From Octopus sinensis (lineage: Eukaryota), in contig NC_043005.1 of NCBI RefSeq assembly GCF_006345805.1, forward strand, positions 70,494,001-70,558,000: a stretch of 64,000 bases of DNA, given 5' to 3'. Position 1 is the first letter of the stretch. Each line of letters opens with the position of its first letter. The notes under the pieces are model-generated. The model did no database searches. It worked only from the letters and a program-made list of their open reading frames with translations, and was not told the origin of the DNA. Below are positions 1 through 64,000 of the stretch, piece after piece. A program made the translations under genes and the position numbers.

Positions 1-226
1 CCTCTTTCGTTTTAAAAAATACTATCTTAATACATTGGTCCAACAAACAAAACATCACCCACACTTATTCTTTCATGTATTTGAGAATGTGTGTCTGTCT
101 GTCTGTCTGTGTGTTTCCCTAAAACTTCAGAACTACACAACCAATTTCATTCAAATTTTACACATGACTTGCTACGAGACCACAGTGAGCGCTATGGCGA
201 CCAGAGCTCGCTCTGGGCGCCATTGA

Positions 227-268
227 GCTTGGCTTGGCTTGGCTTGGCTTGGCTTGGCTTGGCTTGGC
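227..268 (+). repeat. (GCTTG)n pentanucleotide microsatellite
   Basis: About 8 tandem gcttg units read directly. Confidence 0.95.
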
Positions 269-859
269 AGAATTTTAATTACTTAGAGATCCTTAGCGTG
301 AAGGCAGCATATAAAAAAAAAACAACTCTTCATCAGTTGTTGGCAGTTTTACTTACTCCGCATTGCAACAAGATGTGTCTTCGTTAAAGCAAATTAGATA
401 AAATTTGACATACGTGGAACGTCAAAGCTGCTAACAAAATCAGGACAGTCAAAATTTTCGCTAAGGGCTGTTTAACCCTAATGAGGTGACGTGGTGAACG
501 CTGCAGAAAGAAAGCTTTGTCAAGAGACAGACGGGAATGCATGAACGAAAAGAAAAAGAATTACATTTAGAAATAGATCTATAGTTATTGAGGACAGAAT
601 TTCTGTTAGAAATAGAGAACAATAAATATTGAATTATGCATAAAGCGCTGACTTACATTCGGGGCTTCCAATTTCTCTGTAAAATATAAGATTGTCGCAA
701 AATCATCGCACATGTCACCATCAATTACAAATGCCGGTGGAAGATAAACGTTCCAGAGGACATTTTTGTTCTTTCGTTCGTACAAGGATCGTATTATGTT
801 TCGGCTTAAAATAAATTATAGATACAAATATAATGTATAGAAATATATAAAAACCAGAA

Positions 860-1224
860 TCTCTCTCTATATAAACGGCAGTTTGTCTGTGCGTGTTTCT
901 GTGTGTCTGTTTGCTTGTACCCTCACCCTGACCACGGCTTTCAACCGATTCTGATGAAACTTGACACACACATAGCCCAATGTCATAATTCAAAACTAAC
1001 GCAGCGAAAACTTTGAAAAGTTCCCCCAGTTCTGAAAAAAATCGATAAATTCGACATGGGGTCGAGAATCAGAAACACAAACCGCAAACTGTCTAGGGGA
1101 CGCAACTCCACCTTTTTTAACTAAAAAAAAATTTACCATCATTTTTTTCCATTTTTTTGTTATTTTGTTATGCTTTATAGTTATTTCCCTTACAAACCTG
1201 AGCAACGCCGGGCGATACTGCTAG
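860..1224 (+). mobile_element. Non-autonomous Helitron-like element
   Basis: 5' TC, 3' CTAG, inserted between A(859) and T(1225). GC-rich subterminal motif gcaacgccgggcgatactgc. The same 3' end recurs at 35544, 36173, 36799 and 40983. Confidence 0.7.
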
Positions 1225-1471
1225 TAGAAAATAAACGTCTTAGGCATATAAAATGAGATAACATGAGATATCAAGGTGTTATAAACTTGAAACTTACTAG
1301 AATATCATAGATTATATATCAAGTCATCCAGTCAGTTCTGTCCAATTTTACCTTTTTTTTAGATTTGAATGAAATTTAATAGTATTTGCAAACGTCTAAT
1401 TCAATTAAGAATTATTTTTATGCATTTGTGTACGTTTAAACTGATTCAATATTGTTTTACAAAATAATAGA

Positions 1472-2780
1472 CGGTATCCACAAAGTCTGCGTACATGGGA
1501 ATTAACACATACTTTTAAAACAAAACAATTTTATTTAATTATAATGTTAATAAATAATATTTTCAAAGTGATTTCCATCATTTTTCAATGCATAACTTGA
1601 TGCGCCTTGCAAAATTCAGGTGAACTTGATTAAATAAGTCTACATTGCCATCAATTTCAGCACACTGACTGGTAATGCGTTCTCTCATGTGTTTTAAATC
1701 TGTAATCTTTATTGAGTAAACTTTCTCTTTCAACATACCCCAGAAAAAGAAATCAAGGGGAGAAAGGTCTGGTGAACGAGGGGACCATTCCATATGACCC
1801 CTTCTTCCAATCTAGTGAGGAGGAAAAGTGTCATTAAATCAATCTCTAACAGTTGTGGCAAAATGGGTAGGGGCCCCATCCTGCTGAATCCAATTCGGAA
1901 GGCCCTCGCCTAGGCGCTCAATTTAAGATATTAATTTGTCTCTCAATATATTTGCATAAGTCTCATCCGTTACATGTTCAATGAAGAAGGGTCCTAGAAC
2001 ATGAGCTTTCCAAAAACCACACCACACCATCACCTTTTTGCTGTCTTGCTGTTTGGATAGATCCATCCAATGTGGATTACCTCGAGACCAGTATAGAAGA
2101 TTCTGTCTGTTGACCTCACCATTTACATAAAACGTAGCTTTGTCACTGAACAACACAAAGTTTTTCGTAAAATTGATATTTTCATCCAATTTATCTGAAA
2201 ACCATTCGCACGTCTACATTCGTCTATCAGGATCGTCTTCATTTAAGTGATGCAATATCTGTAGGTTGTATCGATGAAACTTTTCCTCAACCAGCATTTT
2301 GGAACACCTAACTCCGTAGATGTCCGACGAAGTGATTTTTGGGGGCTAGCTAGGAGAAACTTTAGCCTCGACAGCCTCTTTAGTTTCATCTGAAGTCTTT
2401 GGTCGCCCGGAACGGGGTTTATCCGAAACACTGCCTGTTTCTTTAAATGTCTTGATCAATTTCCTGACGGCAGTAAAATAAATAGGTTGCCTACAAGGGT
2501 GTGGAAGATTAAGTTCTTCCGCAATTTTGCGATAAGACCATCCCTCTCGTCCACTTAATAATACTAACTCGATTCTTTCTTCTTTAGACAGATTCATCAT
2601 TCGATCTGGGATTCTATCTTCTTTAGACAGAGCCATCATTCGATCATCTGTAGAAAAAATAACAAATAAATTTAGAAAAGTAAAGTATTTTTTTATTTAA
2701 TTTAAACAAAAGTAAAAAAGGAAAATTATTATTTCTTATGTTATGATTTTATTCCATAAACCCAGACTTCGTGGACACCC
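1472..2780 (-). mobile_element. Degenerate Tc1/mariner-superfamily DNA transposon
   Basis: Minus-strand fragments: HTH region (KIAEEL...KFKETGSV.DKPRSGRP-like), FSDKATFYVNGEVNRQN, VWCG...GPFF, WSPRSPDLSPLDFFFWG. Degenerate TIRs: cggtatccacaaagtctg (1472) and cagacttcgtggacaccc (to 2780) followed by TA. Confidence 0.85.
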
Positions 2781-2799
2781 TAAAATTGCTTTGATTAAA

Positions 2800-3882
2800 A
2801 CCCCTTTCAACATGGAAGTATTCAAGGAGCATTTAAGGCACATATAATTCTTTATGAGTACAATAAAGGTAACTCTGCTGCCGAAGTGACTCGAAACATA
2901 CACTCAGTTTATGGCAAAGTGCACGAATGAAAGAACTTGCAGGAGATCGTCTGCAAAATTGAAGATGAATATCGAACAGGATGTCCAGTTGAGTTTGACA
3001 AGCTCCTTGAGGCATTACTTGAAGAAAATCCGTCATTATCAATTGAAGAACTGGCAATAAAGCTTACTTCAAACCATACAACAGTTCATCGTCATCTACA
3101 ACAACGTGGAAAGATTCCTAAACTTGGAAAATAGGTGCCTTATGTATTGTCCGAAAGCAACCGCAAATCCCGAGTTGGCATCTGCTCTTCTCTCCATTCT
3201 CGCAAACTCATTTCACCATTTTTCGATAGACTTGTGATGAAAAATGGATTTTCTATCGAAATGTTAGACGTCCTAAACAGTGGCTTGGTAAAAGGGAAAA
3301 TTCTCAACCACAACCGAGAAGGGAACTTCATGGGGAAAAGGTTCTACTCTCTATCTGGTGCGATTGAAAGGCGTAATTTACTTTATATTGTTAACACCTA
3401 ATGCAACAATCAATGCTCAAGTCTACTGTCAGCAATTAGAGCGTTTGAACCAAGCTTTGAAGGAAAAAAGAGCCGCTTTAGTGAGTCGAAAACGAGTGAT
3501 GTTTCATCAGGACAATGCGCAACCCCACACTGCAAAGATCACATCACAGAAGATCGAAGGGGTCGGTTTGGAAAAATTTCTTCATCCAACTTATTGTCCC
3601 GACCTTACTCCTTCAGGATACCATTTGTTTCATAGTTTACAGATTTAGTAGGGGGATACAACTTTCGCAAGCCAGGGGGAGGTCGAACCTGACATTTCAG
3701 AGTTCTTCGCTTTGAAACCAAAAGAGTTTTACGTTGATGGGATTAAAAAGCTTGTAAATAGATGGAGGTAAGTCATAGATAATTAGGGAAAGTACATTGA
3801 TGATTAACTTTCAATTAAATATAACATTTGATCACTTGTATTATTTATCCAAAATTCAGACAGAACTTATGGGATGACCTGA
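2800..3882 (+). mobile_element. Degenerate mariner transposon, 5' end missing
   Basis: Fragments RTGCPVEFD...EELA...TVHRHL...KLGK*VPYVL, TINAQVYCQQL, FHQDNAQPH, HPTYCPDLTPSGYHLF. Right TIR-like gacagaacttatgggatgacct at about 3860-3880. Confidence 0.9.
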
Positions 3883-4281
3883 GATATATACACTGGCGAA
3901 AATATATTTAAGACAGACGATAAAAGTTCTATTTCTTACAAAATATTTTGTTACTAACACCATACAAATTATTTTTATCTTCTACACGTTATGCAAAATT
4001 TATTTCGCTTTCGAATGATGCAGACAATAACCATTTTTATACAACTTGAAGAATTCTAATGCTAAATATAATTTTAATGGAGATAACCTGCAGTATATAG
4101 TACAACATTTTTGTCTCCGTATATGAGCTAAGTATTAATAAAATGTGGTATACGATAAACATTTCGGATATTTGTCTTAAAACATTCAGACAAGAAAATT
4201 CAGATGTAGCACATGAGGTATTATTCCATACGAATATCCACATATTTATATTAAGAATTTCATGATAAAAATATAGAAATA

Positions 4282-4848
4282 TTGGGTTGTCCGGAAAGTT
4301 CTTGCAGATTTATAGTATCTTATCTTTCGACTTATTTTAGAACATGTTTGAGTCCATAAAATAGGATTTGACTACACCTCCATTTGGAGCACAGTTTAAT
4401 CTATCTTTTCGTGGAAGAAAGTTTATGTTCCAATAACCTGTGTTACTTCTGTAACCCTTTAAATTAAAAGATGAGGAACATTCATTATCGGCATTTGATG
4501 CTTTGGGAACCAGACAAAAATTGCTGCAGCTTGGCTGGGGTGACTTACCCCACCCTCCATATTCACCAGATATTACTCCTTCGGATTTCCACTTATTCAG
4601 GTCTCTGCAGAATAGTCTTAATGGTGAAAAATTCAATTCCTTAGATGACGTAAAAAGATACCTTGATGAATTATTTGCCTTGAAACCACCCCAATTCTGG
4701 GAGGAGGGTATTTTTAAGGTAAATGTAAAATGGAGACGTATTGTGCAACGAAATGGTTCAGATTTGGTTCATTAAAAATGTAATGGCAAGTATTTAGTGA
4801 CCATGTACTTTCCTTTAAAAATCGCAACGAACTTTCCGGACAACCCAA
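4282..4848 (+). mobile_element. Internally deleted mariner element with intact TIRs
   Basis: TIRs ttgggttgtccggaaagttc / gaactttccggacaacccaa, TA on both sides (4280-4281 and 4849-4850). C-terminal transposase fragment HPPYSPDITPSDFHLFRSLQNSL (4503-4775). Confidence 0.92.
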
Positions 4849-4912
4849 TATAAACATGAAAAATAAAAACCTAAATTGAAAGAGGCGATTAAAATTTTTT
4901 CCTAACCTGCAG

Positions 4913-4972
4913 CCGTTTGTTGTACGAAGTATTCGAAATTCAGCCCTCCTTCCTCAGGGTTCCTTTCTCGAG
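4913..4972 (+). other. Candidate 60-nt internal exon (unverified)
   Basis: Preceded by ttttttcctaacctgcag and followed by gtaaaa. All three frames are open. No homology recognised. Confidence 0.25.
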
Positions 4973-5022
4973 GTAAAATCCAGCAGAAAGCAGTAAGGCA
5001 CTACATAGTGAGTATTCAAGTT

Positions 5023-5061
5023 GTGAAAGTTCAGTTTTTGGGTATCGGTAAATGAGTTGTC
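5023..5061 (+). repeat. 39-bp target/TSD unit, left copy
   Basis: gtgaaagttcagtttttgggtatcggtaaatgagttgtc. Recurs at 10437-10475, 15854-15891 (1 nt short) and 20539-20577, and split by element B at 22436-22467 / 27744-27771. Confidence 0.95.
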
Positions 5062-5281
5062 TTATTTCTTTATTACCCACTAGGGGCGACATAGAGTACA
5101 CATACAATCACGAATGATGAAACAATTATGAAAATTTGGGGTCGGTTAAAAATCGAAAATGAATAATAAATCGAATGATTACACAAAGAAAAAATTAACA
5201 AAATTACAAAATGCTGTGGGGCGGGTCCGCGACCCCATGCTCCCCGCCACGACACTTAGCCTTGTGGTTTCCTTTTTCCTC

Positions 5282-8200
5282 CTATCTCGCATTTGTGAGG
5301 GATCTTTTACTCTCCACATTTTTCCATCTTTCATCAAACACTTTCTTACTCAGGCTCCTTCTCTCCAGTTCTATATGTCTTTTCAGGTGGAATTTAAAAT
5401 ATTCCACCAGACCTGAACCAGAGATGAAGTCGCCTGTTATCATCCCTTTCATCCTTGTCTTCCATACTACCTGTTTCGCAGTTGAAACCACGGCGAGAAA
5501 ACAAAACTTACCTTCTTTCGTTAAGAAATCAGGTGGGCTGATTTTTACAATAGATTCGGCTGATAGCTGTACTCTTCGTTCACCTGACATTAGTTGTTCG
5601 GCACAAGCCCACATATCTTTCACCCCCGAACACTGCACGATCGCGTGCGAGACGGTTTCCCCTTCTCGCCACATCTCGTACAGGTCGGGCTGACTTGGCA
5701 ACCGTGCCTTGCAAGCTTGTCCCGAACAGGTAAGGCTCCTCGGTAGCACTGCCAAGCCAAAGACTTCTGGAAATTATCCAGTGTCTTCGGCCCGAATGTA
5801 CGTTGGAACAGACTGGCCAGCTGATTATCGTCGAAACCTAGGGTTTCCCCTAGCGTATCATCGTTACCGGCCTCTACAAACCCTCTATAAAACACAGCGG
5901 TAGAACCACTGCCGCAGGCATTACCCGAGCGACGGAATAGTCGGAGTGCCTTGCCACACTCCGTATACCACGTACCTAACTTCGATCTACGATTATACCA
6001 GTCCACCCGGCCACCGAAACTGGTGAACCTGGGGAACATCTGTTTCGCCAGCGGAGACCACACCCGTTCACTACCCAGATGGAGCCACAGGTGCCTTAGC
6101 CTCAGCGCATTTCTGCGCATCATTAGCCACGGCATCCCTAGTCCACCCTGTAACGGTTTTTGACAGCAGACAGAGCGTCTCACAAGCGGTTTCGAGCCCT
6201 TCCACAAGAAGCGAAAGAGCTGTCTCTCCAACTTGTTCAACCAGGAATCCGGGCAAGGCACGACGGCAAGTCGGTAGGTGATCACCGATGCAATAAACAC
6301 ATTGGCTACCTCCGCCCTACCTTTCGAGGATAACCACCGCCAAGACCAAATCTCGACTATTGCAGCCACCTTGCTCGATACCTCGCTCCAGTTCTTCTCT
6401 ATTTGGAGGTCCGGACCGAACCAAACCCCGAGAAACTTAATCGGACCCTCCGTCCAACGTCCCACGACGCTGTCTGGAGGCATCGACTTGCCTCTCCAGG
6501 TGCCGAGTTGCAAGCCGACCGACTTTTCACGATTAACTTTTGCTCCTGTCACCGTCTCGTAAACCTCTATGGCTCTGTCTACTTTACGTAGGTGGTCCAC
6601 TTCAGTCACGATGATAGTGATGTCATCCGCGTACGCCGAAACCGACATATCACGTCCTGGTTGCCTCGGGATGCCGCTCAGTTTTCGCAGCAGCGGCTCC
6701 AGAGCCACTACATACAAAAGCGGGGAGAGCGGACATCCCTGGCGAACCGAGCGTTTGACCTTGAACGGCTTAGAAAGAAAGCCGTTCACCCGAACTACAG
6801 AGTCGACGTTGTCATACATTTCGATGATCCACCTGAGGAAGCCAAGACCTAGGCCGAACTGAGCCAGAACGGACACCAGGTAGTGATGGTCGACCCTATC
6901 GAACGCTTTTGACTGGTCTAAATGGACCACTGCCCCTCCCTTGCCGGGATCGTTATTTATTCCCTCTATCGTGTATCTAATAAGATGGAGATTATCCTGA
7001 ATGGCTCTGCCCGGTACGGCGCACGTTTGCGCTTTCCCAATCAGTCCATTCGCGACACGCGCCAATCTGTTCGATAACACTTTGGCCAAAATCTTCAACT
7101 CTGCGTTAAGCAGAGTGATGGGCCTGAAATTATCTATTACATCCCCCTTGCTCTGGTCCTTCCTGACTAGCGTCACCACTCCCCGGCGCACAGATCTGGG
7201 GATAAACCCATTCTGCTGCCAGTTTGCGTAGACGCCCGTCAGTAAGTCTCCGAACAAGTCCGGCATACTTTTATAAAGCTCGTAGGGTAAACCATCCAGT
7301 CCCGGCGCCTTACCCGCACCGCAGTCCGCCATGGCCTCTATTACCTCCTCAGGTGTGATCGGCTCCTCACTACACTTCGCATCCTGCCCCGAGAGGCGCG
7401 GCAGCCCGTCGAGGAGGTCCGTAAGGTCCCTCCCCCTATCCGGTCCGCCGCTCCCCCCGAATAGCTGAGCGAAGTGGTCCTGAAAAGCTTGACACATCTC
7501 CTCGGGCTCGTCTGTCAACTTACCTTGTTGGTTCGCCAGAGATCGAATTGTAGCATCGTTGCCACGTTGGGCTTCCACCACTCGGGCCCATCCCGCAGCC
7601 TTGATTCCTTCGCTCCCCTTCGTACGTTGTCTAGCCCTGACAATGCAACCCATGTGTTTAGCTTCGAGGTGCTGGTTAAGAACCAGTCTCTTGACCTTCA
7701 CCTGGTCTGCATTGCCAGTTCGCATTGCTTCCTCTAAGTCCTTAACTAGTGTAGTTACCTTTCTAGCCTCTCTAGCTACAAGATTAGTACTATATCTAAC
7801 GGACTCATATTTTATGGCTCGCTTAAGGGCATACCACCATTTGTTGTTACAAATGGAGCCGGTCATGGCCCTCTGGATTATTAACCTAATCCTGTCCCTG
7901 TACTCCTTAATCGCCAAAACGGACGTATTAAGTTTCCAGTAACCAGGACCTCTAGTTATCTTATCTACGTCTAGCCTACAGGTGACCATCTTGTGGTCAC
8001 TGTAGCTGACTATATGGAGTTGTGGACTCTTAACTAGGTTCTTATCTACCTTCCTAATTAATATCCTGTCTATGTATGACTTTACCGATCCGTCGCTATT
8101 TGACCACGTCCACAGTGGAGCGCCCGGATGTTCCAGTCTATATGGATCTACCAGCTCAAAACGTCTTAATAGATCCAGTAAGCAAGCATTTCCTTTTCTG

Positions 8201-8673
8201 TCTGTTCGCGAACCTTCACAGTCTACTCGCACATCGCAGATTGTGTTGAGGTCCCCTAACATTACTACTGGGCACGATGTACTCAGAAACCTCTCCAGGT
8301 TCCGATAATAATCACTTTTCCCCTTACCGGGGGGAGCGTAAACCGCAACCAGCCTGATTGTCTTACGGCTACTGAACGTCAACTCAATGACGACCAGCCT
8401 ACCTTCCGGATCTGTAAAAATCAACTTTATGTCAGAAACCCGGTTCTTTTTACACAGGACCAACACCCCGCTTCCGCCGACCGACGGGTTCGGAGAGATG
8501 ACACTCTCGTAACCGTTGAACAGCGGGAGCAGATCTCTTGGCCCCTTTAACCGAGTTTCTGTGGCAACGACAACATCTAAATCCCGTTACCTGATGTCAT
8601 TTATGAAGCGCCCTTGCCTCCAGCTCGCCATCAGGCCACGCACATTCAAACACCCTACACAAATATGAGACAT
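5282..8673 (-). pseudogene. A1 ORF2 (APE endonuclease / reverse transcriptase), disrupted
   Basis: GCLNVRGL, GDLN, SDHK, PGYWKLNTS, KAPGLDGLP, DQSKAFDRVDH, VRQGCPLSPLLY, YADD, C..C...ETVSHA...C. In-frame TAA near 8589 and a 1-nt deletion near 5668. Confidence 0.93.
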
Positions 8674-8682
8674 TACTTACCT

Positions 8683-10244
8683 TTATTCCGTTTTTCCTTT
8701 GGTGATCGTGGCGGGGAAGACCGCCTTCAATAAAGGCTCGTCTATTTCGTGTCTCGGACCGAATATGTCCTCAGGGTATTGCGCATTTGCTATATTGAAG
8801 TTCATCAGGTCCATGTTGTATATCTCAACATTTTTGTTGAGTACCTTATGCGTTTTTATTTTTTTCGCTATTGGGTTATCTTTTATTTTCTTTGTTAGGC
8901 TATCATTCGATTTGTTTATTGCAACAAATACTGTCTTGTGTTCGAATTCTTTTTTCGGGGTTTGTGGGGGTGATGGGGAGGACCCCGTGGAGTATGATGG
9001 GGAGGAACACGAGGAGGGGGTTGAAATGGAGGGGTAATGCTCGGCACTGAGGGGTGGGGGTGGATTGGGTGGGGGCTTCTCTTTTTGTGGGGAACCGTGG
9101 TTGGGTGGGGATGGTTTTCCCCCCTGAGAGTTTGATTTCTTTTGATTGTGCCAGGGTTGGTTGGGTTTGTGTCCGCATTCTTTCTCTTCGGCGTTTTCTT
9201 TCGCCTCACCGTTGTGAAGTCGTTCTCTTCTTCTTCTTCCGTTTTTTTCTCTGCTTCTTCTTCTGTCTTTTTTCTTTCTTCCTCTTTCTTGCTGGTGGGG
9301 CATTCCATACGGATGTGACCTATCTCGCCACATCCGTAGCAACGTGGCTTTCGCCCCTCCACCACTACCCGCAAGTTAATTTCTTCCCCGAATTGTATTC
9401 CTTCTGGAACTTCCTCCAGTGCCTCCGGGGTCGCTTGCACCACCACATGCAATGCTTGTCCTCTCCAGTTTTCCTTTATCACTCTTCTGATGTTTATCAC
9501 AGTTATTTTCTCTTCCAGCCCCATTAACAGTGCTGGAAGCAACCACCTCACGTCGACCTGTGGCGGCACGTCCTCCACTCTGATTTTTGAGGTTCTCCTC
9601 CCTAAATACGAGGGTAATAATATTATTTCCTCCGTCTTTATTGGTGTTAGGGAGTGTTTTTTGGCCGTTTCTTCATTTCTGAAGTGCACCTCTATTGTTG
9701 CAAACTTTCTCCACCACGTAACGTAGTCTATATCACTCCACACTGGTTTAAGGCATTTCTCAGCTTGGTCTTTGGTTATCCTTTCAATTTTCTTTTCTTT
9801 TATTACATAGGATTTATAAATTATCGTCCTTTTCTCGGTTTCCTCTTTAATTGTTTGTGGGAGGGCAGCTATCGCGTTATTTCCCTCCTTTTTAAACATT
9901 TTTTAAAACTTTTCATACTCCACCTCCTCCATCTTTATTTCCTCTGTCTTCCTACCAGCAGCGGCAGCGAAGTTAAACATTCTGGTTTTTTCACTTGGTT
10001 TGGAACCTGCACACACATTTGCTGATTTCTCAGCTTCATTGGAAGTCAACCCTTCCGCGACTTTAGCCGTTTTCACAGCTTTCTTAACCGGCGAACCTTC
10101 ATTCACTTTTGCTGTTTTCACAGCTTCATTGGAAGTCACACCTTCCGCAATTTTAGCTTCTTCAACAATTTTCACATTTTTTTGTGTAGGCAAACCTACT
10201 ACATCATCATTTTTAGACATTTTTGAACAAGTATTTTTGTTCAT
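8683..10244 (-). pseudogene. A1 ORF1 (gag-like nucleic-acid-binding protein), disrupted
   Basis: CYGCGEIGHIRMEC zinc knuckle, Lys/Glu-rich and Pro/Ser-rich segments. In-frame TAA at 9905-9903 and a frameshift near 9150. Confidence 0.88.
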
Positions 10245-10695
10245 TTTTTCGTGGAATGTGTGTGTGTTTTTTTTTCGTGTGTTTCAATGTACAGCAGTTC
10301 CCCTGGGTGAGGAGGGGAAAACAAAGTTTTCCTGGTTCAAAACCAGCAACAGTTCAAACAATTTTTAACAAGACAATTCAAACAGGTTTTAACACAAATT
10401 CAACAACAATATTTCACTGACAAAAAAACTCACGTGGTGAAAGTTCAGTTTTTGGGTATCGGTAAATGAGTTGTCTTATTTCTTTATTACCCACTAGGGG
10501 CGACATAGAGTACACATACAATCACGAATGATGAAACAATTATGAAAATTTGGGGTCGGTTAAAAATCGAAAATGAATAATAAATCGAATGATTACACAA
10601 AGAAAAAATTAACAAAATTACAAAATGCTGTGGGGCGGGTCCGCGACCCCATGCTCCCCGCCACGACACTTAGCCTTGTGGTTTCCTTTTTCCTC

Positions 10696-13600
10696 CTATC
10701 TCGCATTTGTGAGGGATCTTTTACTCTCCACATTTTTCCATCTTTCATCAAACACTTTCTTACTCAGGCTCCTTCTCTCCAGTTCTATATGTCTTTTCAG
10801 GTGGAATTTAAAATATTCCACCAGACCTGAACCAGAGATGAAGTCGCCTGTTATCATCCCTTTCATCCTTGTCTTCCATACTACCTGTTTCGCAGTTGAA
10901 ACCACGGCGAGAAAACAAAACTTACCTTCTTTCGTTAAGAAATCAGGTGGGCTGATTTTTACAATAGATTCGGCTGATAGCTGTACTCTTCGTTCACCTG
11001 ACATTAGTTGTTCGGCACAAGCCCACATGTCTTTCACCCCCGAACACTGCACGATCGCGTGCGAGACGGTTTCCCCTTCTCGCCCACATCTCGTACAGGT
11101 CGGGCTGACTTGGCAACCGTGATTTGCAAGCTTGTCCCGAACAGGTAAGGCTCCACGGTAGCACTGCCAAGCCAAAGACTTCTGGAAATTATCCAGTGTC
11201 TTCGGCCCGAATGTACGTTGGAACAGACTGGCCAGCTGATTATCGTCGAAACCTAGGGTTTCCCATAGCGTATCATCGTTACCGGCCTCTACAAACCCTC
11301 TATAAAACACAGCGGTAGAACCACTGCCGCAGGCATTACCCGAGCGACGGAATAGTCGGAGTGCCTTGCCACACTCCGTATACCACGTACCCAACTTCGA
11401 TCTGCGATTATACCAGTCCTCCCGGCCACCGAAACTGGTGAACCTGGGGAACATCTGTTTCGCCAGCGGAGACCACACCCGTTCACTACCCAGATGGAGC
11501 CACAGGTGCCTTAGCCTCAGCGCATTTCTGCGCATCATTAGCCACGGCATCCCTAGTCCACCCTGTAACGGTTTTTGACAGCAGACAGAGCGTCTCACAA
11601 GCGGTTTCGAGCCCTTCCACAAGAAGCGAAAGAGCTGTCTCTCCAACTTGTTCAACCACGAATCCGGGCAAGGCACGACGGCAAGGCGGTAGGTGATCAC
11701 CGATGCAATAAACACATTGGCTACCTCCGCCCTACCTTTCAAGGATAACCACCGCCAAGACCAAATCTCGACTATTGCAGCCACCTTGCTCGATACCTCG
11801 CTCCAGTTCTTCTCTATTTGGAGGTCCGGACCGAACCAAACCCCGAGCAACTTAATCGGGCCCTCCGTCCAACGTCCCACGACGCTGTCTGGAGGCATCG
11901 ACTTGCCTCTCCAGGTGCCGAGTTGCAAGCCGACCAACTTTTCACGATTAACTTTTGCTCCTGTCACCGTCTCGTAAACCTATATGGCTTTGCCTACTTT
12001 ACGTAGGTGGTCCACTTCAGTCACGATGATAGTGATGTCATCCGCGTACGCCGAAACCGACATATCACGTCCTGGTTGCCTCGGGATGCCGCTCAGTTTT
12101 CGCAGCAGCGGCTCCAGAGCCACTACATACAAAAGCGGGGAGAGCGGACATCCCTGGCGAACCGAGCGTTTGACCTTGAACGGCTTAGAAAGAAAGCCGT
12201 TCACCCGAACTACCGAGTCGACGTTGTCATACATTTCGATGATCCACCTGAGGAAGCCAAGACCTAGGCCGAACTGAGCCAGAACGGACACCAGGTAGTG
12301 ATGGTCGACCCTATCGAACGCTTTTGACTGGTCTAAATGGACCACTGCCCCTCCCTTGCCGGGATCGTTATTTATTCCCTCTATCGTGTATCTAATAAGA
12401 TGGAGATTATCCTGAATGGCTCTGCCCGGTACGGCGCACGTTTGCGCTTTCCCAATCAGTCCATTCGCGACACGCGCCAATCTGTTCGATAACACTTTGG
12501 CCAAAATCTTCAACTCTGCGTTAAGCAGAGTGATGGGCCTGATATTATCTATTACATCCCCCTTGCTCTGGTCCTTCCTGACTAGCGTCACCACTCCCCG
12601 GCGCACAGATCTGGGGATAAACCCATTCTGCTGCCAGTTTGCGTAGACGCCCGTCAGTAAGTCCCCGAACAAGTCCGGCATACTTTTATAAAGCTCGTAG
12701 GGTAGACCATCCAGTCCCGGCGCCTTACCCGCACCGCAGTCCGCCATGGCCTCTATTACCTCCTCAGGTGTGATCGGCTCCTCACTACACTTCGCATCCT
12801 GCCCCGAGAGGCGCGGCAGCCCGTCGAGGAGGTCCGTAAGGTCCCTCCCCCTATCCGGTCCGCCGCTCCCCCCGAATAGCTGGGCGAAGTGGTCCTGAAA
12901 AGCTTGACACATCTCCTCGGGCTCGTCTGTCAACTTACCTTGTTGGTTCGCCAGAGATCGAATTGTAGCATCGTTGCCACGTTGGGCTTCCACCACTCGG
13001 GCCCATCCCGCAGCCTTGATTCCTTCGCTCCCCTTCGTACGTTGTCTAGCCCTGACAATGCAACCCATGTGTTTGGCTTCGAGGTGCTGGTTAAGAACCA
13101 GTCTCTTGACCTTCACCTGGTCTGCATTGCCAGTTCGCAATGCTTCCTCTAAGTCCTTAACTAGTGTAGTTACCTTTCTAGCCTCTCTAGCTACAAGATT
13201 AGTACTATATCTAACGGACTCATATTTTATGGCTCGCTTAAGGGCATACCACCATTTGTTGTTACAAATGGAGCCGGTCATGGCCCTCTGGATTATTAAC
13301 CTAATCCTGTCCCTGTACTCCTTAATCGCCAAAAGGGACGTATTAAGTTTCCAGTAACCAGGACCTCTAGTTATCTTATCTACGTCTAGCCTACAGGTGA
13401 CCATCTTGTGGTCACTGTAGCTGACTATATGGAGTTGTGGACTCTTAACTAGGTTCTTATCTACCTTCCGAATTAATATCCTGTCTATGTATGACTTTAC
13501 CGATCCGTCGCTATTTGACCACGTCCACAGTGGAGCGCCCGGATGTTCCAGTCTATATGGATCTACCAGCTCAAAACGTCTTAGTAGATCCAGGAAGCAA

Positions 13601-14088
13601 GCATTTCCTTTTCTGTCTGTTCGCGAGCCTTCACAGTCTACCCTCACATCGCAGATTGTGTTGAGGTCCCCTAACATTACTACTGGGCACGATGTACTCA
13701 GAAACTTCTCCAGGTTCCGATAATAATCACTTTTCCCCTTACCAGGGGGAGCGTAAACCGCAACCAGCCTGATTGTCTTACGGCTACTGAACGTCAACTC
13801 AATGACGACCAGCCTACCTTCCGGATCTGTAAAAATCAACTTTTTCTCAGAAACCCGGTTTTTTTTACACAGGGCCAACACCCCGCTTCCGCCGACCGAC
13901 GGGTTCGGAGAGATGACACTCTCGTAACCGTTGAACAGCGGGAGCAGATCTCTTGGCCCCTTTAACCGGGTTTCTGTGGCAACGACAACATCTAAATCCC
14001 GTTACCTGATGTCATTTAGGAAGTGCCCTTGCTTCCAGCTCTGCATCAGGCCACGCACATTCAAACACCCTACACAAATATGAGACAT
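10696..14088 (-). pseudogene. A2 ORF2, disrupted by nonsense codons
   Basis: Same motifs as A1. TAA near 14003 (shared with A1) and TAG at 11982-11980. Confidence 0.92.
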
Positions 14089-14097
14089 TACTTACCT

Positions 14098-15660
14098 TTA
14101 TTCCGTTTTTCCTTTGGTGGTCGTGGCGGGGAAGACCGCCTTCAATAAAGGCTCGTCTATTTCGTGTCTCGGACCGAATATGTCCTCAGGGTATTGCGCA
14201 TTTGCTATATTGAAGTTCATCAGGTCCATGTTGTATATCTCAACATTTTTGTTGAGTACCTTATGCGTTTTTATTTTTTTCGCTATTGGGTTATCTTTTA
14301 TTTTTTTTAAGCTATCATTCGATTTGTTTATTGCAACAAATACTGTCTTGTGTTCGAATTCTTTTTCCGGGGTTTGTGGGGGTGATGGGAAGGACCCCGG
14401 TGAGTATGATGGGGAGGAACACGAGGAGGGGTTTGAAATGGAGGGGTAATGCTCGGCACTGAGGGGTGGGGGTGGATTGGGTGGGGGCTTCTCATTTTGT
14501 GGGGAACCGTGGTTGGGTGGGGATGGTTTTCCCCCCTGAGAGTTTGATTTCTTTTTGATTGTGCCAGGGTTGGTTGGGTTTGTGTCCGCATTCTTTCTCT
14601 TCGGCGTTTTCTTTCGCCTCACCGTTGTGAAGTCGTTCACTTCTTCTTCTTCTTCCGTTTTTTTCTCTCCTTCTTCTGCTGTCTTTTTTCTTTCTTCCTC
14701 TTTCTTGCTGGTGGGGCATTCCATACGGATGTGACCTATCTCGCCACATCCGTAGCAACGTGGCTTTCGCCCCTCCACCACTACCCGCAAGTTAATTTCT
14801 TCCCCGAATTGTATTCCTTCTGGAACTTCCTCCAGTGCCTCCGGGGTCGCTTGCACCACCACGTGTAATGCTTGTCCTCTCCAGTTTTCCTTTATCACTC
14901 TTCTGATGTTTATCACAGTTATTTTCTCTTCCAGCCCCATTAACAGAGCTGGAAGCAACCACCTCACGTCGACCTGTGGCGGCACGTCCTCCACTCTGAT
15001 TTTTGAGGTTCTCCTCCCTAAATACGAGGGTAATAATATTATTTCCTCCGTCTTTATTGGTGTTAGGGAGTGTTTTTTGGCCGTTTCTTCATTTCTGAAG
15101 TGCACCTCTATTGTTGCAAACTTTCTCCACCACGTAACGTAGTCTATATCACTCCACACTGGTTTTAGGCAGTTCTCAGCTTGGTCTTTGGTTATCCTTT
15201 CAATTTTCTTTTCTTTTATTACATAGGATTTATAAATTATCGTCCTTTTCTCGGTTTCCTCTTTAATTGTTTGTGGGAGGGCAGCTATCGCGTTATTTCC
15301 CTCCTTTTTAAACATTTTTTAAAACTTTTCATACTCCACCTCCTCCATCTTTATTTCCTCTGTCTTCCTACCAGCAGCGGCAGCGAAGTTAAACATTCTG
15401 GTTTTTTCACTTGGTTTGGAACCTGCACACACATTTGCTGATTTCTCAGCTTCATTGGAAGTCAACCCTTCCGCGACTTTAGCCGTTTTCACAGCTTTCT
15501 TAACCGGCGAACCTTCATTCACTTTTGCTGTTTTCACAGCTTCATTGGAAGTCACACCTTCCGCAATTTTAGCTTCTTCAACAATTTTCACATTTTTTTG
15601 TGTAGGCAAACCTACTACATCATCATTTTTAGACATTTTTGAACAAGTATTTTTGTTCAT
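14098..15660 (-). pseudogene. A2 ORF1, one in-frame stop only
   Basis: N-terminal ORF ending at TAA 15321-15319, then AAA ATG opening a 405-aa ORF (14098-15315) with the CCHC knuckle. Confidence 0.88.
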
Positions 15661-15891
15661 TTTTTCGTGGAATGTGTGTGTGTTTTTTTTTTCGTGTGTT
15701 TCAATGTACAGCAGTTCCCCTGGGTGAGGAGGGGAAAACAAAGTTTTCCTGGTTCAAAACCAGCAACAGTTCAAACAATTTTTAACAAGACAATTTAAAC
15801 AGGTTTTAACACAAATTCAACAACAATATTTCACTGACAAAAAAACTCACGTGGTGAAAGTTCAGTTTTTGGTATCGGTAAATGAGTTGTC

Positions 15892-18800
15892 TTATTTCTT
15901 TATTACCCACTAGGGGCGACATAGAGTACACATACAATCACGAATGATGAAACAATTATGAAAATTTGGGGTCGGTAAAAATCGAAAATGAATAATAAAT
16001 CGAATGATTACACAAAGACAAAATTAACAAAATTACAAAATGCAGTGGGGCGGGTCGGCGACCCCATGCTCCCCGCCACGACACTTAGCCTTGTGGTTTC
16101 CTTTTTCCTCCTATCTCGCATTTGTGAGGGATCTTTTACTCTCCACATTTTTCCATCTTTCATCAAACACTTTCTTACTCAGGCTCCTTCTCTCCAGTTC
16201 TATATGTCTTTTCAGGTGGAATTTAAAATATTCCACCAGACCTGAACCAGAGATGAAGTCGCCTGTTATCATCCCTTTCATCCTTGTCTTCCATACTACC
16301 TGTTTCGCAGTTGAAACCACGGCGAGAAAACAAAACTTACCTTCTTTCGTTAAGAAATCAGGTGGGCTGATTTTTACAATAGATTCGGCTGATAGCTGTA
16401 CTCTTCGTTCACCTGACATTAGTTGTTCGGCACAAGCCCACATATCTTTCACCCCCGAACACTGCACGATCGCGTGCGAGACGGTTTCCCCTTCTCGCCC
16501 ACATCTCGTACAGGTCGGGCTGACTTGGCAACCGTGCCTTGCAAGCTTGTCCCGAACAGGTAAGGCTCCTCGGTAGCACTGCCAAGCCAAAGACTTCTGG
16601 AAATTATCCAGTGTCTTCGGCCCGAATGTACGTTGGAACAGACTGGCCAGCTGATTATCGTCGAAACCTAGGGTTTCCCCTAGCGTATCATCGTTACCGG
16701 CCTCTACAAACCCTCTATAAAACACAGCGGTAGAACCACTGCCGCAGGCATTACCCGAGCGACGGAATAGTCGGAGTGCCTTGCCACACTCCGTATACCA
16801 CGTACCCAACTTCGATCTGCGATTATACCAGTCCTCCCGGCCACCGAAACTGGTGAACCTGGGGAACATCTGTTTCGCCAGCGGAGACCACACCCGTTCA
16901 CTACCCAGATGGAGCCACAGGTGCCTTAGCCTCAGCGCATTTCTGCGCATCATTAGCCACGGCATCCCTAGTCCACCCTGTAACGGTTTTTGACAGCAGA
17001 CAGAGCGTCTCACAAGCGGTTTCGAGCCCTTCCACAAGAAGCGAAAGAGCTGTCTCTCCAACTTGTTCAACCACGAATCCGGGCAAGGCACGACGGCAAG
17101 TCGGTAGGTGATCACCGATGCAATAAACACATTGGCTACCTCCGCCCTACCTTTCCAGGATAACCACCGCCAAGACCAAATCTCGACTATTGCAGCCACC
17201 TTGCTCGATACCTCGCTCCAGTTCTTCTCTATTTGGAGGTCCAGACCGAACCAAACCCCGAGCAACTTAATCGGACCCTCCGTCCAACGTCCCACGACGC
17301 TGTCTGGAGGCATCGACTTGCCTCTCCAGGTGCCGAGTTGCAAGCCGACCGACTTTTCACGATTAACTTTTGCTCCTGTCACCGTCTCGTAAACCTCTAT
17401 GGCTCTGCCTACTTTACGTAGGTGGTCCACTTCAGTCACGATGATAGTGATGTCATCCGCGTACGCCGAAACCGACATATCACGTCCTGGTTGCCTCGGG
17501 ATGCCGCTCAGTTTTCGCAGCAGCGGCTCCAGAGCCACTACATACAAAAGCGGGGAGAGCGGACATCCCTGGCGAACCGAGCGTGGTCCTGAAAAGCTTG
17601 ACACATCTCCTCGGTTCGTCTGTCAACTTACCTTGTTGGTTCGCCAGAGATCGAATTGTAGCATCGTTGCCACGTTGGGCTTCCACCACTCGGGCCCATC
17701 CGCAGCCTTGATTCCTTCGCTCCCCATCGTATGTTGTCTAGCCTGATAATGCACCCATGTGTTTGGCTTCGAGGTGCTGGTTAAGAACCAGTCTCTTGAC
17801 CTTCACCTGGTCTGCATTGCCAGTTCGCATTGCTTCCTCTAAGTCCTTAACTAGTGTAGTTACCTTTCTAGCCTCTCTAGCTACAAGATTAGTACTATAT
17901 CTAACGGACTCATATTTTATGGCTCGCTTAAGGGCATACCACCATTTGTTGTTACAAATGGAGCCGGTCATGGCCCTCTGGACTATTAACCTAATCCTGT
18001 CCCTGTACTCCTTAATCGCCAAAACAGACGTATTAAGTTTCCAGTAACCAAGACCTCTAGTTATCTTATCTACGTCTAGCCTACAGGTGACCATCTTGTG
18101 GTCACTGTAGCTGACTATATGGAGTTGTGGACTCTTAACTAGGTTCTTATCTACCTTCCTAATTAATATCCTGTCTATGTATGACTTTACCGATCCGTCG
18201 CTATTTGACCACGTCCACAGTGGAGCGCCCGGATGTTCCAGTCTATATGGATCTACCAGCTCAAAACGTCTTAGTAGATCCGGGAAGCAAGTATTTCCTT
18301 TTCTGTCTGTTCGCGAGCCTTCACAGTCTACCCGCACATCGCAGATTGTGTTGAGGTCCCCTAACATTACTACTGGGCACGATGTACTCAGAAACTTCTC
18401 CAGGTTCCGATAATAATCACTTTTCCCCTTACCGGGGGGAGCGTAAACCGCAACCAGCCTGATTGTCTTACGGCTACTGAACGTCAACTCAATGACGACC
18501 AGCCTACCTTCCGGATCTGTAAAAATCAACTTTTTCTCAGAAACCCGGTTCTTTTTACACAGGGCCAACATCCCGCTTCCGCCGACCGACGGGTTCGGAG
18601 AGATGACACTCTCGTAACCGTTGAACAGCGGGAGCAGAACTCTTGGCCCCTTTAACCGGGTTTCTGTGGCAACGACAACATCTAAATCCCGTGACCTGAT
18701 GTCATTTAGGAAGCGCCCTTGCTTCCAGCTCGCCATCAGGCCACGCACATTTATGCACCCTAAACAAATGCGAGACATTACTTACCTTTATTCCGTTTTT

Positions 18801-20538
18801 CCTTTGGTGGTCGTGGCGGGGAAGACCGCCTTCAATAAAGGCTCGTCTATTTCGTGTCTCGGACCGAATATGTCCTCAGGGTATTGCGCATTTGCTATAT
18901 TGAAGTTCATCAGGTCCATGTTGTATATCTCAACATTTTTTGTTGAGTATCTTATGCGTTTTTATTTTTTTCGCTATTGGTTATCTTTTATTTTCTTTGT
19001 TAGGCTATCATTCGATTTGTTTATTGCAACAAATAATGTCTTGTGTTCGAATTCTTTTTCGGGGTTTGTGGGGGTGATGGGGAGGACCCCGGGGAGTATG
19101 ATGGGGAGGAACACGAGGAGGGGGTTGAAATGGAGGGGTAATGCTCGGCACTGAGGGGTGGGGGTGGATTGGGTGGGGGCTTCTCTTTTTGTGGGGAACC
19201 GTGGTTGGGTGGGGATGGTTTTCCCCCCTGAGAGTTTGATTTCTTTTTGATTGTGCCAGGGTTGGTTGGGTTTGTGTCCGCATTCTTTCTCTTCGGCGTT
19301 TTCTTTCGCCTCACCGTTGTGAAGTCGTTCTCTTCTTCTTCTTCTTCCGTTTTTTTCTCTGCTTCTTCTTCTGTCTTTTTTCTTTCTTCCTCTTTCTTGC
19401 TGGTGGGGCATTCCATACGGATGTGACCTATCTCGCCACATCCGTAGCAACGTGGCTTTCGCCCCTCCACCACTACCCGCAAGTTAATTTCTTCCCCGAA
19501 TTGTATTCCTTCTGGAACTTCCTCCAGTGCCTCCGGGGTCGCTTGCACCACCACATGCAATGCTTGTCCTCTCCAGTTTTCCTTTATCACTCTTCTGATG
19601 TTTATCACAGTTATTTTCTCTTCCAGCCCCATTAACTGCTGGAAGCAACCACCTCACGTCGACCTGTGGCGGCACGTCCTCCACTCTGATTTTTGAGGTT
19701 CTCCTCCCTAAATACGAGGGTAATAATATTATTTCCTCCGTCTTTATTGGTGTTAGGGAGTGTTTTTTGGCCGTTTCTTCATTTCTGAAGTGCACCTCTA
19801 TTGTTGCAAACTTTCTCCACCACGTAACGTAGTCTATATCACTCCACACTGGTTTAAGGCATTTCTCAGCTTGGTCTTTGGTTATCCTTTCAATTTCTTT
19901 TCTTTTATTACATAGGATTTATAAATTATCGTCCTTTTCTCGGTTTCCTCTTAATTGTTTGTGGGAGGGCAGCTATCGCGTTATTTCCTCCTTTTTAAAC
20001 ATTTTTTAAAACTTTTCATACTCCACCTCCTCCATCTTTATTTCCTCTGTCTTCCTACCAGCAGCGGCAGCGAAGTTAAACATTCTGGTTTTTTCACTTG
20101 GTTTGGAACCTGCACACACATTTGCTGATTTCTCAGCTTCATTGGAAGTCAACCCTTCCGCGACTTAGCCGTTTTCACAGCTTTCTTAACCGGCGAACCT
20201 TCATTCACTTTTGCTGTTTTCACAGCTTCATTGGAAGTCACACCTTCCGCAATTTTAGCTTCTTCAACAATTTTCACATTTTTGTGTAGGCAAACCTACT
20301 ACATCATCATTTTTAGACATTTTTGAACAAGTATTTTTGTTCATTTTTTCGTGGAATGTGTGTGTGTTTTTTTTTTTCGTGTGTTTCAATGTACAGCAGT
20401 TCCCCTGGGTGAGGAGGGGAAAACAAAGTTTTCCTGGTTCAAAACCAGCAACAGTTCAAACAATTTTTAACAAGACAATTCAAACAGGTTTTAACACAAA
20501 TTCAACAACAATATTTCACTGACAAAAAAACTCACGTG
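15892..20538 (-). mobile_element. Tx1-type family A, copy A3, about 720-bp deletion in RT
   Basis: Junction gagcgt|ggtcctga at 17584/17585 removes A1-equivalent 6755-7475. ORF2 N-terminus is open (17738-18778). Several 1-nt indels in ORF1. Confidence 0.95.
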
Positions 20539-20577
20539 GTGAAAGTTCAGTTTTTGGGTATCGGTAAATGAGTTGTC

Positions 20578-22435
20578 TTATTTCTTTATTACCCACTAGG
20601 GGCGACATAGAGTACACATACAATCACGAATGATGAAACAATTATGAAAATTTGGGGTCGGTTAAAAATCGAAAATGAATAATAAATCGAATGATTACAC
20701 AAAGACAAAATTAACAAAATTACAAAATGCAGTGGGGCGGGTCCGCGACCCCATGCTCCCCGCCACGACACTTAGCCTTGTGGTTTCCTTTTTCCTCCTA
20801 TCTCGCATTTGTGAGGGATCTTTTACTCCCCACATTTTTCCATCTTTCATCAAACACTTTCTTACTCAGGCTCCTTCTCTCCAGTTCTATATGTCTTTTC
20901 AGGTGGAATTTAAAATATTCCACCAGACCTGAACCAGAGATGAAGTCGCCTGTTATCATCCCTTTCATCCTTGTCTTCCATACTACCTGTTTCGCAGTTG
21001 AAACCACGGCGAGAAAACAAAACTTACCTTCTTTCGTTAAGAAATCAGGTGGGCTGATTTTTACAATAGATTCGGCTGATAGCTGTACTCTTCGTTCACC
21101 TGACATTAGTTGTTCGGCACAAGCCCACATATCTTTCACCCCCGAACACTGCACGATCGCGTGCGAGACGGTTTCCCCTTCTCGCCCACATCTCGTACAG
21201 GTCGGGCTGACTTGGCAACCGTGCCTTGCAAGCTTGTCCCGAACAGGTAAGGCTCCTCGGTAGCACTGCCAAGCCAAAGACTTCTGGAAATTATCCAGTG
21301 TCTTCGGCCCGAATGTACGTTGGAACAGACTGGCCAGCTGATTATCGTCGAAACCTAGGGTTTCCCCTAGCGTATCATCGTTACCGGCCTCTACAAACCC
21401 TCTATAAAACACAGCGGTAGAACCACTGCCGCAGGCATTACCCGAGCGACGGAATAGTCGGAGTGCCTTGCCACACTCCGTATACCACGTACCCAACTTC
21501 GATCTGCGATTATACCAGTCCACCCGGCCACCGAAACTGGTGAACCTGGGGAACATCTGTTTCGCCAGCGGAGACCACACCCGTTCACTACCCAGATGGA
21601 GCCACAGGTGCCTTAGCCTCAGCGCATTTCTGCGCATCATTAGCCACGGCATCCCTAGTCCACCCTGTAACGGTTTTTGACAGCAGACAGAGCGTCTCAC
21701 AGCGGTTTCGAGCCCTTCCACAAGAAGCGAAAGAGCTGTCTCTCCAACTTGTTCAACCACGAATCCGGGCAAGGCACGACGGCAAGTCGGTAGGTGATCA
21801 CCGATGCAATAAACACATTGGCTACCTCCGCCCTACCTTTCGAGGATAACCACCGCCAAGACCAAATCTCGACTATTGCAGCCACCTTGCTCGATACCTC
21901 GCTCCAGTTCTTCTCTATTTGGAGGTCCAGACCGAACCAAACCCCGAGCAACTTAATCGACCCTCCGTCCAACGTCCCACGACGCTGTCTGGAGGCATCG
22001 ACTTGCCTCTCCAGGTGCCGAGTTGCAAGCCGACCGACTTTTCACGATTAACTTTTGCTCCTGTCACCGTCTCGTAAACCTCTATGGCTCTGCCTACTTT
22101 ACGTAGGTGGTCCACTTCAGTCACGATGATAGTGATGTCATCCGCGTACGCCGAAACCGACATATCACGTCCTGGTTGCCTCGGGATGCCGCTCAGTTTT
22201 CGCAGCAGCGGCTCCAGAGCCACTACATACAAAAGCGGGGAGAGCGGACATCCCTGTATGTGTGTTTTTTTTTTCGTGTGTTTCAATGTACAGCAGTTCC
22301 CCTGGGTGAGGAGGGGAAAACAAAGTTTTCCTGGTTCAAAACCAGCAACAGTTCAAACAATTTTTAACAAGACAATTTAAACAGGTTTTAACACAAATTC
22401 AACAACAATATTTCACTGACAAAAAAACTCACGTG
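20578..22435 (-). mobile_element. Tx1-type family A, copy A4, about 3.5-kb internal deletion
   Basis: Keeps the 3' 1.68 kb and the 5' 180 bp. Junction catccctg|tatgtgtg at about 22256. Confidence 0.93.
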
Positions 22436-22627
22436 GTGAAAGTTCAGTTTTTGGGTATCGGTAAATGGTTTTATTATTACCCATAAGGGGCAAACAAAGA
22501 GGGGACGATACAACCTGATGTGGGGTCAGATTCTCGGATGGGGTTACAAAAAAGATGAGATTAAAAATTAAAAAATTCACAAAATTGCAAAAATTATAAA
22601 ATCGAATGAATAACAGACCGGAAGACA

Positions 22628-25600
22628 TTACAGGTGGAGTGGGGGCGGGTTCAGCTCGGACCCCACGAGCCCCGCCTCACCACTGATACTTTGGTTTCGT
22701 CCTGATTTACATTTATGTGGTGTCATCCATTCGCAACTCCGTGCTACATCCTTCCATCGTTCTTCATACACTCTCTTAGTCAGGCATTTTCTCTCCAGCC
22801 CTATCTTCCTTTTCAGGTGGAAGATGAAGTAATTCATCAACCCAGGGCCGGATATGAACTTGCCTGACCGTATACCTTTCATTCTCGTCTTCCATATCAC
22901 CTCTTTCGCAATTGCTACCACAACGAGTAAACAATTCTTACCTTCTTTCGCGAGGAAATCTGGTGGGTCAATTTTTTTAATACACTCAGTCGACAGCTGT
23001 ACTCTTCGTGTGCTTGACAACGGCTGTTCGGCATAAACCCACACCTCAGACACGACCGAACAATGAACAATAGCGTGCGGGACGGTTTCCCTATCCCGCC
23101 CGCATCTTGGACACGTCGGACTGTCTTGGCCACCGTGCCTTGCGAGTTTATCCCGAACAGGTAGAGCTCCTCTGTAGAATTGCCATGCCAGAGACTTCTG
23201 GAAGTTATCCAGTGTCTTCGGCTTGAACGTACGTCGGAACAGACTGGCCAGCTGATTATCGTCGAGACCTAGGGTATCCCCCAAGGTGTCTTCACATTTC
23301 GCCTCTACCAACCCTCTATAGAAGAATGTGGTGGAACCCCCACCGCAGGCGTTGCCCAAGCGACGGAATAGCAGGAGAGCCTTGCGACACTCCGTATACC
23401 ATGTGCCCAGTTTCGATCTACGATTCAACCAGGTTTCCCATCCACCGAAACTAGTGAACTTGGGAAACATCAGTTTTGCTAGCGAAGACCACACCCGTTC
23501 ACCATCCAGGTAGAGCCACAGATGTCTTAACCTCAGCGCATGTTTGCGCATCATCAGCCAAGGCATCCCTAGCCCACCCTTTAACGGTTGTTGACAGCAA
23601 GTAGAGCGTTTCACAATGGTTTCCCGCCCTTCCACAAGAAGTAGAAGAGCTGTCTTTCCAACTTGATCAACCACGAATCAGGGCATGGAACGACGGAAAG
23701 GCGGTAGGTGATAACCGATGCGATAAACACATTGGCTACCTCCGCCCTCCCTTTCAGGGATAGCCACCGCCAAGACCAGGTCTTGGCTACTGCAGCCACC
23801 TTGCTCGTTACCTCGCCCCAATTCTTCTCTATTTGGAGGTCTGGACCGAACCAGACCCCTAGCAGTTTAATCGGACCCTCCGTCCAACGTCCCACGACGC
23901 TGTCAGGAGGCATCGACTTGCCTCTCCAGGTGCCGAGTTGCAAGCCGACTGACTTTTCGCGATTAACTTTTGCTCCTGTCACCGTCTCGTAATCCTCTAT
24001 GGCCTTGCCTACTTTACATAGGTGGTCCATTTCGGTTACGATGATGGTGATGTCGTCCGCGTACGCTGACACTGATTTTCCATTACCTGGTTGTCTCGGG
24101 ATGCCGCTCAGTTTTCGCAGTAATGGCTCAAGAGCCATCACGTACAAAAGCGGGGAGAGCGGACACCCTTGACGAACCGAGCGTTTGATTTTGAACGGCT
24201 TCGACAAGAAGCCGTTCACCCGAACTACCGAGTCGATGTTGTCATAAATTTGGATAATCCACCTGAGGAAGCCAAGGCTCAGCCCGAACTGTGCCAGGGC
24301 AGATACCAGGTAACGATGGTCGACCCTATCAAAAGCCTTGGATTGGTCTAAATGGACCAGTGCCCCACCCTTGCCAGAATCACTATTAAACCCCTCTATA
24401 GTGTACCGCATTAGATGGAGATTATCCTGAATGGTTCTGCCCGGAACGGCACATGTCTGTGCCTCCCCGATCAGACCATCCGCGACACGCGCCAATCTTT
24501 TCGATAACACTTTGGCCAAAATCTTCAACTCTGTGTTTAGCAGAGTGATGGGCCTGAAATTATCAATGCACTCCCCCTTGGTCGGGTCCTTTCTGAAGAG
24601 AGTCACCACTCCCCGGCGCACAGATCTGGGTATAAGCCCGTTCTGCTGCCAGTTCGCATAGACCTCCGCCAGTAGGTGCCCGAACAAGTCTGGCATACTC
24701 TTATATAACTCATAGGGTAGACCATCCAAACCCGGCGCCTTGCCCGCGCCGCAGTCCGTCGTTGCCTCAACCACCTCCTCAGGCGTGATTGGCCCTTCAC
24801 AGCCCTCCCCATCTCGCCCCGATAAGCGCGGCAGCCCGTCGAGTAGGTCCGTAAAGGCCCTCCTCCTATCCAGCCCGCCGCACTCACCGAAAAGCTGAGC
24901 GAAGTGCTCCTGAAAGGCCTCACACATCTCCTCGGGTTCGTTTATCAACTCACCTTGTTGGTTCTTCAGAGATCGAATCGTGGCATCGTTGCCATTCCGG
25001 GCTTCCACCACTCGGGCCCATCTGACGGCGTTGATTCCTTCACATCCCGTATGACGGATTCTAGCCCTGACAATGCAGCCCATGTGTTTGGCCTCGAGGT
25101 GCTGGTTTAACACCAGTCTCTTGGACGCCACCTGAGCCGCAGAGCCAGTTTTCATGGCTTCCTCTAATTCCTTAACTAGAGTAGTTTCCCTTTTAGCCTC
25201 TCTAGTCACTACTCCTATGCTATATCTAATAGACTCAAACTTGATGGCTCGTTTGAGGGCGTACCACCATTTGTTATTAATGATGGCACCAGACAGCGCC
25301 CTCTGAATTATAGTCCTAATCCGGTCTCTGTACTCCTTAATCGCCAAAAGGGACGTGTTAAGTTTCCAGTAACCGGATCCTCTATTTTTAACCTTATCTA
25401 TGTCAAGCTTACAAGTGACCATTTTATGATCACTGTAGCTGATCGGGTAAAACTGTGGACACTTAGCTATTTTACTGTCTACCTTTCTAATTAGAATTCT
25501 ATCTATGTATGACCTGGAAGATCCGTCGCTGTTTGACCATGTCCACAATGGAGCGTTCGGAAATTCCAACCTATAAGGATCTGCTAGCTCAAAGCGGCTT

Positions 25601-26103
25601 AGCAGTTCCAGGAAGCAATAGTTACCTTTTCTATCTGCATTCGAGCCAACACAATCTACATCCGCTTTGCAAATTGTGTTAAAGTCTCCTAGCACAACTA
25701 ATGAATGCGAAGTACCGAGAAAGTTTTCTAGTTCACGAAAATAATCACTTTGCCCTGTATTGGGTGCGTAAATTGCAACCAGTCTGATAACTTTACCGTT
25801 ACTGAACGTCAAATCCATGACGACCAGCCTACCTTCTGGGTCTGAAAAAATTAACTTTTTCTCAAAAACCCGGTTTCTTTTTAATAGGACCAACACCCCA
25901 CCCCCGCCTGTAGGACTGGCCGGAGAGAAAAAACTCTCGTAGCCGTCAAACAGCGGGAGTAGACCTCTTGGCCCCTTTAACCGGGTTTCTGTAGCAACAA
26001 TAACATCCAAATTACGCGACCTGATATCATTAAGGAAGCGACCTTGCTTCCCGCTTGATCCCAGGCCGCGCACATTTAAACAACCAACATAAATGTAGTC
26101 CAT
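22628..26103 (-). pseudogene. Family B ORF2 (APE/RT), frameshifted
   Basis: 830-aa ORF from MDYIYVGCLNVRGL through YADD to KGGKPL. Continues in another frame (22628-23674) with CPRCGRDRETVPHAIVHC. A probable second frameshift lies near the C-terminus. Confidence 0.93.
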
Positions 26104-26111
26104 AACTTACC

Positions 26112-27474
26112 TTATATCAGTGGTTCGACTTGTTCGACTGGTTTGCCTTGTTTTTCGTCGTCTTCTTCGTTTTTATTTTTTTCCTTGGCTCGTGGGGGAG
26201 TCCGACGCAGGCCCTCGTATAGATATGGAGACATGTCCAGTCTCAGAGGGCCCACGTCGTGGAAGAATTCGGATTTTATCCGCCTGTAGTCCTTCCGGCC
26301 TATTTTGTACACAATACAGTCTTTCGTTTTCCTTACTCTCTCCACTTTGGCCATGGCTGCCAAAACATTGACTAGTCTATTGTTGGTAGCCTTAATGGCC
26401 ATAAATGAATTGGTTACTTCTTTTCTCTTCTTCTGGTTTTCTTCTTCTTGAGGGGTGGTTTCTGTTTTCCGTTTTTTTTTTGGTAACTTTTGACCACCCC
26501 TCCTCTTTTTCTTTTTCTTTTTCTGCACCACTCGATGGTTTTTCTACCTCTTTGGTTTCCTCTGTTTTCTTTTCTGTTTCAGTTTCTTCCTTTTCCGACG
26601 GTGCTTCTACCTGCGGTTTGGGTTGACACTCTGCTCTTACGTGTCCCTTTTTTCCGCAGCCGAAGCACCTCGGCTTTCTTCCTTCTACGAAAACCAAAAC
26701 TCTCTCCTCCTCATCGAGCCTCAGCACCTCTGGTATTTCCTCCAGTGTCTGGACCTCGGCTTGGATTGCCATAGTGATGCTCTGGCCCTGCCAAAACCCC
26801 TCCTCCTCCACTGTAGCTTGGAGGATATTGATTTTGTCCTTCAGGCCTAGCATCACTGCCGCCACCAGGCATGTGGCGTCCGCCTCTGGGGGAATATTTC
26901 TCATAACTATTTTTGAGGTCCTTCTGCCTCTGTACAAGGGTAGAAGGACTATGTTCCCTGCTTTTTGTTGTTCGGTAGATAGCCTCTTTGCTATTTCCTC
27001 GGTCCTAAACCTCACCTCTACCGTTCCGAACCTTCTTCCTCTGTTTATATAAGTTACGTCCTTTCTAATTGCCTTCAGGCACTCCTCTATTTTATTTTAT
27101 TCCACTTTTTGGATACTTTGTGTTGTTGTACTGTATGTTTTATAAATTATCCTTTTCTTTTCTATCTCTTCTTTTTTTCCGACATCTGATTTTACTGCTA
27201 TCTCGTTCCCTTCTTTTTTCAGTAAGACTTCGTATTTTTTCAGATTACTGCTATCTGTATTTATACTTTTTTGTTTACGCCCTGCAACTTCCGCGAACTT
27301 CTTCGCTGGGGCCTTTTTTTCTGGCGTTACCGCCGTTTCTTTTTCCGGCGTCACCGCCGGTGAGCTTTCTTCACCTGAGGCTTGAGAGCTTCCATCACCT
27401 GAGATTGGTGAATAAGAGATGGGGAATTCCATTTCGAGCTTTTTCAGTTGGCATTCACCGCCTTCCGAAGACAT
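26112..27474 (-). pseudogene. Family B ORF1, in three frames
   Basis: Fragments 27097-27474, 26392-27015 (CFGCGKKGHVRAEC) and 26112-26531. Alignable with A ORF1 (RTSKI, VFVEGRKPRC). Confidence 0.88.
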
Positions 27475-28130
27475 TTAGGCTTTGCAAGCCGTTTGTAGAA
27501 AATTTTTTTTTTTTTTTTTTTAATTGATCCACACACAATAATTCCCCCGCGAGGGGGGAACTAAGTACGCAGCCTTCGCACGAAGGCCACTAACAGTCTT
27601 ATAGAAAAGACACCAAAACAACAGTGATTAAGTTAACAAAGTAGCAGTAATTTACTAACCAAGCAGGCACTCGTATTCAGTCGGTCAAAGTTCAGTTTTT
27701 GAGTATCGATGAAAAAGTAACATCTAACAAACAAAGTAACATCGTTTTTGGGTATCGGTAAATGAGTTGTCTCATTTTCAAGAGAATTACCACGTTTAAA
27801 TAAGAAATTAAAATCATTTAAGTTAATCATGCAATTTTGGGAATATTCCATTTTTTACTGTTATATACTACAATAACAAAGAAATTATTTAAGATTTTAG
27901 ATTTATGCATAAGTATTCTTATGGTTCCAAAACCATGGTGTTCGTTTATTTACATCCCCATAACATACTGATTTCACAAGAAGAAACTGATAGAATAAGT
28001 ACCAGGCTTATCAAAATTTAAAAAAGCTCTACGCAATGTCTCACATATATATATGGATTTCGTGGACAAGAATTGAAACAAATCAATCGTATATATATGT
28101 ATGTATTTATGTAAGTGTATGTGTTTTAGT

Positions 28131-30806
28131 ATTGGCAACATGAATGACAATGGCCAGAGACTACTTGAATTTTGCACATACCATAACCTGTGCATCACCA
28201 ACACATTCTTTCCCAACAAGACATCCAAGATCTCACCACTGGCATCAGTTGGATCTCATCATTACACGAAGATCCTTTCTGAATTCTGTTCAACTGACCC
28301 GTAGCGCGGATTGTGACACAGATCATTCACTAATAAGAAGGGTGAGGATTCTGCCTAAAAAGTCCATCACTCCAAGAAAATGAGCCAACCACGCATTAAC
28401 ACTGCCAGAACCTCGGACCCTACACTGCGACAATGTTTTGCTGTTTCTATCAAGGTTGCCCTCAGTAGCTGCCCAACCTCCTCTGCTGAAAGTAGGTGGA
28501 ATTATATCAGGGAAGCTTTGTATACCACATCAAGATACTTTCGGAATGAGAGAAAGGTAAAACCCAGATTTTGTTCAGTGCTGGGCTCTCAGAGCTGGAA
28601 ACAGTTATCGAAGCAAAGCGTGCAGCTCTGATGCAATACAAGAGTGTTTCTTCTACAAAGTCACTCGAAGAACTCAGAAAAGCACGAAATAAAACCCAAC
28701 TCACTGCCAGACGCTGTGCAAATGGGTATTGGCAGGAAATCTGTCAGAGTATCCAGTCTGCTGCTGACAGTGGTGACACCCGTGGGGTGTATGCCGGTTT
28801 GAAGAAGACCCTCGGTCCATCCGCAACCACCTCAGCCCCTCTGAATTCAACTACTGGAGATCTCATCAAGAACCAAAGCAAGCAAAGGGATACATGGATG
28901 GAGTACTACCAGGATCCCTACACACGAGAGGTAGCTGAGGCTGCAATCGAGGGTGTCAAGATCTTGCCAGTCATGTGTGAACTTGACAGTCTGCCATCTA
29001 TAGCAGAGCTCACCAAATCAATTGACTCCCTAGCAAGTAACAAGGCTCCGGGGAAAGACGGCATCCCCTTAGAGATCATCAAAACCGGCAAAAATACCAT
29101 CCTGCTTCGGCACATTCATGAGCTTCTGTGTCAGTGCTGGTAAGAGGGTACAGTCCCTCAGAATATGCGGGATGCTTACATCATTACGCTTTACAAAAAT
29201 AAAAGTGACCATGATAATTGTAACAATTACCGTGGAATATCTCTTCTAAGCACAGTTGGAAAGGCCTCTGCTCGCATTATCCTGTCCAGGCTGCAACTAA
29301 TTGCTTCTCGAATTTATCCAGAATCGCAGTGTGGCTTTAGAAGCAGATCAACTTGATTGACATGATATTCTCCATACGCCAACTTCAGAAGTCCAGAGAG
29401 CAGAACATGCCATTATATATGGCCTTCATTGATCTGACAAAGGGCTTTGACTTGGTAAGTAGAAAAGGCCTCTTCATCCTGCTCCAAAAAATCGGATGTC
29501 CACCAAAGCTGCTGATGATCATCAAATAATTCCATGCTAATATGCAAGGCACCATACAGCACAATGGTTCAACATCAGCCGCCTTCCAAATAAAAAATGG
29601 GGTAGAGCAAGGTTTTGTCCTTGCTCCTACATTATTTGGCATCTTCTTCTCGCTGCTGCTGTCACATGCCTTTGAGACATCAGATGATGGAGTGTTTCTG
29701 CACAGTAGAAGTGATGGGAAACTGTTTAATCTCTCGCGTCTGCGTGCCAAGACCAAAATCTCAGAAGCGTCCTGATCAAGGAGATGCTATTTGCTGATGA
29801 GGCCGCTCTGGTATCACACACAGAAGAAGCACTACGATGGCTCAGCAACTGTTTTGAGCAAGCATTTGGCAACTTTGGCTTAGTTATCAGCCTCAAGAAT
29901 ACCAACATCATGGGTCAGGTTACATCGGACATCCCAAACATACATATTGGAGACCACAGAGTATAGGAGGTGGAGAAGTTTACCTATCTTGGCTCTACCG
30001 TCACCTACAACCTATCCCTTGATGCTGAGCTCAATATACGCATTGGCAAGGCAGCTGCTGTGATGGCCCAACTCACCAAACGCGCATGGGACAACAATAA
30101 GCTGACCAAGACCACAAAAATGAAGATTTACCAGGCATGTGTACTTAGCACTCTACTGTATGACTTTGACGCCATACACACGCCATACGACGCCATACGT
30201 CGCCTAAATATCTTTCACTTGCGCTGTCTCCGGAAAATCCATCGCATCAAATGGCAGAATCATGTCCCTAACAAAGATGTCCTCAAGCAAGCAGGAATAC
30301 CAAGCATGTTTTCACTCTTCACACAAAGACGTATGAGATCGCTTGGACATGTTAGCCGTATGGAAGATGGCAGAATCCCCAAGGACATACTCAACGGAGA
30401 GCTTGCTAGGGGCACTAGGTCTGTGGGAAGACCGTTCTTACGATACAAGGATGTTTGCAAAAGGGACATGAATGCCTGCAACATCAATATTACCAACTGG
30501 GAAGCAGTTGCCAGCAACCGTGGAGATTGGCGATGTATCGTAAAAGAGGGAACACAAAGGAGTGACATAGTGAGAAAGGAGAAATGGAAAGACAAGAAAA
30601 GACGTCAACAAAAAACTATGACATTAAGACCAGTCAGGCAAAGTCTTCGCTACATTTACGGCACCTGCCAGAGGGAGTGTTTGTCCCGGATAGGACTACA
30701 CAGCCACAGCAAGAGATGTATTAGGACATGAAATGTAAAAGCCGGACTAGATTATTTTATGCGCAACTCCATTGTCTCCTGAGACAAAAAGGGTGCCAAC
30801 AACAAT
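28131..30806 (+). mobile_element. RTE-clade LINE, 5'-truncated and degenerate
   Basis: GNMNDNGQRLLEFC...ITNTFF, SADCDTDH, KAPGKDGIP, NYRGISLLS, ESQCGFR, QGFVLAPTLF, LFADEAAL, EKFTYLGS, FHLRCLRKI. Many stops and frameshifts. Confidence 0.92.
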
Positions 30807-31085
30807 ATATATGGATTTCGTAGACAGGAACTGTAACAAATAAATCGTATATATATGTATGTATATATGTAAGTGTATGTGTGTGTCTTTGTCTCTGTGT
30901 TTCGCCCTCATCACTGCTTCACAACTGCTGTTCACTTATTTACATCCACATAACTTACTGGTTTCACAAGAACAAACTAATAGAGTAAGTACTAGGCTTA
31001 CCAACATAAAAAAGCACTAGGCTGTGTCTCATATTTTTGTTTGCCCACTCAGTTGTATCTATCAATTTATCTTTGTGTGTGTATA

Positions 31086-32420
31086 TCTATCTATATATAT
31101 ATATAAAACACCCTAATGGGAGCCATAAATCCCAAATTTTAGTAATTTCTTTTATGATCCAAAACTTGGTCAAAAGTACTGAATGGAGTACTTTATGAAA
31201 TTTGGAAATTATATTCTATGCATAAGGGCCATAACGCCCATGACAATTCATATATTTTTGCTGTTGATGAAATTTTAACCATAGACATTAGACACAAATG
31301 AAGTAATATCTATAAAATTTCATCTTACAAAGTTAGAAAGACCCCTCCATGGGGACTTAACATCTACAATTTTGTCATTTTATCTAAGCAAAAATGAATA
31401 CAGTTGTGCTCTTGGAAGCTGTAGGGTTACCCGAGCATAAAAGATGAGCATTATTTGTAATTCAATGGTACAACAGTGTAACAGTTTGCTTTGACATACA
31501 CTTACATTGTGATTTCTGCAATGTGCTGCATAAATTGTCAAGTAAATGAGAGGCATCTTTGCCTCCACTGATTCAGTTGCAAAGTGTAGAGTAAAATTTA
31601 TTTGATTACAGACCTCTTTTCAGTCTTTTTATTATCACTCGGTCACACATAGTCCCCATATGGTAACATTGATTTCAAGGCCTTCCCAGATGAGTGACTG
31701 GTTATTCGAAGACATTTATAGATTTTAAATTTATTCTGTCCAGTTACGTATCAGTATAGTGGTCATTTGCAAACTACAGAGGTGACACTTTCATTTCTCC
31801 TTAGCTCTCACGTCAAACAGTTGTTAATGTTGATTTCAGTTGGGTCACGCCCTTCCAATTGCTATAGATTCGTAATGCATCTTACGGCTGTGCATGTCAC
31901 CTGGATGGTGAGGAATCCTACATTAGGAGTGGTAACGACTAGGGTAGGGTAACTGACTGCTTATTGTGATCATTCGTCTTTGGTTTCCTGTAGCTTTGCT
32001 CTCTTTTACAAACCCAGTGAATATTATTTCCTATTTCAAAGAATTCAAACAATATAATAAGACCCAAGTTAAAAAGATTTTCAACAATTCAAATTCTCTG
32101 GTTGACATTAAGATGCCTACCCCCAACAGGGGCCTTAACTCTCACATTTTAGAGCTCCATGACCTTCATTTTTCAGGAACAAAATCTTTTTAACAAGTTA
32201 AATAAGACTGGACTTTTGGAATATGCGCATAAAAATCAGGATTATGGGATACATGTGGCACGATTACAATATTTTAGGGTGTGTAAAGATTGAAATAACC
32301 CTCATCTGCAATTTTGATGTAATTCGAAACATAGATATTCCAGTTCATCACAGAAGATATAACAGAAAAGTCTAATTCTCCAATTGAATGTAATCGGGCA
32401 ACGCCGGGTATCTCTGCTAG
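31086..32420 (+). mobile_element. Probable non-autonomous Helitron-like element (about 1.3 kb)
   Basis: 3' end gggcaacgccgggtatctctgCTAG|T resembles the other Helitron-like ends. The 5' boundary (tctatctatatat) is approximate. Confidence 0.5.
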
Positions 32421-32504
32421 TTATATATAAATATAAATAAGTAAAAGTTATGCAATAAATATAAATATTTATATAAAAGTAAAAATGTACAAAAAAAGTA
32501 AAAA

Positions 32505-33995
32505 TGTCTTGACAATGGTGTTACTCCAGAACAGTGGAAAACTGCCAGTGTCATCCCTCTGTTCAAAAAAGGCGACCGCACATCGCCTGTCAACTATCGC
32601 CCCGTCAGTCTTACCAGCTGCATCGCCAAACTGATGGAATCCTGTATCAGAGAAACCCTCTGGAACTTCTGGAAGTCTCACACCCTCATCCAGCCGTCAC
32701 AATTCGGATTTATTCCTAACTCCAACTGCTGTAATCAACTCATCGAGTTTCTTGAGGATGTTACCTAAATCACTGATCGCGGATCCTGGGTGGATGTTGT
32801 TTACCTGGACTTTGCTAAGGCTTTTAACTCTGTGCCACACAAAAGACTTATGGTGAAGCTTTCTGCGTTGGGTGTAAGAGACGAACTCTATAACTGGTTA
32901 AAGTCCTTTATTTTCGGCCGAAAAGAGGTTGTCACAGTTCTAGGACAGCACTCTTCGCCCTATGAGATGACATCTGGTGTGCCGCAGGGATCTGTTCTTG
33001 GCCCCCTTTTATTTGTTGCATATGTTAATGACATAGATGCCAACTTAAAGAATGCCACAGTGCTGAAATATGCAGATGACATCAAGCTGTACCTCGAAAT
33101 AAAGAGGTCAAATCCTATACACTATGGATCTCTATTGCAAGCAGACCTGGACACAATGCAGCAGTGGATCATGGACTGGCAACTCAATGTACCACCATGC
33201 ATTTTGGGAGGAGAAACCCAGCGTCCACCTACTCCCTCCACAACACTAGTCTCAAAAAGTCTTCAAGTGAACGTGACCTGGGTGTTATTGTCGACAGTGA
33301 TTTGCGTTGGACAAAACACATCGCCAAAATTGTCAAGAAGGCTGAGGGAGTCATGGCATCGCTCACCAAATCCTTTGTGAGCCGCTCTCCGGCTATCTAT
33401 CTGCGGCTTTATATAGCTATGGTAAGACCTCACCTGGAATTTGCATCACCGGTCTGGAACCCCTATCTTGCCCAGGACATCAATCGTCTGGAAGCTGTTC
33501 AGCGACGTGCAACCAAAAGAATACCCTCCATCAGGCATTTGCCATATCTTGAACGCCTTACTTCCCTGGGCATGGACACATTGAAACTCCGACGTCTGGC
33601 AGCTGACCTGGCAGACACCCATAAAATTATCAACCATCGCACAAACAATAACACCTCTTCAAACTCCACCCATCTAACACCCGTGGACATATTTACAAAG
33701 TAAGAAAACAGCACAGCTCCCATGACTTCAGGAAACATTTTTTCACGCTGAGAGTTGCTGAAGCGTGGAACAAACTGCCGGCATCGGTTGTTAGTTGTCG
33801 GAGCACTGCATCCTTCAAGACTTCCATGCTTCCTGAGATTCGCCAACACTACACTTGATTTTCTCCCCTCCATACACACACAAGCATGTTCACTTTCCAG
33901 ACATTTCTACATTACTGCATGTACTTTATATGCACTTTCTGACAAGTTGTGGTGCACCTGAGCACTGTATACAATAATTTTATTATTATATATTA
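32505..33995 (+). mobile_element. CR1-group LINE, 3' fragment
   Basis: NYRPVSLTS, QFGF, VYLDFAKAFNSVPH, SGVPQGSVLGPLLF, YADDIKLY, ERDLGV, VRPHLEFASPVWNP, QRRATK. (TTA)n-like tail. Confidence 0.92.
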
Positions 33996-34147
33996 TTATT
34001 ATATATATTCTTTCTTTTCTTTCTTTTATTCTTTTACTTGTTTCGACCCGAACACTTCTTTAAAGTAATTCTATATATTTCGCAAGAAAGAACAATAATA
34101 TTATGTATATACATGCCACCATCGGGGGGACAAACACAAACACACAC

Positions 34148-34292
34148 ACAGTTTCCGTCTACCAAATTCACTCACAAGGCTTTGGTTGGCCTGAGGCTCT
34201 AGTAGAAGACCAAGGCGTCACGCAATGGGGCTGAACCCAGAACCATGTGGTTGGTAAGCAGGCTACTTACCACACAGCCACTCATGCATATG
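34148..34292 (-). mobile_element. tRNA-headed SINE family 2, 5' part
   Basis: Reverse complement of the head of the 60874 element (gagtggctgtgtggtaagtagc...ggttcagcccc). Confidence 0.75.
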
Positions 34293-34419
34293 TATGTGTG
34301 GTGTGTGTGTGTGTGGTGTGTGTGTGTGTGTGTAGTTTGACAAGTGTCAATGAACGAAACTCTCACCCCTCGAGTCACTCTGTTGCTTCTGCTAAATATT
34401 GATAAACACATATATGATG

Positions 34420-34555
34420 AGCTTTTTCAGATTCCGTCAATCACATCTACTCACAAGGGTTTAGTCGACTCAGGGCTATAGTAGAAACACCCGCTCAAAG
34501 TGCCACGCAGCTGGACTGAACCCGGAACGGCTTACAACACAGTCACGCCTGCTTC
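34420..34555 (-). mobile_element. SINE family 2, 5' fragment
   Basis: Matches the head of the 60874 element with an internal deletion. Confidence 0.65.
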
Positions 34556-34578
34556 TATTCACATATATACATGATAGA

Positions 34579-34810
34579 TATTTCTTTTGCTACCCACAAG
34601 GGGCTAAACATAGAGGGGACAAACAAGGACAGACAAACGGATTAAGTCGATTACATCGACCCAGTGCGAAACTGGTACTTTATTTATCGACCCCGAGAGG
34701 ATGAAAGGCAAAGTCGACCTCGGCGGAATTTGAACTCAGAACGTAGCGGCAGACGAAATACTGCTAAGCATTTCGCCCGGCGTGCTAACGCTTCTGCCAG
34801 CTCGCTGCCT
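34579..34810 (-). mobile_element. tRNA-headed SINE family 1, full length
   Basis: A-box-like tggcagaagcgttag, B-box-like gagttcaaattcc. Tail gtcccctctatgtttagccccttgtgggtagcaaaagaaata. Confidence 0.85.
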
Positions 34811-35543
34811 CTTGCGTATAAATATATGTGCGTATATAGACACAGTTATACATACACATACCTAGTCATAGATGGCTACACACACTAACACACACGTACA
34901 CATACACATGCAAGTAGTCACACGAGTGTACACACAACCACACACATACGCACGCACACACACACACACACATACACACTCGCACGCACGCACATAATCT
35001 CCTTTCCTCTCACCCTTATTCTTCTAAGCAAACACACATCTACACACACATAGAAAGGCATGCATGCACGCAGACATAAGATTAATTCGCGGCCAAATTC
35101 AGGGCAGACGTTGAAGACAAAGGACAAGCTATTGAAAAGGTCGTGAAAAATAGCGACGAACGGACATTCACGAAGAAATAAAACCTTGATTGTTTAACCA
35201 GCACGTTAAACAAACGATCGATTACGAAATGGGTCAGATGTGTAACCATATCGTTATTGGCATAATGACCCTCCCAAGAAGCAACAAGATGTGTGTGTGT
35301 ATATGTGTGTGAGTGTGTGTGCGTATGTGCATATATGTATGTGTGTGTGTGTGTGTATGTATGTGTGTGTGTGTGGCAAAAACAGATCGATAGAATAAGT
35401 ACTAGGCTTACAAAGAATAATTCCTAGAGTCGATTTGCTCGACTAAAGGCAGTGCTCCAGCATGCCCAAAGTCAAATGACTGTAACAAATAAAAGAATAA
35501 AAGAGTATATATATATGTATATATATATATATATATATATGTA

Positions 35544-35939
35544 CTAGCAGTGTCGCCCGGCGTTGCTCGGGTTTGTAAGGGAAATAACTATATAAGCATT
35601 TTTAGAGATGTAAAGTATAATAGCCATCTCAATATGGCTAACCACAAAGGGGGGGTGTTACTGTAGCTTTTTACATTCTGAGATTTAATAAAACATTTTA
35701 GAGAGTTACTTCCCTTATATAAACCGAGCGAAAATGCATTAAAAATGCGGAAAAAATTATGGTAATTTTTTTTTAAATCGTAAACTCATCGTAGACGTGC
35801 GCTAATACCCAGAAGGGCTCGATATGGATCACAACTATAAGATACCAGCTTTTGGTTACACTGCACCGCAAAATGAGGGAGTAGTTAGGAATCTAAGTCG
35901 TAGGAGACAGACACACAACTTCACTTTTATATATAAAGA
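35544..35939 (-). mobile_element. Non-autonomous Helitron-like element, tandem unit 1
   Basis: On the minus strand: 5' TC, 3' CTAG and the shared subterminal motif. Near-identical to 36173-36567. Confidence 0.72.
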
Positions 35940-36059
35940 TATATATATATATACACACATTCACATATATATACAGTATATATATTATATATATATACAT
36001 ATATATACAGTGTATATATATATATATTTATTTATATATATATATATATAATATATATA

Positions 36060-36092
<33 letters not shown>

Positions 36093-36172
36093 ATTTGAGG
36101 GAATATTATTCATAACTTACAGGGAAAAATTCAATTTCGAAACACTAAATCAATTTCACAAATATATATGTA

Positions 36173-36567
36173 CTAGCAGTGTCGCCCGGCGTTGCTCGGG
36201 TTTGTAAGGGAAATAACTATATAAGCATTTTTAGAGATGTAAAGTATAATAGCCATCTCAATATGGCTAACCACAAAGGGGGGGTGTTACTGTAGCTTTT
36301 TACATTCTGAGATTTAATAAAACATTTTAGAGAGTTACTTCCCTTATATAAACCGAGCGAAAATGCATTAAAAATGCGGAAAAAATTATGGTAATTTTTT
36401 TTAAATCGTAAACTCATCGTAGACGTGCGCTAATACCCAGAAGGGCTCGATATGGATCACAACTATAAGATACCAGCTTTTGGTTACACTGCACCGCAAA
36501 ATGAGGGAGTAGTTAGGAATCTAAGTCGTAGGAGACAGACACACAACTTCACTTTTATATATAAAGA
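36173..36567 (-). mobile_element. Non-autonomous Helitron-like element, tandem unit 2
   Basis: Part of a 629-bp tandem duplication with unit 1. Confidence 0.72.
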
Positions 36568-36603
36568 TATATATATATATACACACATTCACATATATAT
36601 ACA

Positions 36604-36634
<31 letters not shown>

Positions 36635-36651
36635 CAGTGTATATATATATA

Positions 36652-36721
<70 letters not shown>

Positions 36722-36798
36722 GAGGGAATATTATTCATAACTTACAGGGAAAAATTCAATTTCGAAACACTAAATCAAATTTCACAAAATATAATATA

Positions 36799-37473
36799 CT
36801 AGCAGTATCGCCCGGCGTTGCTCGGGTTTGTAAGGGAAATAACTATATAAGAATTTTTAGAGAGTTATAGCAAAAAAAATAGCAACAAAATGCATTAAAA
36901 ATGGAATAAAAAATGATGGTAATTTTTTTTTAAATCGTTGACTCATCGTAGACATTTTTAGAGAGTTACTTCCCCTATATAATAGCGAAAAAATGCATTA
37001 AAATGGAAAAAATGATGGTAATTTTTTTTTTAAATCGTAGACTCATCGTAGACGCTTTCTTAGCCATTTCTGTTTTGGTGTCTTCAAGCCATGAAGTCGT
37101 TGTTCTAAAAGAACGCTGGTCTCCTTGACAACGCATTACGACGTTGATTTCCTTACATTCCCTTCCCCACAGCTTCACGAGGGATGGAAGAAGGGGGAGA
37201 AGCAAACAGGTGCAGGTGTGAGCGTGGATGCCAACTCCGCCGCCATCGACACACGAAAAAATATGCATTAAAATGGAATAAAAAATTATGTTAAATTATT
37301 TTTAAAATCGTAGACTCATCATAGACGCGCGCTAATACCCAGACGGGCTCGATATGAATCACGACTATAAGATACCCGAATTTGGTTAAACTGCACCGCA
37401 AAATGTTTGAGTTGTTAGGAATCTTAATCGAAGGGGACAGACACTCACACAACTACAGTTTTATATATAGAGA
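36799..37473 (-). mobile_element. Helitron-like element, longer variant with about 200 bp of extra internal sequence
   Basis: Same termini as the short copies, internal duplicated segments, extra block at about 37055-37255. Confidence 0.68.
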
Positions 37474-37665
37474 TATATATATAAAATTAGAAAAAAACAC
37501 CTTTTATCAATTCAAAATGAACAATTAAATTACAACATCTAGAAAATTACATATAATAGAAATATTAAATATAAAATAACAATAATATACCGATGATTAA
37601 GTAATGTGCAAAATAATAAATAAATCTTATATATCATGAATTGATAAAAGGTGGGGTTTTTTCTA

Positions 37666-37696
<31 letters not shown>

Positions 37697-37749
37697 GCAT
37701 AATTAAATCTCAGAATGAGATTGAAACAGTAATCGCTCGATGATGTAAT

Positions 37750-37827
37750 GTATAGAAGCCATCTTATCATGGCTAACCACATTGGGGATCCCCAATGTGG
37801 TTAGCCATGATAAGATGGCTTCTATAC
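37750..37827. repeat. Perfect 78-bp spacerless palindrome
   Basis: gtatagaagcc...attgggga|tccccaat...ggcttctatac. Confidence 0.95.
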
Positions 37828-38081
37828 TTTACATTATATATATATATATATATTTATTACACACATGTGAGTGAGAACACTTTGAGATATTTTTGGTATC
37901 TAACATAAGTCAGATACTGCGAGCGCTGCTTCTGATTGGTCAATCCATGGTGATGACCCGACGTCACGGTGACGGTACTACTTTTGTCATTCATAAGTGA
38001 CAACTAAACGTGAAGAATTTAGTTATTGGGTTAATAAAATATGGTCGTTTATTCGTGTGTAATAAATAAAATACCAACTCA

Positions 38082-38156
38082 TTCCCTATGGATACCGTAT
38101 TTATTACAACTCGTTTACAAGCCACTCGTTGTAATAAATACGGTATCCATAGGGAA
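38082..38156. repeat. Perfect 29-bp inverted repeat with a 17-nt loop
   Basis: ttccctatggataccgtatttattacaac / gttgtaataaatacggtatccatagggaa. Confidence 0.95.
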
Positions 38157-38674
38157 CTCGTTTGGTATTCTCTATATATATTCGGTCAAACTAATGCACC
38201 TGCTTGTTATTCCTGCACCTGTCTTCTTTTGTTGTTTTCTGTAAATATATCCTTTTATATATGTGTGCTGCAAGATTCTTGATGTGAAACCGTGCGTTGA
38301 AACAGATATTGTTGTATTTCCCCTCTTTTTGCCAAATAAACAGGCGCACTATATAATTCCCTTTTCATTCATTTATTACTGTTCTTATTCTAATTTATGT
38401 TTATCGTCCGGAAATCTTTCGTCACACCTCTGTTAACACTTCAGCGACACTTTCTGTCTTCGTGTGTACTCTTGCTCCGCTTTTATACATATACACACAT
38501 ACGCGAGTAAATATACGGGTAAAACCCTTGTGGTATGCTATATAAAGTTCGTATAAAGTCTTACTCAAAGAAGGTGCATTTCACACCTTGAATTGGTGAT
38601 AATGATTACACAACATCTCACCAATGAACAAGTGTAAAAATGTGTCCAAACAATTGTAATGTTTATAGATAATG

Positions 38675-38736
<62 letters not shown>

Positions 38737-38823
38737 TTCGAGACAAAACCACTATTTTGCAAAACAAACAAGGAAAGACTTGATCAATACATAAAAATTT
38801 TTTTAATGTAAAGAAATAAACCG

Positions 38824-38866
38824 CCACTACAATCGTTTCATGTCTTCAATGACATTCGTCAGGTGG
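38824..38866 (-). ncRNA. Minimal type-I hammerhead ribozyme motif (left arm)
   Basis: Exact reverse complement of 38924-38966. Confidence 0.7.
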
Positions 38867-38923
38867 ATTTTCGATCTCCTAATCTGTTTTAATTTAAATT
38901 AAACAGATTAGGAGATCAAATAT

Positions 38924-38966
38924 CCACCTGACGAATGTCATTGAAGACATGAAACGATTGTAGTGG
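38924..38966 (+). ncRNA. Minimal type-I hammerhead ribozyme motif (right arm)
   Basis: CCAC-CTGACGA-ATGTC(attgaa)GACAT-GAAAC(gatt)GTA-GTGG: complete core, helix II 5 bp, helix III 2 bp, GUA cleavage triplet, helix I 4 bp. Confidence 0.72.
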
Positions 38967-39838
38967 CGGTTTATTTCTTTAAATTTTTATGTATTGATTA
39001 AGTCTTTCCTTGTTTGTTTTGCAAAATAGTGGTTTTGTCTCGAATTAATATTATATAATATTTTACTATAAAATTGGATTTAATCCTAAATCTGGTTTTT
39101 TTTCCCTGTAAATTTGGATTTATTCCCTAATATTTATTATTATATATATATATATATATGTATGCATGTATGTATGTATGTATGTATGTATGTATGTATG
39201 TATGTATGTATGTATGTATGTATGTATGTGTGTGTGTATGTATATACTTACATATGTATGTATATACATATGCATATATGGGTACAGGACGTCACAGAAG
39301 GTAAACAACAGGAAATACGAAATACGAAAATATGGAATACGAACTTTTTTGCGAACAGCGAAAGAAACAATATTATCGATAATGCCCGAAATTGCGTTTG
39401 ACTCCTCTTTCTGATAACTGATGAAGAATTTGTGACCTTGTGTGTTTTTTGTTCACCTGTGCATTTAGTATGTGTTCGTTTGTTTATTTACAATATGTTT
39501 ACTTTTAATTATATATATATAGATATGTCATATTTTCCGTTTGTTGTCTTTTTATTTAATCCTGAAGATATTATTTATGTAACGCACGCACTCATTAATC
39601 TTTTACCTATATATATATATATGTGTGTGTGTATGTGTGCGTGTGTGTGTGTGAGTGTGCGCGCGCGTGTGTGTGTGTAGTTCAAATTTACAGAAAACAA
39701 ACGACGAAGACAGGTGAAAGAACAACAAGCAGAGTTTGAAGGTTTTTTAGTTATAGAAATCGACCCCAGGACTTACTCTTTGGAACCCTAGCACTTATTC
39801 TATCGGTTTCTTTTTCCAAAACGCTAAGCTACGGGGAC

Positions 39839-39877
<39 letters not shown>

Positions 39878-40321
39878 CGTAGGAGTGACTGTGTGACAAG
39901 AAGTTTGCTGCCTGGTCACTAGGTCAAATAGATTTGGACGATGGAAACTGAAAAAAGCCCGTCGTATATACGTGTTTGTGGGCCGGAGGGGGCTAGCTTC
40001 GTGCTTGTCCCAGACAACCGCTTGTTGCCTTCCTTTCCATCCCCGCAACTTAGAAGTTCGACGAAATTAACCGATAGAATATGTCGAATGACTGAGACAA
40101 GTAAATGTTTTTTAGATATATCGTAGTAATATCTAATGTAGTTGTGGTTTACGACCAGTCAGGACGTTACCATTGGTTTCACACTTTTTATACTCTTAGC
40201 AATATAGACTACTCCCACTACTAAGAACGTAAAAGGCGCGAAAGCAATGGTGACTCCTTGACAGGCCATACCAGCCACATAGTTTCGGGTTCATTCACAC
40301 TGCGTGGCACCTTAGAACCTA

Positions 40322-40478
40322 GGGTTGGATTCAAAATTCTACCAGGACACCTGATGAAGGCTGGAGAGTGAATCAGCCGAAATTTTGTGGTAGCAACAAA
40401 CAAGATGAGGACAAATATCCGTCCAATGTAAAAAATGTAAATATTGTACAGAATTCCTCATCTCTAAAATATAGAACA
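40322..40478 (+). mobile_element. Penelope-like terminal repeat fragment with a degenerate hammerhead motif
   Basis: GACAC-CTGATGA-aGGCTG...CAGCC-GAAA-ttttgtgg (40346-40390). Downstream sequence is homologous to the arms of the 44408-44906 palindrome. Confidence 0.6.
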
Positions 40479-40982
40479 ATTTATGATTGTTTCAAAAATT
40501 CCATGTTGACCTAATCTTGCATTGTGTTTTTAAACGACTCCACAATTAATGATGTAGTCATATCCGTTGTACAGATACCCTGTTCATAGAAATGATCCCT
40601 CGCAACTCTCTACAAAAAATAATATGCTTAAGTGTTTGTCTACCGCTTAAATATAGGACATTAATCAATGTTTATAGTGGACGGCACAGCGGTCACGTTT
40701 ATAAACATGATTGAAGATAAGTCAAAATGAATTTGTAGAAATAATTGTAAACTATGAAACAAAAATAATAACGCAAACTCCACTTTTCAGTGCTTATTAC
40801 TTCTGTAACCTCTCAGAGGAAACATGACTCCTCCTTCACTCCTCTCCACCCTTCATTTATGGTTTGAGAATAATTCTATAATTGTTATAAACTGGAATGG
40901 AACTTACTCTCATTCTGCTCACATCCATTCACCATTTAATGCTACTTGCTTTGCATCTTTTAGAGAGATAGATTAGATATAA

Positions 40983-41379
40983 CTAGCAGTATCGCCCGGC
41001 GTTGCTCGGGTTTCTAAGGGAAATAACTATATAAGCACTTTTAGAGAGTTATAGCCAAAAATTGGCAAAAAAATGCATTAAAAATGGAAAAAATGATGGT
41101 AAATTTTTTTTTAAATCGTTGACTCATCGTAGACATTTTTAGAGAGTTACTTCCCTTATATAATAGCAAAACAAATGCATTAAAATGGAAAAAAATGATG
41201 GTAAATTTTTTTTTAAATCGTAGACTCATCGTTGACGCGCGCTAATACCCAGAAGGGCTCGATATGAATCAAGACTATAAGATACCCGGTTTTGGTTAAA
41301 CTGCACCGCAAAATGTGGGAGTAGTTAGGAATCTAAATCGTAGGAGACAGACACACAACCTCTCTTTTAAATATAAAGA
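40983..41379 (-). mobile_element. Non-autonomous Helitron-like element
   Basis: Same termini and body as the 35.5-37.5 kb copies. Confidence 0.7.
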
Positions 41380-41449
41380 TAAACTCAAAGAGCAACTAGA
41401 AAGTGAAAGTAGCATCTAACTTAGGATGTCTAATAGATAGTGCTGGCAA

Positions 41450-41840
41450 TGGTGTTGGAGGTGGTAGATGTGGTTATCATGGCAGTGGTGGTGGTGGTGT
41501 AGTGGTGACAGTGGATGTGTATGATGGCAGCAATTATAGTGTTGGTGATTTTATAGAGGTGGTGGTGGTGGCGGCGGCAGTGGATGATAATGATAATGGT
41601 GATGATAGTAGTAGTAGCATTGATTATGTTAGGATATCTCATGGATGGTAGTGTTGAAGACATTGCAGAGTGTAGTGGTGGTGAAATTGGTGATTTTGAA
41701 TATGATGCTGGTATTGATCTTGGGGTTGTGGTTGCAGAAGATGGTTGTGGTGGTGGCATTGGAGGTTGTAGTAATGGTTGTAGTGGTAGTTGTGAAGATG
41801 ATTCTGATATTGATAGTCTTTGCATTGAGGTGGTGGCAGA
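41450..41840. repeat. GGT/GAT/AGT-rich low-complexity tract
   Basis: Degenerate trinucleotide runs that produce spurious ORFs on both strands. Confidence 0.75.
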
Positions 41841-42199
41841 GTCAGAGTAAATATTAAGAGCCCAGTTAACACAAGATTCTTAAATTTCGGAGATCATAAG
41901 ATAGAGAGCAAGAAGTTAAAAGTTCCAATACTGGCCCAATACCTACACCCCAATTCTTCAACTATTTTATAAGAAAGGGGTTAATGGCAGGATAGGGATT
42001 CAGCTTTAAAATAAATTGTATAACAAAATCTGGCCTTCAAACTGAAAAGATCCGGCCATTTTAATGCCGTTAAAGAAACCTGTATACATGAGCTAAAGAA
42101 AAATTTCCATGTGATACGCTAGATCTACTAAAAATAATTGTTTCCAGCATAGGCACATAAAAAAAGGGGCAAGCAGGCAATATCGTCTTCACGCTGGGC

Positions 42200-42640
42200 A
42201 AAATGTTTAAAATTCCGCCAAGGTCGATTTTACCGTTCATCTTTCAGGGGTCGATAGCATAAGTAGCTGTTGAACACTGGGATCGCTGTAATTGATTTCC
42301 TCCACTCTCCCGAAATTGCTGGCCTTGTACCAAAATGTGAAATCAATATAGGCACAAGCTGAGGTAAGGCGCTAGTCGAGTACATCGACCCCAATATTTC
42401 AATGCTATTATATTTTATCCAAAGCGCAGACCTGGCAGAAACGTTAGTACGCCGGGCGAAACGCTTACCTGTATTTCATCTGCTTTACGTTCTGAGTTCA
42501 AATTCCGTCGAGGTCGAATTTGCCTTTCATCCTTCCGGGGTCGATAAATTAAATACCAGTTGCGTACTGGGTTCGATCTAATCGACTATCTCACTCCCTC
42601 AAAATTCCGCGCCCTATGCCTAGAGTAAAAAAGATTATAT
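42200..42640 (+). mobile_element. Two SINE-1-related copies with a different 3' tail (42200-42345 partial, 42423-42640)
   Basis: Same head and body as family 1 (gagttcaaattcc...tttcatcct...gggtcgat), but the tail is ...aaattgctggccttgt-like. A similar copy lies at about 45385-45600. Confidence 0.65.
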
Positions 42641-44079
42641 TTTATCCACCTCGAATCGATGAAAAATACTGTCGACCTCAGTGGGCTGTGAAATAGGAAC
42701 GTCCAATCTGCTAAGACTAAAAATAACTACAGAAATAACTAAACTATATTACACATCCCTCCACCTCTTTTATCAAAAAGCTATTGTTTTTTCCAGAATA
42801 GTCTTCTTATTTGTTGAAGCACAGGAATCTTATAAAGGAAGAAAAATAAATAGGATTAAATTGCAAGCAGATGAAAACATAATTAAAACCACAGGACTTA
42901 CAAATATATGTATAACATACAGAAGTAACAATACGAGACACTGCACGAAGATAACGTAAAGTCAATAACTAAATACATTATGTAGAGTACTGTTAATTGA
43001 AACCACAATAAAATATTCCACATACACAAGTCCCACAGACCTACTGAATAATGTTGTCATGGATATACAAAACTACGAGGTGGTCATGTCTTGAATTATT
43101 TTGATCATATGTCTGATGATTCGGAATGAACCAGGTGTTGTATAATTTCAACAAAGGTTATTAATAAATAGAATTGCACAATGAATATCAATGATATTTA
43201 TTATTATTACTACAAATACTGTGATAAAATTTTCGAATAAGATTAATTAATAATGGAATCAATTATACGAATTTTAATTCCCATCACGAAAATAATAATG
43301 AAATGCAATTATTAGTTATCTCAGATTGTGAATAGGACAATACATGTTATCTAATACAACGCAAAAATACTCTTGCATCTATATATATATTTCAGTTGTT
43401 TGTTACTGATAAAATTCTATTAAAAGCGATTGAGATAATATAATGTCCAAGAAGATAAATCAAGAAAGTTTCTTTCATTTTGAATACATCAAACAAATCT
43501 ACTCTTTTTTAATTCTCTAAGACTTATGTAAAATACACAGACAATAAGAAGGCCTATCCATTGTTGGTGAACATGATGCTACAGAGGTCCATACATGCAT
43601 ACATAAATGCGTACATCGATAAGGTGTCCATAAATTATCTTTACAATTTCTATTGTATCATTGGTTGCACGCAACCGATAGAGCCCACCTGGAAGTGTTC
43701 TGATTTTTCTAATAAAACTTTATCTGCTTGCCTTATGCTTTCCAATAAACTCAACCGAGTTATTCTCATTTTCCATGTTTATAAATTTTTAAAACTCTAG
43801 AGATAATTTATGGACACTTTGTATAATCGAATGTGAGTCTTTAATTATACGTAATACTATGACCAAATCTGTTGCATAGAATCGAGACTAATTTGCATAT
43901 TCTTTATTTTTAATAGTAACGAGTCTAATCAACAAAACCTTGTCATAGATTCATTCGATATTGGGACATTTTTTGCATTGTTTTATTTATGCACAGACAG
44001 ACCATAATTCAAAAGTCATTCCTCATATTGTGCTGAAAGAGTTTAATGGTGTTTGGTTAAGTACCAGTTGCGCACTGGG

Positions 44080-44161
44080 GTCGATGTAATCGACTTAATC
44101 CTTTTGTCTGTCCTTGTTTGTCCTCTCTGTGTTTAGCCCCTTGTGGGTAGTAAAGAAATAG
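44080..44161 (+). mobile_element. SINE family 1, 3' half
   Basis: gtaccagttgcgcactggggtcgat...tttagccccttgtgggtagtaaagaaatag. Confidence 0.8.
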
Positions 44162-44407
44162 GTATTTGGATTTTGATACACCCTCGGTCTACTAAAAATG
44201 TATCATTGCTCTTCTTTACAGTAAAAATAAAGAGATGTCATCATTGTTAGCGCAATAACAACTATTACTTTATTGACCTTTCTGGTTCTAAACCTGCAGC
44301 GTCGTGACAAGGAGGACATTGTGTCTACTAGTTCATGCGCAGCTAATTTTCCCACTAAAGGGTATGAAATTTACAGTTCTATATTTAAGAGATGAGGAAT
44401 TATGTAC

Positions 44408-44530
44408 ATTATTTACATTCGACAGATATTTGTCCTCATCTTGTTTGTTGCTAACACAACGTTTCGGCCTTCTCCAGGTATCTTGGGGGAAATTTCGAAC
44501 CTGGGTTCTCATTCCTAAGGTATTTTTAGA

Positions 44531-44579
<49 letters not shown>

Positions 44580-44737
44580 GTTCAGGTCACTGCTTGAAAT
44601 CGAACTCGGTATCTTGTGGTTAGTAGTCCGCGCTCTTAACCACTACGCCATATGACCGTGGGCATATGGCGTAGTGGTTAAGAGCGCGGACTACTAACCA
44701 CAAGATACCGAGTTCGATTTCAAGCAGTGACCTGAAC

Positions 44738-44783
<46 letters not shown>

Positions 44784-44906
44784 TCTAAAAATACCTTAGG
44801 AATGAGAACCCAGGTTCGAAATTTCCCCCAAGATACCTGGAGAAGGCTGAAACGTTGTGTTAGCAACAAACAAGATGAGGACAAATATCCGTCAAATGTA
44901 AATAAT
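44408..44906. repeat. About 500-bp palindrome of a tRNA-headed composite element, head to head
   Basis: Arms of about 245 bp, 8-nt spacer accgtggg (44655-44662). The arms differ in (AAT)n length and a few substitutions. Confidence 0.92.
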
Positions 44907-45209
44907 CTAAATAATGTAAATAAAGTATGAAATTTGTAATAACGACACAGGTTCATTATATTTAGGACTACACAGCTTTCGCGCCTCCTTTTGCGATAAT
45001 GAGACGTAATTTGATGGAGATTTGTATTGTTTAATTTTTTTTTAATGAAACAACTGTGTAGATGCTACTTCGTAATCTAGTGTAGTATGCAAATGTCTTG
45101 TGTATACATGTGTCGCCGTACTAATTAATACAGGCTAGTAAAAACATAAAGCCTTCTCAACGAAGAGTACTTTTTATTGTGACAGCCAGATCCATAAAGG
45201 CAGATTATT

Positions 45210-45314
45210 ATAAAGGCACCACAATCCTCAGACACATATGTGACATGAAGGCACCACAATACTCAGACACATATGTGACATAAAGGCACCACAATACTCA
45301 GACACATATGTGAC
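45210..45314 (+). repeat. 35-bp minisatellite x3
   Basis: ataaaggcaccacaatactcagacacatatgtgac consensus. Confidence 0.92.
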
Positions 45315-46087
45315 AAAATATTAAAAGAGCGAGCATTTGTGGTAGCATATAGATATGTCCCAATACTATTATTCGATTGTCTCAAGGCGGTGAGCTGGCA
45401 GAATAGTTACCACGCCAAGCAACAGGCTTAACGACATTTTAGTCATTTTAAAGTTCTGAGTTCAAATTGCGCCGAGGACAACTTTAACTTTCATCATTTC
45501 GGGATACCAGTTGAGTACTGGCGTCGATGTAGTCGAGTATCTCCCTTCCCCGAACTTACTGGATTTGTGCCAAAATTTTAAATTATTATTCTACTGTGAC
45601 GATGTGTTAGATTGTAACGATTTTACCAATTATGAAATGAAACATAATAATGATTTCCCAATTTGGCGCAAGACAAGCAGTTTCGGGAAAGCGATGCACG
45701 ACATTGCATCAACATCTGTGTTTCACTGGTACTTTAGTTTTCGACTCCGGAAAGACAAAAGGCAAAGTCGAGCTCAGTAAAATTTGAACCCAAACCGTGA
45801 AGACGGTCGAAGTGCCGCTTAACATTTTGCCCGGCGTGCTAATGATTCTGCAAATTCGCCGCCTTAAATAGAAAGAAAATGCGGCATTTATACATGGGCC
45901 TTATATATATATATTCTACAATAGTGCCCTGTTTACCTGTAGAGGTTAAATGAACAGCGTCTAAATACAGTGGCTAAATGAGAATGATCCAGTTTCATGA
46001 CTAATAAACTAATAATAGTCGTAAAGCAACAGAGGAAGTGTTCACTTGAACTCGGTGTTCCAGCTTTTAGCACACTTGGATCTAGAA

Positions 46088-46415
46088 TCCGGGACCCCCT
46101 TCGGTCACGACACTGACCATGGGATTGCACCTAGAAAGTTAACCTCCCAGGCACAAGTCCGGGCAAGGTTGTTTATGGAAGACCAGCAGTTGCCCATGCA
46201 TACCGGCCTCCCCTCTCCACGCCACCAGTGTTATCCAAGGGAAAGGCAAGGGCCGATACAGCTTGGCACCCGTAACGTCGCAACTCATTTCTACAGCTGA
46301 GTGAACTGGAGCAACGTGAAATAAAGTTTCTTGCTCAAGAACACAACACGCAACCCGGTCCGGGATTCGAGCTCACAACCTCACAATCGTAAGCTCGACG
46401 CTCTAACCACTGAGC
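46088..46415 (-). mobile_element. tRNA-headed SINE family 3
   Basis: Minus-strand head ggctcagtggttagagcgtcgagcttacgattgtgaggttgtgagctcgaatcccgg, central ttcttgagcaagaaact. Paralogue at 55722-56048. Confidence 0.8.
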
Positions 46416-47946
46416 CTAGAAACCCTTGTATAAATCTATAAAGGTAGATAAAAGTCGTTTTCAAATAAACATTGCGTCAGTCTGTTGGTTAAATAGAAGC
46501 ATTCTTCTCTTCTGCTCACAGCTACATCGGTACCTAAAACAATTGCATAGAGAAAGTCAGTAAGGAGAAACAAATGGCAGATGTAGCAAGCATAAGAAAC
46601 TGAGGTCTGACAGCTACGGATGAACGAAAGAGAGAACTGTTCAAGTTCCTTCTCGAGCACCAGCTCAACTTATCTGGCAGCACTATTTAGGGATCGCTGT
46701 ACATACTCTAATCTGAGAAATAAAGGAAGAGTGAAACCTGCTCTTGCATCTTAGCTTAACCCGACTGGGGTTTGTTTCGCATTTCTGTGACCAAAATAAA
46801 TGAAGAAAATACATCAAAGTTATTTTTGTCACTTGGAAAGTCAGAATAATGTTGGATATAACAAATTCAGGAAGGTTCGAATTCAGTAGTTCGACAGGTA
46901 ATAGGAAATCGATGCTGTTTGGTATAGAACACTGATGTCCTGTCAAAACACGACTGAAAAGACAGAAAAGTTACAAAAAAAGAATTACATCTTCTGCTGG
47001 TCACAAAGAGTAGGTGCTATACAGAGCTAGTATTGGCCTTGCTATCTCAAACACCGTATCAATAAATTGCTATCGTTTCCTGTTGCTATATCCGACAGGG
47101 CGATGAAGACAGGATTAGCTCTGACAGAAAATCGAAGTATAACTGATTTTAGTGTCCATACTCCTATAATGACAAACGAGCAGAATAAGGAGCATTTCGT
47201 CGATTTACTACGTTATAACGTGAGTATTGTGGTAACAATTGACAAACCACTGGACCTCGGAGATTTCAATGCAAGAATGCAAATAAATTGTCAAACGTTG
47301 GATCGAACTTCATGTCATTTCAGAAAAGGTAATTATCAACTTCAACAGCAAAATTCTAAGCTGAAATATGCGCCAAGTATAACACTTTCTTCCTGCCTCT
47401 TGAAAAGTAATTTTCTCTCTGATAGTCTCCTCGCTCCAAATAACGGCATCGGTTGGAAAATGCATTGCACCTGCAAGAAAACATTGCAAATGTAAGATGA
47501 ACACGTGGCATAAGAAATGATTGTCTCACCTATCAAGAACTCATAAATGACAAAAGTGTTTAAAATAATCACGACTTTCCTTTTTCTCTAATAAAAGCAC
47601 TGCTCCTGCGATTGCGAAAATTACTCGAGACAATTCTTGAAAGAGTGAGCGTATTTTGTTGATCAAAGGACAACAATGATACAATTTTGCGACCAAATAA
47701 AGAAATTATGGAATCTCGAATCCAAACTTTATTATTAGATTCGTCTATTTTTCAAGAACATTCGAGAGTGTAAGAAGAAAGGGCGATCCATCACAACATC
47801 TGAATCTATCTCGTTAGAAATAGTACTGGTCAAATATCAAAATTCTTCACTAAACTGAGGGGGGAATTTACAGTTATGTTGGGTAAGGTGTTCGTGTGCC
47901 GGTTCCTCAAGTTTAATTTGATACGAATCTTTAATCTTTTTATATT

Positions 47947-48180
47947 TCTTATTTGTTTATTGCCCACAAGGGGCTAAACATAGAGGGGGCAAACAAGGAC
48001 AGACAAAGGAATTAAGTCTATTGTATCTACCCCAGTGCGTAACTGGTACTTAATTTATCGACCCCGAAAGGATGAAAGGCAAAGTCGACCTCGGCGGAAT
48101 TGAACTAAGAACGTAACGGCAGACGAAATACTGCTAAGCATTTCGCCTGGCGTGCTAATGTTTCTGCCAGCTCGCCGCCT
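47947..48180 (-). mobile_element. SINE family 1, full length
   Basis: Matches 34579-34810. Confidence 0.85.
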
Positions 48181-49124
48181 TTTTGCATTTCTTAATAAAC
48201 CGACAGCTGTCGCAGCACGTTGCAACTCATACGTAATGTTTTGGATATTTTGTAGAAATTGAGCCACTCCAGCTAAGTGATGGGTGATCGCTAATACACT
48301 GATACACACAACATGATGCTTTGTAATTCACTTTAGCCTAGACAGTTTCAACAAGCTACCACTCACATTTGTTGTTTTTCAAAATATTGGCCCCTCTCTC
48401 ATCACTAATCCCGATATTCCATCCAAGACAGGGTCACCTTATGCAAGCTGTCCACATTAATTACTGTTGTCTATTCCAGTAGTTCAGTAGTCAAACCATA
48501 CGCATCTGTGTCAAACATCACACACCACCAGTTACTCAGAGATATTAACATCCTACATGCATCGAGAAATCTGACGGAAATCATTGATAAAAATGTTAAA
48601 AAGTCAGTTTTGCAATAATTTGGTTTTAGTACATGGCTTAATAACCAGAGTGTTGAGCTCATGATTATGAGGTTGTGGTTTCGATAATTAGACCAGGTGA
48701 TGCCTTGTATTGTGGAGCAAAACACTTTCATTTCATGTTGCTCCAGTCCACTTATCTGCTAAGAATGATTAATCCTGCAACAGACAGGCGTCTTGGCCAG
48801 GGAGGTATATACACATCAGAGAAACCAGGAAACTAACCCTGTGCTCCTTACAGAGTAATGTGGACTAACCATAACCATCACAGTGTTTTGCTTTTAGTAA
48901 ATGTCTTCCACCATAATCTTAAGCTGAGTCACACGTGAGTGTGAAGTCTCAAAGGTGGAAATCCTGCAGATGTTCATAAGCTAGACCGCACCAAGGACAA
49001 GTCTTAATCAGTTTAACTCAACAAACTGCTGGTTATCTTTAACAGAAATCTCTTTTGGAAGCATACAGGTCTAGTATATGGCATGCAGACAACACATGAT
49101 TTATTGTTACTCTTATGCAGATGC

Positions 49125-49432
49125 GTGGCCCAGTGGTTAAGGTATCTGGCTTACGATCGTAAAATCGTGAATTCGATTATTGTGTCTGTTGTGTCCTTGA
49201 GCAAGACAGTTTATTCACGTTCCTCCAGTCCACGCAGCTGACAAAATAAGAGTACTACATGTATTTAAAAGGTTAGTATTGTCACATTTTGTATCACACT
49301 GAAGCTCCATGTACACTACGTGAAGGATACACGTGTCTCTGCAGTGCTCAGCCACTTGTACGTTAATTTCACGAGCAGGTTTTGTTGATTGGATCAAGTG
49401 GAACTAACATCGTCGTACCGAACGGAGTACCA
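49125..49432 (+). mobile_element. SINE family 3-related copy
   Basis: gtggcccagtggttaagg head, tgtccttgagcaagaca centre. Related copies at about 48660-48850 and 49850-50190. Confidence 0.65.
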
Positions 49433-49433
49433 G

Positions 49434-49483
<50 letters not shown>

Positions 49484-49756
49484 TAGGGGTGATAAATTGA
49501 ATATTAAGTTGATTAATATCAATTTAAAAACAGTGGCCTAGCGTATTGAAAACTCTGAAGATTCAGAAAAATTATATTACATACATATTAGAGGGATGGC
49601 CAATAAGTGGACATCCATTATGCTAGAGGTAAATCCCATATGGTCTGACCACCAAGAAAAGATTGTTCTCAAGAAAATTCAGCGAACGCCGGATCGTAAG
49701 CGAGCAAGACAAATGAAATGATACAAAATTTTGTTTCTTTTCATTTGTCTTGTATG

Positions 49757-49787
<31 letters not shown>

Positions 49788-50538
49788 TTGTGTGTTTGTG
49801 TTTGTGTGTGTGTGTTTGTGTTTGTGTGGGGGGGGGGGGCTTGTGGTTTACTAGTTAGGGTATATATGGCTTCCGATAGTCATGTCATGAGTTCAAATCC
49901 CGGCGACACGTTGTGTCCTTGAGCAAGACACTTTATTTCACGTTGCTTCAGTTCCACTCAACTGGCAAAAATGAGTAATCAACTGTATTTCAAAGGCCAG
50001 CCTTGTCACACTGTGTGTTATACTGAAATCTTCTCGAGAACTATGTTAAGGGTACTATGTTAAGGGTACTATGTTAAGGGAACTATCTGTGGAGTGCTCA
50101 GCCATTTGCACGTTAATTTCACGAGCAGGCAGTTCCATGGATCGGACCACCTGGAACCCTCGTCGTCGTAAACGAAGAAGTGCCAGTGTTTTTCTTTAAT
50201 TTTTCTTTCCTTTCTGTCATTGATTTGTAAAAAAACCCTTCTTGCCTAATTCTTTTGATAGCAGTGTAACTAACACAGTAAACGATTTTGAAAAATTGGG
50301 GTGGGGAGTGAATTTATTTTCTGTAAAGTAGTACGTACATATCCTGCTTTATAAACGTTTCTGATTACGTGAAATTATTAGTTACATCCTGAAATGGCAA
50401 ATATTTAGATCTTCCTTTGTTTCTTTGAAATTATTAACAGCTAAAACAGGCTTAAAAGGAAAAAATTTCTCTGTCTAGTACCCACAGACTTCACTTATAT
50501 TTTAACCAAGTATATATCAATATATGTGTGTGTGCATA

Positions 50539-50697
<159 letters not shown>

Positions 50698-50908
50698 AAC
50701 CCATTTAGAAATATTTACAAACACACATGATGTGTATAATATATACATATGCATACATATATGTACCTATGTATATATAATTATATATGTGTGTGTGTGT
50801 GTATCTGCATTGATACATATATGATCACACAATATTCATAGCGTTTTTATATGCTCTGCTCGTATGCTTAATATATACACATATCCATATGTGTATGTGC
50901 TTGTACCA

Positions 50909-50965
<57 letters not shown>

Positions 50966-51525
50966 TTTTAATACTGCAAATATATTACAAATTAAATCAG
51001 TATTTTTCCTCCCCAAATCACTTATATATGCTTTGATAATGGTAAATTAATTGACGATTGAAGTTTTCCTTTATAACCTAATGGGTTACATTAATATATC
51101 ACTATTTGTATTTATTTCTTTGTTTCAAAATTAAACAAAAGCTACGCTATGATGAGTAAATGTGAGAATTTAATCTAATTGGAAGCTTAAATTTATGTCT
51201 TCGTTATGATTTCTGTAAAGCAATTTGAATGTACAGAGGTGTTGTTTCGTTATTTACACTACTTTATATACACTTCTTGATTTTCTAATTTAAATATACA
51301 AACTGCATACATATATATACATATATGTGTGTGTGTGTGTTATCAGGGAATCATAAACCCGAAAAAGAAGCACACTCTACGTTATAGAATACATAAAGAT
51401 AGATATGGCCCCTCTATGGGGAATACCCTGGGTTTCACATCCATAAAGCGCTTAGACCGTATCCATCTTAGGCCATATCTATCTATCTAACTATCTATCT
51501 ATCTATCTATCTATCTAACTAACTA

Positions 51526-51592
<67 letters not shown>

Positions 51593-52252
51593 GGAATTTA
51601 CAAAAACAAAAGACAAAGACAGGTGGTGTAGAAAACAAACAGATGTATAAGTTTAACGCTCGGGAAGTGAGAAAGTCTTTTCCGTTTCGAGCCTACGCTC
51701 TTCAACAGAAAAGGAACACAGAAATAAGAGAGAGAAAACAAATATATATATATATAATTGGAGTCAACAAGAAGGGGTACGGTTAGACATTTATTTTTTA
51801 ATCAATGTAGTCCTCCACACAGCGTAGTTCTCCAAGCGTGCAAATACTTGATTATGTAACTGTTTCCCTGCATTATGAGATCTAATTATACTTTCTACAG
51901 ATAAAGAGGATCTTCTTGAAGCCAAGGATTTTGAATTTACGGAGACAATATTTACATATCGCCTGAGGAAACACAACTAGATTTCATAATGAAAGGAAAC
52001 AGTTGCTTAATCAAGTATCTACACACCTGGAGAAATACAATGAGCGGAAACAATTTTAGTGATTAAAAAGCAAATGTCCAACCGAATTCCTTGTTGACTC
52101 CAATTTTTTTCATTTATATATTCCCACACGACAGATACCTAAAAGCAAGCCTGGAAGTCTGAAAGTATGTATTTACCCTGGATAGAACAGGGTAAATTTG
52201 AAGATGGACGAGCTTTATACTGTACTCTACTACGTTCTTAACAGAATATACC

Positions 52253-52288
<36 letters not shown>

Positions 52289-52478
52289 GCTTAGCGGTAT
52301 TTAGTCTGCTGTTACGTTCTGAGTTCAAATTCTGCCAAGGTCGACTTTACCTTTCATGCTTTCGGGTTCGGTAAATAAACACCATTTACGCACTGGGGTC
52401 GATGTAGTCGACTCAATCCCTTTGTCTGTCCTTGTTTTACCCCTCTATGTTTGTCCCCTTGTGGGCAATAAAGAAATA
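52289..52478 (+). mobile_element. SINE family 1, 5'-truncated
   Basis: Body and tail ccccttgtgggcaataaagaaata. Confidence 0.82.
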
Positions 52479-52749
52479 TATATATATATAAGTATAGTCA
52501 TCACTAAAGTGACATAGGGTGCTATTCAACATCAGCATTGCTAGAAATAAGACCCAATACTACTCTTAGGCTGTATTCCTGCTGTACTATTTCACCACAA
52601 CTTTCTCTCACTCTTTCTTCTGTTGGCCAGCTCGCTTAGCCAACAGGGTGGCATCATTTGAAGGCTAAAACAATGCGAAGCGCATTGTGACCAGTGATGT
52701 GTAGCAACATCTGATAGCCTGGTCGGTGATAGTGACGGTGATATGTATG

Positions 52750-52800
<51 letters not shown>

Positions 52801-52959
52801 GCACAAAGATATATGTGAGATATATAGATATAGAGAGAGATACATAAAGAGCGATATATTCCTACATACAGGTATACATTTTCTCTAGTTAAACATTACA
52901 AAGATATATGTGAGATATATATATAGAGAGATACATAAAGAGAGATATATTCCTACATA

Positions 52960-53290
52960 CATCATCATCATCATTGTTCGACCGTGGTCGAGACAATGGA
53001 ATTTACTATGTTATGCCAGACTTCACGGTCCATCATAGCATTACGGAGGTCCTGTTGCTGGATGCCTGTATCCCTGGAGATTACATCAGGGTAGGAGAGT
53101 GTGCGCCCTCTGGTATTGCGAGTAGATGGCTTCCAGAGGAGAAGAGTAGAAATTACTTCTTTTTCAGCTCTACAACAATGTCCAGCAAACTGGACTCTCC
53201 TACCTTTCACAAGAGATGACACAGGTGGTAGTCTCCCATATATTTGCATTTTGGTTGGATGGTGCTTCCACGAGAGATTTTGAGCTCACC
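52960..53290 (-). mobile_element. RTE-group LINE 3' fragment with a (TGA)n tail
   Basis: RRVQFAGHCCR...RGR...YPDVI..D...AMMDREVW. Tail catcatcatc on the plus strand. Probable TSD cctacatacat / cctacgtacat. Confidence 0.8.
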
Positions 53291-54392
53291 TACGTACATA
53301 TATACATTTTCTCTAGTTAAACTTTAATTAATCATACTGCCTGTTGACACAGTGCTTTGTTCTGGGCAGTGAGTTGGTTGTTGTCAGACCGAATGCCTTG
53401 CATTATTCATTCCTGCTCTCTGCTCTCTACAGTATTTAAAATGTCCTTATTTATGACAGGGATCTGTGATCTGAGAGGAATTTGGATGCAATTTCTCAAG
53501 TGACCACAACAAATGTTGACATTTATTTTTTTGTTATTGTTATCATTGTTAAAATTGTTATTGCCACCGCCGTAAATGTAAGAGCACTGACATGGCTAAA
53601 TGGTTAAAATCATCACACTTCATGGTCATGTCATCCGTGTTTGATCCTACTAAGTTTTCTTTGTAAGATCGAGTAAATGGGAATCTTTATGGAAACCTGT
53701 CAGATGGATTTTAGATGTAATTCAAAGAGCCAGCCTTGTTATTTACTCTGTCACACACTGATACTATCTGAGAAGTGCATTAACAAAACACTTGACTGTT
53801 GAATGTTCAACCACCACTTAGCATTATAATTCAATGTACATGTAGTTTAGTTGATAGAACAAGAGGAATAGTTATAACCTTGAAACAGTCATAGGATGCA
53901 GTTGCTTTCATTATTCTTACCTCACTCATCAGAGATGTTTTTCTTGATGATATTCATTATTTATTGTAGTATACCATGTACCATGTCATCATAAAGGAAG
54001 GTGGCCACTTTCCTTACTAATACTTTTACAGTCTTTTCTAAGAAATCTTATTCACCTTGTTGAAAAATCACAAACAATTTGACCATAATTTTTCCTAAGA
54101 GGAAAGAATCTTACACTAAATGCTCCTTTTTTGTTACTAAATCCTTTACAATTTTAGTCATACAATAAATACCCAATGCAGATAACCATTTCCCCAAAAT
54201 TTATTGAGCTTTACTGTACACATTTGTTACTTCCAGCTATCAATAATAATAATAACAATAATAATAATGATAATAAGTTTTCTAACAGAAATGATTGCAG
54301 AAATTTGAAGGAAAAGAATAATTGATTATATTGTTGCCACTATTTTCCTGAGTGAATGAAAGGTAAAGTTAACCTCACTCCAAGAGTGTAGT

Positions 54393-54560
54393 GGGTGTTT
54401 TTACGTACTACTGGCACAAGGGCCAGTCGGGTGGTACTGGCAACGGCTATACTCAAATGGTGTTTTTTACGTGCCACCTGCACAGGAGACAGTCCAGTGG
54501 GTGGCACTGGCAATGACCTCGCTCAAATGTTTTTCCACATGCCACCGGCACAAGTGCCAT
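54393..54560 (+). repeat. Dispersed repeat with internal tandem units of about 65 bp (cgtgccacc.gcac...ctggcaa...ctcaaatg)
   Basis: Paralogues at 56535-56765 (+) and 60420-60560 (-). Confidence 0.7.
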
Positions 54561-55721
54561 TGGTTAAAGGTTTTGGCTAAAGCACAGCAATTTAGGGGAT
54601 TAAGTTAAGTCGAATTACATTAACCCTAGGACACAACTGGTACTTATTTCATCAACCCTAGAAGGATTAAAGGCAAAGTTAACCCTGGCAGAATTTGAAC
54701 TCAGAATGTAAAAATGGGCAAAATGCTACTAAGCATCTCGACTGGCATAGTAACAACTCTTCCAGCTCGTAACCTGAAAGGCAGTTAAATATTGCAAATA
54801 TATTTTTCTGTTACTATAACGCAGAATCACACCAACGATTAAGCTATGCAACATCACTCAGAAATAGCTACTAGTCTCGTTTCATATCATATTCATCTGT
54901 ACTAAACTCAGATAAGGTATACAGGGAAGTATAGTCTGAGAGATACACTATTTTTGGAAGCAGAAAAAGCACAAACAAATAAAAAACATTGAAATGAAAT
55001 GACCATATTTGAAATGCTTTTCATTATAGGTCTACATGAAGAAAATTGACCTGGGGTTAAGCAACAACAACAACAAAACCAATAAAACTATTATCAATAG
55101 AACTCTAATTTAAATGGGAAATTTAATTTGTTTCATTCACAGTAACTCTTTCATTCCTTCATTTGGAATATTTAAGATGAAGATATTAAAAATATTAATT
55201 AAACTCGTTTTATTTTTTTCAAAAGAGAAGAAACCTTTTAAAAGTTCATTAGACTTCTTTCTTTCTATTTTCCTCTTCTATCTAAATTCCAAATCTTGTA
55301 TGCTACACTTAATATTTTACAACTTAAAAATCTTTAGTTTAGCAGAGAGGTATTCAAACATGTGGTTTATAGGCTGCATGTGTATTTATGTATGTGCAGA
55401 TTTATACACATTCTCTCTCTCTCTCTATCACTCACTCTCATGCATGCATACGCATATAAACACACATGCATGTACACATAATCATACAGATCTGAGACCA
55501 ATTCTTCTAAACATTTTCTAGTTCATTGCATCCATGCCACTTCACCTCCTCTCCAGTTCCTCTTACCTCGTTCCTTGGAACACACAAATTTGTTGCACAC
55601 CAGTACAGATAATGTTTTCATTAGTATGAGAGCATAAATGTTAATGAAACATAATAAATTACAGTTAACTGACTCCATCTTTGTAGGATTTGAACTCACT
55701 GCTATATAGACATGAGGAGGA

Positions 55722-56048
55722 GACCCCCTTCAGTCATGAATGACCATGGTATTGCACCCAGAAAGTTACCCTCCGAGGCATAAGTCAGGGCAAGATTGTT
55801 TGTAGAAGGCTAGCAGTCGCCCATGCATACAAGCCTCACCACTCCACACCACTGATGTTATCTAAGGGAAAGGCCAATACAGTTTGGCCCCAGTGATGTT
55901 GCAACTCATTTCTACAGATGAGTTAACTGGAGCAACATGAAATAAAGTGTCTTGCTCAAGAACAAAATACACAGCCCAGTCCAGGAATTGAACTCACAAC
56001 CTCAGGATCGTAAGCTCTACACTCTAACCACTAAGCCATGTGCCTTCA
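55722..56048 (-). mobile_element. SINE family 3 copy
   Basis: Colinear with 46088-46415. Confidence 0.8.
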
Positions 56049-56199
56049 CTTATATAGACATATGAGACTAATTTTTGCTGGTTTCTGCTGAATTCACTTT
56101 TGTGATAATACTTATGATCACACAATAATTTTAAAATGCTAGTAATAACTCCACTACCACATCATTCTGGTTCCGTACCCCTTGAGCAACATCAAAATT

Positions 56200-56435
56200 C
56201 ACTCATCCATCCACAAACACTCTCCAAGCTTTCCTATCATTTATAAACTCTCTTGCCTCTCTCACTCCAACACCTCTAACCACCAAAAATTTCCTCACTC
56301 CATCCTTCCACACAAACCAAGGTCTGCCTATGGTTCTGCTGTCTACCACTTCTGCCTTCATCACCCCAGTTACCATCTGCTCCTTTTCCATCCTCTCTAT
56401 GTGGGCAAACCACATCAACATCCATCTATCCATTT
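56200..56435 (-). mobile_element. RTE-like LINE C-terminal fragment
   Basis: LMWFAHIERM...GRPWFVWKDGV...DRKAWR, resembling the WFGHV.RM...GRP...W motif. Confidence 0.6.
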
Positions 56436-56957
56436 TGGTTGTTAGTTTTTTTTTTTCCTCTCATTCTGATTTGGCAGAGTTTCTACAGCTAGATGTTCCT
56501 CCTGACGCCAATTGCTCTCAGAGTATAGTAGGTACTTTTACGTGCCACCGGCACAAGGGCCAGTCAGGCGGTACTAGCAATGGCCACGCTCAAATGGTGT
56601 TTTTTACATGCCACCTGCATAGGAGCCAGTCCAGTGGCACTGGCAAAGACCTCGCAAGAATGTTTTTTTCACGTGTCACCGACACAAGGGTCAGTAAGGC
56701 GACACTGGTAATGATCATGCTCGAATGATGTATTTTACGTGCCACCAGCATGGAAGCTAGTTTGCTGCTCTGGCAACGATCAATCTCGGATGGTTCTCTT
56801 AGCACTCCACTAGCATGGATGTCAGTCATCAAATTTGATTTCAATTAATATATATATATATGAAAGAAGGTTTGAAAATGCAATTTTAAAAGATTGTATT
56901 TTCAAACCTTCTTTCATATATAATTCCACTCGTGCAGTACCTTACAACTCCACTTTG

Positions 56958-56991
<34 letters not shown>

Positions 56992-58457
56992 CACAGATGT
57001 TTATGGCACAATGCATTCACTGTGTGAGATTTGAACCTGTCAACCATAAGTTAGCAATAGAATACCTTATTGCCAAACATTTCATATATCATATATAAAT
57101 GCAGTATTATTTTGTCTGATGTAACTGAAAAATTGTTGCATATTGTTTCTCATAGTGTGAAAATTACCATTTAAATCCCTCACAAGAAGAAATGGGAAAT
57201 TTATGAATAGTAGATGAAGAATTAAGTGAATAACAGCAAATGTTAGGCATCTTTTTTTTTTCATTTTTCATAGAATTATTCCTTTAAAACAGAAGCAATT
57301 TATTTGTTGAATTCTCATCTAGCAAATATTAAAATATGAAAGACTTTGAAAATTTCCTTGGAAATTAGAAAATTAAATATCAGAGAATAAATATAACCAA
57401 AATGCATGAAAATAAATATAAAACAAATCAAAAATGAAATAGTTTCAAATTTACAAAAAAATGGTTACTGCTTTTAAGATCTTTATTAAATATTTTGTTA
57501 ACTGTCAGTTAATGAAATCTTAAGTTAGTAATAAACAGATAGCATAATAATAGTTAAAAAGATTAGTATTCCATCATTTCCATTTCATCTGCAAACAGCA
57601 ATAATTGCACAGTGTTCGAATAGAATATGCTAATGTGGTTATGGTATGTATTGGATTATTCATTTGAAAGGGTAGGAATAAATATGATATGTGCATTGGA
57701 ATTATTTAAAACTTCAAGGTCTGGCATATTATCAACACAGGGAACAACTAAAACTGTCACAATTGCAACAAATCTTAGCCTTTATTAGCTTTGAGAAAAT
57801 ATTGATGGCCTTCATAGTAAAAAAAATATTGTTGACGTGTATAAATTATTAAAAATTTTAGGCTGTGAACAAACAAGAATCCTGACAAGAATAGGAAACT
57901 AGTATCTCTCATCAATGTAGACTACCATACACATATTACCATCATCATCATCATCATCATCATCATAATCATGATTATGACCATCACCACCAATTTTGTC
58001 TCTCAGCCATCATTCCACACCGCTCATCTTCCTAACACCCATCCTGACATCACTCATCTAACAATGGGACTATTCAAATGCTGTAAACATACAACAACAG
58101 AATCTGCACATATTTCATATTTTTTGTGCCTCTAGTCACCTCCCAATCTCCCTGAAACCACTTCCTTTTAACATCTATCCCTCATTCTCAATAGCATCCC
58201 TTCTCACTTTATGTTCCGCAGATCATTCCTTTCAGTGCTGTCAATTATCTCACCCTCCCTTCTAAGTTACATCTTCAGTTTACCATTCTTCATCTTTAAG
58301 CCCTCTCCTATCTACTTTCATTCTCAACACCCTCTCATATCTGCCATCAGAAGACCACCCCCACCTCTTTCTCCCATTCACTGTAACTACCACTACTTAA
58401 CTCTGACCTCCATCTTCGTCCTTAGTTATCATTCTTTTCTTTGTATATCATACATAG

Positions 58458-58762
58458 GGTGGAGGCACATGGCCTAGTGGTTAGAGCAGCGGACTCGCGG
58501 TCGAGGGATCGCGGGTTCAAATCTCAAATTTGGCGATATGTATGTTTATGAGTGAAACGCCTAAGCTCCACGCGGCTCCGGCAGAAGGTAATGGCAAACT
58601 TCTGCTGACTCTTTTGCCACAACTTCCTCTCATTCTTTCCTCCTGCATCTTGCAGCTTACCTGTGACGGACCGGCGTCCCGTCCAGGTGGGGAACCTATA
58701 TGCCAAGGAAACTGGGAAATCGGCCCTTATGTGCCAGGCATGGCTTGAGAAGGAACAAACAT
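58458..58762 (+). mobile_element. tRNA-headed SINE family 4
   Basis: A box tggcctagtgg, B box gggttcaaatc, central gtgacggaccggcgtcccgtccaggtg. Confidence 0.7.
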
Positions 58763-60873
58763 TCCTAGGGAGACTTATCAAAGATTCATGGATGGATTTG
58801 CTAAAAATGTAAAAATGGTGTTGGTTGCATGAGATTCCACCTCCTGTAATCGAATACGAAAAACTGAAAAGAAAAATTCTAATGTAATTTTGTGAAAAAG
58901 AAAAAAAGGACTATTGAAATTGATATTTATTTTATGAAAAAGAGAAAAACTCTAAATGTAACCACTCGAGTTCGGGGGTCGAGTAATCATTGCACCTCAT
59001 TTTATACTCTTTCATATTATGATTCGTTTCTTTTATTTTTTATTCTTCTTATTTCATCTTCTTTTTGTAATTTTTAAGTTCTCCAAGTTTATGTTTGTCA
59101 CGTTTTGTATTTTCCCATTCTTTGTATAGCGTCCTGTGGATAATAAAAATCACCTTGTATATCATTCTCTCTCTTCCCACTCTCCCATCCTGCACATCAT
59201 CTCCCCTTATTTTTTGATAAACCTACAGGTTTAATTATGTTGTATTACAGGAAGAATAGTCTGCAAACTTTGGTAATTACTTTTCATAATAAATTCTTCC
59301 ATATATGAAGAGCTTACTTTCAAAACCAGATATAAGCATCAGAATGACTTTCACGTAATTGTTTAAACCAACAACTTGAATATACCTGATTTTAATTGGA
59401 TGATTAAGATTTGCCTACTGTCTATATGGCATCTATCCCAGTTTGACTGTAAAAAAGTTCACGTTCATGAAGCCAGCAGCTTTCAGATTGTGTTTTAATA
59501 GTTATCATGAAATTGACCAAATATGCATTTATACCGGTTTTGAAAGTAAGCTCTTCATATTATATGCTATGTCATCCATGGGTATGTAGTGTTCTCACTG
59601 CTTACACAAGGGAGTTATTCCTGCCTATATTACCTATTTACGGGTATTTTCTTTGTGACACCTGCCTACAGTTTTAGATTTAATTTTAGACAGTATGGTG
59701 AGGATTTTCTTTGCTTTTGTGCTAGAATATTGGAAAATGGTTGATCTTTAGAATCTTTTTCATACTCAGAATAAATATCTGCTTTTAGCCTCTTAGTTCT
59801 ATTTACATTTAAAGAAAGTTCTATAATATGTCATTAATTATATTGTTAGAAACATTGCACAAGGAAATACAAAAAGTCATTTTGGCAGCTACAGCAGTCT
59901 TTCATTCTTTTATTTTATTGGAGAGTATTGTAGTTCGCTTGAAGCATTGTGTATTGTTTGTAAAGAATAAAAACTTTTGAATGGTACAACAATGCACTAT
60001 AATACAGACAATGGGTTATATACCTGTTGTAATTTAGTCATCCATAATCTCATATGATATTTCAGAATAATATTCCTTCTTCAGATATTCTTTGATGGAG
60101 GCGCTGCTATAATCGGTATTCTAATGGCTTTTCTTCTTTTTTATTTTATTATTTTTTTTACTTGTTTCAGTCAGTTGACTTGCAGCTATGCTGGAGCACC
60201 GCCTTAAAGGTCTCGATCAAATAAATTAACCCCAGGACTTTCTTTGCTTAAGCCTATTACTTATTCTGTCAAACTTTTTGCTGAACCACTAAGTCACATG
60301 GACATAAACACACCAGTATTAGTTGTCAAACGATGGTGGGGGGACTAACACTGACACACATCATGTAAAAAGCAAAATCCAAACGTACTTGATACCAGTC
60401 TCCTCCTCCCCCGCCCTCTACTGGCTCTTGTGCCGGTGGCATGTAAAAACCACCCACTACACTCTCAGAGTGGTTGGTGTTAGGAAGGGCATCCACCTGT
60501 TGAAACCTTGCCAGTCCCCTGTCAAACCATCAAACCCATACCAGCATGGGAAACAGACGCTAAACGATGATGGTGATGATATATATATATATATATATAT
60601 ATAATCCAAACATGAAAACACAAAGAGAAAGGAAAGGAAAGAAAGAAGGAGGATTTAACGTTTTGAGCGGTGCTCTTCATCTGAAACATAGGAAAAGGAA
60701 AGATCCAAGGAAGGGAAAACGGAGGAAAAAATCGCCAACGGTACACATGCGGTCACATTTTTATTTACATATATATATACAATGGGCTTCTTTAAGTTTC
60801 CATCTACCAAATCAACTCACAAGGCTTTGTTTGGTCTGAGACTATAGTAGAAGAGACTTGCCCAAAATGCCAT

Positions 60874-61290
60874 GCAGGAGTGGCTGTGTGGTAAGTAGCT
60901 TGCTAACCAGCCACATGGTTCCGGGTTCAGTCCCACTGCGTGGCATCTTGGGCAAGTGTCTTCTGCTATAGCCCCGGGCCGACCAATGCCTTATGAGTGG
61001 ATTTGGTAGACGGAAACTGAAAGAAGCCTGTCGTATATATGTATATATATATATATATGTATGAGTGTGTATATGTTTGTGTGTCTGTGTTTGTCTCCCC
61101 TAGCATTGCTTGACAACCGATGCTGGTGTGTTTACGTCCCCGTCACTTAGCGGTTCAGCAAAAGAGACCGATATAATAAGTACTGGGCTTACAAAGAATA
61201 AGTCCCGGGGTCGATTTGCTCGACTAAAGGCGGTGCTCCAGCATGGCCACAGTCAAATGACTGAAACAAGTAAAAGAGTAAAAGAGAGAG
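60874..61290 (+). mobile_element. SINE family 2, apparently full length
   Basis: Head gcaggagtggctgtgtggtaagtagc...ggttcagtccc, internal TA/CA tract, tail ...ctgaaacaagtaaaagagtaaaaga. Other fragments at 35377-35505, 39757-39975, 60150-60345, 60785-60873, 62805-62990 and 63205-63365. Confidence 0.8.
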
Positions 61291-61334
61291 ACTGTGAAAC
61301 TGAACCTAGAACCATGTGGTTTGGAAGCAAGCTT

Positions 61335-61568
61335 CTTATTTCTTTATTACACACAAGGGGCTTAACATAGAGGGGACAAACAAGGACAGACAAAAGGATT
61401 AAGTCGATTACATCGACCCCAGTGCGTAACTGGTACTTAATTTATCGACCCCAAAAGGATGAAAGGCAAAGTTGACTTTGGTGGAATTTGAATTCAGAAC
61501 GTAACGGAAGATGAAATACTGTTAAGCATTTTGCCTGGTGTGCTAACGTTTCTACCAGCTCGCCGCCT
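61335..61568 (-). mobile_element. SINE family 1, full length
   Basis: Tail on the plus strand: cttatttctttattacacacaaggggcttaacatagaggggac. Confidence 0.85.
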
Positions 61569-63005
61569 AGTGACTAAAATATTTCTCAGCTAATCTAATC
61601 CTTATTGAATTTAAACACAATATTCTCCTTGCAACACATACAATTGGAAAAGTATCATTTAAATTAATATTTGTGTCGTATTTGAACTCAGAATGTAACG
61701 GCAGATGAAATACTGTTAAGCATTTCGCCCAGTGTGCTAACGATTCTGCCAGCTCACCACCTTGTTTCAGTCAGGTCGCCGCCTTGGAAGCAAGCTTCTT
61801 ACCACACAGCCACACCAATAAAAATATAAGATATATTTAATTTCTCCCAACACCCTTGCATCTGTGCTGTAGAGAATTTTAGCAAAATCACAGGCTCTTT
61901 AAGTCAGAGCTTTCATTGTCAAAACAGGTTATTGTATTTCAAACATTCACTTTCCTCTAATGCATAATGCAGTGAAATTAGTTGTGAAAATGATTTGCTA
62001 AGTTTACAGTTTAGCTTTGCATCACCAGACACATTAGTTAAGATAATAGACCTTTGCTGTCTGATTTACTAACCACATCAACAAAGTAATTTTTGACTGA
62101 ATTAGAAATTAATGATTTGTTTTTATTTCTAATAGTTTCTCAATTTAGAACCTTAAGAGACGTATATGAATGGAACATTAAATATCATTGTATGAAATTT
62201 TGATGTCTTCTCAGTCTGCAGAACCAAGTTTAGTCTGATTCTCAGTGACCCAGCTGGAATCGATTGCCATATCCAAATCAATTTGCATGCTGCTACAATA
62301 TAATTTACCAGTGTTGGATTTAACATGTAAGTAAAGCTGTATTTGCTTCTAACACTGTCAGGCCATATTCCCAATATACCAGGAATTTCAGATTTGACAC
62401 TCTGCTGAATTACGATTATAAAAGTAATAAGGGAAGACCTTAGTTAAAACCAGGCCAGACTCATATAAATCAGCCAATCAGAGAATAAAGATTTGTCATA
62501 ACTGCAGTATTAGCTTGTTCACAAATGTATGATCAGAAATAAAGTGTCTGGAATTATTTCTCTGATTTAATTTGACCACGAAGTGAATCTCCCTACAACC
62601 AGGCACACCTGGCAAGGAAAGTATGTATACACCTGCAGATGTACTGCAGAAATGAAATACTCTGAAGGAGAAGAACTGAAATTTGATCCAATGTATAATG
62701 ATGATAATTTAGAATCATTTGACAAGTATGGAAGTTTTGAAATTCAAGATGAAGTTGGAAGTGATGTTCATATTTCACGTACTCTCTCTCTCTCTCTCTC
62801 TCACTCTTTTATTTGTTTCAGTCATTTGACTGTGGCCATGCTGGAGCACCGCCTTTAATTGAGCAAATTGCCTTCAGGTCTTATTCTTTCTAAGCCTAGT
62901 ACTTATTCTATCGGTCTCTTTTGCCGAACTGCAAAGTTACGGGGACGTAAACACACCAGCATCGGCTGTCAAGGAATGTTGGGGGGGACAAAGACATATA
63001 CACAG

Positions 63006-63054
<49 letters not shown>

Positions 63055-63605
63055 TTTGAAAACCCCACTAGAATGGGAGAAAGCGCTAATGATCTAAGTG
63101 ATATGATATATATATATAAAAAATGTAATATACAAATAAATATCTGTAAATATAAACCATCTGATTTTCTGAGTACCTCATTTCTTCTAATATATACATA
63201 TATATATACGATGGGCTTCTTTCAGTTTCCGCCTACCAAATCCACTCACAAGGCTTTGGTCAGCCCGAGGCTACAGCAGAAGACACTTGCTCAAGGTGCC
63301 ACACAGTGGGACTGAACCTGGAACCATGTGGTTGGTAAGCAAGTTACTTACCACACAGCCACTCCGAACTGAAAGGAATGCAACAGGAAAAATAAAAAGG
63401 AAAATTGGTACACCAAATTGACATACTAGAATTAGATTGAAGACATATCAGTTTTAAGTAAGAACATAGTTTATATATGTTTCTGTCAGGTGGCTTTCAA
63501 TAAATCACTTTCTGTTTTTAGAAGGTTCATTTTAAAGTGTATTGGCTGTTGAATTTAGGCCCAGATATGGATTATATCAACTTAGTCATGACTGACAAGG
63601 TTAAT

Positions 63606-64000
63606 CTTATTTCTTTATTGCCCACAAGGGACTAAACATAGAGGGTACAAACATGGACAGACAAAGGAATAGAGTCGATTACATCGACCCCAGTGTGTAA
63701 CTGGTAGTTAATTTATCGACCCCAAAAGGATGAAAGGTTAAGTCGACCATGGCGGAATTTGAACTCAGAACGTAACGGCAGACGAAATACCTATTTTTTT
63801 ACTACCCACAAGGGGCTAAACGCAGAAAGGACAAACAAATAGATTAAGTCGATTACATCGACCCCAGTGTGTAACTGGTACTTAATTTATCTACCCCGAA
63901 AGGATGAAAAGCAAAGTCGACCTCGGCGGAATTTGAACTCAGAACGTAATGGCAGACGAAATACGGCTACTCATTTCGCCCGGCGTGCTAACGTTTCTGC
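63606..64000 (-). mobile_element. Two head-to-tail SINE family 1 copies (63606-63790 truncated; 63791 to the window end)
   Basis: Two consecutive bodies, junction gacgaaatac|ctattttttt. Confidence 0.85.

Follow-up and report, generated by a model that had tools for sequence, protein, structure and literature searches.

A block of ~30 nt at the 3′-terminus of a LINE in Octopus sinensis is repeated at the end of an abundant SINE, and the question raised by this locus is whether the enzyme of one LINE lineage recognizes the block and so mobilizes the SINE in trans. The window, the 64 kb of DNA analyzed here within the 2.72 Gb of genome searched, contains minus-strand LINEs arrayed head to tail (positions ~4,900-27,500), among which one unit, designated family B, is followed by four family-A units. 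The latter have a period of 5,415 bp, in agreement with the mean insertion of ~5.4 kb of L1-Tx1 elements, annotated as active, in O. vulgaris (PMC13282606). One family-A unit has an internal deletion of ~725 bp and in another, with a truncated body, the 5′-UTR is joined straight to the RT region at position 22256. The units are set apart by spacers of 11-20 nt with a CGAT end, and comparable arrays are present elsewhere in the genome, for example at C9:76607185-76624030 and C3:123738319-123766052. The ORF2 of both families encodes an Exo_endo_phos endonuclease, RVT_1 and a C-terminal zf-RVT (Pfam), and the two are 73% identical over the C-terminal 300 aa (BLASTP). Human L1 ORF2p is the best relative of solved structure (E 1e-62), with R2 proteins far weaker (~1e-23), and a weak zinc knuckle alone was seen in ORF1. 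The top named protein match is from the octopod Argonauta hians (61% identity), and no Tx1 record was present among the named matches of this homologue search, which contained almost no named proteins. Based on architecture and similarity, the lineage is assigned to the L1-group and, with the site-specific insertion documented below, is probably Tx1-type.

The boundaries of the elements required some revision. The ~195 bases (~100% identical) downstream of the A and B tails do not belong to their 3′-UTRs but are a spacer with a CGAT end followed by the start of the next family-A element. In all eight loci read, genomic copies of this stretch (its positions 22-203) adjoin LINE-A 5′-sequence, and the stretch is therefore the 5′-UTR of that element; the same eight loci rule out that it is a common insertion target. 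The spacer between B and the next LINE, CATTTACCGAT, looks like the remnant of a target-site duplication with a CGAT end. Nor is the remainder of the A and B 3′-UTRs unalignable, as had been stated, because a second common block, GC-rich and reading GGCGGGG…CCCGCCCC, is located directly after the stop codon. This GC-rich stem is kept in A, B, D and further families, and the SINE does not have it. An unrelated plus-strand RT ORF fragment (RVT_1, E 5e-22) is present at positions 32769-33380, near the SINE at 34579-34809. There is also a 563 bp element at positions 4284-4846, ~190 bp past the last LINE of the array, that is perhaps a mariner-like MITE and has perfect 18 bp inverted repeats, GGGTTGTCCGGAAAGTTC, at its ends. 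This motif resembles GGTTTGTCCGAT of the T1 target described below, and the flank plus the 563 bp repeat also follow LINE tails at further loci. The coordinates of the features in the window are listed in Table 1.

Table 1. LINE and SINE features located in the 64 kb window
Feature	Coordinates	Strand	Sequence and basis
Family B ORF2 (endonuclease, reverse transcriptase, zf-RVT)	22628..26106	-	Split by a frameshift, 22628-23677 + 23611-26106; Pfam, ORF list
Family B 3′-UTR	22468..22627	-	ORF end 22628; conserved GC-rich stem near stop, tail hairpin at end; alignment with A, folds
GC-rich 3′-UTR stem after ORF2 stop	22640-22690 (B), 10640-10690 (A, copy 2) and equivalents		Alignment, folds
Family B 3′-tail module (D-type)	22466..22506	-	GTCCCCTCTTTGTTTG-CCC-CTTAT-GGG-TAATAATAAAAC; element end 22468
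Spacer between B and next LINE	22457..22467	-	CATTTACCGAT; junction alignment, compared with filled and empty T1 sites
Family-A LINE 5′-UTR	22262..22456	-	ACCCAAAAACTGAACTTTCACCACGTGAG…; fused to truncated A body at 22256; outside the tail of B
Family A tail, copy 4	20577..20617	-	…CTCTATGTCG-CCC-CTAGT-GGG-TAATAAAGAAATAAG; covariance model 57.2 bits; alignment
Family A tail, copy 3	15891..15931	-	Covariance-model match; alignment
Family A tail, copy 2	10475..10515	-	Covariance-model match; alignment; 41/49 vs SINE tail
Family A tail, copy 1 (last unit of array)	5061..5101	-	Covariance-model match; alignment
Full-length SINE, tail 34578-34620 (copy quoted in the initial annotation)	34579..34809	-	BLAST to consensus 1-231, 94.8%; model match
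Full-length SINE, tail 47948-47990	47948..48179	-	~15 bp duplication TAAGAAATGCAAAAA / TAAGAAATATAAAAA; model match
Full-length SINE, tail 61335-61377	61335..61567	-	Consensus alignment; model match
SINE dimer, tails 63790-63832 and 63606-63648	63606..64000	-	First unit cut by window edge; second = positions 49-233
Tail of 5′-truncated SINE (44057-44160)	44120..44162	+	Consensus alignment; model match
Tail of 5′-truncated SINE (52287-52478)	52438..52480	+	Consensus alignment; model match
Other-tail SINE families	42429-42700, 45386-45600, 45703-45863, 54605-54769		Tail …CCCC..AA.TT…GCCTTG.GCCAAAATTTGAAA… then (ATT)n

The B and SINE elements compared are both on the minus strand, and plus-strand text quoted from them is the reverse complement of their 3′-tails; the B element ends at position 22468 as …GGGTAATAATAAAAC, or in a longer reading as …GTCCCCTCTTTGTTTGCCCCTTATGGGTAATAATAAAAC. 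The global alignment of positions 22478-22506 with the SINE copy at 34591-34620 has 30 columns, of which 27 are identical, in agreement with the count by eye, and a single gap. When aligned locally with the SINE consensus, B has 36 of 41 columns identical and A has 41 of 49, including all of the last 14 nt, consistent with the earlier description of B as the better match to the inner, and A to the outer, part of the SINE tail. Over each whole ~5 kb LINE (A, B), the SINE tail aligns best, in local alignment, to the 3′-terminus, with a score reached by none of 300 shuffled queries, and the homology thus lies at the very 3′-ends of the two elements, as in known LINE/SINE pairs with a common tail. 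LINE A and the SINE have a common defined 3′-terminus with no poly(A) tail in the genomic copies. Among present-day LINE families, none was found with a tail exactly that of the SINE, the best being ~85-90% alike.

The genome was searched with the C-terminal 300 residues of the family A protein, and the best 131 of 30,741 first-look candidates were scored. These 131 places range in identity from 100% down to 72%, and many have intact ORFs of 1,131-1,135 aa. The 3′-ends of ~50 genomic LINE copies were inspected and all have the module, so that the proposal of a conserved 3′-element holds across the lineage, in every LINE family sampled, with 73-100% aa identity to A (C-terminal 300). The module has a 3-4 bp stem, a loop of 4-6 nt and then AATAAAGAAAT in A-type or AATAATAAAAC in B/D-type tails, with the fixed terminus, AAUAAAGAAAU or AAUAAUAAAAC, respectively, directly after the stem. 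The A-like families end …TCTATGT(C/A)G-CCC-loop-GGG-TAATAAAGAAAT and the D-type families (the 73-75% identity group, within which B falls) end …GTCCCCTCTATGTTCG-CCC-CTTGT-GGG-TAATAATAAAAC. Genome-wide, there are 76 matches, versus one for a control, to the pattern TCATTCGTGAT-N18-46-AATAAAGAAA, which is anchored by a LINE-specific UTR motif, and 40 matches to a D-type tail pattern. The two tail types are not strictly separate. Several A-like families have a B/D-like inner GTCCCC(C)TCT(A/G)TGTAGCC together with the A-like end AATAAAGAAAT, one example of a family with both B-like inner and A-like outer features reading GTCCCCTCTGTGTAGCCCTTTATGGGTAATAAAGAAA, and one copy was found in which D-type sequence precedes an A-type end. 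Judged by its sequence, the SINE tail falls within the tail diversity of this LINE lineage. As LINE families that combine B-like and A-like tail features do exist, the suggestion that the SINE tail came from a third or ancestral member of the lineage is reasonable and remains plausible.

The small hairpin predicted upstream of the A-rich end is backed by compensatory changes in its stem. The three bases that precede [T/G/C]AATAA pair with three bases located 4-6 nt upstream, and this 3 bp stem is often lengthened by a G-U or G-C pair. The stem (5′-arm/3′-arm) is CCC/GGG in most families, ACC/GGT in three (loops GTAT, TTTAT and TTTTT), CCT/AGG in two (loops GTTAT and TTTAT) and TCC/GGA in one, and in the SINE the flanking G-U pair is replaced by G-C. 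For 15 distinct tails aligned with MAFFT, 90% of the cells pair, versus 44-52% with slid partners, and four pairs are changed on both sides, a result matched by 0 of 500 shuffles. MAFFT places the gap of the ACC/GGT families within the stem, and pairs were therefore counted also on an alignment fitted to a covariance model. This model, built from the MAFFT alignment, identified 71 tails in 299 kb of sequence, namely every LINE tail, including that of B (50.5 bits, E 2e-10), and 17 SINE tails. In the resulting alignment of 71 matches, which is biased towards the structure, 92.8% of the cells pair (34-65% when slid) with eight double-change cells and again 0 of 500 shuffles matching; with related sequences, the controls for both pair counts are not equivalent to probabilities. 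The stem has only 3-4 bp, and the compensatory changes correspond to approximately three independent events. An outer interrupted helix (UCUaUGU with AUAaAGA) was also drawn by RNAfold in the A-like families and the SINE. It hardly varies and B/D-type tails do not have it, and it is considered a possible structural element of the A-type families.

The SINE consensus (~233 nt, from window copies) ends …TTGTTTGTCCCCTCTATGTTTAGCCCCTTGTGGGCAATAAAGAAAT(AAG) and the window has 12 SINE segments, seven of which retain the tail. Abundance was evaluated from pattern counts and from 80 kb of arbitrarily chosen genome sequence, with the 27-nt SINE tail pattern TTAGCCCCTTGTGGGYARTAAAGAAAT having at least 81,317 exact copies in the genome and its control none; among the 100 matches listed, GGGTAGTAAAGAAAT is the commonest tail variant. 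A sample of 38 young copies was picked by exact head and tail words, and 27 of these are bordered by direct repeats that exceed the 99th percentile for mismatched flank pairs. The duplications of these young copies measure 11-26 bp (median 16 bp), and 24 of the 27 clear ones begin 0-3 nt past …AAAGAAAT; the base that follows AAAGAAAT is A in all 38. Between the upstream duplication and the first GGCGGCG of the SINE, the 38 copies have 0-6 extra bases, often A or AA. The duplications in the young copies are AT-rich and mutually unrelated in sequence, confirming that the SINE is dispersed. LINE A ends …GGGTAATAAAGAAAT with its duplication directly after, and the comparison of duplication lengths that had been recommended as a check found the two similar, with a median of 16 bp for the SINE versus 18 bp for LINE A. 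Short duplications, or none, are usual for RTE- and CR1-type insertions, which counts against machinery of these types. The element is short, non-coding, present in very high copy number and flanked by target-site duplications, as befits a SINE. No tRNA or other RNA family was called in the SINE or its tail by ARAGORN or by Rfam in gathering and E-value modes. The head has a B-box-like motif, GAGTTCAAATTCC, recognized by eye only, and the body may be a Deu-type domain. Octopus SINEs have been annotated as tRNA-Deu and tRNA-Core (PMC8967140), and it is from this annotation plus the B-box-like motif that the description of the SINE as tRNA-derived is taken.

Other SINE families have positions 1-166 in common with this SINE (72-90% identity) but have a different tail with an (ATT)n end. 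The last ~67 nt of the SINE therefore constitute an exchangeable module, and the (ATT)n-tailed families presumably depend on another LINE clade. SINE dimers and multimers are also present, in which units beginning at SINE position 49 (TATTTCGTC…) are attached to a full unit with the end GGGTAGTAAAGAAATAGG, and there are tandem runs with a period of ~185 bp, including one at C1:8970294-8971811 with seven tails in 1.5 kb.

LINE and SINE insertions differ in their targets. Family A is site-specific, with 15 exact 3′-junctions at one nucleotide position of T1, a ~560 bp repeat that has 281 sites in the genome, often in tandem or inverted pairs. At these junctions, the family A end, …GGGTAATAAAGAAAT, directly precedes TGGCATGGTTTGTCCGAT. 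The empty site reads …GGGTGTC[TGGCATGGTTTGTCCGAT]GTTACAG… and, as the filled sites have this 18-mer on both sides, the target-site duplication of LINE A is 18 bp. Repeated insertion at one such site would produce the CGAT-ended spacers of the arrays. The T1 insertion site lies within an imperfect palindrome (CATGGTTTGTCCGAT / ATCGGACGGGTATG). Tx1L of Xenopus similarly inserts at one position of repeated Tx1D units with a long target-site duplication but, to our knowledge, has no described SINE partner. The flanks of D-type copies fall to ~60% into a few recurrent sequences, of which T6 is the commonest 3′-flank, and ~40% are unique in the sample. Different subfamilies have different recurrent 3′-flanks, indicating that target choice changes fast in this lineage. 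With duplication lengths in agreement, the SINE is nevertheless absent from both targets. Versus the 15 LINE-A junctions, no SINE or D-type tail abuts T1, no SINE tail among the 81,317 matching the 27-nt pattern abuts T6, and the CGAT end of the LINE-A junctions was not found in the SINE duplications of the young copies. A preference of the SINE for the LINE-specific target, the feature that identified the SINEU/Tx1-Mar pair, was therefore not found at T1 or T6. The idea that the target-specific LINE families seen here drive the SINE is not supported by these results, which indicate that the site-specific families are not its direct drivers.

We consider it quite probable that the block is the 3′-terminal recognition module of this L1-group, probably Tx1-type, LINE lineage and is taken in trans by the SINE. 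By analogy with stringent-type LINEs, the LINE ORF2 protein would recognize the hairpin on its own RNA and target-primed reverse transcription would initiate precisely on the terminal AAAU, no poly(A) tail being involved. The SINE RNA, which ends in the same ~45-50 nt module, would then be taken in trans by an enzyme of the LINE lineage, and such an enzyme is compatible with the identical terminus and the similar duplication length (18 vs ~16 bp). The B-inner/A-outer mosaic of the SINE tail would be explained by descent from another or older member of the lineage, and the driver would be a member with relaxed target choice, the SINE now occupying at least 8x10^4 dispersed AT-rich sites. Counting against this explanation, no LINE family was found with the exact SINE tail, the well-sampled families are site-specific and there is no SINE at T1 or T6; as the driver, a relative with relaxed target choice is more likely than a bypass of specificity in trans.

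The site-specific Tx1-type LINEs might, alternatively, supply the reverse transcriptase for the dominant dispersed octopus SINE, with target choice uncoupled from template choice, although we judge this unlikely. Endonuclease specificity would have to be bypassed or relaxed in trans, or short-lived non-specific members repeatedly spawned that fuel bursts of SINE insertion and, if true, this would be the first stringent 3′-tail SINE partnered with Tx1-type elements that yet escapes their site specificity. It seems improbable that A and B/D, the site-specific LINE families of the window, themselves drive the SINE, which would escape their target specificity by pairing of its RNA end with AT-rich nicks or through less specific integration in trans. 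The terminus AATAAAGAAAT is identical in A and the SINE, the duplication lengths are similar, ~40% of the D-type flanks are unique in the sample and, with intact copies of ORF2 (1131-1135 aa) in both A and D, both families are probably active now, as judged from their coding sequences. Set against this are the absence of SINE tails from T6 and of SINE and D-type tails from T1, where LINE A has 15 junctions, the unrelated, AT-rich SINE duplications that do not have the CGAT end of LINE A, and the fact that target choice in Tx1 and R1-type elements is set by the endonuclease. SINEU elements, furthermore, retain the target of their Tx1-Mar partners (PMC4494074).

There is also little probability that the conserved terminus is mainly a polyadenylation or 3′-processing signal, AATAAA plus a hairpin, for the LINE mRNA that was inherited by a SINE recognized in some other way. 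AATAAA does not vary in either tail type (AATAAAGAAAT or AATAATAAAAC), and the hexamer may double as the poly(A) signal of the LINE mRNA. Such a role cannot, however, explain why reverse transcription starts at a fixed position or why the SINE has retained the block. Genomic copies have no poly(A), reverse transcription starts at a fixed base after AAAGAAAT, the stem upstream of the hexamer covaries, and a Pol III SINE needs no such signal and yet 81,317 copies keep the block exactly. Very improbable is a transfer of sequence with no present dependence. On this view, a piece of SINE 3′-sequence was acquired by an ancestor of the LINE lineage, or the SINE tail is a relic, and the SINE owes its mobility to a LINE clade unrelated to this lineage (RTE, CR1 or Dong/R4, which are abundant in octopus). 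In its favor, RTE, Dong-R4 and CR1 each cover a larger share of the O. vulgaris genome than does L1-Tx1 (supplement, PMC13282606) and no exact-tail LINE was found. Against it, the common block extends to the final 3′-base of the LINE and of the SINE, the SINE duplications of 11-26 bp match the 18 bp of LINE A, and there are SINEs in which the same body is combined with another tail, as would be predicted were the partner determined by the tail.

The sharing of tails by SINEs and LINEs is textbook knowledge, with a stringent reverse transcriptase that recognizes a 3′-stem-loop and copies in trans a SINE with the same tail (Kajikawa & Okada 2002; PMC4176376). In the eel UnaL2/UnaSINE1 (Kajikawa & Okada 2002) and zebrafish ZfL2 (PMC4176376) systems, as here, the last ~50 nt are common to SINE and LINE, a small stem-loop is located just upstream of a fixed terminus, and reverse transcription has a defined start without poly(A). 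UnaL2 and ZfL2 are, however, L2-clade elements that terminate in short tandem repeats, whereas the octopus LINE is L1-group with the terminus AAUAAAGAAAU, and recognition, demonstrated experimentally for UnaL2 and ZfL2, is inferred for the octopus LINE. Plant and green-algal L1-clade LINEs with partner SINEs (Ohshima 2012, PMC3472496; PMC3747384) likewise have an L1-group enzyme, a compensated 3′-stem-loop and, as in octopus, SINEs with the same end, but these lineages are from other kingdoms and are not site-specific, in contrast to the several fixed-site families and head-to-tail arrays in octopus. In crocodilians, a Tx1-type target-specific LINE, Tx1-Mar, with a repeated element as its target, was proposed to be the driver of SINEU (Kojima 2015, PMC4494074). 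That link is a common insertion target, Mariner-N4_AMi, with the SINE keeping the specificity of the LINE (PMC4494074), whereas the octopus link is a common tail and the octopus SINE, unlike SINEU, is not at the tested LINE targets. Insertion of Xenopus Tx1L in Tx1D is given as a citation within PMC4494074.

In the literature searched, with Repbase and Dfam outside its scope, there was no report that ties a cephalopod SINE to an L1/Tx1-type tail, and a full-text literature search with the tail and SINE sequences returned no match. Stringent 3′-recognition in the L1-group has been reported for plant and green-algal L1-clade LINEs (PMC3472496) and, by analogy, the octopus lineage would add an animal example. 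It also poses a puzzle, in that the sampled LINE families are site-specific and the SINE is dispersed. SINEs are the largest class of octopus repeats, ~11-12% of the O. vulgaris genome, and approximately three quarters of the O. vulgaris SINE sequence is classified as 'Unclassified SINE', with no LINE partner; in the 2026 O. vulgaris annotation, 1,279 of 1,317 SINE families are unclassified (PMC13282606). An L1/Tx1-group LINE lineage, tied to a SINE of which no fewer than 81,000 tails are intact, would be a candidate engine of the octopus-specific SINE expansion.
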